Source: Candidatus Eiseniibacteriota bacterium
GTDB lineage: Bacteria; Eisenbacteria; RBG-16-71-46; CAIMUX01; VGJL01
Reading direction: 5' to 3'
Assembly (NCBI GenBank): GCA_963792585.1
Contig: CAWBWI010000001.1
Span: forward strand, 1,760,001 to 1,824,000
Length of the DNA stretch: 64,000 nt
Part shown: positions 1-64,000 of the stretch, piece by piece
How positions within the stretch are numbered: the first letter of the stretch is position 1
Layout: each line of letters opens with the position of its first letter
The notes under the pieces: model-generated
Databases searched by the model: none
Seen by the model: only the letters and a program-made list of their open reading frames with translations
What the model was told of the DNA's origin: nothing
Position numbers and translations under genes: made by a program

Positions 1-372
1 TCCCTTGGCGTCCAACTCGGCCAGCATCGCTTGCTGCTCGGGGGTGCCCTTGGCTCTGTCCATGTACATGGACATCTGTTGAGCGGCTGCGTTTGAGTTA
101 TCGAAGGTATACGTCGCCTCGTACGACATCCGAAACATCTCTCCGGCGCCGATGGACTCCGGGACCATCCCTTCGCTGAATTCGCTCACGTACGCGAACT
201 TGAACTCATAGCCATTGCGGGCGGCGGGCAGCGCGCTCTGAATGGTGTTGCGCACGGCTGCGAAGGTCGACGCCTCAGCCTCTGTCATCTTTCTCTCGGG
301 ACCGACTCCATCGGCAAGCGCGGGGGATCCTAGAACGAGGAAGCAGAAGAGGAAGACGAGCGAGCGCCTCAT
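1..372 (-). CDS. Secreted hypothetical protein, 3' end runs off the window edge
   Basis: Manual translation from ATG at 372: MRRSLVFLFCFLVLGSPALADGVGPERK..., open to position 1. Signal peptide ending ALA-D; purine-rich upstream sequence. Not in the ORF track. Confidence 0.7.
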   Translation of the reverse strand, partial: MRRSLVFLFCFLVLGSPALADGVGPERKMTEAEASTFAAVRNTIQSALPAARNGYEFKFAYVSEFSEGMVPESIGAGEMFRMSYEATYTFDNSNAAAQQMSMYMDRAKGTPEQQAMLAELDAKG

Positions 373-841
373 CGCGATATCCCTTTCCCCCGCGACCGCA
401 TTGCGGGTGAGCAGTCTTGAAGTCTCCGGATCAGGCTCGATGCACATCGCACGGCGGGATCCTGATCTCCGCCTCGTAGTTAGTTGCCGAACGGGATTCT
501 CCGGGCACGCATCACGCGCTGTCAAGTCGAGAAGCAGCACCATCCCCACCGAGCAATCCCGCACCTCTGGCCCTTCATCAGTCCCACGCGCCTGTCGCTT
601 CGGGAACTCCACCCGACTTGATACGAGTGGGGTCATACCGCTCATGATGAAGATCGGGCAACGCGAACGATGTTGGCGGGAGGAGCAGGTTGCAAGCGCA
701 TCCGTGGCGCACGATAGCGCAAGATCCTCCCCATCGCCTAGGGGTCAGTCGGAGACGTGAGCACGGACATCGGCCCGGCCGGGTATCCCGCTTGCTCCTC
801 TTTCCGTGGTCCTGGGGCTGGACCAAGCGTAGCATGCGGCT

Positions 842-1237
842 ATGAACAGACTGATCCACTCCAAGGCCGCCTTGTGGACCCTCACGGTCTTGCCCGCAGT
901 CGGGCTGTTCCAGGCGGGTGCGGGTAAGCTCATCCACCGCTCGGTCTGGGTGGAGAACTTCGAACGATGGGGCTATCCGGGCTGGTTCTGGCTGGCCATC
1001 GGTGCACTGGAGGTGGTTTCCGGGACGGCCTTGCTTGTTCCGCGGGCCGCCTCGGCCGCCGCGATCGTTCTCGCGGTAACCATGGTTTGCGCCTTGGCTA
1101 CCTTCTTCCACGCCGGTGAGGCGCCGCGGATGCTGGGTCCCCTTCTGGTTCTGCCGTTTCTGTGCGCCGTCGCCTACATCCGGCGGTCGGGCATGGTCCC
1201 GATCCTCTCCGCGCTGGGGCTGAAGAACTCGGGCTGA
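842..1237 (+). CDS. DoxX-like family membrane protein
   Basis: 131 aa, about 4 hydrophobic segments, 'AGAGKL...FERWGYPGWF...IGALEV' pattern typical of DoxX_2 proteins. Confidence 0.8.
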   Translation: MNRLIHSKAALWTLTVLPAVGLFQAGAGKLIHRSVWVENFERWGYPGWFWLAIGALEVVSGTALLVPRAASAAAIVLAVTMVCALATFFHAGEAPRMLGPLLVLPFLCAVAYIRRSGMVPILSALGLKNSG

Positions 1238-1496
1238 TCTGCGGCCTGGTTGCCTAAGAGATCATCCAAATCCAGCTGAACTGAAGCGCCTGCCCCTTTG
1301 AGGCGCCGCGAACAGGGCGCGTACGATGGCGGGAACCACGACGGTGAATCCATCGCGCGTCCAGCGCCGACTGAGGTCATGGCAACGTGGCCGAGAATCT
1401 CAAGAGGGACGGCGATCGGACGGCCCGAGGCTGCTATACTCTTTCCAGCAAGATTCTGCCTGCACGGGTTCTCGGTTCCTGAAAGGAGCGCCCGCC

Positions 1497-3551
1497 ATGC
1501 GCCGCCACACTGCCCGCCTTGCCTCCGGCCTCGCCATCCGCATCAGCAGTGCGACCCTGATCGCATCCCTGGCGATCGCGGCCCTTGCCGTCCCCCTGAC
1601 GGGACGAGCCGCTCGCGCTCCCGGTGATCCGCCGCCGATCCCGACGGCGGAAGCGCGGGAGGCGTTCATTCGGGCGCACGAGGCAGGTCTTCAGCCGTGG
1701 TCGGAAGAGTCCCTCAGAGCGGTGCACGACGAGTACGACGTGATTCACTACGATGTCGACCTGCGCCTCGACATCCCGGCACGAACGATTTACGGGGTGG
1801 TTACAGTCGACGCCACGGCCGAGGTCGCGAACCTCCTCGTGTTCCCCATCGACCTCTTCTCGCCCATGGTCGTCGACTCGGTCAGGGTGGATGGCGCCCC
1901 CGCGACCTTCACCCACGCGAGCAGCGTCATCAGGGTGAACTTGCCGCACGCGCTGCAACCCGAGGACCCCGTGACCCTGCGGGTCACCTACCACGGCCGC
2001 CCCTCGTACACGGGGGCGCCCTTTCGATGGACCACCCACGGGGCCAGCATACCCATGGTGCTGTCCTATTCCGAGCCCTACGGCGCGCCGGCCTGGTGGG
2101 TCTGCAAGGACGATCCCAAGGACAAGGCGACCTTCTCGATCCACGTGACCGCCCCCGACAGCCTTTTCACGGTCTCGAACGGCATCCTCGCCTCCGTCGT
2201 CAACAACGGCAATGGGACGGCCACCTGTAATTGGACCCACGATTACCCGATGTCGACCTACCTCTTCTCCATCGCGACCACGGACTTCGAGCACTGGACC
2301 GAGGTCTACACGGCCCTCGATAACACCACCACCATGGATGTCGACTACTACGTTTTTCCCGAGGACCGCGCCGACGCCGAGATCGACTGGAGCGGCAACA
2401 TCCAGATGATGGAGTACTACGCGAGCATCTTCGGCGAGTATCCATTCCTTCGGGAGAAGTACGCGATCGCCGAGTTCCAGCACCCGGGGGCGATGGAGCA
2501 TCAGACGGCAACGAGCATGGGCTATGCGTGGATCACCGGGAACAACGTGAACGACTCCGTCGTCGCGCACGAGCTCTCCCACATGTGGGTGGGGGACATG
2601 ATCACGATGCGCCTGTGGAGCCACGCATGGACGAAGGAGGGGTTCGCGACCCTTTGCGAGGCGCTGTATTTCGAGAATCTCTACGGCGAGGACTACTACC
2701 ACGAGTATATGGAGAGCATGAACATCCTCTACTACGCCGCGCGCCAGATCTACAACATCAACCCGCCGCTCGACGGGACGATCTACTACAAGGGGGCATG
2801 GGTCCTCCACATGCTGCGGCATGTAATCGGCGACGCCGCGTTCTTCGCCGGCTGCTATGGCTACACGAACGATTCCGACCTGATGTACGGCAACAATCTC
2901 ACCGAGGACTTGCGCGACGCCTTCGAGGTCGCCTCAGGTATGGATCTCGACTGGTTCTTCCAGGAGTGGATCTACTCTCCTGGGTATCCCCAGTTCAGGA
3001 TGTTCTGGAACTCGGCCCCCGGAGGTGGCGGCTACAACGTCAACCTCGTCCTCAAGCAAGATCAGACGGTCGGCCCGATCTTCAAAATGCCCATCGACGT
3101 GCGAATTGAAACCCAGGCGGGCGACCAGACCTTCGTCGTTTGGGACTCGCTCCAGACGCAGTCCTTCGTCCTGAACGTGGCGGCGCCACCGAACCGGGTG
3201 GTCCTCGATCCGGATGACTGGTCGATCAAGGAAGTCCTGAACGAGTCCGCCGTCCAGGATGCCGCGACGAACCCGACGGGCCCAGCCCTCTGGTGCATGC
3301 CAAACCCCTTCGATCGGTTCACGACCATCGGCTTCTCGATGGTCGAGGCAGGTCCGGTGCGTCTCCGAGTCTTCGATCTTTCGGGAAGGCTCGTGCGCTC
3401 GCTGCTCGACCAGCGCCTCGGACCGGGTGAGCATCGGGTGGCTTGGGACGGGCGCGGTGAGGATGGATCGCTCTTGCCCTCCGGGATGTACCTGCAGCGC
3501 CTGGACCGCGACGGTCGATCCAGTTACTCGCGCGTCCTGCGTATTCGGTGA
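1497..3551 (+). CDS. Secreted M1-family zinc aminopeptidase with C-terminal FlgD-Ig/T9SS-type domain
   Basis: GAMEH motif, HELSH followed by the downstream Glu of KEGFA, YYKGAWVLHMLR. C-terminal PNPF...FDLSGRLVR...WDG...SGMY. Start chosen at the ATG after AAGGAG. Confidence 0.9.
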   Translation: MRRHTARLASGLAIRISSATLIASLAIAALAVPLTGRAARAPGDPPPIPTAEAREAFIRAHEAGLQPWSEESLRAVHDEYDVIHYDVDLRLDIPARTIYGVVTVDATAEVANLLVFPIDLFSPMVVDSVRVDGAPATFTHASSVIRVNLPHALQPEDPVTLRVTYHGRPSYTGAPFRWTTHGASIPMVLSYSEPYGAPAWWVCKDDPKDKATFSIHVTAPDSLFTVSNGILASVVNNGNGTATCNWTHDYPMSTYLFSIATTDFEHWTEVYTALDNTTTMDVDYYVFPEDRADAEIDWSGNIQMMEYYASIFGEYPFLREKYAIAEFQHPGAMEHQTATSMGYAWITGNNVNDSVVAHELSHMWVGDMITMRLWSHAWTKEGFATLCEALYFENLYGEDYYHEYMESMNILYYAARQIYNINPPLDGTIYYKGAWVLHMLRHVIGDAAFFAGCYGYTNDSDLMYGNNLTEDLRDAFEVASGMDLDWFFQEWIYSPGYPQFRMFWNSAPGGGGYNVNLVLKQDQTVGPIFKMPIDVRIETQAGDQTFVVWDSLQTQSFVLNVAAPPNRVVLDPDDWSIKEVLNESAVQDAATNPTGPALWCMPNPFDRFTTIGFSMVEAGPVRLRVFDLSGRLVRSLLDQRLGPGEHRVAWDGRGEDGSLLPSGMYLQRLDRDGRSSYSRVLRIR

Positions 3552-3564
3552 TTCGATCCAAGGG

Positions 3565-3590
3565 CGGGGGGAAGGACGACCTTCCCCCCG
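3565..3590. terminator. Perfect 11-bp hairpin between convergent genes, probable terminator
   Basis: CGGGGGGAAGG-ACGA-CCTTCCCCCCG between the stops at 3551 and 3618. No long U-tract. Confidence 0.55.
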
Positions 3591-3617
3591 TATTCCGCGA
3601 GGACCCCGACTCCGATC

Positions 3618-6154
3618 TCAGTCGGGCAGTATGATGAGCGGACGCCGAACGCCAACGCGAAGCTGGGTTGTCCCATCGATGAGGGCGATCCTTCCCTCAT
3701 GCGCCCGTAGGATCCGCTGAACCTCATCGCCGACCTGGCACTCGCCGAAGCCTTCCAGAACCACAACCGTGAAACCAAGGTTGGGCAGGAGCACGTCGTT
3801 CAAGTTCACGCCGCCGGCTATGACGCCCGAAGCCCGTCGGTTTCTTGCTTCCGCCAAGAGCCCAGGGCGGGCATGGGCCGTGAATGTCACGCTCCCAGGC
3901 TCGATCCGATCGAAGACAAGCGGGCCCCATGCCTCCCCGCCTGCCCCCCACACACCGTGGATGATCACGCCTTCGGCGGTCACGACACACCCTCGGTCAT
4001 TCACCTCTCCCACGGTCCCCGGCAACCAGGCATGAATCTCCTTCTCTTCCAATAGGGGTTCGATATCGATGGTCCCCGCGGCGACGTCGATGCGAGCGAC
4101 CTTGCCGCGCACGGGAGACTTCAAGAGCCGCAACACGCCTGGCCTTACGATGGCGGCGAGCCACTGGTCTCTCTCCACCTCGTCCCCCACATCGACCCTG
4201 AGGTAGAGCGGGAGCTGACGAGGCGCAATATCGAGATCCTCCGCTGCTTTGACCCTCGTGATCTCTCGACCGCGTCCTGGCTTCTCGCGCAGCACGACGA
4301 CGCCGGACGACAGAATTTCTCAACACGGCCCTCGACCTGCGAGTGAAAGGTCTGGTCCATCCCGAGTCTCCGCGGTCGACTCGCAATCACGTCCTGGTAA
4401 TCGACCTCGTCGCCCACCTTGACCGTCAGGTATGCAGGCAGATCCGCAGGCGGCACGCGCATGATCTGAGCAACGTGGAGGAAGAATGGCCGGAGGAATT
4501 CGCGCGTGCTGCGGCCGACCACCGTGTCAGGGGTCACCGTGTCCCCCGGCTTGACGAATACCTCGCCGGGGATGGCAAGTTCGCGGCGCAGGCTGATCGG
4601 CCCGTGAGTCATGCGAGGCTCCGACGTCGCGACGACACGGCGTGGTGTGGGAACGTACTCCGCGGCATCCCCCATCCCCCGGGCGGCCGCCTCCTTGACG
4701 TTCCCGAGCCGGACAATGCCGACCGTGTCGAACAACTCCTGGGCCAGTTCGGGGTTGACGGTGCTCAGCACGCCGAGATGCGGGAGCATGAACGAGCTGT
4801 CCACCGCGAGTTCCACACCGGGATCGGGGTGCAGGGCATCGACAAGGATCGTGACTGCGGCGGACCGGGGCGAATGCGATAGGATTCCGCCACTGCCGAC
4901 GATCAGCCCGTAGTCCTTGAGTTTGTATGCTTTCCGGGTGAGGAGCCCGCCGGGCGGTTCGTGCACGCTCGTGTTGACGTCCAAACCGTCTCTCGCATGA
5001 GAATGAGAGCTGGCCGCCATGACCTGCAAGTGTGCGCGCACGGCCTCTCGGATGGCGACGGTAGCCAAAGCCCATTCGACCCGCATGTCCCGATTGGTCT
5101 CGGCCAGGCGGGTCGGGTTGATGTACTTGTTCCCGACGCGATTCCAGACGTCGGTCTCATCGTCGTCGGATTCTAGGAACTCGCGCACCGGGCTGAGCCC
5201 GCCCGATTCCGCGACATTCAGGATGCTGTAACTCAAACCCAGATTGGCGCTCACCGTTCGAAAGACCCTCCCCTCCTCAGCGGTGAAGACGTCCGTCGTG
5301 GCGCCGCCAACATCGACTGCGAGGATTCGAGTCTTCAGCTTCTGGGATGCCAGCTCGAGGATCCTCCCGAAGGCAGCCGGAGTGGGCAGGATCGGCGCGC
5401 TCGTCCAGTCCCGCAGACTGTCATACCCCGGGGCCTGTGACATGACGTGTTCCATGAAGAGCTTCTGAATGGCCTCCCTGGCGGGCTCGTAGTATTCCAG
5501 ATCGCCCGTGGGGCGGATATTCGCCACCGGGTAGTAGATGAAGCGATCAAGGAGAACGTCGCGAATATGCTGCTCGGCGCGGGCATTGCCGGCATAGATG
5601 AGCGGCACCTTTGCCTGAGAGCTTCGTTTGGGTCGCAGGCCGCTCTCAACCAGAAGTTCGGCAAGGAAAACCGGACCGGCCAGGGCATCGCCGTCGAAGC
5701 CGCCGGCGAGGAGGATCATGTCGGGCCGCAGGCGTTTCAGGTCCTCGATCTTCCTGTATGGGCTGCGACCATCATTCATGGCGAGCGTTTCCAGAACGAT
5801 CGCGCCCGCGCCCAAGGCCACACGATCCGCGCTCTCGGCCGTGATCTCCCGGACCAGGCCGGCCACAACCATGGCCAGGCCTCCGCCCGCGCTCGACGTC
5901 GAGAGTAAGGGGACCGTCGGCCTGCCATCCACGAGCAGCGTCTCACCGGAGACTCGCTCGAGCGACGTCAGGGCCGCGGTCACCCCGACCATGACGTCCT
6001 CGTCCGGCTGCTCGACCGTGGTCGGGACCTCTTCGTAGAAGTAGTGCCAGTTCGGGTCGCGCCGGAAGAGAATCGCCTTGGTGGTGGTGCTGCCCACGTC
6101 TGTGATGCAGAACTTCCCGGCGTCGAAAACGGCCTTATCAATGGTCTCCGACAT
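3618..6154 (-). CDS. GlmL/MutL-like (glutamate mutase reactivase-type ASKHA ATPase) fused to a C-terminal hypothetical domain; one frameshift near 4316
   Basis: ITDVGSTTTKA, SSAGGGL, LLAGGFDG and VDVGGATTDVF motifs. Adding one A to the run at 4316-4318 joins ...EGRVEK to ILSSGVVVLREK of the 3618..4295 ORF. Start MSETID follows GGGAGG. Confidence 0.75.
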
Positions 6155-6458
6155 GTCAGCCTCCCTCCCAAGCAAGCTACGCAACTCACGGTCTCTATCC
6201 GGCCGCCGAATGGCGGACCGGGTACCGATTGTCCACGTGGATCCGGCGCACTTGAGGATAGTCCGGTGGAACCCCTGGGGCCACAGGCGATTCGTGCGAC
6301 ACGATCCGCTCGCAGTTCCCAAGTAATAGGAGCCCCGATGGCTTCCACCACCGAGGCTCCGTTCGACCCCTTCGCAAAGCTGGTCGCGTGTACCGCTTTG
6401 CAGCCAAGCGCTTGCGGACAGCCGCAGTCCACGTGGCCTGCGCATGCAGGCACAGAGA

Positions 6459-7688
6459 CTACCGACTCAGGACCACCGAGCGCGTCACCAGGTGTCCATC
6501 CACCCGCAGTGCCGTGAAGTAAATCCCCGAAGGCAGATTCTGACTGTGGAAGGCCACCGTGTGATCCCCCGCGTTCATCGGGCCGTCAACGAGCGTGCTC
6601 ACGAGTTGGCCGCTGGCGTTGTAGATGTGGAGCTTCACATCCTCGTTCGCAGGGACCGCGAACCGGATCTCGGTCGTGCCGCGGAACGGGTTTGGGGTAG
6701 CACCTATGAACGCGACACCCCCCACCGGTGCGAAGTCGCCTTGATTCCCATTGGAAGTGAGCCCGACCATCGGCCCGTCAGGACTGAATGCCGCATCGAG
6801 CAGATGAGGCCGGTACATCGGCACAAGGGTGTCCATGCGGTCGTCCTGGCCAGGAGTGAACTCCGTCCTGCAGATATCGGCGGTGTAGTCCATGTAGTTA
6901 TGGATTGGGTCTAGGCCTTCCGACGGGCATGAGTCCCTTCCATCCGGGCAGTACGTATTCGCTGAGGTGCCCTCATCCGGAGTATCGCTCACGTTGTCAC
7001 CGGGCGGGGTGCAGCCGCCTTGGAACGTGTGGTAAAGACCCAGATAGTGGCCGACCTCGTGGACGCCGATGTCACCGCTGTTGTTGTAGATGTAGGAGCC
7101 GCCGGGCAGGTAACCATACTGAATGACGACCCCGGTCCAGTAGTCGCCCTCTGGAAAGGTCCACGGAAATGTCCCCCAACTGGCGAGCGAGGCGGGCTCG
7201 CAGGTGTAGATGTTCAGGCGATGAATGACATCGATGGCGAGGGCGCGCTTGGCCTGGCGCTCCTCTGTCGAGCCCATGTTCATCTTGAACCAACGACGAT
7301 TGTTGGTGCGATCGACGCTTGCGAGCGAGAACGTGTACCCGGTATTCGCGCCGCCGGGAACCCCTGCAAAAGCGGAATTCAGGACATTGATTTGTTCGTC
7401 GATCTGCGACTGCGGAATATTCCCTTTGGCACCGTCGTAGATGACGTGCCAGGCGATCTTGATGTTGCCTCCTAGCGCCGCCGCTGCGCCGTTCCGGGAG
7501 ATCCAGTTCGCAACCTGCTCTTGAACGCCTTGTTGCTCTTCGCGGCTGACTTCCGGAGCGCCGCAGAAGCTCTCGATGGCTCGCGAGCCGCCATGGGTGT
7601 CAGCCGGCGGCGCGGCCTGCGCGTGAAGCTGTGAAGAGAAGGCGAACCCAACGATCACGATGAACAAACACGAGAATTTGTATCGCAT
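6459..7688 (-). CDS. Secreted M43 (pappalysin/ulilysin-like) zinc metalloprotease with C-terminal sorting domain
   Basis: HEVGHYLGLYH zinc motif, HNYMDY Met-turn, signal peptide MRYKFSCLFIVIVGFAFSSQLHA after GGAGG, C-terminal PNPF...IYNASGQLV...SGIY. Confidence 0.9.
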   Translation of the reverse strand: MRYKFSCLFIVIVGFAFSSQLHAQAAPPADTHGGSRAIESFCGAPEVSREEQQGVQEQVANWISRNGAAAALGGNIKIAWHVIYDGAKGNIPQSQIDEQINVLNSAFAGVPGGANTGYTFSLASVDRTNNRRWFKMNMGSTEERQAKRALAIDVIHRLNIYTCEPASLASWGTFPWTFPEGDYWTGVVIQYGYLPGGSYIYNNSGDIGVHEVGHYLGLYHTFQGGCTPPGDNVSDTPDEGTSANTYCPDGRDSCPSEGLDPIHNYMDYTADICRTEFTPGQDDRMDTLVPMYRPHLLDAAFSPDGPMVGLTSNGNQGDFAPVGGVAFIGATPNPFRGTTEIRFAVPANEDVKLHIYNASGQLVSTLVDGPMNAGDHTVAFHSQNLPSGIYFTALRVDGHLVTRSVVLSR

Positions 7689-8627
7689 GGCCCCTCCAGA
7701 GATTTCGATGCTGGTTGTGAAACTCCCCCTCCTCGTCGACGCTCGACGAGTTCCCCCACCCGAACGGGAACAGGACACGCAGTAGAATGTGTGGGCCGAG
7801 AGCGCCAGGCGCACTCCCACCAGACTGGAACGATCGGATCGCCCGATCCGGGCCTCGTGAGCGCAAGTCAACGGTCAGCCGGGCACTGGATGCGCCCCCA
7901 TTGGGCGCTCAGTATCGATACGAGCCAGCCGAGGAATCGCGGGGTCGCCACATTCGGTGCGGACCGGGGAAAGAACTGTCACTCGGGATCTCGGGAAAGC
8001 AAATGGGTACGGTCTCGCTTCGCCTGGCTACTACATGCTGGGCCATTTGCTGCCAGGTACATTAAGTTTGACTGATACACTAATCAAGTTGAATTCAATG
8101 ACAATGCTCAGAAACGGAAAGTTGTCGAAGTCAGCGACTTTGGACCGGAGCACGCATCAAGGGCTCATTGACGCATCGGCAAGCGACTTCAGATCGCGTT
8201 CCGGGGGCACAGCGAGACTCCCGTTCTCGCTGCCACCAACCGCGATTCCGCGAAGGCGCCAACGACTCCGTCCACCCTCCAGTGCGAATCAGAGCGATGC
8301 CGCCCTGCGCGCACTCGATGCAGCTCTCGCCGGGGAAGCCACTCACCGCGCACCCGCGCCGCCTACATCCACGGTTGAGGCAACCCACAGGATGGGTTAG
8401 CTTTGCGTAGTTTGGACCGCGGGACGGTCGGCGCAGGGAGGGCCACGCTGTCACTCGGTATGCACCTCGGCCCGGGCAGATCGACAACGGGATCCCGTCC
8501 GGCTCAGCCCGTGGGGCGGACCCCGAGAGCCGCTTCAATTACTGTGTGCACGATCGCCCCCCGTTGCTCCGCCCCTGTTGGGTCCCCTCGGCTTCCCATC
8601 TGACCGAAAGGATGGTCTGAGACAGGA

Positions 8628-11600
8628 ATGATGCTCCCAGCAGGCTTCCGCATAGTGTCGCCTCGTGTCGAAAACCCATGCGGCGCGAGTTGGCCCACCC
8701 GTCTCCCAAGCACCTTTCGGGTCAGCCTGTTCCTCCTCCTCGCGATCACCCTCCTCGTCTCTTGTGGCGAGGATGGGCCGTCCAAGCCCGAGCCTGAGGT
8801 CAAGTGCGCGACACCAATCTTCGCTCCCCTACCCGGGACGTTCGCGGCGGCGACGAATGTGACGATTACCTGCGCCACGGTCGGTGCCACAATTCGCTAC
8901 ACGACCGACGGAACGACGCCGGTGGAGGCCTCGCCGCTCTACACCCATCCCGTGGCCATCGCGGCGACCTCCACGCTCGAGGCCCGCGCATGGCGGGACG
9001 GCTTCGACCCGAGCGATGTGGCGACGGGGATCTACACGATCACCGGTGGCTCGTGCAGCATCGGCGTGACGGCTCCAAACGGTGGGGAGCAGTGGATCCT
9101 CGGCACCGCGCAGACGATCGCCTGGGGCAGCAACCAGTGCGGCCCGAACGTGAAGATCGAATTGCTGCGCGAGGGCGCCTCCTGCCTGACGATCGCCGAG
9201 AGTACACCCAACGATGGGGATTACGAATGGACCGCGGCTCGCTGCGGAGGCGTCTCCTTCGACTACGAGGTCCGCGTCACGGATCTGACGAGCGGCTTCC
9301 AGGACACGAGCAATGACCCGTTCGAGATCGTGGAGAGCTGCGCGGTCCAGGTTCTCTCCCCCAACGGCGGCGAGACGTGGACGGTCGGGACCTCGCACGA
9401 CATCGCCTGGGCGTCGCGCGAAGCATGTGGAACCGACGTTCGCATCGAGCTTCTCCTCGCCGGTATCCCGTGCGACACCCTGGCCGAGGCGACGGAGAAC
9501 GACGGCAGCTTCGCCTGGGTCGCGGCGCGATGCGGCACGCCGACGAGCGGGTATTCCGTTCGCGTGACCGACCTGGATAGCGGCGTCACCGACCCGGGGG
9601 ACGCATCCTTCTCGCTCCCCGATCCCGCCTGCGACATCTCGGTCCTCGCACCCAACGGCGGAGAGTCGTGGGACGAGGGATCCGCGCAGGAAATCCGCTG
9701 GCGGGCGCTGGACTGCGGCCCGTCCGTGCGGATCGAAATGCTGCGCGCCGGAGATCTGTGCAAGACCATCGCGGACAGCACGGAGAATGACGGGAGCTTC
9801 GCGTGGACCGCGGATCGCTGCGGTTCGGTGAACGACGGCTACACGGTTCGCGTGACGGATCGCGCATCCTCTACAAACGACCTCAGCGACGACGCCTTCT
9901 CGATCCCGGGCCCTCCCTGCACGCTGACGATCCTCTCCCCCAACGGCGGCGAGAGCTGGGAAGAAGGGACGGATCACGAGATTACTTGGACATCCAACGC
10001 GTGCTCCCCCCCGCTCATCATCGATCTGTTTCACGGCGGGGAGCTCTGCCGAAGGCTCTCGGTCGGTGAGCCAACCGAGGGCACCTTCACCTGGAGAGTC
10101 GAGCGGTGCGGGGGCGCGACGGAAGGCTACACGATCCGCCTGGCAGGCTCGGGCGCAGTCGACACATGCGACGCGCCGTTCGCGATCACCCCGGCCGCGG
10201 TGCCGTGCGTGCTGACGGTCACCGCGCCGGAAGCGGGCGAGATCCTCTGGAAGGGCTCACGGGAGACGATCCGGTGGACGGCCTCGAACTGCGGCTCGCT
10301 CGCCCGTCTCGATTTGCTCTGCAATGGAGTCGTCTGTGGCCAGATCACTGACGGCACCGGCAACGCGGGTTTCTATGAGTGGCCGGTGTTCGATTGCTGC
10401 GCGGACACATGCGCCCACTCGATCCGCGTGACCGACCTCGCAAGCAACAATCCGGCGGAGAGCGCAACGTTCTGCATCCGCACCTGCACGGTGGCCGTTA
10501 CGTCGCCGGCCGGTCAAGACCAATGGACCGCGGGTGAAGAGCATACGATCGCCTGGAGCACGGAGGGGTGCGGGTCCGAGGTCCGGATCGAGCTGTGGAC
10601 GGAAGAGGAATCGCTCTGCCGCACGATCGCCGAGCGGACGGACAACGATGGCTCCTTCCCGTGGACCGTCGCATCGTGCCTCTACGACAACACGGGATAC
10701 CAGGTCGTCGTCGCCGATTTGACCAGCGGCTCTGCGGCGGCCTCGGAAGGATTCACCATCCTCGAACCGAATCCCTGCATCCTGAACGTCCTCTCCCCCA
10801 ACGGCGGCGAGCGGTGGCCGGCCGGATCGGTCCACCCGATCACCTGGAGCCGATCTGCCTGCGGCGCGAACGTCCGCATCGATCTCGTCCGGCAGGGGGC
10901 GGAATGCCTGACCCTGGCCGCGAGCTCGCCGAACTCGGGCTCGTTCGAGTGGACGGTCGCCGCCTGCGGGCCCGATTCGACCGACTACCGGATCGCGATC
11001 ACCGACATCGAATACGGCGTCTCGGATCAGAGCGATGCGGTCTTCGCGATTCCATCCTGTGAGATCGCTCTCGATGCGCCCGTGGGCGGCGAGCGCTGGC
11101 CCGACGGCTCCGAGCAGATGATCGCCTGGCATTCCTCCGGCGCGTGCGACGGCCCGGTGCGGATCGATCTGCGCTGCAACGATCAGGACTGCCGGACCAT
11201 CGCCGCGAGCACGGAAGACGACGGCGCCTTCGCATGGACGGTCGACGCCTGCTGCACGGCCCCTTGCGACCACCGGATCCGCGTCACGAACCTCGCTACG
11301 GGATCGTCCGTGGAAAGCCCGGCGGTCTTCTGCATCTGCCCGCCGTGCGCTCCAGCCGTCGTCGCACCGAACGGCGGCGAGAAATGGAAGGCAGGGACGG
11401 TGCGCGCGATCACTTGGAGCGCGGCGGACTGCGGCGCGTCGGTGACGATCGATTTGCTGCGGAACGGCCTGCCATGTCACACGATCGCCTCGGCAGCGCC
11501 AAACAACGGGTCCTACTCATGGACGGTCGAGGGCTGCGCGGGAGAACCCAATGGATACGCGATCCGCGTCACCGGCGTCTGCGACGCTGCCGACGAGAGC

Positions 11601-13508
11601 GACGCGACCTTCACGATTCCGGAGTGCCTGGTGAGCGTGACCTCGCCCGCTCCCGGCGTCACGTGGGATCCGGGAGGCGCGCACGACATCACGTGGACAT
11701 CGAGCGCGTGTGGCGGAACGGTACGGATCGAACTCCTGAAGGGCGGCAGCCTCTGTTCCACGCTCGCGGAGGAGACACCCGACGACGGGATCTTCAACTG
11801 GACCGCGCAAACATGCGCGGGCGGCAACGGTTGCGACTACCTGATCCGCATCGTCGATATCGAGACCGGCCGCGCCGGCGAGATGGACGGCTTCTTCTGC
11901 ATCTGCCCTCCCTGTCCGCCGATCGTGGTCTCCCCGAACGGCGGCGAAAGCTGGCAAGAGGGGTCGGGGTTCGACATCGTCTGGACGCCGTCCTCCTGCG
12001 ACACGGCGGTCAAGGTCGAACTGACCCGGGACGGGTCGGTCTGCGACACGATCAGCGCGGGCACGCCCAACGACGGGCTGTTCCACTGGACGGCCGCACG
12101 CTGCGGCACCGCGACGGCCGGCTACCGCGTCCTCGTTACCGGGCTCGACTGCGGGCAGAGCGATTCCGGCAACGCGGACTTCGCGATCCCGCCGATGCCG
12201 TGCGCGCTCGAACTCACCTCGCCGGACGGAGGCGAAAGCTGGAGCCGCAACACCACCCACCTGATCCGCTGGGATACGGCAGGAGACTGTGGCGACCACG
12301 TGAAGATCGAACTCCTCCACAGCGGTGTTCCGTGCCTGACCATCGCGGAGTCGACGTCCAACGACGAGACCTATAGCTGGGCCGCGGCGACCTGCGGTGA
12401 CGACGAAACGGACTATGCGATCCGCTTGACGGAACTGACCGGGAACAAGACGAGCCAGAGCGCAGCACCATTCTCGATTCCGATATGCAGGCTGACGGTC
12501 ACGGCCCCCAATGGCGGCGAGACCTGGGTGGCGGAAACGCAGCAGACGATCACATGGGATCCGAACGCTGCATGTGGATCGACGGTTCGGATCGAGCTCC
12601 TGCGCGGCGGGATCTCATGCGAAACCATCGATGGAGCGGCGCCAAACACGGGCACCTACTCCTGGATTGCGCAGAACTGTAACGGCCATGCCGACGGCTA
12701 CCGCATTCGCGTGACCGACACGGCCACCGGCGCGACCGACGCGAGCGACGCCGATCTGCAGATTCCAACTCCCCCGTGCTCCATCCTCGTGACCGCCCCC
12801 AACGGCGGCGAAAACTGGACTGAGGGCTCCGTGCACTCGATCACCTGGACCCCGGCACACTGCGGCGAGACCGTGCAACTCGAGCTGGTGAAGGATGGCT
12901 CCCCATGCGGTGTGATCGCGGCTTCCGCACCAAATACGGGCAGCTTCTCATGGAACGTGGAGTCGTGCGTCGGCACGCCCGGCGCATGGAAGATTCGGGT
13001 GACCGATCTCGCCTCGCAGGCATTCGACGAGAGCAACCTGGCATTCCAGATCGCGACATCGCCCGACGCGTACATCCTCCCGCAGAACCTCTCCGTCTGC
13101 AGGGGCACGCAAAACGTCGAGATCCTCGTCCGGGGAAGGAATAGTCAAGCCCTCCAGGGCTACGGGGTGAGTCTCTGCTACGATACGGCCGTGTTCATCT
13201 GCGCAGGGATCTCCCTTGCCGATACGCGCGGCAGCGGCGCCTCCTACTTCGAGAACGATTGCGGATCCGGCTGCGCACGCGCGGGCGCGATCATCTCCAA
13301 CGCCTGTCCGCCCCAGGTCGACGCGGGGGACGGTCCGCTCCTGAAACTCACGCTGCACGTGAAGGCAGATGCCCCGCTCGGGACCACGACCCTCGATCTG
13401 AGAAACGTCGATCCCTCGACCAATACCATGGCGAGATGCGGCGGCGCGGGGATCGATCCTACCCTGCTCGACGGCCGGGTCACGATCTGCGGAGGGACAT
13501 CCCGATGA
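8628..13508 (+). CDS. Giant Cys-rich surface lipoprotein: Fn3-associated/chitobiase-C-like domain, 14 Ig-like (PNGGExW) repeats, C-terminal cohesin-like domain
   Basis: Lipobox LLVSC; 'ATPIFAP..GTF...TIRYTTDGTTP' domain; 14 repeats of about 95 aa; terminal 'GYGVSLCYDTAVF...GDGPLLKLTLHVKADAPLG...LLDGRVTI' is cohesin-like. Start codon uncertain. Confidence 0.8.
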   Translation: MMLPAGFRIVSPRVENPCGASWPTRLPSTFRVSLFLLLAITLLVSCGEDGPSKPEPEVKCATPIFAPLPGTFAAATNVTITCATVGATIRYTTDGTTPVEASPLYTHPVAIAATSTLEARAWRDGFDPSDVATGIYTITGGSCSIGVTAPNGGEQWILGTAQTIAWGSNQCGPNVKIELLREGASCLTIAESTPNDGDYEWTAARCGGVSFDYEVRVTDLTSGFQDTSNDPFEIVESCAVQVLSPNGGETWTVGTSHDIAWASREACGTDVRIELLLAGIPCDTLAEATENDGSFAWVAARCGTPTSGYSVRVTDLDSGVTDPGDASFSLPDPACDISVLAPNGGESWDEGSAQEIRWRALDCGPSVRIEMLRAGDLCKTIADSTENDGSFAWTADRCGSVNDGYTVRVTDRASSTNDLSDDAFSIPGPPCTLTILSPNGGESWEEGTDHEITWTSNACSPPLIIDLFHGGELCRRLSVGEPTEGTFTWRVERCGGATEGYTIRLAGSGAVDTCDAPFAITPAAVPCVLTVTAPEAGEILWKGSRETIRWTASNCGSLARLDLLCNGVVCGQITDGTGNAGFYEWPVFDCCADTCAHSIRVTDLASNNPAESATFCIRTCTVAVTSPAGQDQWTAGEEHTIAWSTEGCGSEVRIELWTEEESLCRTIAERTDNDGSFPWTVASCLYDNTGYQVVVADLTSGSAAASEGFTILEPNPCILNVLSPNGGERWPAGSVHPITWSRSACGANVRIDLVRQGAECLTLAASSPNSGSFEWTVAACGPDSTDYRIAITDIEYGVSDQSDAVFAIPSCEIALDAPVGGERWPDGSEQMIAWHSSGACDGPVRIDLRCNDQDCRTIAASTEDDGAFAWTVDACCTAPCDHRIRVTNLATGSSVESPAVFCICPPCAPAVVAPNGGEKWKAGTVRAITWSAADCGASVTIDLLRNGLPCHTIASAAPNNGSYSWTVEGCAGEPNGYAIRVTGVCDAADESDATFTIPECLVSVTSPAPGVTWDPGGAHDITWTSSACGGTVRIELLKGGSLCSTLAEETPDDGIFNWTAQTCAGGNGCDYLIRIVDIETGRAGEMDGFFCICPPCPPIVVSPNGGESWQEGSGFDIVWTPSSCDTAVKVELTRDGSVCDTISAGTPNDGLFHWTAARCGTATAGYRVLVTGLDCGQSDSGNADFAIPPMPCALELTSPDGGESWSRNTTHLIRWDTAGDCGDHVKIELLHSGVPCLTIAESTSNDETYSWAAATCGDDETDYAIRLTELTGNKTSQSAAPFSIPICRLTVTAPNGGETWVAETQQTITWDPNAACGSTVRIELLRGGISCETIDGAAPNTGTYSWIAQNCNGHADGYRIRVTDTATGATDASDADLQIPTPPCSILVTAPNGGENWTEGSVHSITWTPAHCGETVQLELVKDGSPCGVIAASAPNTGSFSWNVESCVGTPGAWKIRVTDLASQAFDESNLAFQIATSPDAYILPQNLSVCRGTQNVEILVRGRNSQALQGYGVSLCYDTAVFICAGISLADTRGSGASYFENDCGSGCARAGAIISNACPPQVDAGDGPLLKLTLHVKADAPLGTTTLDLRNVDPSTNTMARCGGAGIDPTLLDGRVTICGGTSR
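9054..13055 (+). repeat. 14 tandem intragenic repeats of about 285 bp (Cys-rich Ig-like, Kre9/KNH1-N-like)
   Basis: Recurring C-x5-PNGGExW-x3-5-IxW-x4-C-xx-VxIEL-x4-C-xxIA-xxx-NDGxFxW-x3-C-x5-YxIRVTD. Confidence 0.85.
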
Positions 13509-16500
13509 GAACGATCCTCGCGTTCATGACCCTGCTCCTCCTCGGCGGAACCCAGGTCCACGCCGGCCGCAACGCCAACGGCGCGATGATCGTCCACACG
13601 AGCGATGCGGTCGTTTTCACGTCGACCGGCGACTACTGCGGCGCCCTGTACAACAACCCCGGCACCTGCGGGGCGGCCGGAACACGGACCGACAAGTCGG
13701 AGGACGATCCAGCGGTCATCTGGTTCGTCGCGGCCTTCCTGAACACAGCGAGCCCCGCGGTGACGGGGGTCCAGTTCGGGATCGAGCACAATCTGCCGCC
13801 CGGCGCGGGGGCCTTTGCGAAGTTCGGCGCCTGCGGGACCGGCGTCCTCGAGTTGCCGGAAGACGGATGGCCGGAGACGGCGTTCGGAAACACCATCACC
13901 TTCAGTAGCGCATCGACCTCGAAGCTCTTCCCTTTCTACTACTTTGCGGCCTATGGATTCGCGGGCGCGTACGTCGGGACCGGCGTGAGCCCGAACCTGG
14001 GGCACGCTTTGTTCACCGACGATGCCAACCCGCCCGGGGAAGACAACTGCTACAATTTCGGCCGGGTCCTCTGGCACCAGACCGGATTCAACGAGTGCCC
14101 CACCACACCGACATGCCAGGTCACGGTCACCTCGCCCAACGGCGGGGAGATCTGGACTGAAGGATCGGTGCACACGATCACCTGGAGTTCATCGGGTTGC
14201 GAGGGTCCCGTCCAGATCGACCTGATCCGGACCGACGGCCTGGCCTGCGAGACGATTGCCGTCGATGCGCCGAACTCCGGCGCGTACGGCTGGGTCGCCC
14301 AGAATTGCCTGGGAGGAAGCGGAAGTTACAAGATCCGTATCACGGATCTGCGCAGCGGCCGGATGGACGAGAGCAACCAGAGCTTCTTCGTTCCCGACGC
14401 CCCCGCCTGCCTGATCACCGTCATCGCCCCCGACGGCGGCGAGACGATCGACCAGGGAGGCTCATACGAGATCACATGGGGATCGACGCTGTGCGGTGCG
14501 AATGTGAAGATCGAACTGATCCAATACGGCAGTGTTTGCGCAACGCTCTCTGCATCGACCCCGAACGACGGCAGCTTCCTCTGGACGGCGCAGCCGTGCG
14601 CGGGGATGTGCGGGTACAAGATCCGCGTCACCGACTTCAGCTCGGGTGCGGCCGACGAGTCGGCCGAGGAGTTCTGCTTCCGCCCCTGCGCGCCGCACGT
14701 GGACGCGCCCAACGGGGGCGAGGAGTGGATCGCAGCGACCGAGAACGAGATCCGGTGGTCACCCGGCGCTTGCGGCGCGACCGCGAAGATCGAACTTCTC
14801 CGCAATGGGATCGTCTGCTCGACAATCGCGGCCGGCACTCCCAACGACGGAAGCTTTCTCTGGAGCGCCCAGCCGTGCGCGGGCGCGTCCGACGGCTACC
14901 GGATCCGGATCACGGACCTCTCCGGCGACGGGAAGGACGAGAGCGACGCCACCTTCCGGATCCTCTCATGCGAACTCGCCGTAACGGCCCCCAACGGGGG
15001 CGAGAGCTGGCAAGCCGAGAGCGTGCAGACGGTCACCTGGACGGCGAATCATTGCGGGGGCGACGTCCGGATCGAGCTCCTGCGCAGCGGCGTGGTCTGT
15101 GCCACGCTTGCCGCGAGCACTCCGAACGACGGGAGCTTCCTCTGGACGGTGGCCCAATGCGCGGGAAACCGGACCGACTACCGGATCCGGATTACCGACT
15201 TGCGCGGGGGCCTGCTGGACGAGAGCGACGCGGTGTTCAGCATCCCCGATCCCGCATGCACCATCCATGTGACGGCCCCGAACGAGGGCGAGAGCTGGAC
15301 CGAAGGTCTCCCGCACGACATCACATGGACTTCCGCCCACTGCGGCGGGACGGTGAAGATCGAACTCCTCTTGAACAACACGGTCTGCGCAACCATCAGC
15401 GCGAGCACCCCTGACGATGGGCTCGTGACGTGGACGGCGCAACGATGCGGCTCGGCGACGACGGGTTACAAGATCCGCATCACCGATCTGACCTTCGCCT
15501 CCGTGGATGAGAGCGACGTCGCCTTCTCGATTCCCGCCTGCCAGCTCACAATCACATCCCCGAGCGGCGGGAGTTGGGCCCCCGGATCGAGCCACTCGAT
15601 CGTTTGGACTTCCCAGGCATGCGGGAGCGCCGTCAGGATCGACCTGCTCCGCAACGGCTCCGTGTGCACGACGATCTCCGCATCCACCGCGAACGACGGC
15701 GAGTTCCTATGGACCGCCCAGCAGTGCACGTACGGCGTGAGTGGGTACAGGATCCGACTGACTGACCTCGCGACCGGGGAAACCGGCCAGAGCGAGTTGT
15801 TCTGCATCAGTTGCGACGACTTCTTCGCCATACCGGCGTCGACCGAGCTGACCGTCGGTCACACAAGTCTCACGATCCCGATCGAGGGCGGCAACGACAC
15901 GTCCATCCGCGCCTACTCGATCCGCGTCTGCTTCGATCCCGCCGTCCTCGAATGCACCGACCTCTCCCTTGCGGGCACGCGCGGAGCGGGGGCGTCGAAC
16001 TTCACGAAGTCGATCAGCGCCTCGTGCGCGACCGGCACCGTCACATTCTCACCGACATGCCCCCCACAGATCGCTCCCGGCACCGGTACCTACCTGAATT
16101 TGACCGTCAACGTGAAGCCGACCGCACCCCTCGGTCCGACGACGCTGACGTTCACCGGCGGGATCCCACCGTCGACGTCGATGACGACGTGCGCCGGAAC
16201 GCTGATCGGTCTCTCCCTGCAGAGCGGATCGATCACGATCGTCCCCGAGAAGTTCCGCCGAGGCGACGACAACGCGGACGGCCTCTGGGACATTGCCGAC
16301 CCGGTCTATTGCCTGGACTCTCAGTACGGCGGAGGCCCGCTTCCTCCGTGCCGAGACGCAGGCGATTTCGACGACTCGGGGCGATATGACATCGCCGACT
16401 GCGTGGCGAATCTTTGCTGGCAGTTCGGCAATTGCAGCGCTCCGCCGCCCCCCTTCGCGTCATGCGGGGCCGACCCCACGACCGGAGACGCGCTCGGCTG

Positions 16501-17257
16501 CGCTCACTACGCCGCCTGCGGTAACGAGATCCCGACCGCCCTGAGCGCGCCCGAGACGAATCCCGGCTGCCGGATCTCCCTCGGCGCGATCTCCTATGCA
16601 GGATGGGACTCGCTCATCGTGCCGATTCGCTTGACGAGTCCCATGGACATCGTAGCGCTGCAGTACACGATCGCCTACGACCCGGCCACGCTGACCTTCA
16701 CGGGTCTCGACCGGTCAGAGGTCCCGTTCGACTTCTATGCGGCGCGACCCGATCCACAGGGGGGTCGAGCGCTCGCGGGCGCCGTCCCCGACCTGGGCCT
16801 CACCGTTCCGCTCGCGCCGGGAGAGCACGGGATCGGGCGGCTGGTCTTCGTGGTTTCCGATCCGGCCCGGCTCGAGGCCGGACGGATCGACATCGGCGAT
16901 GTGCGCGTGATCGGCGTCGATCGGGTCGCACGGGCTGGTGAAGGAGCGAGCGTGACGGCGGCCGGAGCGCCCGCGGCGGCAAGCGCACCCCGACTTCGGG
17001 TGGCCAATCCGTATCGGCCGGGCGATGCGATTCTTCTCGATCTCCCCGAAGCTGCGCTCGCGAACGTCGCCGTATTCAACGTCTCGGGTCAGAAGGTGCG
17101 CACGATCTTCGGCGATGAGGATCTCCGCCGCGGCCGCCACTCCCTCCGGTGGGACGGGAAGACGGAATCGGGCGGGGACGCCGGCACGGGAATCTACTAC
17201 ATCCGCGCGATGGTCGGGCCGCGCATGGTGGGTCGCAAGATCACGTTGATTCGCTGA
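13505..17257 (+). CDS. Secreted modular protein: N-terminal unknown domain, 6 Ig-like repeats, cohesin, dockerin-like, second cohesin-like, FlgD-Ig domain
   Basis: ATGA overlap with the upstream gene; signal peptide MRTILAFMTLLLLGGTQVHA; dockerin-like 'FRRGDDNADGLWDIAD...DAGDFDDSGRYDIAD'; cohesin-like 'VCFDPAVL' and 'LQYTIAYDPATLTF'; C-terminal 'FNVSGQKVR...WDG...GIY'. Confidence 0.8.
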   Translation: MRTILAFMTLLLLGGTQVHAGRNANGAMIVHTSDAVVFTSTGDYCGALYNNPGTCGAAGTRTDKSEDDPAVIWFVAAFLNTASPAVTGVQFGIEHNLPPGAGAFAKFGACGTGVLELPEDGWPETAFGNTITFSSASTSKLFPFYYFAAYGFAGAYVGTGVSPNLGHALFTDDANPPGEDNCYNFGRVLWHQTGFNECPTTPTCQVTVTSPNGGEIWTEGSVHTITWSSSGCEGPVQIDLIRTDGLACETIAVDAPNSGAYGWVAQNCLGGSGSYKIRITDLRSGRMDESNQSFFVPDAPACLITVIAPDGGETIDQGGSYEITWGSTLCGANVKIELIQYGSVCATLSASTPNDGSFLWTAQPCAGMCGYKIRVTDFSSGAADESAEEFCFRPCAPHVDAPNGGEEWIAATENEIRWSPGACGATAKIELLRNGIVCSTIAAGTPNDGSFLWSAQPCAGASDGYRIRITDLSGDGKDESDATFRILSCELAVTAPNGGESWQAESVQTVTWTANHCGGDVRIELLRSGVVCATLAASTPNDGSFLWTVAQCAGNRTDYRIRITDLRGGLLDESDAVFSIPDPACTIHVTAPNEGESWTEGLPHDITWTSAHCGGTVKIELLLNNTVCATISASTPDDGLVTWTAQRCGSATTGYKIRITDLTFASVDESDVAFSIPACQLTITSPSGGSWAPGSSHSIVWTSQACGSAVRIDLLRNGSVCTTISASTANDGEFLWTAQQCTYGVSGYRIRLTDLATGETGQSELFCISCDDFFAIPASTELTVGHTSLTIPIEGGNDTSIRAYSIRVCFDPAVLECTDLSLAGTRGAGASNFTKSISASCATGTVTFSPTCPPQIAPGTGTYLNLTVNVKPTAPLGPTTLTFTGGIPPSTSMTTCAGTLIGLSLQSGSITIVPEKFRRGDDNADGLWDIADPVYCLDSQYGGGPLPPCRDAGDFDDSGRYDIADCVANLCWQFGNCSAPPPPFASCGADPTTGDALGCAHYAACGNEIPTALSAPETNPGCRISLGAISYAGWDSLIVPIRLTSPMDIVALQYTIAYDPATLTFTGLDRSEVPFDFYAARPDPQGGRALAGAVPDLGLTVPLAPGEHGIGRLVFVVSDPARLEAGRIDIGDVRVIGVDRVARAGEGASVTAAGAPAAASAPRLRVANPYRPGDAILLDLPEAALANVAVFNVSGQKVRTIFGDEDLRRGRHSLRWDGKTESGGDAGTGIYYIRAMVGPRMVGRKITLIR
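14114..15810 (+). repeat. 6 tandem Cys-rich Ig-like repeats of the same family as in the upstream gene
   Basis: Repeat starts CQVTVTSPNGGEIW, CLITVIAPDGGE, CAPHVDAPNGGEEW, CELAVTAPNGGESW, CTIHVTAPNEGESW, CQLTITSPSGGSW. Confidence 0.85.
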
Positions 17258-17268
17258 AACATGCGTCG

Positions 17269-17298
17269 CGACCGGCGTTCCGTCCGGGGCGCCGGTCG
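17269..17298. terminator. Hairpin between convergent genes
   Basis: CGACCGGCG...CGCCGGTCG inverted repeat between the stops at 17257 and 17334. Confidence 0.4.
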
Positions 17299-17333
17299 AA
17301 CAAGAACAGCCCTTCAGCGACTTCTCGTCGCAT

Positions 17334-17912
17334 TCAGCGGTAGAGAGTCCGGACCCTCCCCCAGCTGACCACCACTGTCGGATCCACGTCGCTCGTCGGG
17401 AGCAGGATCAAGTCGAGGCAATCCAGGCGTGTGCGCATCGAACCATCGCCTCCATCGATGCTCCACTTCACGACGTAGGCGCCGGGGTCGAGAGCGATCG
17501 GTTCCGTCGACTGGACCCAGTCGTAGGCGGCGCTCTCTCAGCTCACACCGGATCCGGGGACCGTGACGAGCGTTACGCTCGCGACGGGTGTCTCCAAGGG
17601 TTCACTCAGGTAGTCCATCCGGAAGGTGCGGACGTAGCCGATCGCCCCCGCGCTTCGGAGTGCGGTCAAGAACACCGCCCTCGAACTGAGCGAGAGGTGG
17701 AGCTTGATCCACTCCCCATCGCAGTCGACACCATCCACGCCGTATCCCCCGGATGCCTCCGAGCAGGCCACGACTCCAATGGCCATACCGCAATCGGCGA
17801 TCTGACCATTGCTGTAGAAGCTCTCGGCCTCGATTCGCTGCGTTGTCCCCGAGGAGGTGACAGGAGAGAGAAGGAGAAGGATGACCCATGCGGGCCGAAG
17901 GTGGCGTGCCAT
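17334..17912 (-). CDS. Secreted CBM6/35-like protein with in-frame UGA at codon 125; candidate selenoprotein (192 aa)
   Basis: GGAGGT RBS, signal peptide, 'QRIEAESF...DGEWIKL'. The frame continues past TGA (17538-17540) for 67 codons and ends SWGRVRTLYR*. SECIS-like hairpin follows the TGA. Confidence 0.7.
17508..17523 (-). promoter_or_regulatory. Putative bacterial SECIS element
   Basis: mRNA UGA-GAGAGCGCCGCCUA-CGACUG-GGUC-CAGUCG: 6-bp perfect stem with a G-led GGUC loop 20 nt after the UGA. Confidence 0.6.
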
Positions 17913-18015
17913 ACATACCTCCGCGAAAGAGGATAGCACGTCCGTCAAGCCGTCGCCATGGTGTCAGGATGCGAAGCTCGGTGAGAGGCGGGCGGCAACC
18001 GGCGAATCGAGCAGA

Positions 18016-19264
18016 TTACTCGTACCGTAGCGCATCGATCGGATGCAGCCGCGAAGCCCGAACCGCCGGGAGCAAACCGAACACGACCCCTACCACCGTG
18101 CAGAACAAGAGCCCGATCACGGCCCATTCCATTGGGACCTTCGCCGCAAACTGCGTAAACACCGTGACGAGGTTGCCCAGTCCGAATCCGACAAGGACCC
18201 CGATGACCCCACCGATGTTGCACAGAATGACCGCCTCGAGCAGGAACTGAGCCAGAATGCTCTGCGGCTTGGCCCCCAGGGCCTTGCGGATCCCGATCTC
18301 TCTGGTCCGTTCCGTAACCGCGACGAGCATGATGTTCATGATGCCGATCCCCGCGACCATCAGCGCAATGGTGCCGATGATGAAGGCGGCGATCTTGACC
18401 CCCTGACTCATCCTGTTGAATTGCGTGATCAGGCTCTGACTGCTGAAGAACTCGAAGTTGTCCGGCTCGTTCGGTCTCAAGCGACGTTCGTGCCGCATCA
18501 CGCGTCGCGTCTGCTCCATAGCGTCTTCGGTCAACTCCGGCGTCTTCGCTCGCACCGTGATGTTGACGGAGCGTGGGAAACCGTCCTTGTTCACCATGCC
18601 GTAGGTCTTGACGAAGGTCGTCACCGGGATCAGGACGTAGTTGTCGAAGTTCCCTCCGAAGGCCGACTTCTTCTCATCGAAGACCCCGATGACCTCGTAC
18701 TTGCGTCCGTCCACGCGGACGGCCTTTCCGATCGGATCGATGAACGGGAACAGCTTCTTGCCGATCGCATACCCGATGACGGCCACGTTGCGGGCGCTCC
18801 GAACATCCATCTCGGAGATGTTCCGTCCGATCCCGACCGCGTGGGTGTTGTTCGGCGCGTATTCGGGAGTCCCCCCGACGATCGCGAGGTTCGGATTGGT
18901 GGTCTCCCCCTTGTATTCCGCGCTGAATCCGAATTCCCAGATTTCGGAACCGACGAGGTCGACGGTCGAGACCTGTTCTCGGATCGCCGCGGCGTGCTCC
19001 AAAGTGATCGGTGGCCGGTTCCGTGCCCTCCGGCGTTGCTCATCGGAGTTGAACCCGCCCGCGGGCCATTTCTGCACCTGGAAGACTTGGGCGCCCAGGA
19101 CGCTCATCTCCTTCTCCATGGTGCCTTGCACCACCGAGATTGCGGTCATGACGGCGATGATCGAGGCGACGCCCGCGATGATCCCCACCAAGGTCAGGAT
19201 CGACCTCAACCTGTTGGTCAACAATGCGCCCCCAGGACATCGAGAGGATGTCAAAGGGGAGCAC
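18016..19264 (-). CDS. ABC transporter permease (MacB/FtsX family); frameshift near 19231
   Basis: [53 protein letters not shown] start after AGGAGG; removing one base from the 5-base run at 19229-19233 restores MLPFDILSMSWGALLTNRLRS. Confidence 0.85.
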
Positions 19265-19287
19265 GACGCACCCTCCTGATCGCGGAG

Positions 19288-20557
19288 CTACTCATAGCGC
19301 AAGGCCTCGATCGGATCCATTCTGGCTCCCCGGTAAGCCGGGCGCCACTCCCGCCACCACGCCGACCGTGACCGACACAAGAACCGCGACGACCAAGATC
19401 GGGATCGAGATGCTCGCCGGCATCAACACCGCATTGACTACCAGGGTGAGAATCCAGGCCAGGCAGATTCCGACCACTCCCCCGAGCAGGCAGATGGATG
19501 CCGACTCGATGAGAAACTGGAGCAGGATGCTCCTTCGGGTGGCGCCGATCGCCTTGCGGACTCCGATCTCTCGCGTGCGCTCGGTGACGGAGACGAACAT
19601 GATGTTCATGACGCCGATCGCGCCCACGAACAATGAGATGCTCGTCACCAACAGCCCCACCAGGAGAACGACGCCCATGACGTTGTTGAAGGTGCCCACC
19701 AGGGTGTCGAGCTTGTTGATGGAGAAGTTGTCGGGTTCCGCGGGACGGAGGTTGCGAATCTTCCGCATCTCCCCGATCACCTCGTACTCGAGATCCCCCA
19801 TCGCCTCCTGAATCGGGGCCTTGACCGCGACGTTGACGTCCTCGCCCCCATGGCCGCCGGAGAACGCACTCACGTAGGAGGTGATGGGAATGAAGATCTG
19901 CCGGTCGAAATTCGGTCCACCCAGGAAACTTCCTCCCTGCTTCTCCATCACGCCGACGATACGAAAGTCGGCGCGGCCGATCTTGATCGACTTGTTCATC
20001 GGATCGGCAGTTCCGAAGAGTCCGTCCCGCACATCGGTTCCGATCACGCACACCCTTCTCTTGAAGGCAACGTCGAACGGCATGAGGAACCGGCCGGCCT
20101 GGGGTTGGGCGCTGGACATGCGCACCTGTTTGTCGGTAGTCCCAATGACGCTCACGTTCTCCATGATCTCCGAGCGGTGTTTGACGTCGCGTCGCCCTTC
20201 GATGGACGGATTGACCAGGGCCCTTCCGCGCATCCTCTTCTCCAGGACTCGGGCCTCGCGGAGATCGATGTTGGGGCGATTGCGGTAGAGAAAGAAGTCG
20301 TTCATGGTCACCCACGGCACGCGGGAGACATAGAGCACGTCCGTGCCCACGGCCGAGAAGCTCTCGCGGAATCTGTCACGCAGTCCGTTGACAGCGGTCA
20401 TGGTGAGCACGACCGCCACGATCCCGATGATGATTCCCAGGGTGGTCAGAGCGCCGCGGACCTTGTTGGCGCGGATTGCGTCGAACGCGATCCGGAGGGA
20501 CGTCCCGATATCGACGGCGGCCCTCATCCTCAAGCGACCCTGGGCGCGCTCATGCAT
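19288..20557 (-). CDS. ABC transporter permease (MacB/FtsX family); frameshift near 19341
   Basis: [39 protein letters not shown]. Removing one base at 19340-19342 restores the canonical end [17 protein letters not shown]. Start approximate. Confidence 0.85.
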
Positions 20558-21330
20558 TCGTCTCCTCCGTCGCCAGGACGCGGGAACGAGTGGAGGCGTC
20601 TCCACGCGCACGGTGATCCCGTTGCGACGTCGGATTCGATCCTCCCGTCCCGCAAGCGGACGATCCGCTTTGCGTGCGTGGCGATATACTGCTCGTGCGT
20701 GACGAGGATGATGGTCTGGCCCGACTCGTGGAGGCGGTCGAACATCTCCATGATCGCATCCCCGGTCTTGGTGTCGAGATTCCCCGTCGGCTCATCGGCC
20801 ACGATGATGGCGGGATTGGTCACGAGCGCCCGTGCGATGGCCACCCTTTGCCTCTGACCTCCCGAAAGCTCGTTCGGCCGGTGCCGCATCCGATCCGCCA
20901 GTCCGACCCTCTCCAGGGCCTCCTCAGCCCGCCGTCGTCTCTCCGCCTTCGCCACCCCTGCGTAGATCATTGGCAACTCGACGTTGGTCAGGATGTTTGC
21001 GCGCGGAAGCAGATTGAACGTCTGGAAGACGAAGCCGATTCGGCGATTGCGAATCTCCGCAAGCTCCGCCTGCGACATCTCGGCCACCATCTGCCCTTCG
21101 AGATGGTAGGTTCCCGACGTCGGCACATCCAGGCAGCCGATGATGTTCATGAGGGTCGATTTCCCGGAGCCCGACGGACCCATGATGGCGACGTACTCGT
21201 TGCGGGCGACGTCGAGGGAGATGCCGTCCAAGGCGAAGACGCGCTCGGCGCCCACGAGGTAGCACTTGACCACGTCCCGGAGCGCGAGGAGGACCGCGCC
21301 CCCTGTGCGATCAGAAGGCCCGCTCGCCAT
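20530..21330 (-). CDS. ABC transporter ATP-binding protein (LolD/MacB-type)
   Basis: Walker [10 protein letters not shown], signature LSGGQRQR, Walker [14 protein letters not shown]-loop VTHE. Confidence 0.92.
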
Positions 21331-22584
21331 TGGCCTCTTCCCGTCCCGGCGCCTTTCGCTCGTTGTTGATGGTCACCATTCCCCCGTTCTCCAGGTCGCG
21401 GGAAATGGCCCGATAGCTGCCGGAGACGACCTCTCCACCCTCCGCGAGGCCGTCGAGAATCTCGATGAACTCGTCGCTCTGGATGCCGGTCTTGACCTGG
21501 GTGGCGATCGCCTTGCCCTTCTCGACGCGAAAGACGATCTCGACGAACCCGTCCTCGTCCGCCTTGAAGTGCTTCTCTGCGTCCTCGCGCTTCTCCCCCT
21601 TCATCATGAGCTGGTCGAGGGTGCGGACCGCAACGCTCTGCAGCGGTACGCAAAGGGCGCTCTCGTTGGTCTTGGTGATGATCTCCGCACTCGCCGTCAT
21701 GCCGGGACGAAGGGCCGGGGGGGACTGGAAATCGCTATCTTGATCTCGAATTCCGTCTTCTGCTCCAGCGTGCCGGCGGCCCCGATGTTCGCGCTGTTGG
21801 AGATCTCGCTGACCAGACCGCGCAACTCGGTGCCGGGCATCGCATCGACCGCGATCTCGGCTTCCTGTCCGAGGGCGATGGTGACGATGTCATTCTCGTC
21901 GACATTGACCTGGGCTTCCATGGCCGAGAGATTGGCGATGACCATGATCACGTCCTTCTGGAACTGAGATCCGAGGGCAATCTCTCCTTGTTCTTTGTTC
22001 AGGGCGCTCACGGTACCCGACATCGGAGCATAGATGCTGGTCTTCGACAGGTCGGCCTGCGCCTGCTTCAGCGTGGCCTTGGCCTGCGCCACTTGGTCCT
22101 GGGCGGCCTTGTAGCGAGCGGCCTCGACCAGATAGGTGGACTCCTTCGCTTCGAAGTCTGACGGGGACTCCAGCCCGCTGGACTTGAGCTGCTGGGAGCG
22201 CTTGAATTCCTTCTCGGTTCGGTCCAAGTTCCAGCGGACCAACTCGGCGGACGCTTCTGCGGAGTGGACATTCGCTTCCGCGCTCTCGACCGCAGCGCTG
22301 TAGCGCTCACGGTCAAGCCCGACGAGGAAGGTCCCCTTCTCGACCCACTGCCCCTCGATCACGGGAAGCTGTGTGATCTTCGCGCTGACATCTGCGCTGA
22401 TCTCCACCTTGGTCTTTGGCTGGATCTTCCCGGTGGCGCTGACTTTCTGCACGATCTTGTTTCGATCGACTTTCGCCGACTGGACCTCAAGTGGCTTCGC
22501 GCCGCGTGTGCGGTAGACCACACCCGCCGCAACCCCGGCTACGACCACGATCGCAACGCCGATCAACATGTGCTTCCGCTTCAT
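21311..22584 (-). CDS. Efflux periplasmic adaptor subunit (MacA-like membrane fusion protein); frameshift at the G7 run 21717-21723
   Basis: N-terminal TM, lipoyl-like halves, coiled coil, [15 protein letters not shown]. Adding one base gives ...[16 protein letters not shown], joining the two track ORFs. Confidence 0.85.
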
Positions 22585-23439
22585 CTTCGAAGGTCTCCAA
22601 GTTTCCGGTCAGCCGCGCACTATCCAGGGACAGGGATCAGCTGGAATACGGAGCCGCGGTCGATTCGGTTGCGTGGGTCCATAGGCGGCTCCGCTTCCGG
22701 GCGACGCCGCCGCCCAGGAATCCGCGGCCGCCCAATCGAAACGAGCCCGGGGCGCTCGGGCCCCCGCTCGAGCCGGTTTGGCCGATCCCTTGTCGCTTCC
22801 ATGGACCCCATCCGGCAACATGATGGGAAAAGGCGCGCTTCCATCCTAATCACTGGAAGCCGAACGCTCGACTGTAATCCTCCATGACCGGGAGGACCAA
22901 ACGGAATCCCCCCTGTGGCTTCCACGGGCCAATCCCCATTGGTAGGGAGGCAGATACGTCTGCCCCAGGTGCCAGGTCGACCGGAATGGCGTGTCAGCGC
23001 CCGGTGGACCCGGTCCCTGGTGGCGGCGCGTAAGTGCCGTCCTTCCACCCCGGCGGAGGGCTGCTCGTCGATGCCCCGCCACATGCCAGGCTGCACACGG
23101 GAGCTCATCCACCGGCGGGGCCGTTGCCGTGTCAGGCGTCCCTTCCCTCGCTCACCTTGGAGCAATCCAAGGCCCGTCACCCGGACCGGACTCCAGCGGT
23201 TGGGTCCTCAGATCGCCTGTTGGACGGCGGCGGGGATCCGGTTGCCTCCACTCGGGATTATGGCAACGCTCTTCCACCATGTAGAATCGTTTCCCGGTTG
23301 GACGGCCCGAGGTCGCAATGGCGGTGGTTGCCGCCATTGCAGTTCCCACCGTAGTGGCGCCGAGATCCAACCAGTGCCGTGAACGCGGTGACGCGCGCTC
23401 ACGACCCGTCCAGCGTCCATGATTGGAGGTGGTTTATCG

Positions 23440-24264
23440 ATGAAGATCGGCGCGATCGCTCTCCTGTTCCTATCGATCGCGGTCAGCGCCTTTGCTGGGT
23501 CCGACCGGGTCCAGGCTCCTGGCCCCGTGGACCTACCCGGGGCGCGCGACGCATTCTACTGCCAGACGACATCCATTGACTGGAACGCCTTGAACGCGTC
23601 CAGCGGTTTCAGCAGCGAGTTGGTGGACGACATCCCCGATGCCTACGCAGGTTACTCAGTGAGTGACGTCACGTTCTACGTTGCGGAATGGAGCGGCGGC
23701 TGGACGCCATTTACCAGCATGACGGTCAACTTCTACACCGCGTCGTGCCCGCCGCACCAGACCGCGGACTTTTCATTCGAGGTGCCCTATTGGATGTGCA
23801 CGGTTGAGCAGGTCTACGCGGGCAACTGGTTCGTCTACAGCGTCCTCGTTCCTCTGCCTACAGTGATCACGATTGAAACGATGACGTCGATCGGTGGAGT
23901 CGTGAACCAAGACTGGGGCCAGAATCCCCCGTACTGCGGTCTCGTGATCTGCGACGCAGTTGCCGACTGCGGTGGCTACGTTGCTGGCGACTACTGGGGT
24001 TATCCTCGTTGGACCCCCCTCTCGTCCATTATGGGATACGACGTGGACGTCGCGTACTGCCTCAGCTATACAGGTATAGGCGGCGGCGGTACGTACGGTG
24101 CGTGCTGCTTCGCAGATGACCACTGCGAAATGCGGAGCGGGGAAGGCTGCGGGAGCGACGGTGGCCAGTTCCAGGGGGACGGCACATCCTGCGACCCGAA
24201 CCCCTGCCTCCCGAGCCCGGCGAAGAGCACGACCTGGGGTCAGATCAGGGGCACCTATCGGTAG
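23440..24264 (+). CDS. Secreted hypothetical protein with GACC Cys module and C-terminal TWG tail
   Basis: GGAGGT RBS, signal peptide MKIGAIALLFLSIAVSAFA, GACCFADDHC...CDPNPC, ends STTWGQIRGTYR. Confidence 0.8.
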   Translation: MKIGAIALLFLSIAVSAFAGSDRVQAPGPVDLPGARDAFYCQTTSIDWNALNASSGFSSELVDDIPDAYAGYSVSDVTFYVAEWSGGWTPFTSMTVNFYTASCPPHQTADFSFEVPYWMCTVEQVYAGNWFVYSVLVPLPTVITIETMTSIGGVVNQDWGQNPPYCGLVICDAVADCGGYVAGDYWGYPRWTPLSSIMGYDVDVAYCLSYTGIGGGGTYGACCFADDHCEMRSGEGCGSDGGQFQGDGTSCDPNPCLPSPAKSTTWGQIRGTYR

Positions 24265-24411
24265 AGGTAGGTCGCCGTGGAAGCCTGCAGTGGCGCTGCG
24301 GGCTTCGGGTGGCGCGAAGCGGATTCAGGTGGCGATGAAGCGCTCCCGTCTGTAGGACAGGGGCGCTTCTGTGTCTGCAAGTCGCGGTGCGGGGGACCGC
24401 AAAATCGTGGC

Positions 24412-24813
24412 TCAATACGGCAGCGTATTGCTGCCTCTTTCATCCTCAATCCGTACGATCTGGATCACAACATACTTGCTCATGCCCCGCCATGGCACGG
24501 CATTGAGGTACTCCTTGTAGCGCAACTCGACAAACTTGCCGCTGGCGGTTTCGAGCCTCTTGGCGACACTGTCAGAGGCAACGCTGAACTCGAACTCATT
24601 GCTCTGCATCGAGCCGGGCGCCGGGGTTCGGAAACCGGTTTGAATCAAGCGGCCTTCCCAAGTCTTGAATACATAGCCTTTCTTGACCAGGTAGTTCAGA
24701 TCACCCGCCTTCACGCCCTCTCCGAAGACGAAGTAATACCGCCACCAAAGGAGCGCGCCGAGCGCCACAACGACAAGCAGCGTCCCACATCCGATGAGTC
24801 TCCCGACCTTCAT
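24412..24813 (-). CDS. Conserved membrane-anchored hypothetical protein
   Basis: N-terminal TM then 'EGVKAGDL...KKGYVFKTWEG...FEFSV', a pattern I recall from a conserved small-protein family of unknown function. Confidence 0.7.
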   Translation of the reverse strand: MKVGRLIGCGTLLVVVALGALLWWRYYFVFGEGVKAGDLNYLVKKGYVFKTWEGRLIQTGFRTPAPGSMQSNEFEFSVASDSVAKRLETASGKFVELRYKEYLNAVPWRGMSKYVVIQIVRIEDERGSNTLPY

Positions 24814-25241
24814 TTGCTATCTTCCCCCCAATACGATCGTGAGCCGGCAAGACGTATGGTATCCACGACCTACATTCGAACGCACGTCATCGATAGCCGG
24901 CGTCGCCGCCTTGCCCTGGATCGTCCGCCGCAAACGATACTCTGTTGAACGCACGGAGACCAGAAGCCATGCGGCCGGGAAGCGGCCTGCGATTCGTTCC
25001 CGTTCCGGACCGATGACTCCGCGACTCAACAATGGAATAGCACAGATCCATTGGCTCTTGCTTGAACCGATCACAGCCCGCGCTTGGCATCGCGCCGCGA
25101 AGGCCAATCTTGGCCGGCACAGCCCCGCCGGCAGTTAGCTTGAAAAGGTTCGCTCCGGGCTCCGGAACGACTACCGGCCGCAGGCACGATTCGGCGATTG
25201 CTGCGATCGATTCAGCGTGGAAGAGGGACGCGGAAGGGCGC

Positions 25242-26717
25242 CTACGAGACAACCTCCAGGTTCGGCTCCTGGTGCGCGCGCGCGGCCGGCATGCTCGCGG
25301 CCGACTCCTGCTCGTACAGGGACTCCCCGTTCCAGCAGTAGGTACAGAGCTTCTCGCGAGGCAGACCGATCGCGGCCACCATGTCCTCCAGAGTCTGGTA
25401 TCGCAAGGTCGTGAGCCCGAGGCGCTCGCGGATTCTCTCGACCATCACCCGACACTTCGAAGTGGAGGGGTCAGCGTACTCGGCCAAGGCACTCGTCGAC
25501 TCACCCTCGATTTCGCTGATCGCTCTGCGGCCGGCCAGATCAAGTTCAGACCGGGATCGCGAGAAGTTCAGGAACTTGCAGGAGTGGACCAGTGGCGGGC
25601 ATGCGGGTCGCATGTGGATCTCTCGGGCACCCGTGTCATAGAGCCGCTGGATGACGTCCTTGAGTTGGGTCCCCCGCACGATGGAGTCTTCGCAGAATAG
25701 GAGCCGCTTGCCGGCGATCTGCTCCCGGATCGGGATGAGCTTCATCTGCGCCACGAGGTCGCGCACGCGCTGTTCCTGCGGCATGAAGCTGCGCGACCAT
25801 GTCGGTGTGTACTTGACGAAGGGACGCCGGTACGCAACGCCTGCCTCCGCCGCGTATCCGATGGCGTGCCCCACACCGGAGTCGGGAACCCCCGCCACGA
25901 TGTCGACCTCCACGTCGTCGGCACGAGCGAGTGCCGCGCCGCAGCGGTAGCGGGCCTCCTCCACGTTGACTCCCTCGTAGCTCGAGGCCGGGAATCCGTA
26001 GTAGATCCACAGGAAGGAACAGATCTGCATCCGCTCTCCCGGTGGCGAGAGTTGCTCCACGCCCTCGGCGGTGAACCGGACGATCTCACCCGGCCCGAGG
26101 TCACGGTCGACCGCATAGCCAAGGTTCGGGAAGGCGCAGGTCTCGAAAGTGGCCGCGATGGCCCCGTCCTTGCGCCCGAGCACCAACGGCGTGCGGCCGA
26201 GTCGGTCCCGCGAAGCATAGATCCCATGGTCGGTGAGCAACATGACCGAGCAGGAGCCCTGGACTCTCTCGTGAACGTAGCGCAATCCATCCACCAGGTT
26301 GCCCTGCTGATTGATCAGGCCGGCGATCACCTCGGTCTGATTGAACTCGTTGCCCTTCATTTCGCTGAAGTGGACGGCCTGACCGCGCAGGAGTTCCTCT
26401 GCGAGCTTGCGCAGGTTGTCGACCCTCCCCACGGTGACGACGGCGTACTGGCCATGACGGGAGCCGATGAGCATCGGCTGGTCCTCGTAATCGCTGATCA
26501 CCCCGAGTCCCATGTTGCCGACGTGTTTGTAGAGATCGGGTTCGAACTTCGTGCGGAACGGAGCGTCGGTGATGTCGTGGATGTTCCGCTTGAAGCCTTG
26601 CTTGCCGTACACGACCATCCCGCCGCGGGATGTGCCCAGGTGAGAGTGGTAGTCGGTACCGTAGAAGAGATCCGCGATACAGTCCTGCCTGCTGGCCACG
26701 CCGAAGTAACCGCCCAA
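25242..26717 (-). CDS. purF: Amidophosphoribosyltransferase (variant without N-terminal Cys)
   Basis: RDRLGRTPL, VPDSG, PRPP motif EDSIVRGTQ, Fe-S-type Cys residues (CSF, PACPP..C, CTYCW). Probable TTG start giving MGGYFG. Confidence 0.85.
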   Translation of the reverse strand: MGGYFGVASRQDCIADLFYGTDYHSHLGTSRGGMVVYGKQGFKRNIHDITDAPFRTKFEPDLYKHVGNMGLGVISDYEDQPMLIGSRHGQYAVVTVGRVDNLRKLAEELLRGQAVHFSEMKGNEFNQTEVIAGLINQQGNLVDGLRYVHERVQGSCSVMLLTDHGIYASRDRLGRTPLVLGRKDGAIAATFETCAFPNLGYAVDRDLGPGEIVRFTAEGVEQLSPPGERMQICSFLWIYYGFPASSYEGVNVEEARYRCGAALARADDVEVDIVAGVPDSGVGHAIGYAAEAGVAYRRPFVKYTPTWSRSFMPQEQRVRDLVAQMKLIPIREQIAGKRLLFCEDSIVRGTQLKDVIQRLYDTGAREIHMRPACPPLVHSCKFLNFSRSRSELDLAGRRAISEIEGESTSALAEYADPSTSKCRVMVERIRERLGLTTLRYQTLEDMVAAIGLPREKLCTYCWNGESLYEQESAASMPAARAHQEPNLEVVS

Positions 26718-26949
26718 GCTGCTGCCCCCTTCACTCCGATGCAAGCCGGAGATCGTCCGCCATGAGAGCCGTCTGGTGGAGATCGAGGAGGCCAGACTAT
26801 GGCCGCCGACCGGCGGCGTCAATCTCGATCCTCGAGTGTCTGTCGATCCCGTGTCCAGCATGCGACAACGGGACGGCGAGCCGCCCGGCCGTCCCGTTGC
26901 ACACGACCTTCAGCACAGGGGTGTGTTCGTCAGTGTCGAGTCGGGCGCC

Positions 26950-28713
26950 TCACCGGATGAGGACCGCCTTGCCCGACGACGTCACCCTCCCGCTCGACAC
27001 GAAGCGATACACATAGACTCCCGCGGGCGCCCCCCGTCCTTCCGCGTCGCGTCCATCCCAGCGCCAGACCACACGCTGGGCTGGTTGTGCCTCGATCTCG
27101 ACCTCCCGCACAACCCTGCCGTCGGGCGCAGCGATGATGATCGCGCCCGCAGACCACGCCGCCGAAACAAACTCGATCTCGGTCGAGCCGCGGAAGGGAT
27201 TCGGGAAGACACGCGACGTCGCGAGTGGCAGGTCAATGTCCGACACTGCGGCCGGATCGACGCCTAGGGTTCCATCGGGATTGAGGTTCTGCGCATAGAC
27301 GTCCGGACTTCCGTTGCGGGTGTCCTCCCAGATGATCCGGATCTCGCCGGTTTCATCCTGGAAGAACGGCAGGCGTGACTTCCCGCTCTGGCTCGTCGCG
27401 ACGAGGACGGGTGTCGTCGACCAGACGTTCGCCCCGGACGCGTCCAGGCGATAGGCGACCATGCGATCGCCGACGAATCCCGCCGGCGTGTCGGTGAAGA
27501 TACAGACCGCTCCAGTCCCCAGCGACGCCGCTCGAGGATACGACTTGTAGATCGTGTTCACCGGCTGGAGGACGATCCCGGAGTTTCCCCACAGCCGCGC
27601 CCCTGCTGCGGAGAACCGCTGGCCGTAGATTCCCCACTGAGTCTGAAAGGAGTTGCGTTCGTTCCAGAAGACGAAGATCTCGCCGGTGGCCGGATTGAAG
27701 GCGGTCGCGGGATCGATGTGATGCCGGGTCGCGTCCGTCGACACGAGCACGCCGTTGTGGGGGAACATCTCCACGCCGTTCGCACCAACCCTCTGAACGT
27801 AGGAGCTGAACAGGTCCATGGGAGCGCTGTGCCATCCGCAAACGGCGCCGCCGGCGCCGTCCGTCTGGATCTCGGGCGCGTAGCCCAGGGGAACGGCCGC
27901 CCCGTCGTAGATCGCAGTGAAGTTCAGCCATACGGGGATTCCGGCCGGGGTGAATCGTTGCAAGCGAATGTGCCGCGGCGACATGTACGAGCTGATGTCG
28001 CGCACCCACATCAACAAGACATCCCCGTTGAGCGATGGAACCAGATCGGGAAACGCGGGATCTTCGTTGACCACGGACACGACGGGCTTGCCGCCCACCT
28101 GGTACCGGAGCGCCCCGTCCGGAGCCACCCGTTGCATCATCATCGCGGCCGCGCCAGCGTCCGGGTAGCGGGCCCACGCGAAGACATAGTCACCGTCGGA
28201 GACCTGGCAGACCGCGGGCGTGGGCTCCCAGGCGGCGTTCTGGGAGATGTTGAGGCCGTCCGGTCCCCACGCAGACAGACCCGCGGGGGTGATCTTGTAG
28301 GCCTGAACATCGAGGTTCCCGGTGCGGATGTCGGCGAAGGTGAGAACGCAGTTACCCGCGACGTCGCAGATCAGATCCCAGTCCGTAAGCCACGTCTCCT
28401 GCGCGTGATTGCTCACAAGGATCCCGTTGTGAGCCCACTGCTCCGTTCCATCCGCAGCGAGTCGCTGCAGGCGCACGTTGTAACTCCCTGTGCTGTTGTC
28501 AAACCATCCGACATAGCAGCCACCGTCCGGCAACCCGGCGATCTTGGGGACGACATCCTCTCCGGCGCCATCGACCACCGCCAGGTTGGCCGCGGGATCC
28601 TCGGACCAGATCGCTGCTGCGGGCGCGGGCAGCAAGGCGAGTGCGACGACGATCGATGCCAGCACGGTCGCACGAAGGGTACGGATGTCGCGTGGACATG
28701 ATGGGGCTTTCAT
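26950..28713 (-). CDS. Secreted beta-rich repeat protein with FlgD-Ig C-terminal domain
   Basis: Signal peptide; repeated 'xQRxxxxGxxxWxxxG' units; C-terminal FPNPF...DGRVVR...WDG...GVY. Confidence 0.8.
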   Translation of the reverse strand: MKAPSCPRDIRTLRATVLASIVVALALLPAPAAAIWSEDPAANLAVVDGAGEDVVPKIAGLPDGGCYVGWFDNSTGSYNVRLQRLAADGTEQWAHNGILVSNHAQETWLTDWDLICDVAGNCVLTFADIRTGNLDVQAYKITPAGLSAWGPDGLNISQNAAWEPTPAVCQVSDGDYVFAWARYPDAGAAAMMMQRVAPDGALRYQVGGKPVVSVVNEDPAFPDLVPSLNGDVLLMWVRDISSYMSPRHIRLQRFTPAGIPVWLNFTAIYDGAAVPLGYAPEIQTDGAGGAVCGWHSAPMDLFSSYVQRVGANGVEMFPHNGVLVSTDATRHHIDPATAFNPATGEIFVFWNERNSFQTQWGIYGQRFSAAGARLWGNSGIVLQPVNTIYKSYPRAASLGTGAVCIFTDTPAGFVGDRMVAYRLDASGANVWSTTPVLVATSQSGKSRLPFFQDETGEIRIIWEDTRNGSPDVYAQNLNPDGTLGVDPAAVSDIDLPLATSRVFPNPFRGSTEIEFVSAAWSAGAIIIAAPDGRVVREVEIEAQPAQRVVWRWDGRDAEGRGAPAGVYVYRFVSSGRVTSSGKAVLIR

Positions 28714-28900
28714 TGCGGCTCTCCCTCTGAAGGAACTCCTGAGTGACCCCCTCTCCGATGATCTGAAGGGGTCCAAAGACGCAGCGATTGTAGCAGTTCT
28801 GAGGGTCTTCCCTCTCGTGAATTCCACCCGCTGAATTCCGCCCCGCCGGCGGACGACCGCCGGGCCATCCATCGCTGGCCCCCGCCCGGAACGCGTACGC

Positions 28901-29704
28901 TCAGAACCCAGCCGCTAGCTGCACCTGGAAGCTCGTCAGCGCACCCACGTACGCCTCGGCGCCGAGTGCAACGTGCCAGTACCGGACCTCGACGCCACCC
29001 AGCGCGTGGGGGACGACACGCGCCTCACTCTGCAAATCGACGACCTCTGAGGTCTCGCGCACCAGCACCAGATCGCCACCGAGGCCCAGGTAGGGCGTGA
29101 ACACGCCCCGGAACGTGCGACCCGCCGCGACGTCGGCGCTCACGGCGTGCATATCCATGTCCTCCACGTAGAGCGTCTTGGTGTATGCGCCGCGAAGCGC
29201 GAGGGCGATCGGCATCGCCTCGCTCTGATGGAGCAGTCCGAACCTCGCCTCCAACCCGAGCCAACCGTAGTTCGCCTTTGGGTTCTTCGTGTAGAAGGCG
29301 CCCACGTCGATGGCATCGGTGACTCCCGCGCGTAGCCTTAGCTTTGGAAAGGCCTGCCTCGATCCGAGTTCGTGGTAGGCATCGGGATGCGCGAAGGTGT
29401 CGTTCCAGGCGTCGGACTTGTCCTCCACTGTGAAGGACATGTACTCGACTCCGAACACGACGCCCCGCTGTCCCAGGGTTGTCGGCGGAGCCATCATCCT
29501 GAACGCCGAGACAGAGCCGAACTCGCGCGCGAAGCGGCGGAACGCGGCCTGGGTGAGTCCGGGTGCGAACTGCACCGAGCAGTCATCGAGCGAGGCATCG
29601 ACGTGGAGATTGGGATCGGGCGGATGCCCATTCGGACCGTGGGCAAGAGCCGCCGTCGGCGCCAGCCACATCAAGGCAACCAGGATCATACGCGCACGCG
29701 CCAT
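28901..29704 (-). CDS. Probable outer-membrane beta-barrel protein
   Basis: Signal peptide, alternating amphipathic strands, 'FTPYLGLG', C-terminal Phe. Confidence 0.6.
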   Translation of the reverse strand: MARARMILVALMWLAPTAALAHGPNGHPPDPNLHVDASLDDCSVQFAPGLTQAAFRRFAREFGSVSAFRMMAPPTTLGQRGVVFGVEYMSFTVEDKSDAWNDTFAHPDAYHELGSRQAFPKLRLRAGVTDAIDVGAFYTKNPKANYGWLGLEARFGLLHQSEAMPIALALRGAYTKTLYVEDMDMHAVSADVAAGRTFRGVFTPYLGLGGDLVLVRETSEVVDLQSEARVVPHALGGVEVRYWHVALGAEAYVGALTSFQVQLAAGF

Positions 29705-30093
29705 CACTTCTTCCCTCCCTTCCGCCTGCGGCGGTCACTCAGGAAGCCCAGACCCATGGAACCAGCGGGTCGAGGCCACCGAGGCCCGGCTCTGTGGTCC
29801 GCGCGCCACAGCCGGCGCATTGGGCGTAGCTTCGGCCGCATGTGGACGCCGCCGGAAGTTGCGGTCGACTCCAAGGGCCCCCCGTTCGGATTCGAACGAG
29901 CGAGGTTATCACCCTACGCATAGGCAGTCAATCACGGATCGCGGTCGCGTGACGCACCCGTTCCAGTGTCAGGGAAGCGGCGGGACTATCTCCTGCCCCA
30001 CCTACAAATCCCATCCGGGTTGACGCGATTGCGGCCGCGCCGCCTCGGCAGAATGGCCGTTCAGTCGGCACGGGGAACTATCGAGCGACCCGT

Positions 30094-31089
30094 CTACCGG
30101 AACATGAACTTGATCGCGCCCCAGGAGTTGCTCCGAGTAGGAACAGAACCGCAGTACCAGCGGACGCCGACCGAGTCGGGGCTAGGCGTGCAACGATTGC
30201 CCGGCCCTGACCACGAGGCGTTCGTGTATTGCCCGTCGGAACCATCGATGCTGAAGCGGGTGTTGCAGGCGCTCTCTGTGGCGTGGGCACAGCGTCGCTC
30301 ATTCTCGTCAATGGCGAGCGAATAGCAGCACGCGGCGCAAACGATCGCCCCGCACACCGTGTTGTCCCCCGCATAGATGCCCTCATAGACACCGTAGGCA
30401 TCTTCGCAAGTCTCCTGGTTGACTTCCTGAACGCAGCCGCCCCAACTCGTGCAGCAGGCTCCGGTGGGGAGCGGGATGAAGACGGGGCAGATGTTGCTGC
30501 CCTCGACACCCCACCGGACAACTCCGAAGTCGGTGATCAAGTCCTCACGAGGAGGGCTTCCATTGTCGACGAAGACCGCGCGGCCGTCCCCGGGGTAGAC
30601 CGTGGTACCGAACTCGTTCGACTGCCCGTCCTTCCCGAGTACGGCGAACCAGTAGAAGGGCCAGATGTGGTCGGTCCGCGCCTCCAGGTATCCCACGAGG
30701 TTCCCTCGCCCGACATCCGGAAAGCCATCCTCCGGAAGCTCCAAGGAGACACCCGGGCCACACGCCGCACTCGCAACTACAAGACCCTGTCCGGCCGGGA
30801 GATTGGTCTCGATTCCGAACTGGACCGCCATCACCTCGGGTGAGGTCGTTGGGTCGAACGCGGCAAGAAACCAGATGATGGCTTCATCGGTCTCAGGGGC
30901 TTTGTGAGTGGTCGTCACGAGTTCTTCGCACGTCATCGGAAGCGCGTTCGCGCAATAGTCGGTCGAGGTGTAGTAGACCGCGCTGTCGTCCGTGTGGACC
31001 AGCATCGCTCCATCTCTGTTCCTGCCGGCGAGTGCGGGGGCGCTACAGACGGCACACATTGCCAGGGCCACAGGCAATAGCGGTTTCAT
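30094..31089 (-). CDS. Secreted Cys-rich protein: 'AGRNxxGAMxVHT' domain, GACC modules, SWG tail
   Basis: Signal peptide; N-domain clearly similar to that of 13505..17257; ends SNSWGAIKFMFR. Confidence 0.8.
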   Translation of the reverse strand: MKPLLPVALAMCAVCSAPALAGRNRDGAMLVHTDDSAVYYTSTDYCANALPMTCEELVTTTHKAPETDEAIIWFLAAFDPTTSPEVMAVQFGIETNLPAGQGLVVASAACGPGVSLELPEDGFPDVGRGNLVGYLEARTDHIWPFYWFAVLGKDGQSNEFGTTVYPGDGRAVFVDNGSPPREDLITDFGVVRWGVEGSNICPVFIPLPTGACCTSWGGCVQEVNQETCEDAYGVYEGIYAGDNTVCGAIVCAACCYSLAIDENERRCAHATESACNTRFSIDGSDGQYTNASWSGPGNRCTPSPDSVGVRWYCGSVPTRSNSWGAIKFMFR

Positions 31090-31220
31090 CGGGGAGGTCC
31101 CCCTTCTTCGCCGTCAATGATAGACCGTCCGGTCCGGCTTTCGATGGGTGACTTGCGTGGCGTTGGTCCTCAAGGGACGTTGTCCTGCGCCAAGCACCGG
31201 TCTCGACGGCGTCGTCGCCG

Positions 31221-31850
31221 TCACAAGCTCTTGAAACCAGTCTCGCCTTTCGCCTCGCTGGGATACCGCGTATCGAACTCCTCCCGCGTCATCCCAAACC
31301 GCAGTTCGTCATAGTAATGGCCGCCGGTGTAAATGGCCCGACGAATGCGCCCCTCTTTTCGGCAACCGAGTTTGAGCAGCGAGCGGATCTCCGCGGCGTT
31401 CGTCTCGATGCAAGCAACGTTGTACTTCTGCATGCGCATTTCATGAAAGGCATAGAGCAAGAGAATCCCCTTGGCCTCGCCTGCGTAGCCCCGTCCTCGG
31501 TATCGACGGTGGATTAGGGTCCCCGTGCCGAAGGTGCCGTTCTTGCGATCGATGGAGTGGATGTTCGTGCCGCCCACGATCTGACCCCGGTGGGTCTCGA
31601 TGGTGAACATGATTCGCCTGTCCGCGTTGCTAAACTCGCCGAACTCCTCGGCCAACTTCCTGGCGGCCGCCGGTGACTTGGGCAAATCGATGCCATATGA
31701 CAGGGTGCGGACTGCCTCGCTGTCCTGCATCTCCAGTAGCCAGGACCCGAGATCCTCCAAGCGGAGGGCGCGAAGCCGTATGCGGGGTCCTCTCCAGAAG
31801 TAGGCGCCGGGTTTCTTCGTAGGCCTTGTTTCTTCTCGCTTCCGACTCAT
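31221..31850 (-). CDS. GNAT N-acetyltransferase (RimJ/RimL type)
   Basis: IRLRAL, YRGRGYA acetyl-CoA motif, 'N..IRSLLKLGCRKEGRIR...YYDELRFG'. Confidence 0.85.
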   Translation of the reverse strand: MSRKREETRPTKKPGAYFWRGPRIRLRALRLEDLGSWLLEMQDSEAVRTLSYGIDLPKSPAAARKLAEEFGEFSNADRRIMFTIETHRGQIVGGTNIHSIDRKNGTFGTGTLIHRRYRGRGYAGEAKGILLLYAFHEMRMQKYNVACIETNAAEIRSLLKLGCRKEGRIRRAIYTGGHYYDELRFGMTREEFDTRYPSEAKGETGFKSL

Positions 31851-31943
31851 GCGGGCCTCCTCCACAGTGCAAAGGCGACCAATGATGGGCATCTCCCGAA
31901 CGAGGTCGCCACAAGGTCGCTGGCAGCTCGCACGGGATCGGGA

Positions 31944-33398
31944 TCAGACGGCGGCATTGTCCGGCACCGCCGGAAGCTCGAGCGTGAAGCGCGCGCCTCC
32001 CGTGGCGCGGTTCTCGGCGATCAAGTCCCCACCGTGTTTGAGCGCGATTTGACGGGATCCCGAAAGTCCGAAGCCGTGGCCGCCCTTCTTGGTGGTGAAG
32101 CGCGGCCGGAAGATGCGCGGCAGCGCGTCGGCGGGGATCCCCGGTCCCGTGTCGCTTACCATCACCCACACCACGCGCCGGGCGCGGTCCCAACCGCTCT
32201 CGACGTGGATCCGCTTCTCGGCAAGGTTGAGAGCTTCGTTCATCGCATCGGCTGCGTTCACAAAGAGGTTCCCGAGTACGCGCTGGATCTGGACCGCATC
32301 GGCAAGGACGGGGGGCAAATCGTCGCCCGGAACGACGCTCCACTCCACGCCCTCCAACCGGGGCTGGTTGCGCACCGCGTCCACCACCTGGCGCAGAACC
32401 GCGTTCACGTCGACCCGCGCCAGCTTGGGCTCCGTGAGCTTGGCGTCTCGCAGATCGCGCGACATCTCGCCGGCCACCGCGGTCTGTTCGAGGATGATTC
32501 CGGCATTCTTGGCAACGTTGTCCCATACAGCACGTTCGGCGTCGCGCACCAGCATCTCGGCGCGGACGCTGATCGGCGTTATCACGTTGTTGAGGTCGTG
32601 GCCGATCTCGCGCGCCAGGTCCCCCATCTCGGCCGCCAGCTCGCTCTGGATTAGACGTTCCTGGGCCTCCTGCAGCGCCTCGTAAGCCTTGCGCAGCTCG
32701 AGGCGGCGCCGATCCGAGAGGTAGATCATGTACAGCGGCGCATAGAAGAGAGCGACCCCGAGGTAGCTGATGGCGTGATAGGCGATCACCATCAGTGGGC
32801 AAAGCAAGTAGGCCGCTGCGTCGTTCAGCAGCCGCTCGGTGTAGAACCAATCTTCACGCAGCGCGCGCAGATACGGGCGCCCGGCGGACCATGCGATCGG
32901 AATGCCCGCCAGCACGCGGTTCATCATGTGGTAACAGATCACGAGCGCGCCGACTGCGGGTGCGAGCCGCACGGCGGCGGCCCAGCGCGTGCCGGCCGGC
33001 AGCAGCGCGTCCAGTCCCCCGCCGGTGTTCGCGAGCAGCCCATAGAGCCAGCCGGCCACGGCGATCGTGAGCGCGATCTGGGCGCTGTTGAAAAGGGCGC
33101 GGATCCACGGCTTCCGCAGCAGAGTTTTTTCGGAGACCAGGGTACTCACGGCGGAGATCCAGACCGCCGGCGCGGTCCCCCAGAGCACCACGCTCGCCAG
33201 CGCGACGGTCGAGGAGAGGCTCCAGGTGCCGTGGCGGTCCGGAGCTTCGGTGGTCATGCTGTCGCCGATCAGGCACAGGACCGCCCACGCCAGGTAGTGC
33301 GGCCACCATGGGCCGGCCAGTGCCCGAGCAGTTGCGATCAGGATGACCGCCGCGGCCAGTCCGATTGCGATCAAGAAGACGCGCAGCTTGAGGCTCAC
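31944..33398 (-). CDS. Membrane-bound sensor histidine kinase
   Basis: About 6 TM segments; H-box EIGHDLNN, N-box NLFVNAADA, DTGPGI, FTTK, GHGFGL. Confidence 0.9.
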   Translation of the reverse strand: MSLKLRVFLIAIGLAAAVILIATARALAGPWWPHYLAWAVLCLIGDSMTTEAPDRHGTWSLSSTVALASVVLWGTAPAVWISAVSTLVSEKTLLRKPWIRALFNSAQIALTIAVAGWLYGLLANTGGGLDALLPAGTRWAAAVRLAPAVGALVICYHMMNRVLAGIPIAWSAGRPYLRALREDWFYTERLLNDAAAYLLCPLMVIAYHAISYLGVALFYAPLYMIYLSDRRRLELRKAYEALQEAQERLIQSELAAEMGDLAREIGHDLNNVITPISVRAEMLVRDAERAVWDNVAKNAGIILEQTAVAGEMSRDLRDAKLTEPKLARVDVNAVLRQVVDAVRNQPRLEGVEWSVVPGDDLPPVLADAVQIQRVLGNLFVNAADAMNEALNLAEKRIHVESGWDRARRVVWVMVSDTGPGIPADALPRIFRPRFTTKKGGHGFGLSGSRQIALKHGGDLIAENRATGGARFTLELPAVPDNAAV

Positions 33399-33928
33399 GC
33401 AGGAGTCCTTGTCCCTTCCACAAACACCTTCCTGATGGCAGAACTGCGCACGGGTCTCGCTCCGCCCTCAAGACCGTAGCCTTGTGCACTCGATGATATG
33501 CCGATCGGGTCTTGGATTCGAGTGCCTGGGTTTGCACCGAGTGGGACCAAATCCAACTCCGAAATGGGGGAAGCCTCCAGGCAATCCGGACCGCAACTTC
33601 GAGGCGTGGGCCATGGGCCAGCGCACCGGTCTCTGACTGTCTTGAAGTTTCCGGCAAGCCCGCTCACCTAGGGGGCTCCCGATGGTGAGGCGCGACGTGT
33701 CCGAAGTGCCGAGATCAAGGTGGGAACAACGGTGAAAGGAGTGATGGAGAGACTATCGCGGAACTGAAGTTAACCTCGAGTCAGGCAACGTGGACGAGGT
33801 ATTTGGAAGGGACGAGGAGTGCGACCCTGCGTCATGGGTTGCCTTCGCAACACCCAAGATGCCTTCCGCTGTGCGGTCTGGACGATGGTTGATCATGGGT
33901 CCTGAAGCGGTGCGTTCAGCGCGATCGT

Positions 33929-34786
33929 TCAGTCTCTCGCATATGGAAGGGACGGCTGAGGGTCTATTGGATGCTGCGCGAGAGAAGGGGCAGATCCCTT
34001 CGGATTACCCATCTGATGGCATCCTAGACACAGATCGTACTTCGAATCGAATCGGACGAGCGCGTCCTTAGCCGTCTCCGTCAAGTCGTGGCAGGTGAGA
34101 CACTCGATCTTCCCGTCGATCAGGCGGATCCTCGGATCGAGGGGATTGCGCATCTCAATCAAGCCCCCGTTTGAACCGAGCTGCACATCGATTCCGAACG
34201 GATGGGTCGCCTCCACATGGAACTGGGGCGGCGTAGTGGTGAGCGACACCTGCAAGAACTCCGATCGCCCCCCTTGGGATGGTGAGTGACAGTCGAGGCA
34301 AACGTCGGACGGCGGCACGGCATCGGACTCTTCGTGATCCGAGTGATAGTAGGCCGCCGCCGCGCGGTGACCCTCCGAGATCCGCGACACGTCCTTGCCC
34401 GCAACGTGGCATGCGGCGCACTCCTCGTAACGCACCACGTGAAAGCGGGCGTCTTTCGCCCGCACGACCTTCGGGTCGTGGAAGGTATGGCAATCGATGC
34501 AAGAGCGGCCCGGCGTGTGGAAGGCCTGCAGAACGCGATCCCCTCCGGTCGATCCCTCGGAGTGGCACGAGGTGCAGATCATGGCAGGGGACGCGGCGAA
34601 ACTTGCGGTCCCTCCGGCATGGCAACGGGAGCAGCTGACCGACTCGTGCGCGGCACCGCCGGACGCGGCGGGAAGATCGGCGTGGTTGGCCGCGCCTGCC
34701 GCCGCCGACGGGGCTCCTACCGGAGCAAGTAACGCGACGAGGAACCACGGCAGCACTGCCGAGGAGAGCCGAGGAGGGTGTTGCAT
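33929..34786 (-). CDS. Periplasmic multiheme cytochrome c (7 CXXCH)
   Basis: CSRCH, CTSCH, CIDCH, CAACH, CLDCH, CLTCH, CLGCH; signal peptide; ends in a doubled-CXXCH-type unit. Confidence 0.88.
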   Translation of the reverse strand: MQHPPRLSSAVLPWFLVALLAPVGAPSAAAGAANHADLPAASGGAAHESVSCSRCHAGGTASFAASPAMICTSCHSEGSTGGDRVLQAFHTPGRSCIDCHTFHDPKVVRAKDARFHVVRYEECAACHVAGKDVSRISEGHRAAAAYYHSDHEESDAVPPSDVCLDCHSPSQGGRSEFLQVSLTTTPPQFHVEATHPFGIDVQLGSNGGLIEMRNPLDPRIRLIDGKIECLTCHDLTETAKDALVRFDSKYDLCLGCHQMGNPKGSAPSLAQHPIDPQPSLPYARD

Positions 34787-35411
34787 CCGGTCTTCCTTTC
34801 ACAGTCGCCGGCACGCGTTCCACGCCCTCGAGGAGCTTGAGAGGGCCCACTCAAGGGAAACGACCGAGCGCACCGTTGGCCCCGGGGGATGGGTGCAACA
34901 AATGTTCCAGCAGCTGGAATCACCGCAAACGCGCACAGCGCAAGGGGAATCACGCTCCGGGTGATCCTGCGGTGTGCAAAATGCCCTATCCCGCTACTCC
35001 GCCATCGCAACTTGCGCTATCGGGAGGGGCCATCCCTAGGCCGCGGTGCGGGATCCCGGAGGGACTTCGTTGGGTGGGTCACGAACTCCATGCTCTCGCT
35101 CAGTTGTCGGGATGAGGGCTGACCGGGCGTCCATGGCCGAGACCAACCTCTGTGCCCGCCGTTCCCGCCTTCGTTCCCCTGGGGCAGTCCATGCTTTGTC
35201 CCCCGCGATCCCTCCGCTCAAGCAGCCACGCTGGGCATGTGCGGATCGCATCAGCGCCAACCGTGAGGACGGCAGTCCGAAAGTTGTCTCGGGGGTCTAT
35301 AGCGGGTCCGGCGCTACGTGCAAGCCTGGCAACGCGGACGAGGTATATGGAAGGAATGGGATTCTCTTCGATGGTCGATACACAGTCTCCATGGCTCCCT
35401 GGATCGCGCGC

Positions 35412-35849
35412 CTATCCACCGAGGAGACGAAGTCGCTCCGTCCGGATTTGAGCGTACTCAACGTCGAGGTTGTGGAGCGCCGTGGCCGCAACTCCACTCC
35501 CCTCTCGCGCGAGTCCCAGAAGGAGATAATCTGTACCGATGGACCCCGCCCCAAGCCTTTCGGATTCCTCAATGGCAAGTTCGAGGCCGCGCAGTGCATT
35601 TACGGTGAACCGATTGTCATCAACAACGGACGGTTCCCTCAGCTGCGCCATCACAATTGCGACTTCCTGATCGATCATGCCGTAGTCCAGCCCCCGGTTA
35701 TCCAAGATCGCTTTTGCTAACCCATCTTCACTGGCTATGGCCAGGAGGAGATGACCTGTACCGACAGACTGGTGTCGTAGGCGGCCAGCAATCGCCTCCG
35801 CCCTATGAATCTCCTTCAGCATCCGTTGACTGAATTCAGGACGTGGCAC
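35412..35849 (-). CDS. Stand-alone Clp N-terminal repeat domain protein
   Basis: Two repeats 'HQSVGTGHLLLAI' and 'GSIGTDYLLLGLAREGSGVA'; no AAA+ domain. Start approximate (GTG). Confidence 0.75.
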   Translation of the reverse strand: MPRPEFSQRMLKEIHRAEAIAGRLRHQSVGTGHLLLAIASEDGLAKAILDNRGLDYGMIDQEVAIVMAQLREPSVVDDNRFTVNALRGLELAIEESERLGAGSIGTDYLLLGLAREGSGVAATALHNLDVEYAQIRTERLRLLGG

Positions 35850-35968
35850 TGGGAACCCCCACCGTACTACGGGTGTCAGGACCACCCAACTCCGCCTCGA
35901 ACCCATGTTACCGCAGTGTGAAACCGTTGCCGACTGCGTACCTGACCGGATCCATGCCTGAGGCGGTC

Positions 35969-36778
35969 CTATGTTCCATGGGACCCGGGGCATGCATCGA
36001 GAAGATCGAGCGCACGGTTGATCGCGCCTACAATGCTGCCCAGGAGTCGCTCCCTTTCCGGACGCAACAAGGACACCAGTTCCGGGTCGATCAGATCAGC
36101 TCCGCTGGGTTCGCGTCGGCCTTGACACAGGTGGACGATCTTCTGCAGTGTTTCTTTCCCCCCCGTCTCGGCTGGCCACCAGCGAGGCCCCTTGTCTTTG
36201 CCCATGGCAATCTCCTTGGGCAAGAACCAGTTCCATACAAAGGGTTGCGCCGCGAGAGGGTGGACGACTCCTGTGAGCTCCGCTGCTCCGACCCGAGCAA
36301 CCTCGGGGGGAATCCGGTACACCTCGCCAGCTATGGTCGAGAAGATCGGCAACCGCGGGCCGCCATCTGAATCGTACGAGAGATGGCCAAATCGCGATCT
36401 GTATTCCTTGGTCGTCATCCAAGTGTAGTGAAATGGCACACCGTCCTCTGTACGTTCCTCGTGATGCAACTCTCCGTCAGGCCGGAGGATGCAATCATGG
36501 CCAGAGAGTGGATCAACGAAGAATCGGAAGGTCACACCAGGCCGCAGGAGGGGTAGGTGCTTGTACCAGCTGTGCGCCTCGGAGACGAACCGAGCGAAGC
36601 TCTCGATCTGCTCCGCGGTGGGTCTTGGTAAGCCAGAGACGGCACCACGATAGTCTGAAAGAGAACACGGTGGAATACTCGATAGCCAGGCACAGATCTC
36701 GCCGCAGAAGCGCGTCTCGCCAACCCGAATCCCATCATCAAAGAAAAGCATCCCGTTGCAATAGGCGCAGAGTTCCAT
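35969..36778 (-). CDS. Hypothetical protein
   Basis: 269-aa ORF with N-terminal CxxC...CxxxC; GGAG upstream; protein-like composition. Confidence 0.55.
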   Translation of the reverse strand: MELCAYCNGMLFFDDGIRVGETRFCGEICAWLSSIPPCSLSDYRGAVSGLPRPTAEQIESFARFVSEAHSWYKHLPLLRPGVTFRFFVDPLSGHDCILRPDGELHHEERTEDGVPFHYTWMTTKEYRSRFGHLSYDSDGGPRLPIFSTIAGEVYRIPPEVARVGAAELTGVVHPLAAQPFVWNWFLPKEIAMGKDKGPRWWPAETGGKETLQKIVHLCQGRREPSGADLIDPELVSLLRPERERLLGSIVGAINRALDLLDACPGSHGT

Positions 36779-36947
36779 CGACCGCTCCAGTCCGCTTGAA
36801 CGCGAGCCCGAAGGTGCAGCACCATCTACGTGCCGCGCGGATGCATGTTACGCCCTGCGACCGACTGTGCCTAGAACCGGCCTTCGAGTTGCTCGTCGCC
36901 TGGCGACTATGGAGGCGATGGGTCCTTGCGGACCACTCCGTCACCCG

Positions 36948-36970
36948 CACGGGGCCGGCCCGGCCCCGTG
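36948..36970 (-). terminator. 10-bp hairpin directly after the methyltransferase stop
   Basis: CACGGGGCCG-GCC-CGGCCCCGTG. Confidence 0.45.
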
Positions 36971-36972
36971 GC

Positions 36973-37806
36973 CTACTTGATCCCGATGACGTACCCCAGC
37001 CAGCCGGCGATGTTCTCGAAGTAGGTCCGGCGGCGATAGACGTTGTCCGCCTCGTTCTTCCTGTCATCCCACCCGTCGACGTAGACCTCGACGGAGCGGA
37101 AGCCGACCTCGTGCATCAGCTCTTGCAGTTCCGGTAGCATCCAGAGTCGCCAGTCGTAGCGGAAGGCATTGCGGATCTCCGGTCCATTTTTCGGGCGGAA
37201 GTGGATCTTGCAGAGAAGGCTGTGGTCGACCGGATTGAAGCGGGCCTGTTCCCAGATGTAGGTGAATGCCGGGACGGTCGTCCCGTCGAGCCGGACGGAT
37301 GCCGGGATCTCTCGCTCCTCCACCAGTTCGGTGACGGCCTCGGTCCCGCCGAAGATGTCGACCACGAAGATCCCGTCCTCGGTCAGGGTTCGGTAGGCGT
37401 TCTCGAAGTAGGTGCGGAGTCGCTCCCGCGTCTTGAAGACCTGATAGGAGTAATTGAAGGCGACGATCGCCTCGACCTTCGGCTCACTGACGTGCAGGAC
37501 GTCATCGCAGATCAGGCGCAGGCGATGCACTTCGTTGCCGAGCCGCGGCAGGTGGTTCTTGATACCCCAGTCGAGGGTGGCGCGGTGAAGATCGACGCCG
37601 ATGGCGAGGTTGCCGGGGGCGCGCTGGATCCAATCGACGGCGAGCGCAGCGGTGCCGCAGAAATCTTCCCGCAGGAAGAGCGGAAGCCGCCCTCGCTTGG
37701 CCTTGAAGATCCTGCTGACCAGATCGAGTTCGAAATCGGTGGACTGGACGGACGCCTCATAGAGGACGTGCCGATCGATCGCCGCGGTCTTCTTCCCCGT
37801 CTTCAT
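36973..37806 (-). CDS. Class I SAM-dependent methyltransferase
   Basis: LYEASVQ, LREDFCGTA, IGVDL, AFNYSY, YIWEQ, YDWRLW motifs. Confidence 0.85.
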   Translation of the reverse strand: MKTGKKTAAIDRHVLYEASVQSTDFELDLVSRIFKAKRGRLPLFLREDFCGTAALAVDWIQRAPGNLAIGVDLHRATLDWGIKNHLPRLGNEVHRLRLICDDVLHVSEPKVEAIVAFNYSYQVFKTRERLRTYFENAYRTLTEDGIFVVDIFGGTEAVTELVEEREIPASVRLDGTTVPAFTYIWEQARFNPVDHSLLCKIHFRPKNGPEIRNAFRYDWRLWMLPELQELMHEVGFRSVEVYVDGWDDRKNEADNVYRRRTYFENIAGWLGYVIGIK

Positions 37807-37881
37807 CCCTTCCCCTCCCTCGGACAACCGGCATCATACGGCGACCGATCTGGATTCCCCACGGAAATCAACGGCCCGGTC

Positions 37882-37890
37882 TGGTATAAT
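37882..37890 (+). promoter_or_regulatory. Extended -10 promoter element for the C25 gene
   Basis: TGGTATAAT (TGn-TATAAT) about 55 nt upstream of ATG 37946 in an AT-richer intergenic region. Confidence 0.55.
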
Positions 37891-37945
37891 TGAACGGGGT
37901 CTGAAAGTGTGCATTTGGATGCGGTTAACTAATAGGAGTGAACCG

Positions 37946-40900
37946 ATGTTGGATCGCAGCGGGTCGCGTCGCGGTGAAGGATCATGGTTCATCGGGTACG
38001 CAGCAGTCCTCATCTGCTGCCTGACCGCGGGGGGAGCGGGTAGGAGCGAGGCGGCGCGGATCCGCTTGACGGCCGACTTCGGACCGCCGAGCGTTCGCAC
38101 CGTCGAGACGGGTGCCGGCATCGTCGAGATGGCAGGATGCGTCCCTCTCGGCGCGCCCGGAAACCCTCTCCTGCCGGCCCGCAAGATGATCGTCCTCTTG
38201 CCTCCGGGTGAGAAGGTCCTCGAGGTCCGGATGAGCGCCTCGCCGGAACGGGCCCTCGACGGTTCGTGGCAGGTAACGTGGGCCCAGACCCCGCAACCCA
38301 TGAGCCTCCCGGCTCCCTTCGTCCAGACGCCGCCGAACCCGGCCGTTTACGAGAGCGACGCACCGTTTCCCGCGGAACGCGGGCGCCTGATCACCGAGGA
38401 AACGCTTTCGGGCCATCGGATCGCCTTCCTCCAGCTCTACCCGGTGCTCTACCGAGCGGCATCGGGATATCTCTCCTGGTCGGACCACATCGCGGTCGAG
38501 GTCGTGACCGCGCCGATCGACGGCGTCAATCCCTCCCGGATTGCAAACTTCCGGCAGACGGCGGAGGTGAACGGGCGGATCGCGGCGCTGGTCGACAACC
38601 CTGAGGCTCTCTCGCTCTACGGACGCGCGGCGCCCGCCGGCAACGCGGGTACCCGCCTCGACGCAGGTTCCTACCCTTACGTCATCATCACGACCGCCGA
38701 GATGGCGGAGGCCTACCAGGCGCTTGCCCTCTTCGAGGCGAGTCGCGGGATGCACACGAAGATCGTCCTGCTCGATGAGATCACGACCGATTATCCGGGC
38801 GTCGATGCGGCGGAGCAGCTCCGCAACTTCGTGATCGATGCCTATCAGACCTGGGGTGTCGAGTACATCATGCTCGGCGGCGACTCGAACATGATTCCCG
38901 TCCGCAATCTCTATTGCGACGCGGGCGGGACGATCGATTCGTTCCCCGGCGATTGCTACTACGAGGCGCTGGACGGGACCTGGGACGACGATCGCGACGG
39001 AGTCTGGGGCGAACCGGAGGAGGCGGATCTCGCCGGGGAACTCGCCGTCGGCAGGATCACCGCGCGCAACGCGGCCGATCTGAACAACTGGCTCCACAAG
39101 AACGAGATGTACACCGATCGGCCGGTCGTCGCCGAGATCCAGAAAGCCCTCTTCATGGGCGAACGGATGGACGACGTGCCGACCTACTCCGGCATCTACA
39201 TGGACGATGTGAAGGACTATTGCTGCGATTGGGGCTACTGCACCTCCGGCTACCCGAACTCCTACCTGAAGCAGACGCTCTACGATTCCCCGACATACAC
39301 CTGGGGTCCGGCCGACGCGATCGCGATGTTCAACTCCGGATTCCCGACGAGCCACCACCTCGGTCACTCGAACACGACGTACGGGATGAAGATGTCGAAC
39401 CCCGACGCCCTGTCCTTCACGAACGACGGCGTCACGCACAGCTACGTCTTCATGTCCACCCAGGGGTGCTACTCGAACAACTTCGACAACGCCGATACTC
39501 CCTCGATCTCCGAGGCCTTCGTCCTGGACGACCACTGCGCGGTCGCCTTCCTCGGCTGCACGCGCTACGGCTGGTACTGCCCCGGCTACGACATCGGTCC
39601 CTCGCAGCACTACGACCGGCAGCAGGTCGACGCGCGCTACGGTGAGGGGCTCGTCACCGCAGGGTGGGCAAATGTCGACTCGAAGATCGATAACATCTGG
39701 CAGATGGACCCGTGGAATCGCTGGTGTCACTACGAAATCTGCCTTCTCGGCGACCCGGCGATGCCGCAGTGGAACATCCTGCAGGGACAGCTCGTCGTCA
39801 CGCACGATGCGGGCTACGTGATGGGCCAAGGGGCGATGACCGTGACGGTGACCTGTGACGGCCAGCCCGTGGCAGGCGCCACGGTCTCGATCTATAGCGA
39901 CGATCTCGACGCGTGGGCGAGCGCCGTCTCCGACGCGCAGGGAATCGTGACCCTCGATCCGGCTCCGGTCGATCCGTTCCCGCTCCGCGTCAAGGCCGTC
40001 AAGACCGACTACCTGCCGGGCACGGGCGACATCGCCGTCGATCCTGGCATGCAGGCCTGGCTCGAGTGGGATGCCACGACTCTGGACGACAACATGACGG
40101 GCCCGAGCATCGGCGACGCCGACGGGATGGCGGACCGCGGCGAGACGGCCCAGTTCATGGTCCGCCTGCGGAACATCGGCCACGTCGCGGCGCAGAACGT
40201 GATCGCCCTCATCGCAACGGACGATCCGCGGGTGGAGATCCTCGACCCGACCGGCTCCTACGGCGTGATCGACGGAATGGGGTATCAAACGAATGCGGAT
40301 GACATCCTGGTCCGCGTGACCGACGCGATCGCGGACGGCGACGTCATCCCCTTCAGCGTGCGCATGACCTGCGACAACCGGCGCGAGTGGACGGGCGCCT
40401 TCAACGTCACGCTCCATGCGCCGATCTTCTCGCTGGCTTCCTGGTCGATCGACGACACGGCCGAAGGTGACGGCGACGGCAAGATCGAGCCGGGCGAGCG
40501 CTTCGCGATCCGTGTTTCGATCGGAAACTCGGGCTCCGACCAGGGACGCGACATTCAGGCGCAGCTTTCCAGCACCGACCCGAATCTAACGATTCTCTCC
40601 GGCACGGCCGGGCATCCCTCGATTCCGGCGGGCGGCGGCGCCGACCTCGCGCCCTTGTTCCAAGGACTGCTCGAGCCTCCCGCGCCGACCGAGTCGTTCG
40701 TTCCCTTCGCGATCGCGATCACGACCTGGTGCGGCCAGACGTTCGAGGCATCCTTCGAGGCCCGCGTGCAGTCCTACGTCGAGGAGCCTCTTGAGGTCGA
40801 GTCCGGATGGACCGTCGGCGTACCCGGCGACAATGCGACGCAGGGAGCCTGGGTCCGCGTCGACCCGAACGGGACCTGGCGGTCGGGGAATCCCGTTCAG

Positions 40901-41647
40901 CCTGAGGACGACCACTCCCCCGACGGAGCGGCCTGCTTCGTCACCGGACAGGGCGCCGTCGGCGGCACCGCGAACTATAGCGATGTCGATGCGGGCACGA
41001 CGACGCTGACATCGCCGACGTTCGACACCCGCGGATCGGTCAACCCGAAGCTCGTCTACTGGCGGTGGTATACGAACAACCTCGCCCAGTTCCCAAACCT
41101 GGATACGTGGCAGGTCGACATCTCGAGCGACGGCGGCGCGAGCTGGATCTCCCTCGAATCGACGACCGCCAGCAACAACAGCTGGGTGCGGATGGAGTTC
41201 AATCTCGACGGGCTCATCCAGAAGTCGGCCAACGTGAAGCTGCGGTTCATCGCGAGCGACCTCGGCTATGACTCCCTCGTCGAGGCGGCGATCGACGATC
41301 TCTCGATCGAGAATCAGCCGCTGCCGATGGATGCGGGTGAGGGCGCGGCGCCGCTGGTCTTCGCGCTTCACCGTATCTCTCCGAATCCGTGCGTATCGGC
41401 CCGCGGGGGAATCACGATCGGATACGACCTGCCCAAGGCGGGCGCCGTCTCGTTGCGGGTCTATGACGTCACCGGAGCGCTGGCCCGCACTCTCGTCGAA
41501 GGGGCCGGCACCGCGGGGAGCGCCTCGGTCGCGTGGGACGGGCGTGACGATGCCGGTCGCGCCGTTCCGGCCGGGGTTTACTTCGCCCGCTTGCGCGGGC
41601 CCGGGGGCGAGGCGGTGCGCAAGGTGACGATCCTCTCCGCGCGGTAG
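37946..41647 (+). CDS. C25 (gingipain-like) cysteine peptidase with propeptide, Ig-like domains and FlgD-Ig C-terminal domain
   Basis: Propeptide 'GAPGNPLLP', YVIIT, YIMLGGD, LAVGRI, catalytic HLGHS and QGCYSNNFD, LLGDPAM; C-terminal YDVTGALAR...WDG...GVY; AGGAG RBS. Confidence 0.9.
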   Translation: MLDRSGSRRGEGSWFIGYAAVLICCLTAGGAGRSEAARIRLTADFGPPSVRTVETGAGIVEMAGCVPLGAPGNPLLPARKMIVLLPPGEKVLEVRMSASPERALDGSWQVTWAQTPQPMSLPAPFVQTPPNPAVYESDAPFPAERGRLITEETLSGHRIAFLQLYPVLYRAASGYLSWSDHIAVEVVTAPIDGVNPSRIANFRQTAEVNGRIAALVDNPEALSLYGRAAPAGNAGTRLDAGSYPYVIITTAEMAEAYQALALFEASRGMHTKIVLLDEITTDYPGVDAAEQLRNFVIDAYQTWGVEYIMLGGDSNMIPVRNLYCDAGGTIDSFPGDCYYEALDGTWDDDRDGVWGEPEEADLAGELAVGRITARNAADLNNWLHKNEMYTDRPVVAEIQKALFMGERMDDVPTYSGIYMDDVKDYCCDWGYCTSGYPNSYLKQTLYDSPTYTWGPADAIAMFNSGFPTSHHLGHSNTTYGMKMSNPDALSFTNDGVTHSYVFMSTQGCYSNNFDNADTPSISEAFVLDDHCAVAFLGCTRYGWYCPGYDIGPSQHYDRQQVDARYGEGLVTAGWANVDSKIDNIWQMDPWNRWCHYEICLLGDPAMPQWNILQGQLVVTHDAGYVMGQGAMTVTVTCDGQPVAGATVSIYSDDLDAWASAVSDAQGIVTLDPAPVDPFPLRVKAVKTDYLPGTGDIAVDPGMQAWLEWDATTLDDNMTGPSIGDADGMADRGETAQFMVRLRNIGHVAAQNVIALIATDDPRVEILDPTGSYGVIDGMGYQTNADDILVRVTDAIADGDVIPFSVRMTCDNRREWTGAFNVTLHAPIFSLASWSIDDTAEGDGDGKIEPGERFAIRVSIGNSGSDQGRDIQAQLSSTDPNLTILSGTAGHPSIPAGGGADLAPLFQGLLEPPAPTESFVPFAIAITTWCGQTFEASFEARVQSYVEEPLEVESGWTVGVPGDNATQGAWVRVDPNGTWRSGNPVQPEDDHSPDGAACFVTGQGAVGGTANYSDVDAGTTTLTSPTFDTRGSVNPKLVYWRWYTNNLAQFPNLDTWQVDISSDGGASWISLESTTASNNSWVRMEFNLDGLIQKSANVKLRFIASDLGYDSLVEAAIDDLSIENQPLPMDAGEGAAPLVFALHRISPNPCVSARGGITIGYDLPKAGAVSLRVYDVTGALARTLVEGAGTAGSASVAWDGRDDAGRAVPAGVYFARLRGPGGEAVRKVTILSAR

Positions 41648-41668
41648 GATCGAATCGGGTTCCATGAC

Positions 41669-41707
41669 GGTCGGGCCGTGGGGCGCCTTGCGCCTTGCGG
41701 CCCGACC
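41669..41707 (+). terminator. Long GC hairpin downstream of the C25 gene
   Basis: GGTCGGGCCGTGGGGCGC-CTT-GCGCCTTGCGGCCCGACC (18-bp stem with G-U pairs). Confidence 0.45.
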
Positions 41708-41755
41708 CCGTTCGGCGGTAAAATCGGTTGCCGACCGAACCGACAGGAGGTCCTC

Positions 41756-43164
41756 ATGAGATCGCTCATCTGCATCGCCGCCGTTGTCCTCGTCTCGATG
41801 CTGTCGATCCCGACTCCCGCTCCCGCGGCGCCCTACTGGAGCCCGGCGGAGATCGAGGCTTGGTACGCCCGATCCGATGCGCCGCCGGAGATTTCCTCTT
41901 TCCTGTTCCACGCGGCGGTCCTCGCAACAGCCTCTCCTACGCGGATGAGTACGCCCGCATCGTCGCGTTCCTCAGGACCTGGCAGGTTTCGCAGATCGGA
42001 ACCAACTTCGGCGGAATCCGCGAGGGGGAGCACCTACAGAACATTATCCAGACCGACAACACCTCGGAGGCGATCTGGGTCTGGTCGCGCTACTACGAAC
42101 TGACCGGGGACAACCAGTATTACTCGAATATCATCAATGCCTTCACCTACTCGCTCAATCACCCGGCCTACTTGGAAGAGGGCGGAGACACGGAAACGAA
42201 CGGGTACTACCGGATGTACAACTGCGGCTGGGCGGTCTGCGCCGAGCAGAAGTTCCGCGACGTGTACGGAGATCTGACCTACAAGGCGTACGGCGACTCG
42301 TGCGCGGGCTATCTCCGCTACCACACGCTTCGCCACATCAACAACCCTTCCATCGACAACGTCAACACGCATGTCCTCGCCTGGGCCTGTGGCAACCTCT
42401 ACCTGGCGGGCGTCCATGAGGGAAATCAGGCGTGGAAGGACCGCGCCGTCTCCGAGATGCAGACCAAGGTCAAGGTCTGGGTCGAGGCCGATCCGACCCA
42501 GTTGGCCAACGAGGCGTGGGCGATGTCGGGCGGGGCAACGATGTGGGGGCTCTTGAATTCCTACTTCCTGGCGAACCCAGCGGAGGCGCCCACCTGGCTG
42601 GCCACGTACAAGGGGAGCATGGACACCTATGCCAGCCCGGGCGATTTCACGAATGCCTGGAACGGATGGTACGCCTATGGGCACCGGGCCGTAGGGTTGG
42701 CCCTGCATGATAGCGCCCATCTTGCGCTCCATATCGCACTGACCGACACGCTGAAGGCGGAGGACGGCGACGAAGACGGCGGCGTCCCGGCCAAGCCGGC
42801 GGACAGCGACACGATGGACCAGACCTGGGTGTCGAACTATCTCGCGGTCTTCGGCCTGAGCGATGCTCTTGGACCGACGAGCGCGGTGAATGCCGCGATC
42901 CCGGGCACGCGCCTGCCGGTCCTCGACGCCGCTCCGAACCCCTTCACCCGCGGGACCCTTCTCACGTGGAATCCCGGGAGGCAGGGGATCGCGCTGGTAT
43001 CGATCTACGACATGAGCGGGCGCCGCGTGGCGGACCTCCCCGCCGCACCCTCCGGGTCGGCGGCGCTGCAGTGGCGCCCCGAGGGGCTGCCCTCGGGCAC
43101 CTATGTCGCGGTCGTCCGCTCACCGGAAGGAACGGCCTCGCGGAGGATCACCTTCCTCCGCTGA
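41756..43164 (+). CDS. Secreted helical (alpha/alpha-toroid-like) protein with C-terminal sorting domain; frameshift near 41908
   Basis: AGGAGG RBS and signal peptide MRSLICIAAVVLVSML in one frame; body 'YARIVAFL...YYELTGD' and PNPF...YDMSGRRV...SGTY in another. One-base correction joins them. Confidence 0.7.
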
Positions 43165-43369
43165 CGACTCTCTCGCGCCGTCACGGAACCGACCCCGGGC
43201 GATGGTGTATCCACCTCGTCCGGGGTTTCCATCTTGGAGTTCCTGCTCGTCGCCCGTCCAAGGTGGGGACCCCGGCGCGAATTTCATCAGTGAAGAATCA
43301 CGATGCCGCGCGTCACCGGCCTCGCGATCGGCGTTCGCCGGGCGAGACGAATTTCATAGCGACCGCTAG

Positions 43370-45085
43370 CCCGGATTTCTCACCAAGGGGAATAGCAACG
43401 GGCGGACAGATTCGTTTAAAGGGTGTTGTCTACGCACCTACAACGAATCATGAGGTCCGCCCGATGCAGACACACTGTAACTCCGCTCAACTCGCGTTCC
43501 AACCCCTTGGTCGTCGAATCGTAGAGGCCGCTTTCGACGCGGGTCATGTGACTAGCGACGCGGGCGGCCTCCTGCTTCGAGAGATCGCTTCCACCACGCG
43601 GATGATGGAGCGGATCGCCTCCTGCTTCACCGACGCCCGTGATCCTGCCCGGGGCTGAGCATTCCCTCGACGGTCTGATTGCCCAGAGGATTTATGGCCT
43701 GGCCCTCGGCTACGAGGACCTCAACGACCACGATCAGCTCCGTCGGGATCCCCTGCTTGCCGTTCTGGTGGGCAAGACCGACCCGGATGGCCAGGATCGG
43801 GTCCGAGAGCGGGACCGGGGCTGCGCCCTGGCCGGCAAGAGCACTCTGAATCGGTTGGAGCACACTCCTCCCACCGAGCGGGATCGTTATCACCGGATCG
43901 CCTACGACTCTGGAAAGCTCGACCGATTGCTGGTGGATCTGTTCCTGGAGTCCTACGATCACGCCCCTCGACAGATCATTCTGGATCTGGACGCTACGGA
44001 TGACCCGGTGCACGGATCCCAGGAGGAGCGGTTCTTCCACGGCTACTACGGGCACTACTGCTTTCTGCCGCTCTACGCTTTCTGCGGGGAGCACCTGCTC
44101 CTGGCCCGATTGCGGCCGTCGAACATCGATGCCTCTGCGGGGACTGTCAAGGAGTTGGCGCCCATCATTCATCAGATCTGGCAGCGGTGGCCGAGAACCC
44201 AGATCGTCTTGCGTGCGGATTCAGGCTTTGCACGGGAAGAGATCATGGTTTGGTGTGAGGAACAGGGCGTCGACTACGTCTTTGGGTTGGCGAAGAACTC
44301 TCGGTTGATCCGCAAGATTGCCCGGGAGTTGAAACGGGCCCTGAAACGCTATGGCCGGACAGGAAAGCCTGCCCGATTCTTCCGGGACTTCCTTTACCGG
44401 ACCCGAGAGAGCTGGAGTCGATCTCGACGGGTGGTAGGGAAAGCGGAGCATCTGGAGAAGGGGAGCAATCCGAGATTCGTGGTGACCTCTCTTGAATCGG
44501 CACCAGCCCGGGATCTCTACGAAGCCATCTACTGCGCCCGCGGCGAGATGGAGAACCGGATCAAAGAACAACAGCTGGATCTGTTTGCCGACCGGACGAG
44601 CGCGACCAGCATGCGGTCGAATCAGTTGCGACTCTATTTCTCGAGCTTTGCCTACGTCCTGCTGCAGTACCTGCGGCGCGTCGGACTGCGGGGAACGGAA
44701 CTGGCGCGAGCTCAGTGCGGGACGATCCGTCTGAAACTCCTGAAGATCGGCGCCCTCATCGCGGTGAGTGTCCGCCGGATCCGTTTCCGGATGGCCAGCG
44801 GCTATCCACATGCCGACCTGTTCCGCCAAGTGATGGAAAACCTACGACACGATCCGAGTCCAGGCTAATCCCCGAAGGTCCCCGAACACCAAAGATCCGC
44901 GTCGATTACGGAGACAAGGGAGGAGTCTGCCTCGGGCGGACTGGCGCACCTCCCAGGACGCCAGATTCCGGTCTCATGATCGGGAATCGAACGGCGGATG
45001 CGCGACGAGGGGCGCGAGAGAGGATCCATCGTCCTCCGGCACGCCCCTCGATCAGCTTCTTCCTACACCTGGTGAGAAATGCGGG
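43370..45085 (+). mobile_element. IS1380-family insertion sequence (1716 bp)
   Basis: IRL CCCGGATTTCTCACCA (43370-43385) and IRR TGGTGAGAAATGCGGG (45070-45085) match at 15/16. CTAG direct repeats flank both ends (43366-43369, 45086-45089). Confidence 0.92.
43464..44868 (+). CDS. IS1380-family DDE transposase; frameshift at the G4 run 43651-43654
   Basis: FDAGHVTSDAGGLLL, GYEDLNDHDQLRRDP, LDLDATDDPVHGSQE, RADSGF, YCARGEMENRIKE. Confidence 0.9.
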
Positions 45086-46491
45086 CTAGCCAACCGGTTC
45101 GCGAACGCGATCCTGCCGTCCCCCGCTTCCCCCCGTCCAACCAGGCGACCGACCATGTCATAGAGCCGCCAGTCGACCGCGCCTTGGGGTGTGACCTGAT
45201 AGCGCACGCTCCCATCCTCCGCCTGCCAAACGCGAATCGGAGAGACCCCGTCCTCGGGTGCGGAAGCCGGATCAAAGAGGACCGTGTAGAGCCCCGACCC
45301 GCCCGATTCCAGGCGCAGGAGGTGTGCGAGAGCGTCGTAATCCCACCCCCCGAACGGAGCTCCGTCCCGGAGGATTGCGGCTGGCGCGGCATGCACGTCC
45401 TTGAAGGACAGGGCCGCGGATCCCGCGTCCGCGATCTCCCAACGGCACGCGAATTGCTCGCCCAGGGGGAAGCCGAGCGGCGCCAGATCGAGGGAGACTT
45501 CCGCGACATTCGCGAGGCAATCGACGTCGACGCGCGATCCGGCCGCATCGACGGCCGCATCGAAGCGGGCGAACGAATCGATCGACCCGCGCATCTTCAG
45601 ATCGGCCCAATACCAGCGCCCTTCTTCGTCCGCGCGAATCGAGATCCGGTCGGGGGCTCGGTCGAGGATGAAGCCTCCCAGGAAATCGCAGATGCGCGAT
45701 TCCTCCGCGCAGACCCATCCGTGTCCCTCGTTCGCGGATTCCCGCAGCTCGACGGCGTCGGCGAAGCCAGCCATGGCCGCATGGAGATCCTCCGCATGCG
45801 CGCGCCAGATGGAATCCGACGAGCCATTTCCAAACGTCAGGTAGAGGGGCAGGTGGCGTGCGTTGATGTGCATGCTCCGCGTGGAGTCTCCGAAGACAAT
45901 TGAGGAGTTGCGGTGGTAGGTGAACGGGACCTGTTCCGGCGTTCCACCGAAGGCACCGACCATCGAGTTGTTGAAGCCCTGCTCGTGGAATCGACGATCG
46001 CAGTCCTGGATGCCCGAGATCGACGCGGCAGCGGCGACCATGGGGCCGTCCGGATCGAGATGATTGTTCGAGAAGACCATCCCCGCCGCGCCCCCCATCG
46101 AGGCGCCGACCATGTAGATCCGATCCGGGTCGACGGCGTATTGCTCCTCGATCCACCGGATCACATCGACCATGTGGGATTGCGCTGCCTGGTTGTTCCA
46201 GTGCGTCGGGGTAGGCCCGCCCATCGCGGCGCAGAGCCAGCCGCGCGCGTCACACTCCTCGTCGAAGGAGGTCGCGTCCCGCATCTCGCGCCATCCGCCG
46301 CCGAGTTGATGCCAGCCGATCAGGATGGGGCAGGGCACGCTGGAGAGGTAGGTCGTGGGAATCTGGAGCCAGAAGGTCTCGGTCGTGTCCCCGAGAGCGG
46401 TCTCGATCGTGATCTCATACTCCTGGCGTGCCCCGCACGGGGCGGGACACGCCAGAATCGCCAGAAGAATCAGAAGCCAAGGACGCGCCAC
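45052..46491 (-). CDS. Secreted alpha/beta-hydrolase (esterase/PHB-depolymerase-like), C-terminus interrupted by IS1380
   Basis: Signal peptide, 'VDPDRIYMVGASMGG' nucleophile elbow, HGW. The sorting domain is cut at the CTAG and its original end lies at 43287-43369. Confidence 0.8.
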   Translation of the reverse strand: MARPWLLILLAILACPAPCGARQEYEITIETALGDTTETFWLQIPTTYLSSVPCPILIGWHQLGGGWREMRDATSFDEECDARGWLCAAMGGPTPTHWNNQAAQSHMVDVIRWIEEQYAVDPDRIYMVGASMGGAAGMVFSNNHLDPDGPMVAAAASISGIQDCDRRFHEQGFNNSMVGAFGGTPEQVPFTYHRNSSIVFGDSTRSMHINARHLPLYLTFGNGSSDSIWRAHAEDLHAAMAGFADAVELRESANEGHGWVCAEESRICDFLGGFILDRAPDRISIRADEEGRWYWADLKMRGSIDSFARFDAAVDAAGSRVDVDCLANVAEVSLDLAPLGFPLGEQFACRWEIADAGSAALSFKDVHAAPAAILRDGAPFGGWDYDALAHLLRLESGGSGLYTVLFDPASAPEDGVSPIRVWQAEDGSVRYQVTPQGAVDWRLYDMVGRLVGRGEAGDGRIAFANRLASPHFSPGVGRS

Positions 46492-46512
46492 CGCACGCCC
46501 TCCATCCCTGCG

Positions 46513-49299
46513 TTACGGAGCCTTCGGAGTCGCCTCGGCCTTGCCCGCGGGCGCCTGCGCGGCCTTGGCGAAATCGCCCGCCTCGACCTTGCAGATCTTC
46601 GCCGGGTCGATGTACTTCTTCATCGCCGCGTTGATCTGCTCGAGCGTCAGCATGCCCACCTTCTTCTCGAGATCGGCGTCCCATGCCAGCGTGCGGCTCT
46701 GGAACTCGCGCTGTCCGAGATTGCGCGCCAGTTCGCGGTCGTTGGAGCGCGAGACCGTTCGCTGCTGCAGCCAGCCCGACTTCGCGTCGGCGACCTCCTG
46801 CGCGCTGAACCCCTTGTCCACGATCGCCGTCGATCTCCTCGTCGAAGGCCGCGACCAGACGCTCGGAGTTCTGCGGCGCGTAGATCGCGACGGCCGCCGA
46901 ACTAGGCGTCCTTGTCGAAGGCGCTGGCGAAGAACGATCGAGCCGACGCCGTAGGAGAGCCCTTCCTTCTGGCGGATCCGCGGACGGCGAGGCGCGAGTT
47001 GAGGAAGCCGCCGCCGGTCATGAAGTTGCCCGAGCACGAGGGCGGGGTAGTCGGGATCGTCGTCCCGGATCGGGAATTCGCAGGCCCGCGCCGAAGACGG
47101 CGCTTTCCTTGTCGGGCGTCTCGATCCGCTCGTGGATCGGCGGGACGGTCCTGCCAGACGTGGCGACGCGCGTGAACGGCTTCGCGGCTCTTCCAGTCGC
47201 CGAAGAGCTCGCGCGGCGAGCGCCTCGCCTGCTGCGGGTCGACGTCGCCGACGACGGCGATCTCTGCCGGCGGACGCGCCGTAGAAGTCGCGCGTGGAAT
47301 CGCTTCACCTCGTCGAGCGTCACGGCCTGGAGCCGCTCGATCTGCTCCTCGGGCGTGCGCGACGTAACGGGGTCGTCCTTCGGGCCAGGGGTTCAGGTGC
47401 TGCTGCGATCGTGGTGAAGGCCTTCTGACGAACGGCTCGCTCTTCGCGTCCTCGAGGGCCGTCAGCTGTCTCCTGCTGGAGCTGCGCGAGCTCCGGTCGC
47501 GGGGAAGGACGGCTCGCGCAGGATCTCGGCAGCGAGCCGCATCGAGTCGGCCAGGTTCTCCCGGGTCGTCTCGATGGCCCGGCGGAGACCTCGGTCGCGC
47601 TGCCGCCGACGCGGATGCGCGTCTTCAGCCGATCGATCTCGTCCTGGATCTGCTGGCGCGTCGTGCTTCTTCGTGCCGCGCTCGAGCAGATCCACCGTCA
47701 TCTCGCCGACGCTGGCGAGACCCTTGAGACTCTGCTCGTCACCCATGCGCAGGGTCATGGCGACTTGGACGCGTCGCACCACGGGTCTTCTTCGGGAGGA
47801 TCACGACCTTCGATTCCGCTCGGGAGAGTCGCTCGCACCACGTCGCGCCTCGATCGCCGTCGGGACTGGCGTCGAACTCCTCGCCCTGAGAAAGCCCCTC
47901 GCCGCCCTTGTAGTCCTTCACCATCGAGGCGACGTCGGGAGTGGCCGGGATTTCGGCCCGCTACGGCTCCTTCGTCGGGATGTAGAGGCCCACGGTTCGG
48001 TTCCCTTGCCTGAGGTAGGCGGAGGCCACGCGCTGGATGTCGGCCGCGGTGACGGCCTTGAGCCGGTCGCGATGGAGGAAGAGTAGCCGCCAGTCGCCCA
48101 TCGCGGACCACTCGGAAAGCCCCACCGCCGCGCGCTCGGTGTTGCGCATCGCCATGTCCCAGCCCTTCAAGAGACGCTCGCGCGCGCGGTCGATCTCCTC
48201 CCCCGTGGGCGGCGCGTTCCCCGCCGCCTCGGTGGTGCGAATCAACTCGTCGCGAACCGGCTCGAGGGGCTGATCGGCGCGCACCTCGGCCCGGGCCATG
48301 AAGAGCGAGGGCTCCGCGAACTGGGCCGCGTCGGCCGAGATGCTCGATGCCATCTTCGTCTCGACGAGAGCCTTGTAGAGCCGGCCCGAGGGCTCGTTTC
48401 CCAGGATGTTGGCGAGCATCTCGAGGGCGGGAAAGTCCGGATGCGAGCCCGCGGGGATGTGGTAGGCCGCCGCCGCGACCTGCGTGTCGCCGACGCGGCG
48501 CAGGGTCACCGTGCGCTCCCCATCCTGCGCCGGCTCGGTGGTATAGGTGACCGGAATCGACCGGGTCGGACGCGGGAGCTTGCCGAATGTGGCCTCGATC
48601 ATGCCCAGCGTCTTCCTTGGATCGAACCGCCCGGCCACCACCAGCACGGCGTTGTCCGGCTGGTACCACTTCCGGTAGAAGGCCTGGAGGTTATCGATCG
48701 GCACGTTCTCGATGTCGGAACGGGCCCCGATGGTCGATTTGCCGTAGTTGTGCCAGAGATAGGCGGTGGAGAAGATCCGCTCTTCCAGGACTTGCGCCAG
48801 GATCGTTCTCGTCGACCTCGAATTCGTTCCGGACGACCGTCATTTCCGAGTCGAGATCCTTCCGGGCGATGAAGCTGTTGACCATGCGATCGGCTTCCAT
48901 GTCGAGCGCCCACGCGAGATTCGAGTCGGTCGCGGCGAAGGTCTCGAAGTAGTTCGTTCGATCGAACCAGGTCGAGCCGTTCGGCCGGCAGCCGTGGGAG
49001 GTCAGTTCCTGCGGGATGTTCGGGTGCCGCGGGGTGCCTTTGAACACCATGTGCTCGAGCAGGTGCGCCATTCCGGTCTCGCCGTATCCTTCGTGCCGAG
49101 ATCCGACGAGGTAGGTGATGCAGACGGTCGCCGTCTCCTTCGAGGGATCGGGGAAGAGGAGAACGCGCATTCCGTTGTCGAGCCGGTACTCCGTGATCCC
49201 CTCGACCGAGGTCACCTGGACCGGCGCGGCAAACGCGGGCGGGGCCGCGAGCGACCCCAGAGTGATCGCGGCCAGCAAGAACAACGAGCAGAGCTTCAT
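46513..49299 (-). pseudogene. M16-family zinc protease (PqqL/pitrilysin-like) with many frameshifts (assembly errors or decay)
   Basis: [25 protein letters not shown] (HXXEH), YQPDNAVLVVAG, RIRQKEGLSYGV; motifs spread over several frames between about 46850 and 48790. Confidence 0.8.
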
Positions 49300-49359
49300 G
49301 GATCCTTCCCTTTCCAATCCTTGGTTCCTGGTGAACTGCGGTCGCGGCCGGACCCTCGC

Positions 49360-51984
49360 TTACTCCATGACGGTGATCTTGGTCGTGGCGACCTTGCCGC
49401 CGACCGCGAGACGGGCGAAGTAGACGCCTCCCGCGACGCGGCTGCCGCGATCATCCCGGCCGTTCCAGACGACCTCGCCCGCGCCGGCACGGCGCGCGCC
49501 GTCCGCGAGCGAACGGACGCGGCGCCCGGCCAGGTCATAGATCTCCAGACGAACGTCCGCCCCCTTCGCGAGGGCGAAGCGGATCGTCGACGCATCGCGG
49601 AGCGGGTTCGGCAACGCGCCGAGTTCGAACCCGGCCGCGGCGAGCGCATCGGGCGCATCCGAGGTCTGCGGCAAGTCAATCTCGTAGATCCCGTTGCCGA
49701 AGGTCGCGGCCCGCATGATCCGATCCTGCGGCCGGATCACGACGTCGAGGACCATCGCGATCGGCATTCCCTGGTTGTAGTCGGTCCAGGAGAGACCGCC
49801 GTCGATAGTGCGGTAGATGCCGAGATCCGTGCCGACGTATACCCAGTTCGGATCGATCGGATCGACCGCGATGCTCTGGACCGGAATGTCGGGAAGGTTG
49901 CCCGAACGATCGGCCCAGGTCAGCCCGGCGTCGGTCGACCTGTAGACGTGCGGGGTGCCGTAGCCCGAGAAGGTGAGCCAGGCATTGAGGCTGTTCCCGC
50001 GATGGTAGGTGATGTCGGTCGGGTAGCGCTGCGGCAGGCCGGCCGTGACGTCCGTCCACCCGGCGCCGCCGTTCGTCGAGCGACGGATCTCGAAGACCGC
50101 CCCCGTGCTGCCGCTGCCGGTCCCGGCCAGCAACGTGTCGGGGCTCGTGAAGGAAACCCCGATAACGGCCATCGGCGTGCCGTTCCAGTTCGAGTTCCCG
50201 TCAGGGAAGCTCCAGCTGCCTCCCCCGTTCGTCGACTTCTGCACCGCCCGCTGGCCGGCATAGAGGATGTTCGGGTTCGTCTCGCAGATCACGAACGGCG
50301 CGATGAAGTTCGCCTCGTTGGAGTTGCCGCCGTGCACCTCGGACCAGTTGCTCCCGCCGTCGGTGCTCTTGTACATGTTCAGGTAGACGTACTCCTCGTA
50401 GAGGACGTTCTCGTTCGACGGGTCGATCGCGCACCAGCCGCCGTCGCCCCCGAAGACCTTCGACCAGGTCGGGGAGCCGGTGTACTTGACCGTCCCGTTG
50501 TCCTGGAGTCCGCCGAGGGCCAGGCTTGCGGTCGCCGTTCCGTTCGCGAACCCGGCGTAGAACTGGGTCGTGACGAAGCCGCCGTTCTTGCCGCCCCAGT
50601 GGACGCCGCCGTCGGTCGATTTGAAGACGCCGCCGTCGGAGCCGACGTAGACGATCTGCGGGTTCGTCGGGTCCCAGACGATCGCGTGCTGGTCGGCGTG
50701 AACGTAGTTGGAGGGTCCCTCCGGTCCGCCCGGCGGGACTTCACCCTCGTAGCCGAGATACCAGAGCGTGATCTGGGGCAAAGTGCTCCCGCCGTTGGTG
50801 CTCCGGTACCAGTCGAGCCCGCCGCAGAAGACGATGTTCGCATTCAGGGGGGAAACGCCCACAACGTTGTCGTACCAGGCCTGCGAACTCGTCCAGTTCG
50901 TGCTGTTGACGTTGGTCCAGGTCGTCCCCTCGTTCGTGCTCTTGAACAGGCCGATGATCTGGCGGCTGCTCGCATCCGAGACTCCCGCGTACAGGATGCG
51001 CGGCGACACCGGAGAGTCGACATGCAACGCAAGCGGCGTGCGGCCGAAGTTGGCCGTCGGCAGCCCTCCGCCGAGCTGTGTCCAGCTCGCTCCGCCGTCG
51101 GTCGTGCGATAAATGCCGGGATCAGGCGTGCTGTTGAGCTGCCCGTGAGATACCCAGACCTTCTGCGGGTTGTACGGATCGACCACCACGTCCATCGCCA
51201 TCAGGGAGGCGTGGGAGAGCGTCCAGTTCGTTCCGGCGTCGGTCGTCTTGTAGAGCCCCTCGCTCGTCGCCGCCCAGAGGACGTTCGAGTCGGTGGGATC
51301 CATCTTGAGGGCCAGAACGGCGCGACTGATGTCGAAGGTCCAGGTCAGACCTGTCTCCTGCCACGTGACGCCGCCGTCTACGCTCTTGAGGATTCCGAGG
51401 CCATAGCTCGAGCGGGCGCCCGGCGTGCCGACCTGCGGCCGGAGATAGCGGCTCATCTCACCGGTGCCGATGTACATTACCTGGGTGTCGTTCGGATCGA
51501 TGACGATCGCGCTCACCGACAGGGACGGGAAGCCCGTCTCGATCCGCGTCCAAGCCGAAGCCCCTTCACCAGCGGACGTCGACTTCCAGAGGCCGCCGCT
51601 CGCCGCGCCACACCAGAGCACGCTCGGGTTGCCGGGGTCGACCGCAAGCGACAGAACCCGTCCGCCTACGTTGTCCGGCCCGATCGAACGCCACTCGGTC
51701 ATCGCATCGCGCGTTCCCGCCGGCATCAGGTTCTCGCGGGAGTAGCGGTAGGCATCGAAGTAGGCCGCCTTCGGGAGCAGCTCGAACGGGTAAGCGCGGG
51801 TGCCGTACCACCATTCGAAGGCCTCCCACGCATGCCCCTCTTCCTTGCGGTCCTTCTCCTCTTCCTCCTTGGGCAACTGGAGACGGGACGGACCCGAGGT
51901 CCGATCGTTTCCGCCAATTTGGATCACGACCACAGCAAGGAGGGCGACGCCGAGCGCCGCGCCGATCCATCGAACCGCTTTCAT
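49360..51984 (-). CDS. Secreted BNR/Asp-box (VPS10/sortilin-like) beta-propeller protein with FlgD-Ig domain
   Basis: WRSIGPDNVGGRV, many SxDGGxxW Asp-boxes, HADQHA, GGLQDNGT, GGDG; C-terminal YDLAGRRVR...WNG...GVY. Confidence 0.88.
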   Translation of the reverse strand: MKAVRWIGAALGVALLAVVVIQIGGNDRTSGPSRLQLPKEEEEKDRKEEGHAWEAFEWWYGTRAYPFELLPKAAYFDAYRYSRENLMPAGTRDAMTEWRSIGPDNVGGRVLSLAVDPGNPSVLWCGAASGGLWKSTSAGEGASAWTRIETGFPSLSVSAIVIDPNDTQVMYIGTGEMSRYLRPQVGTPGARSSYGLGILKSVDGGVTWQETGLTWTFDISRAVLALKMDPTDSNVLWAATSEGLYKTTDAGTNWTLSHASLMAMDVVVDPYNPQKVWVSHGQLNSTPDPGIYRTTDGGASWTQLGGGLPTANFGRTPLALHVDSPVSPRILYAGVSDASSRQIIGLFKSTNEGTTWTNVNSTNWTSSQAWYDNVVGVSPLNANIVFCGGLDWYRSTNGGSTLPQITLWYLGYEGEVPPGGPEGPSNYVHADQHAIVWDPTNPQIVYVGSDGGVFKSTDGGVHWGGKNGGFVTTQFYAGFANGTATASLALGGLQDNGTVKYTGSPTWSKVFGGDGGWCAIDPSNENVLYEEYVYLNMYKSTDGGSNWSEVHGGNSNEANFIAPFVICETNPNILYAGQRAVQKSTNGGGSWSFPDGNSNWNGTPMAVIGVSFTSPDTLLAGTGSGSTGAVFEIRRSTNGGAGWTDVTAGLPQRYPTDITYHRGNSLNAWLTFSGYGTPHVYRSTDAGLTWADRSGNLPDIPVQSIAVDPIDPNWVYVGTDLGIYRTIDGGLSWTDYNQGMPIAMVLDVVIRPQDRIMRAATFGNGIYEIDLPQTSDAPDALAAAGFELGALPNPLRDASTIRFALAKGADVRLEIYDLAGRRVRSLADGARRAGAGEVVWNGRDDRGSRVAGGVYFARLAVGGKVATTKITVME

Positions 51985-52212
51985 GGGGCTTCCTTTTGCG
52001 AGAGAACCATGCCGGAGGGACCACGCGGGTCCCCCGATGACGTTGTTACATTCATCAATTGTACCGTAGATGGGGGTACCCGAAGGAGCGGATTCTACCC
52101 GCTGAGATCCGCCACAGGTCTGGAATTCGGCTATCCTGGGCCTCGCGGACCCGTTTCTTCATCCACCGCGGGGCGGCTTCGAAGGAGGTCACCGCGGGAC
52201 AGGAGTCTTCCG

Positions 52213-52698
52213 ATGGCCAGGGCGCTAATCCGAACGTTCACAATGGCCGACTATGACGCCGTAACCCGCCTGTGGGGTCTATTCCCAGGCGCGATCGGCG
52301 TCGGACGCTCCGACACGCGACAGGAGATCGAGAAGAAACATGCGCGCGACTCCGACCTCTTTCTCGTCGCCGAGGAGTCGGGGACGATCGTCGGCACCGT
52401 GATCGGAGGATTCGACGGGCGGCGCGGGCTGATCTATCACCTCGCGGTCGACCCGGCACCGGCCCATTGCGGCCTCGGCAGGATCCTGATGGCCGAGGTC
52501 GAACGCCGTCTCGCCGCGAAGGGGTGCATCCGCGCCTACTTGTTGGTGCTGCCCGAGAACGATCGACTGGTTGGCTACTATGCGCACCTCGGCTGGGATG
52601 CGATGCGGATCACGACCATGGCGAAGAACCTGACTTCCCCGGATCACCCGCGGGCCCGCGATGGCGGAGTCTGCGAGGATCGCGCCGACCCCTGCTAG
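52213..52698 (+). CDS. GNAT acetyltransferase (YpeA-like)
   Basis: AGGAG RBS; 'LFLVAE...VGTVIGGFDGRRGLIYHLAVDP...GLGRILM'. Confidence 0.85.
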   Translation: MARALIRTFTMADYDAVTRLWGLFPGAIGVGRSDTRQEIEKKHARDSDLFLVAEESGTIVGTVIGGFDGRRGLIYHLAVDPAPAHCGLGRILMAEVERRLAAKGCIRAYLLVLPENDRLVGYYAHLGWDAMRITTMAKNLTSPDHPRARDGGVCEDRADPC

Positions 52699-53408
52699 GC
52701 GACGCGCGGACGCTTCTGCGTTCGCTTCGTTCCGGGACGATCGAAGCGCCAGCCTTCCTCTTCGAGGATGCGCAGGAGCAGGCCACCTACCTGGGAAGTG
52801 ATCGCCGAGAGGCGCGAGCGGATCACGGGAGTCAACTCGGAACCCGGCTCGACGCGATACGGCTCGATCGCGATCAGATCGGTGCCGTGTTCGGGCACCG
52901 CCTCCTCGAGCCAGAACGGAAGGTGATCGAAGATCTCATGCGGGGCGGGGTGGTAGAAGCGAATCAAGTTCAGCCCTGAGGGGCGACGCTGTTCGAGGTG
53001 CCAGTGCTGCACGTGCCCGGGACTGGCGTCGTGGCAGACCGCATCGATGAGGATCACGCGGCGGCGCCGGTCGAGCGCCGGACGGAGATTCTCGGAGGCC
53101 GTGGCTCCCTCGATCCAATCGACGATCGATCCGAGCTGGTGCTCGGTCGGCTTCACGGGCGCCGTCCCCTCGCGCGCCACCGCCGCGATCCAAGCGTGCT
53201 GCTGCCGTTCATCCACGAAGGCGACCTCGCCGCGCGGGGGCATCTTGCCGTGGAGCGAAGCGGATCGGGTCCCGGCCAAGGCGATCTCACCCAGGAGGGG
53301 GCGTACACGTCCCATCACGCGGAGCGCGAGGCCGTCGTCCGACATTTGCGGATTGCCCATGGCGACGACGGCGACCGGCCGAACCGGACGTCCCGACCTT
53401 TCGTCCAT
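52695..53408 (-). CDS. Divergent hydrogenase-maturation-protease-like protein
   Basis: VAVVAMGNPQMSDDGLA, VILIDAV, PG, 'IAIEP...GSELTP'; internal insertion. Confidence 0.6.
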   Translation of the reverse strand: MDERSGRPVRPVAVVAMGNPQMSDDGLALRVMGRVRPLLGEIALAGTRSASLHGKMPPRGEVAFVDERQQHAWIAAVAREGTAPVKPTEHQLGSIVDWIEGATASENLRPALDRRRRVILIDAVCHDASPGHVQHWHLEQRRPSGLNLIRFYHPAPHEIFDHLPFWLEEAVPEHGTDLIAIEPYRVEPGSELTPVIRSRLSAITSQVGGLLLRILEEEGWRFDRPGTKRTQKRPRVA

Positions 53409-53513
53409 GCGATGCCTCCCAGGGGCGGGCGAAGGGCGCCCCCCTCCAGGATGTGTCGGCTCGTCCGGGGATCGCCTTGAGTCGGGAGGCGTTCGCGCCG
53501 AAATCTTCCGCCG

Positions 53514-55259
53514 TCAGCGCGCCCCGTCGGGGGACGAAACGGTCGTGCGGGGCAATCTCGACACCATGGATGGTCTGCGGCCGGGGCCGCGCCCGGGCGC
53601 CTCCCGCCGCGGAATCCTCATCTCCATGCGCACGAGTTCGATCGGGATCGTGCCATGGCCGAGGACCTCATCATGGAAGGTGAGCAGATCGAATCGGTCT
53701 CCCAGCGTCGCTTTGGTGTCCTCGAGCAGCTCATCGATCAGGATCTTGCCGGCGACGTAGCTCATCGGCTGGGTCGGGTTCGCGCAATAGCGTCGAACCT
53801 CCGCGCGCGCATTCGGCCGCTCGATGCGCGCCTTGCGAACAAGGAAGGTCTCCGCTTCGGTGAACCCCATCTGACCCGTCTGCAGGCCAACGTCGATGAT
53901 GACGCGGCAGGCCCGCCAGAGCAGGTCCTTCAATTGCAGGAGTCTCACCCGTTCGTCCGTGAAATACCCGCGGCGGTACATCAGGTCCTCACAGTAGAGC
54001 GCCCATCCTTCGGAGAAGGTGCTCGACGTATAGATGAAACGGAGAGGATGACCCTTCACCTGATTCGCGCGGATCTGCTGAAGGTGGTGTCCCGGGCAGG
54101 CCTTGTGCAGGGCCGTGACCGGAATCCCGAAGCGCGCGTGTCCCCTCAAGAGAACCTCGCGCCGCTCCTCGGGCAACCCGGGGTCGACGGTCGTGACCCA
54201 GAAGGTGCCGCACTGCTTCTCCTCGAACGGGGCGGGACCGAGATAGGCGGCGTATGGGAAGATCGGCCGCGCGAACGCGGGGGTCGGCACGACCTCGCAG
54301 CACGCGTTCTCGGGAAGGGTGGCCAGCCCCGTCGAGCGGACGAATTCGCGCGCGCGCGCCATCTCGGAAGCGTAGGCGTTCAACACCTCGGCCTCGGTCG
54401 GGTGGACGAGCTTGACGCTCTCCACGACCTTGCTCCACGGCTTCCCTGATTCGATGCGCGCGGAGACCCGCTTCATCTCCCGCATCGCCTCCTGGTAGAC
54501 ATGCTGGCCGACGGCAATCAGCTCGTCCGCGTTCCAGGGAAGCGCATGCTCCTCGACGAGGAGCCGCTCGTAGGTCGCGCGTCCGACCGCAAAATCACCG
54601 TGGCTGTGCGGCATCAGGCTGCCCTCGAGCCACTCGTGGAACGCAAGCATCGCGGCGCGCGCTTCGAGCCCGGCGCTTTCGATGCCGCTGCGCAGGCGCG
54701 GATCACCGAGCGATGCCGCGAAGTCCTGGAGGGAGCGGTCGAAGAAGTCGATCGATCCGGCTGCGCTCATCGCGGCCGATTCCGTGAAGATCGCGGGAGG
54801 ATTGTGGAGGTTCTCCCGAGCTCGCTCGAGATGATGCGGGACCTGCTTCAGCCGGTCGATGAGCGGTTTCGCCCGTTTCTCCGGCGGGGCGAAGTCCCGC
54901 ACGAGGAGCGAGTAGAGACCGAAGACCACGTCGTCGACGTACAGAATCGGGGACTCGCGCCAGGCCGGGTGCTTCTGCAGTCGCAGGATCTGCGAGGCGA
55001 TCCCTCCGCGCGCAAGGCGCAGGTCGACCGCGCGATCGATCGAAAGTTCCCGCTCGCGGAAGTGCCCGAGGCTGTGGAGGTGGTCTTGTAGCGTCCCCAG
55101 TTCGCGCTCTGCCGCTTCCGGTGCGCGGTCGGGAAGCTCCCCGTCATTCGAGCCGTGAATCCCCAGCCAGGTGCCCTCGATGGGGTTCAACTCGACGTGG
55201 GACTTCAGGATCTGTTCGGCGAGTCGGTCAAACGCAGCATTCGTGTCCTGCTCCGGCAT
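53514..55259 (-). CDS. DUF885 family protein
   Basis: GTWLGIH...LPD, PGHHLQ, FSEGWALYCE, LWRACRVIIDVGL, EVRRY..PTQPMSY..G, FHDEVLGHG. Confidence 0.88.
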   Translation of the reverse strand: MPEQDTNAAFDRLAEQILKSHVELNPIEGTWLGIHGSNDGELPDRAPEAAERELGTLQDHLHSLGHFRERELSIDRAVDLRLARGGIASQILRLQKHPAWRESPILYVDDVVFGLYSLLVRDFAPPEKRAKPLIDRLKQVPHHLERARENLHNPPAIFTESAAMSAAGSIDFFDRSLQDFAASLGDPRLRSGIESAGLEARAAMLAFHEWLEGSLMPHSHGDFAVGRATYERLLVEEHALPWNADELIAVGQHVYQEAMREMKRVSARIESGKPWSKVVESVKLVHPTEAEVLNAYASEMARAREFVRSTGLATLPENACCEVVPTPAFARPIFPYAAYLGPAPFEEKQCGTFWVTTVDPGLPEERREVLLRGHARFGIPVTALHKACPGHHLQQIRANQVKGHPLRFIYTSSTFSEGWALYCEDLMYRRGYFTDERVRLLQLKDLLWRACRVIIDVGLQTGQMGFTEAETFLVRKARIERPNARAEVRRYCANPTQPMSYVAGKILIDELLEDTKATLGDRFDLLTFHDEVLGHGTIPIELVRMEMRIPRREAPGRGPGRRPSMVSRLPRTTVSSPDGAR

Positions 55260-55390
55260 GCGACCTCCCCCGGCAAACCCACCCCAAACGCGTAACCAGC
55301 CGGAGTATAGCAAGACGGCGAGATCGGCTGAAGAAAATCTGAATAGAAAGAGCTATTCGTATTAGTAGGACTGTTTATCATGCGGTGCGG

Positions 55391-56482
55391 TCAGGGGGCG
55401 TGGAAGAGGATATGGCAGATATCTCCGTCCCGCACGACATACTCCTTTCCCTCCACGCGGATTCTCCCGTGGCGGTGAAGCTCCGCGCGCGTTCGCAACT
55501 CCTCGACGTCCTCGAGATGAAAGACCTCCATCCGGATGAAGCCGCGCTCCATGTCCGTGTGGATGCGTCCCGCCGCTGCGGGGGCCTTCATCCCCTCGGG
55601 GATCAGCCACGCCTGCAGCTTCTCGTTCGCCGTCGTGTAGAAGGCGATCAGACGCAAGAGCGCGCGGGAAAGATCGAGCAGACGGTCGATTCCGCGACGG
55701 GGCAGGCCCAGGTCGGCGAGCATGCCGGCGCGCTCATCGGGGTCGAGGCGGGCGATCTCCTCCTCCAGCGAGACGGCGAGGGGCAGCAACGACTCGTCGC
55801 GCAGAGCACCGCGAAGCCGTTCGACCGCTGGAGCGCTCCCGCTGGGATCGTCCTCGGCGACGTTGGCGACGACGACCAACGGCTTCAGGGTCAACAGGAA
55901 GAGCTCGCGCGCCTTCGCGTGCTCGTCGGGCGCAAGGTCCATGCGGCGCAACGGCTCACCACGACGCAAGTCGGCGATGAGCCGATCCAGGATCCCGACC
56001 TCCGCGTCGGCCTGCCGCGGGCTGGCTTTCGCGCGGGCGAGCACCTTGGCCCGATGCCGCTCGACCGTATCGAGATCGGCGAGCAACAGCTCGGTCTCCA
56101 CGATCTCGAGGTCGCGCAGGGGATCGATGGCGCCCGCCACGTGAACGATCCGCTCGTGGTCGAAGCAGCGGACGACGTGCACGAGGGCGTCCACCTCCCG
56201 GATGTGTCCGAGGAACTGGTTGCCGAGCCCTTCTCCCTTGCTCGCTCCCTTCACCAGACCGGCGATGTCGACGAAGCGAATCGCTGCCGGAATCGTCTCC
56301 TGGGGCGTCAGCAGTTCGGCGAGACGCGCGAGGCGCGGATCCTCGATCGAGGCTACACCGACGTTCTTGTCGATCGTGCAGAATGGGTAGTTCGAGGCTT
56401 CGGCGTGCGCGTGCGTGAGGGCGTTGAGCAATGTCGACTTGCCGACGTTCGGCAATCCGACGATTCCCATCTGCAGGGCCAT
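55391..56482 (-). CDS. ychF: Redox-regulated ATPase YchF
   Basis: GIVGLPNVGKST, NYPFCTI, DIAGLVKGASKGEGLGNQFL, IHTDMERGFIR, EGKEYVVRDGD. Confidence 0.95.
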   Translation of the reverse strand: MALQMGIVGLPNVGKSTLLNALTHAHAEASNYPFCTIDKNVGVASIEDPRLARLAELLTPQETIPAAIRFVDIAGLVKGASKGEGLGNQFLGHIREVDALVHVVRCFDHERIVHVAGAIDPLRDLEIVETELLLADLDTVERHRAKVLARAKASPRQADAEVGILDRLIADLRRGEPLRRMDLAPDEHAKARELFLLTLKPLVVVANVAEDDPSGSAPAVERLRGALRDESLLPLAVSLEEEIARLDPDERAGMLADLGLPRRGIDRLLDLSRALLRLIAFYTTANEKLQAWLIPEGMKAPAAAGRIHTDMERGFIRMEVFHLEDVEELRTRAELHRHGRIRVEGKEYVVRDGDICHILFHAP

Positions 56483-56514
56483 GGCACCTCCCCGGCGCGG
56501 CGGTCCGGAGCGAT

Positions 56515-57162
56515 CTAGGGCTGCTGCGCGCTGAGATAGGCGACGAGCGAACGAACCTGCGATTCCGTTAATCCGAAGTTCGGCATCTCGGATGTCGGCC
56601 AGAGTCGCTGCGGGTCGCGCAAGTTCGCGGCGATATAGGAAGGGCGTAGCCTGCCCCCCACGCCGGTCAGATCGGGTCCGATCGTCTCCCCCACCCCGTT
56701 CATCCGGTGGCATGAGCCGCAGGCTGTCTGCTGGTAGAGGGTGGCTCCCGCAGCAACCGCTGCGGTGTCCGCGGCAACCGTCTCGAGTCCCGGCGCCTCG
56801 GGCACGAGGGACGTGTCGCGAAGCGTCTCGAGGAATCGGGCGACCGAAAGGGCGTCGATCCCCGAAAGCCCGCTGCCTGCCGCGGGTGGCTCCATCAGAA
56901 ACGTCTCGATCCAGCCGCGCTGGAAGCGGCTGCCCGCGAAGCGATGCGGTCTGGCAACCGCTCTCGGCCCGCGAATCGGATGCAGCGGGGCGGGCGCATC
57001 CGGGACGACGGCGGCGGCGTCATGGCAGGTCCCGCAGTGGCGCTCTTCGTAGAGTCTCTTGCCCCGCTCGGCGGTCGCCGCGGGCCGATCGGCCGAGGCC
57101 GAGCAGGAGGCGAGGCCGGCGAACACGATCCCCGAGAGGGCCAAGAGAGCGAGCCTGTTCAT
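56515..57162 (-). CDS. Diheme c-type cytochrome, probable lipoprotein
   Basis: CGTCH and CGSCH, GPDL, MPNFGL axial Met; lipobox LASC. Confidence 0.8.
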   Translation of the reverse strand: MNRLALLALSGIVFAGLASCSASADRPAATAERGKRLYEERHCGTCHDAAAVVPDAPAPLHPIRGPRAVARPHRFAGSRFQRGWIETFLMEPPAAGSGLSGIDALSVARFLETLRDTSLVPEAPGLETVAADTAAVAAGATLYQQTACGSCHRMNGVGETIGPDLTGVGGRLRPSYIAANLRDPQRLWPTSEMPNFGLTESQVRSLVAYLSAQQP

Positions 57163-57485
57163 GGCCGGGAGAATACCACGCGGGGGGAACGCCCGGCGAC
57201 CGGGGGGATCCTGGTCCGCATGGGCCATTAGGAGCTCGGATCGGGGAGCCGGAGGACTCCCGGCGGGTGAAGCCCGCTGGGGAAATATCAGAAGGGAATG
57301 TGGCGGGATGTGGAGCGAAGTGCTAATGTTGCTCGATTGGTCCGAAAGCGTGTGGCCCGATCGACGATCGACCGCAGCACCGGCAACCGTACCGTCCCCG
57401 GCCACTCCCACGTCCCGGATCAATCATAGTGTCGACTCGCTTAGAGGCCGCCCCGGATCAAATTGTGCCAGCAGGGAGGCGCGCC

Positions 57486-59072
57486 ATGGTTCATCGGAAG
57501 CATCTGGTGACCGTCTTGGTTGGGATCGCATTGGGGGGCACCGGGTGCTCCTCGAGTCATAGGGGGTCCTCCGCGGCCTTGCGCGACGGAGACCCGACGC
57601 GGGCCGAATCGCTTGCCGAGGAGCGCCTCGCAACCAGCGAAGATGATTGGGTCTCATGGCGCGATCTGGGGATTGCCAGATACCAGCTCACCCGGCCGGC
57701 GGAGGCCATCGACCCACTTGGGCGTGCACTCAACCTCCGGCCCGAAGATCGGCAAACGCTGCTGTTCCGAGGGCGTGCGTATGACGCGATTGACAGCATC
57801 CCCAAAGCAATCGCGGCCTATGGAGCTTACGTCGCGCGGGCGAAGGGCAAGGATGAGGCCACCGTCCGGGGACGGATGGAGCAGCTCCGGCGGCAACTCA
57901 TGAAGGCTGACATCGCCCGGATCGTCGCACGCGAGCACGACATCAACAGAATCCCCCTGCAGAAGAACACGATTGCGGTTCCAGATTTCACGAATCCCGC
58001 GAAAACCGACACCCTTCGACCGGTGGCCAAGGGACTCGCGGTGATGACCATCACGGATCTCCTGCGGGTCGACAGTCTCCGGATCGTCGAGAGAGACCGA
58101 CTCACGACCCTTCTGGATGAGTTGCGGCGGGCGAATCCGCGAGCCACCGAAGCATCCAACGCTTCCGCGCCCCAACTGGAACCGGTATCGAGCGTGAAGG
58201 GACAGCAGCAGAGACTGGCAGGGCTCAGAGATCCCGCTGGGGGTGCACCTTTCTACGGTGGGGAAACGAACGGCAGATCGGCCCCCGAGTTCATCGACGC
58301 GGTGAAGCGCTTCCAGAAGGCGCACCGCTTGACGGCGGATGGGATCGCGGGCCGTAAGACCCAGAGCACGTTGGAGGATGAGTGGAATCGCCTCGGCGGA
58401 GAAACGGCTGAGCCGACGCCGGCGACGGCCATCGAGGCAGGAACCGCTCCCCGATTGGGCCGATTGCTTGGCGCACAGAAGATTGTGCAGGGATCTGTCC
58501 TCCCGCTGGGCTCGGAGAGGATCCAGGTCACGGCGGACCTGCAAAACACTCTGACAGGTGAGGCGATCGGCACAACCCCGCCGATCGAAGGTGCCTTCAC
58601 TCAGATCCTCGATCTTCAGAAGGGTCTCGTCTTCGAGATTCTCGAGCTGCTCGGCGTCCGACCGGGTAACAAATTGCGCCGGGAGTTGGAACAAAGGAGC
58701 ACCCGAGACCTGGAAGCCTTCCTGGCCTTCTGCCGCGGGCTTGATCTGGAAGACCGCGGATTGCGCTCCGAGGCCCTCGATGCGTACCGAGAGGCAACCT
58801 CCCGGGATCCTGGGTTCGGGCTGGCGAGCCGTTCCGCAGCCGCCCTCTCGGTCGGAGCGAATGATCTTCAAGAGACGGAACAATCGGAGGCCAGCGAGCT
58901 GGGCGGAGAATCGTTGGACATTGGAGATCGTGCCGCGGAGACCGGCGATCGACTCGGGATCTCTCCTACCGACGGCAACCCGACGGCGCTGGACACGCGC
59001 CGCCCCGACAACCTCCGAGGAGGGACGATTGTTGTAGAGGGAGAGCTCCCCGGTGGTGGGAGGAAACGATGA
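57486..59072 (+). CDS. TPR lipoprotein with CsgG/TolB-N-like domain and inserted peptidoglycan-binding domain
   Basis: Lipobox-like GTGC; TPR helices; 'TIAVPDF...LRIVERDRL' and 'APRLGRLLGAQKIVQGS' flank 'AVKRFQKAHRLTADGIAGRKT'. Confidence 0.75.
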   Translation: MVHRKHLVTVLVGIALGGTGCSSSHRGSSAALRDGDPTRAESLAEERLATSEDDWVSWRDLGIARYQLTRPAEAIDPLGRALNLRPEDRQTLLFRGRAYDAIDSIPKAIAAYGAYVARAKGKDEATVRGRMEQLRRQLMKADIARIVAREHDINRIPLQKNTIAVPDFTNPAKTDTLRPVAKGLAVMTITDLLRVDSLRIVERDRLTTLLDELRRANPRATEASNASAPQLEPVSSVKGQQQRLAGLRDPAGGAPFYGGETNGRSAPEFIDAVKRFQKAHRLTADGIAGRKTQSTLEDEWNRLGGETAEPTPATAIEAGTAPRLGRLLGAQKIVQGSVLPLGSERIQVTADLQNTLTGEAIGTTPPIEGAFTQILDLQKGLVFEILELLGVRPGNKLRRELEQRSTRDLEAFLAFCRGLDLEDRGLRSEALDAYREATSRDPGFGLASRSAAALSVGANDLQETEQSEASELGGESLDIGDRAAETGDRLGISPTDGNPTALDTRRPDNLRGGTIVVEGELPGGGRKR

Positions 59073-60169
59073 AGCCGATCTCGCTTCTCGTATTCGCGGC
59101 GGGTGCGGTTCTCACCGTGACCGCTCCATCGAGGGGTGCGACCGAGATCAAGGTGAGGATCCCCGCGTCGTACCGATCGTGGCAATTCTCCGAGGCCGAC
59201 ACGACCGTGACTGCATCGCAGTGGGTAGCGCCGGTGGTCATCTCGCTCGGACTGTCGCGGAGCGTCGATCTGCTGCTGCAGGGCGCGGTGCAGACGGGCA
59301 AGCGCGACGCCGTGGAGTCCTCCAACCTCTCCGGAGCAACGGATGCGCGCGCGGCACTCCGATGGGGCTCGTCCGGCGGACGGCTGCAGCTCCAGGCAGG
59401 GCTGAACATTCCGACGGGAACTCGCGAGCTGGATGAGGAGCAGCAACGCGTCTCGATAGCGCTGGCGCCTCCGTTCCTCGGGTATCGGGTGCGCCAGACC
59501 GGGAAGGGTCTGGATGTTGGTGGTGGCGTCACGTGTGCGTTCCCGCTGTCGGACGGATGGGCCCTCGGCGTGGGTGGAAGCTATCTCCATCGTGGCAGCT
59601 TTCGCGCGGTGAAGGGGGCCGCGGAGATCCGCCCTGGTGGCGAGATCACCGCCTCCGCCGGAGTCAGCGGTGAGCTCGCGGGACTGGGCGTCCGGGTGGA
59701 CGGCACACGGCGCATCTACGCTGAGGACGGAGAAGGTTCGAACTACAAAGAGCCGGCCGTGTGGGAGGGATCGATGGCCGCGGGCAATGCAGGGCGCGTA
59801 TGGGGATTCGATGTCGCCCTCCTCTTGAGCCACAAGGAAGACGCCGAGGCCGGGTCGTCACCCTATTCGGGGAATTATCTGGGAGGATCGGGCGAGATTC
59901 GACACAGCCTCGGATCGGGCGTCCAGATCGGGGTCGCCGGTGAGGTTGTTCGTTTTCGCAGTACCGAGATCGAGGGCGTGAGTTTCGCCAGCACGACGGG
60001 CGGTGTGGGCCCCAGTCTGGTCCTCTCGTTCGGCGAGGGCACGCGCGTCGAGGGCCGGCTCAAGCGGCTCATGGGAACTCTGGATCCGGGAATCGGAGAC
60101 AGCCAGTCGATCGATGGCTGGGACGCCGTCGTCGCTCTGAGCTTCACCGGGGGCTCGCGGGATCGTTGA
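59069..60169 (+). CDS. Probable outer-membrane beta-barrel protein
   Basis: ATGA overlap with the upstream gene; signal peptide; Gly-rich amphipathic strands; 'LSGATD', 'GLNIPTG'. Confidence 0.65.
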   Translation: MKPISLLVFAAGAVLTVTAPSRGATEIKVRIPASYRSWQFSEADTTVTASQWVAPVVISLGLSRSVDLLLQGAVQTGKRDAVESSNLSGATDARAALRWGSSGGRLQLQAGLNIPTGTRELDEEQQRVSIALAPPFLGYRVRQTGKGLDVGGGVTCAFPLSDGWALGVGGSYLHRGSFRAVKGAAEIRPGGEITASAGVSGELAGLGVRVDGTRRIYAEDGEGSNYKEPAVWEGSMAAGNAGRVWGFDVALLLSHKEDAEAGSSPYSGNYLGGSGEIRHSLGSGVQIGVAGEVVRFRSTEIEGVSFASTTGGVGPSLVLSFGEGTRVEGRLKRLMGTLDPGIGDSQSIDGWDAVVALSFTGGSRDR

Positions 60170-60240
60170 TCTCCAATGAACCGCTGCCCCGTTGAACGAT
60201 CGGTGAAGGGACGCGCCCGGTCCAAGGAGGTTTTTCACAG

Positions 60241-61803
60241 GTGTCCGAGACGATGGTGAACGCAAAGCCTCTCGCGCCGGTCGACGAGCTTTCCGAATGG
60301 AGGACGGAGGCATTCGAAGCTCTCAGGGCAGCCCTCCTCCGAACAGGTTACACGGACTCGATCCTCCACTTCGCCGAGGGCGTCGCGCCGGCGATGTTCG
60401 ATCACCTGCGTCTCCCCCTGGTGAACCGTGCGCTCGAGAGGCGGGGAGACGCCGCGGCCACCCTCGCACGCCTCTTCGCCTATGACGACGCGATCGAGCC
60501 CAGGACTCTGCAGGGGCTTCTCGGGACAGAGTGCTACGGCGTCCTGGAATCCTCCGGGATCCTGAAGACCGCCTCTTCTGCGGCCGATCGGGTGCGATCC
60601 CGATTCCGTCTGCTGCCTCTGGAGGGTCTCTGGATCCTCTCGGATCGGTTCGATGCCGGGACGGATTGTGTCATGGGCCCGGGGCCGACGACCGTGCAGC
60701 TCATCCGCCTCCTCCCCGAACGCGTCACCGGATCGGTGCTCGACGTGGGCTGCGGCGCGGGCAGCCTTGCGCTGGTGGCGGCTTCCCGTGGGGCATCGCC
60801 AGTAATCGGAGTCGATCTCAATGCGCGGGCGCTGGAAACGGCCCGCTTCAACGCGCGGCTGAATGGGCTAAACGTGGACTTCAGGCAAGGGGATCTGCTC
60901 CAGCCGGTGATTCACGACTCCTTCGATCTGATCGTCGCCCAACCCCCCTATGTCTCCCATCCCCCCGGTGTGCCCGCGACGACCTACCTGCACGGTGGTC
61001 CGCAAGGGGATGAAATCGCGATGCGGCTGATCTCGGATCTGCCGCGCGTCCTCTCCCCGACAGGACGCGCGCTGATCCTCATGGATACAGCAGTGCGAAA
61101 GGGAGACTTGCTGTCGAATCGTATCCGCCTCCTCCTGCACGATGCCCCCGTCGACCTGGTCGTGCTCGCAGCGCCGGGCGCGTCGGCGGATCTCCAATCA
61201 ATCGGCTATGCCCTCCTCGATTCTGCCGAAGTCGGATCCGAGTATTCGGCCGCCGTACGCCGGTACCGGGACCACATGGATGCCCTTGGTATCGAGGAAT
61301 TCCGGCACTGCTTGGCCATGCTGCGCGCTCATATCGGCGGTCCCCGGACGGGCGGCCGCTTCACGATCCAACTGAGGGTTCGCACTCTCCCCAAGCGCGC
61401 AGCGACCCTGGAGCGGATCCTCGCGGGACTCGACCTCGCCGCCTTGGATGACGGGGCCCTACGCCGCCGCGCCGTCCGGGCCGCGTCTGGCGCGTTGTGG
61501 GTCGAAGAGAGGCAGGGGTTGGATCCGGCGAGCGAGTCTACGAACTGTGTTCGGTTCGCTCCCGATGACATTCTTCTCGATCAGGAGATCAGCGAGGCCG
61601 GGCGGACCTTGATCGAGGTCCTACATGAGGAAGCGACGATCGACGCCGCGATCGCCCGCTATGCCGCTGTTTGTGATGCCGCGCCCGATGAGGTGAGCGG
61701 TCACGTCCTCGACTTCGTCAGGGAAGGTCTATCGCGAGGCACGCTCGAAGGGGCTCCGGCGGCAACGGAGCACGGCTGTGCGCCCGGGCTGCAGGAGGGG
61801 TGA
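60241..61803 (+). CDS. Class I SAM methyltransferase (MTS/HemK-like) with C-terminal PqqD-like helical domain
   Basis: VLDVGCGAG, GVDLNARA, GDL, FDLIVAQPPY; C-terminal 'TIDAAIARYA...VLDFVREGLSRGTL'. Confidence 0.75.
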   Translation: MSETMVNAKPLAPVDELSEWRTEAFEALRAALLRTGYTDSILHFAEGVAPAMFDHLRLPLVNRALERRGDAAATLARLFAYDDAIEPRTLQGLLGTECYGVLESSGILKTASSAADRVRSRFRLLPLEGLWILSDRFDAGTDCVMGPGPTTVQLIRLLPERVTGSVLDVGCGAGSLALVAASRGASPVIGVDLNARALETARFNARLNGLNVDFRQGDLLQPVIHDSFDLIVAQPPYVSHPPGVPATTYLHGGPQGDEIAMRLISDLPRVLSPTGRALILMDTAVRKGDLLSNRIRLLLHDAPVDLVVLAAPGASADLQSIGYALLDSAEVGSEYSAAVRRYRDHMDALGIEEFRHCLAMLRAHIGGPRTGGRFTIQLRVRTLPKRAATLERILAGLDLAALDDGALRRRAVRAASGALWVEERQGLDPASESTNCVRFAPDDILLDQEISEAGRTLIEVLHEEATIDAAIARYAAVCDAAPDEVSGHVLDFVREGLSRGTLEGAPAATEHGCAPGLQEG

Positions 61804-63707
61804 TCGTGGAGAAGCCTCAGGTTGTCTTGGACATCGTGATGCTTGCAGATCTGGTGGACGATGTCGGTGGAGATCGCTCCCCGCTCGCGCGGCAATTCCA
61901 CTCTGTAGACAGAGACAATCTGGACGCCATGCTGCGAGAGGCAGCGCCGAGGTTCTCATCCATGCCAGGCGGGCCGTTCGGTTCCGCGGAAAACCACTCT
62001 GTCGCTTCGTCGGTCCACTTCGCTCGAAAGCACGTCATCGGGTCGTTCCGGGACTTCCGCCCCGAGCAGCTGGTCGAGGCGATCCCCGAAGCCAGAGAGC
62101 TCCGGCGGCTGCGATCAGTACTGATCGAGGTCGCGCAGGGGAGGAGCGGCCCCGCCTCCGTGCGAGAGGCGCTGTCATCAATCAAGGAGCCGGCGGAGCT
62201 GGTGGAGGCGATCCAGCGCGCGCTCGGAGGATCACCCCCCGTCGGAGGCGGCTCGACCCCGACGACGCACCCGGAGGGACCTGTCTCCGCAATCCCACCC
62301 TCCCCCGGCACATCGCTGTTCGATCTGGTGGACGTCGAAGGATCCAGAGAGGGGGGTGGCGGCGCGGAATCCCACGCCCCCGCGGATAGCCCAGGAGCTC
62401 CCGACAGCGTGCGAGAGGGCTTGGACCGGCTCATCGCGGGCCTGCTGGGGCTCGGGCGCTCGCAGGACGCACCGTCCCCCGCCACAATACGTCCTCTCAT
62501 TGCCGAGACTGATCGCGCGATCGCGAGAATAATCCGCGCCACCCTTCTCGATGCACGATTCCAAACCCTCGAGGCGGCCTGGCTCTCCCTTCGATTTCTC
62601 GTTCGTCGCGTCGACTTTCGTACCGGAATCCGCTTACACATTCTCGCGGCGGATCGCGCCACTCTCATGGATGCACTTCGCGGGGTGACACTCCCCTTCC
62701 TCGATGAGCTTCGCGCCGAAGGACGTCTCGCGTGCGTCCTCCTGGACTTCTCGTTCGGGGGCACAGCCGAGGATCTCTCCGACCTGACGGAGATTGCCGA
62801 AATCGCCGCGGAAGCCAGAACCCCGATCGTCGCTGCGGTCGAAGCTTCCATCCTGGGTGTCCGCTCTCTCCATGAGATCCATACGCTTCCCGATGTGAGC
62901 GACATCTTCGAGACGGCGGGACGGGAAGCCTGGGGAGCCCTCCGCGGACGGGAGGAGTCTCGATGGCTCTCGCTCTGCCTGAATCGCTTCCTACTCCGAT
63001 CCCCGTACGGCAAGGACGCGGACCAGGTGAAGGGACTCGAATTCGAGGAGATCCCAGATGGAATAGAGCATCCTGCCGCGGCCACGCAGGGGGTGTGGGG
63101 ACGTCCGATCTGGTTGATGGGGGCTCTCGTCTCGGACAGCTTCGCCCGCACGGGATGGGGGGTCGAGATCACAGGACCGGGACATGGGGAATCGATCGGC
63201 GATCTTCCGGTCCGTCCCCTCGAGCTGCGAACTGGAGAGATTGTCCAATCGCCCCTCGAAACCCTTCCTTCCGAGAATCGGGTGCTCGAGCTTTCGCGGG
63301 CGGGGATCATCACATTCGCCGCCGCGCGGAACACCGACCGGGCTTTCATCGCAAGCGCCCCGTCGTTCTACCGGCCAGCCAAGGTGGCTGACAGAAATGC
63401 GCAAATCGCCGAGGCGCGCCGCGCGACCCTTCCCTATCAGTTCTTCCTATCCCAGATTCTCGCCTGGACGGAATCGATCTGGCGCAACCTGGATCCAAAC
63501 TCCGCCGCGGAGGATGTCGCCCGGACGCTTGTCGCGGGGGTGCAATTCCTGGCCCTCGGTCCTGCCGGGCCGATCGCGAAGATTTCGGGCGAAGCCGTGG
63601 GCGGCGAGGCGGGATCCACGCGCATCTCCCTTCGGGTCGAGCCCTCGGGAGAACCCTTGCGGGGTTTGCCGCCGATCGCCCTCGAGCTGCCGCTGCCCGG
63701 GATTTGA
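61800..63707 (+). CDS. Type VI secretion contractile sheath-like protein, apparent TssB-TssC fusion
   Basis: TssB-like 'SFRDFRPEQLVEAIPEARELRRLR'; TssC-like 'ARFQTLEAAWLSLRFLV', 'WGALR...ESRWLSL..NRFLLRSPYG', 'FEE', 'WG...SFARTGW', 'LPYQF'. Confidence 0.7.
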   Translation: MIVEKPQVVLDIVMLADLVDDVGGDRSPLARQFHSVDRDNLDAMLREAAPRFSSMPGGPFGSAENHSVASSVHFARKHVIGSFRDFRPEQLVEAIPEARELRRLRSVLIEVAQGRSGPASVREALSSIKEPAELVEAIQRALGGSPPVGGGSTPTTHPEGPVSAIPPSPGTSLFDLVDVEGSREGGGGAESHAPADSPGAPDSVREGLDRLIAGLLGLGRSQDAPSPATIRPLIAETDRAIARIIRATLLDARFQTLEAAWLSLRFLVRRVDFRTGIRLHILAADRATLMDALRGVTLPFLDELRAEGRLACVLLDFSFGGTAEDLSDLTEIAEIAAEARTPIVAAVEASILGVRSLHEIHTLPDVSDIFETAGREAWGALRGREESRWLSLCLNRFLLRSPYGKDADQVKGLEFEEIPDGIEHPAAATQGVWGRPIWLMGALVSDSFARTGWGVEITGPGHGESIGDLPVRPLELRTGEIVQSPLETLPSENRVLELSRAGIITFAAARNTDRAFIASAPSFYRPAKVADRNAQIAEARRATLPYQFFLSQILAWTESIWRNLDPNSAAEDVARTLVAGVQFLALGPAGPIAKISGEAVGGEAGSTRISLRVEPSGEPLRGLPPIALELPLPGI

Positions 63708-63731
63708 GCAGGGAATCGGAGGCATACATCC

Positions 63732-64000
63732 ATGGCCCTCGTCATTCCCCCGGTGACCATCGCCCATGATGACTACGCGGGAGCGACCCTGAGAGGTGTG
63801 TACGAGGCTCTCCCGAACGAGCCGGGGTTGTGTGAGTGGATTCCGAGCTTCAGCTACGAGGGAGTCTCGTCCCGGGGTCTCCCGGAGCGGCTCACCGTGA
63901 CGATGCAGATATCGATCCGCATGCCCCGCTGGACGGGGCGGGCCGGCGCGAGAGCGGTCGAAATGGCGGAATGGGATCGTTTCTACGCGGCGCTGCTGGA
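63732..64000 (+). CDS. DUF922-like putative Zn-dependent protease, truncated by the window edge
   Basis: GGAGG RBS; MALVIPP...GATL...ISIRMPRW...EWDRFYAALL, where DUF922 proteins continue into HExxH. Confidence 0.55.
   Translation, partial: MALVIPPVTIAHDDYAGATLRGVYEALPNEPGLCEWIPSFSYEGVSSRGLPERLTVTMQISIRMPRWTGRAGARAVEMAEWDRFYAALL

Follow-up and report, generated by a model that had tools for sequence, protein, structure and literature searches.

According to a 2026 review, the bacterial selenoproteome is mostly thioredoxin-like (PMC13188914). The bacterial SECIS (bSECIS) model given there combines a loop of 3-9 nt, a stem of 4-16 bp and a G in the first two loop positions at 16-37 nt from the UGA (PMC13188914), with a folding energy of at most -7.5 kcal/mol (PMC13188914). 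Selenocysteine (Sec) is found outside the cytoplasm in the ABC substrate-binding proteins SaoB/SaoX, in GOS_C (NF045500) and in a TonB-dependent receptor of the FCYXU type, and in these proteins the Sec is either paired with Cys or a proposed metal ligand (PMC13188914). A different kind of protein also bears on what follows. In carbohydrate-binding modules of family 6 (CBM6), sugar is bound in cleft A by the stacking aromatics Tyr34 and Trp92 together with Asn120 (PMC10284105).

Here we describe a gene that brings these two kinds of protein together. It lies in a 64,000-nt stretch of a Candidatus Eiseniibacteriota genome, the whole of which we call the window, and it is predicted to encode an exported selenoprotein with a CBM6-like fold. 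With described bacterial genes whose SECIS lies in the coding region it shares the in-frame UGA, the G-led loop of 4 nt, the 6-bp stem and the 20-nt spacing (PMC13188914), and also the presence of SelA, SelB, SelD and tRNA-Sec and of both TGA and Cys homologues. It differs from them in belonging to neither a thioredoxin-fold nor a metalloenzyme family. The SaoB/SaoX, GOS_C and FCYXU proteins, which resemble it in the predicted location of the Sec, have a different fold and no sequence match to it. The features of the gene are listed in Table 1.

Table 1. Features of the putative selenoprotein gene, in window coordinates
Feature	Position	Strand	Basis
CDS, 192-aa putative exported selenoprotein, UGA = Sec at codon 125	17334..17912	-	Frame and full-length homology
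Shine-Dalgarno-like GGAGG	17918..17922	-	5 nt before ATG, seen in sequence
Signal-peptide-like N-terminus, residues 1 to about 22	17847..17912	-	Basic start, hydrophobic core; by eye
CBM6-like beta-sandwich, residues 23 to about 170	17403..17846	-	Predicted
In-frame TGA, predicted Sec125, within conserved GxGxxU motif	17538..17540	-	Homologue alignment
Bacterial SECIS-type hairpin CGACUG-GGUC-CAGUCG, within CDS, encodes Y-D-W-V-Q-S	17508..17523	-	Conservation
Cys50, kept in 107/119 aligned rows, predicted Sec125 partner	17763..17765	-	Covariation and cleft mapping
Cys41 and Cys64, covarying, probable structural disulfide	17721..17792	-	Alignment rows
C-terminal tail ...SWGRVRTLYR, probable export/sorting signal	17337..17381	-	Recurrence in genome and domain exchange

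A preliminary description of this DNA, which did not state the strand, had proposed that the frame stays open beyond the TGA at which the called gene ends. Read with table 11 on the minus strand, the frame indeed runs from the ATG at 17912-17910 through the TGA at 17540-17538, which is codon 125, to a final TGA at 17336-17334. The 67 codons beyond TGA125 end in SWGRVRTLYR and bring the product to 192 aa, as opposed to the 124 aa given by gene callers. This downstream part had been taken to be coding, and it scores at least as well as the part upstream of the TGA (dicodon score 0.34 vs 0.26; GC3 0.84 vs 0.77).

All four genes of the Sec machinery named in the preliminary description are present in the genome (5.4 Mb in 7 contigs, 84% complete): selA and selB both exceed their cut-offs, selD itself contains an in-frame TGA, and selC, the tRNA-Sec, is the sole tRNA with a TCA anticodon among 57. 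Given that no other tRNA has this anticodon and that the gene itself terminates at a TGA, genome-wide recoding is as unlikely as had been supposed. The machinery is widespread among relatives. selA was found in 180 of the 201 genomes of the class, a tally that includes the unpublished genome G079, which may also be counted in the class (201) and phylum (206) denominators. It is present in 18 of the 20 class genomes that bear the family, the other two (G001 and G149) having selB, and in 13 of 14 genomes tested from other phylum-level groups.

The family is large and mostly annotated as if it ended at the UGA. A first protein search gave eight matches, including the protein called for the window gene itself, and in all of them the last residue is the one that precedes the UGA. 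Clustering at 50% identity gives 137 representatives. Of these, 97 terminate at GxGx(1-3), 94 of them exactly two residues after GxG; these were counted by protein end, and the stop was confirmed as TGA wherever the DNA was fetched. Twelve representatives are full length and six are downstream halves called as separate genes, with eight of other kinds and 14 long repeat proteins that were left out of the alignment. The 20 clusters that we looked up are unnamed or labeled ‘hypothetical protein’. With about a hundred clusters stored as hypothetical or unnamed proteins ending at the UGA, this amounts to a systematic annotation gap.

Within the whole phylum, 21 of 206 genomes have a match, and the 26 matches comprise 23 with one TGA, two with Cys (TGC) and one shortened form that skips to the tail. 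A second copy in the genome studied here, a paralogue on contig C5, likewise contains a TGA. In a second phylum-level group, all 18 genomes carry the family (36 of 41 matches with one TGA); in a third, 28 of 31 do (36 of 37 matches); and in a fourth, 32 of 201 sampled genomes do (38 of 43 matches, with one more having TGA and TAA). Altogether, the four groups yielded 107 distinct genes in which this site is a TGA, from 26, 30, 20 and 30 fetched loci that represent only part of the matches. As the preliminary description had anticipated for a true selenoprotein, homologues have TGA or Cys in the same column, followed by conserved sequence.

These data lead us to conclude that UGA125 is almost certainly translated as selenocysteine, judging from the genomics. 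The opposing reading is that UGA125 is a true stop, or a Trp or Cys codon, such that the locus represents a 124-aa protein, a pseudogene, a sequencing error or general recoding. It would agree with the product given by gene callers, and Trp is the usual residue near this position in the CBM6 loop. A true stop would remove the last sandwich strands as well as the tail, and it is hard to square with the 107 distinct genes, drawn from four phylum-level groups, that align a TGA with this one and go on into conserved coding sequence. Trp at this codon is contradicted by the full-length homologues, all 12 of which have Cys and none Trp, and general recoding by the tRNA and final stop described above. 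We therefore regard this opposing reading as highly improbable.

Sec and Cys forms of the family are intermingled. The Cys forms are scattered on a quick tree, which implies nine changes, at least three of them forced by strong branches. Cys versions also occur in Sec-capable genomes (G019, and G149, which has selB and selD), and Sec is therefore not essential to the protein. There are tandem arrays of two or three Sec copies as well as Sec/Cys pairs. Because such natural pairs exist, side by side in the G019 genome, what Sec adds could be tested in a small soluble protein. Several variant loci were also noted. At L078/L079 and L092/L093, three tandem Sec copies, the first of them close to the window gene, adjoin a membrane protein similar, on inspection by eye, to the glycosyltransferase-like neighbors of L059, L060, L072 and L017. 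The shortened form (L044 / L127, genome G064) lacks the Sec loop and later strands while keeping the tail, and may be an internal deletion or an assembly artefact. Fused forms (P0036, P0060, P0062; L045; L020) comprise Ig-domain proteins ending in GSGCC before the site, which would have a CCU motif if read through, and fusions to Cys-rich repeats or FN3 domains.

The preliminary description reported a perfect hairpin, CGACUG-GGUC-CAGUCG, whose loop begins 20 nt beyond the UGA, and this is what we find. The same GGUC occurs in the SECIS loop of Escherichia coli fdhF. The window hairpin fits the bSECIS model in its loop of 4 nt, stem of 6 bp, leading G, distance of 20 nt and energy of -12.8 kcal/mol (over the 43 nt after the UGA). 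Hairpins of this strictness, defined as at least 6 Watson-Crick pairs capped by a G-led tetraloop at 14-26 nt from a TGA, follow just 300 of the 121,493 TGA triplets in the genome (0.25%). The folding energy relative to shuffled sequences is ordinary (z = -1.23, -0.07, -0.24 and -0.01 in four windows), the hairpin is missing from the minimum-energy fold of the two longer of these windows, and Rfam gave no SECIS match. The support for the hairpin thus comes from its conservation and not from its stability.

That conservation is considerable. In a protein-selected set from the phylum, each of the 22 distinct TGA contexts forms at least 6 stem pairs (G-U allowed) and has a G-led tetraloop at 17 or 20 nt, whereas the two Cys copies have only 1 and 3 pairs at the site. 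Codon choice in this segment follows the pairing. The Asp codon is GAC in all 21 copies with the DW-x-QS motif, compared to 64% genome-wide, and the Ser codon is TCG after TAC (18 copies) and TCC after TGG (three copies), a swap of C-G to G-C. The three copies with this compensatory swap belong to just two genomes, both of the same family, and may go back to a single event. In Cys homologues the YDWVQS peptide is eroded. In the other phylum-level groups the hairpin is mostly another one, whose loop is CGGGA and whose segment encodes VAGS/AAGS 20-26 nt from the UGA, meaning that position and shape are kept as sequence and peptide change. Under a looser test requiring at least 5 Watson-Crick pairs, 25/25, 30/32, 23/24 and 22/28 TGA rows pass in the four groups (rows that include duplicates and three mis-picked fourth-group sites), against 10.8% of random TGAs. 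From these comparisons, the hairpin is evidently selected as RNA. The idea of a covarying hairpin is upheld: TGA copies retain the structure, through a compensatory change in some of them, and Cys copies have lost it. It appears that the SECIS hairpin dictates a peptide motif, YDWVQS here and VAGS elsewhere, that vanishes in Cys copies. In the mechanism we propose, SelB would bind the GGUC hairpin 20 nt downstream of UGA125 and deliver Sec-tRNA.

We then consider the fold. Structure prediction and fold search give, with high confidence, a CBM6-like beta-sandwich, and the predicted protein has the jelly-roll sandwich of CBM6 / CBM35 modules (PDB 2cdo, 2cdp, 5fui, 1uxz; Pfam PF03422). No Pfam family exceeds its cut-off for the read-through protein or for four Cys homologues, and the cleft residues have been replaced; for these two reasons we call the protein CBM6-like and reject membership of CBM6 (PF03422). 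The CBM6/35-like sandwich of the preliminary description is thus retained as a fold and not as a family assignment. By sequence mapping, the Tyr position of cleft A is Gly61 in 111 of 118 rows, the Asn position is Arg/Lys162 in 28 of 29 rows, and the Trp loop now holds Sec125. Acidic residues are kept at E28 (105/118), E30 (104/118) and D164 (29/29), positions which may correspond to the structural calcium ligands of CBM6. The sugar-stacking cleft would have been rebuilt by the exchanges in it, which in the window protein put Gly61 in place of the Tyr, Arg162 in place of the Asn and Sec125 in the loop that normally holds the Trp. A thioredoxin-fold selenoprotein of the UxxC / CxxU type was considered and rejected, given the all-beta model, the lack of any Cys within 3 residues of Sec125 and the lack of a family match. 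The protein had been described as unlike the usual oxidoreductase selenoproteins, which is correct with respect to the thioredoxin fold, but a redox function is nevertheless quite plausible.

This possibility comes from the distribution of Cys residues. An equivalent of Cys50 is present in 93 of the 107 distinct TGA genes (88 by script and five read from the alignment), and none of these 93 has a Cys within 2-3 residues of the Sec. Of the 13 genes without Cys50, 11 have a Cys near the Sec (UxC, CxU or CxxU) and two have no Cys in the domain; the one remaining gene is cut by a contig end. The 11 genes with a near-Sec Cys come from three of the four groups and are not all independent. Once the covarying pairs Cys41/Cys64 and C80/C140 are set aside, Cys50 and Sec are the residues left over, and in several members they are the only two of this kind in the mature domain. 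This near-exclusive pattern of Cys50 versus near-Sec Cys is the main argument for a Se-S bond, and the proximity of Sec125 and Cys50 rests on sequence mapping and covariation. We think it likely that Sec125 and Cys50 both point into what was once the cleft and are joined there by a reversible selenenyl-sulfide. The most likely function of this pair would be as a redox site outside the cytoplasm, open to oxidants or to the thiols/disulfides of a ligand, and it would demonstrate the conversion of a binding cleft into a Se/S site. The whole chain up to a redox-active Se-S site is in our estimation probable, with the recoding alone much surer.

The same pairing data could be explained if Sec125 and Cys50 are ligands for a soft metal or metalloid (Cu, Hg, Ag or As), making the protein an exported scavenger or carrier that possibly feeds the redoxin-barrel protein described below. 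That neighbor has CxC/CxxC in its barrel part besides the redoxin CxxC, and metal binding is linked to several extracytoplasmic or transporter selenoproteins in the 2026 review (PMC13188914). Given that no His/Met/Cys-rich site is conserved beyond the Sec/Cys pair and no metal-resistance gene appears among the 65 neighboring ORFs scanned, we find a metal site unlikely. A purely structural Se-S bond, or one that gates a still functional lectin site built from new residues (Arg162, Asp63, Tyr130), would be consistent with the CBM6 fold and its conserved acidic E28, E30 and D164. Other Cys pairs are gained and lost freely: C41/C64 covary (both in 19 rows, neither in 97, only one in four), as do C80/C140 (both in 22, neither in two). 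A membrane glycosyltransferase-like gene is also a recurring neighbor (PIG-U match at one locus, E 6e-5). Against this, the stacking aromatics of cleft A are gone, with Gly at the Tyr position, and two Cys would make a purely structural bond at lower cost, whereas Sec prevails in the family (12 forms with Cys vs 97 proteins ending at the site) and the Cys forms are dispersed over the tree. The structural or lectin interpretation accordingly seems improbable to us, and we retain the reversible selenenyl-sulfide as the preferred reading.

A divergently oriented neighbor gene adjoins the family member in nine genomes, counting the C5 paralogue; its product combines a redoxin domain (WNRGCPxC) with a probable beta-barrel. 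In the C5 example (L073:2989-5220, G000:C5, minus strand), the barrel is probably of the outer-membrane type and has a CxC/CxxC loop that is conserved. This redoxin-barrel protein is DUF6029-like by Atlas features, and no NCBIfam model exceeds its cut-off for it. Close orthologues (>230 bits) occur in 16 of the 201 class genomes, 15 of which also have the selenoprotein family; five of the 20 family-bearing class genomes have none, and weaker relatives are found in 20 more class genomes. The window's own copy has no redoxin neighbor, and the redoxin-barrel gene stands beside just one of 16 checked loci strongly (in Eisenbacteria) and one weakly, being mostly absent from the loci of other groups. 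We tentatively suggest that in Eisenbacteria the Se-S site might be re-reduced by the redoxin-barrel protein, whose gene is so often head-to-head with it.

The window gene instead lies downstream of a MacAB-type ABC exporter cluster with the same orientation, and faces two large Kre9/Ig-repeat genes that are transcribed toward it, a context not seen at the other loci scanned. The exporter cluster (18016-22584, minus strand) encodes a membrane-fusion protein, an ATPase and two MacB/FtsX permeases and ends about 100 nt upstream; co-transcription with the selenoprotein gene is possible. The convergent genes, at 8628-13508 and 13259-17257 on the plus strand, encode two large Cys-rich exported proteins with Kre9/KNH Ig-like repeats and cohesin-like and FlgD-like C-terminal domains. 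A GC-rich inverted repeat lies between the convergent genes at 17269-17298 by eye, and was not flagged by the terminator scan.

Based on its termini, the protein is very likely exported beyond the inner membrane. The signal peptide would carry the product across that membrane and the short C-terminal tail would then sort it, with delivery to the surface or the medium by a T9SS-like route being somewhat the better guess. As previously noted, the tail is common to two other ORFs of the window, one ending at 24264 on the plus strand and one at 30094 on the minus strand. Genome-wide, the motif ends 98 ORFs, three of them in the window (24264, plus; 30094, minus; 17334, minus). It takes the form (S/T)WGxIKxxY, is about 15 residues long and matches no Pfam or NCBIfam model. 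In some homologues, a T9SS type A / FlgD-like C-terminal domain replaces the tail. Like T9SS cargo (TIGR04183), the window protein combines a putative signal peptide with a C-terminal element, and the homologue P0016 has TIGR04183 over its cut-off instead of the tail; the window protein differs in having no match to TIGR04183 or TIGR04131 (the type A/B domain). The tail is a candidate minimal sorting signal. Eight genes of the genome exceed the cut-off for the PorV family, and a fragmented SprA-like locus scores 156 bits, below its cut-off of 200. This SprA-like locus (C4:17198-21309) and an EF-Tu-like gene (G000:C3:1187450-1188582) each span several frames, which suggests frameshift errors in the assembly. 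Another ORF with the same tail, L075 (G000:C1:27449, minus strand), encodes a small exported Cys-rich repeat protein with a TGA at a Cys of the CxPNPC repeat and no strict hairpin; this TGA may be a nonsense mutation or another Sec candidate.

The suggestion that this could be a new family agrees with our searches. NCBIfam 20.0 and Pfam have no match for it, and Table 1 of the review, a catalogue of 119 families, lists none with a carbohydrate-binding-module fold (PMC13188914). In the main text of that review, the terms carbohydrate, lectin, secret-, periplasm and Eisenbacteria are absent (PMC13188914). A literature search, whose coverage of subscription journals was limited and which had supplements (deep-Sep Table S2, PMC12013277; bioRxiv) outside it, returned no paper on the family or the tail. 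The family is new, and the system to which it belongs, that of SECIS-decoded bacterial selenoproteins, is of a known kind. It adds a CBM6-like lectin fold and a predicted exported location to the bacterial selenoproteome. More speculatively, the gene may be the founding member of a large and old family, spread over four phylum-level groups and near-universal in two, in which a CBM was turned into a redox selenoprotein. Sec would have replaced the sugar-stacking loop, with Cys across the former cleft, and the protein would take part in a cell-surface relay with a dedicated outer-membrane redoxin-barrel protein. If true, this would be an extracytoplasmic selenium redox relay of a kind absent from the catalogue checked.

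Several more selenoproteins are likely in the same genome (G000), each with a TGA embedded in coding sequence and accompanied by a G-led hairpin. Labeled by eye, these are an AhpD-like protein with CAYU (C1:1449638+), a Prx-like protein with TPGU (C1:1644338+), a TlpA-like protein with UGPC (C3:1081711-), a rhodanese-like protein with CSU (C4:299833+) and three of UxxC type with long C-terminal parts (C6:968110-, 900851- and 742343-). Three further likely selenoproteins carry no family label (C1:242644-, C1:1373758- and C5:179642-). Finally, the locus L074 (G000:C2:244034, minus strand) has a 620-codon frame in which WPYTU and a CCGGCA-GGUC-UGCUGG hairpin are followed by a TlpA-like WCPPC domain, making it a signal-bearing multi-domain selenoprotein candidate.
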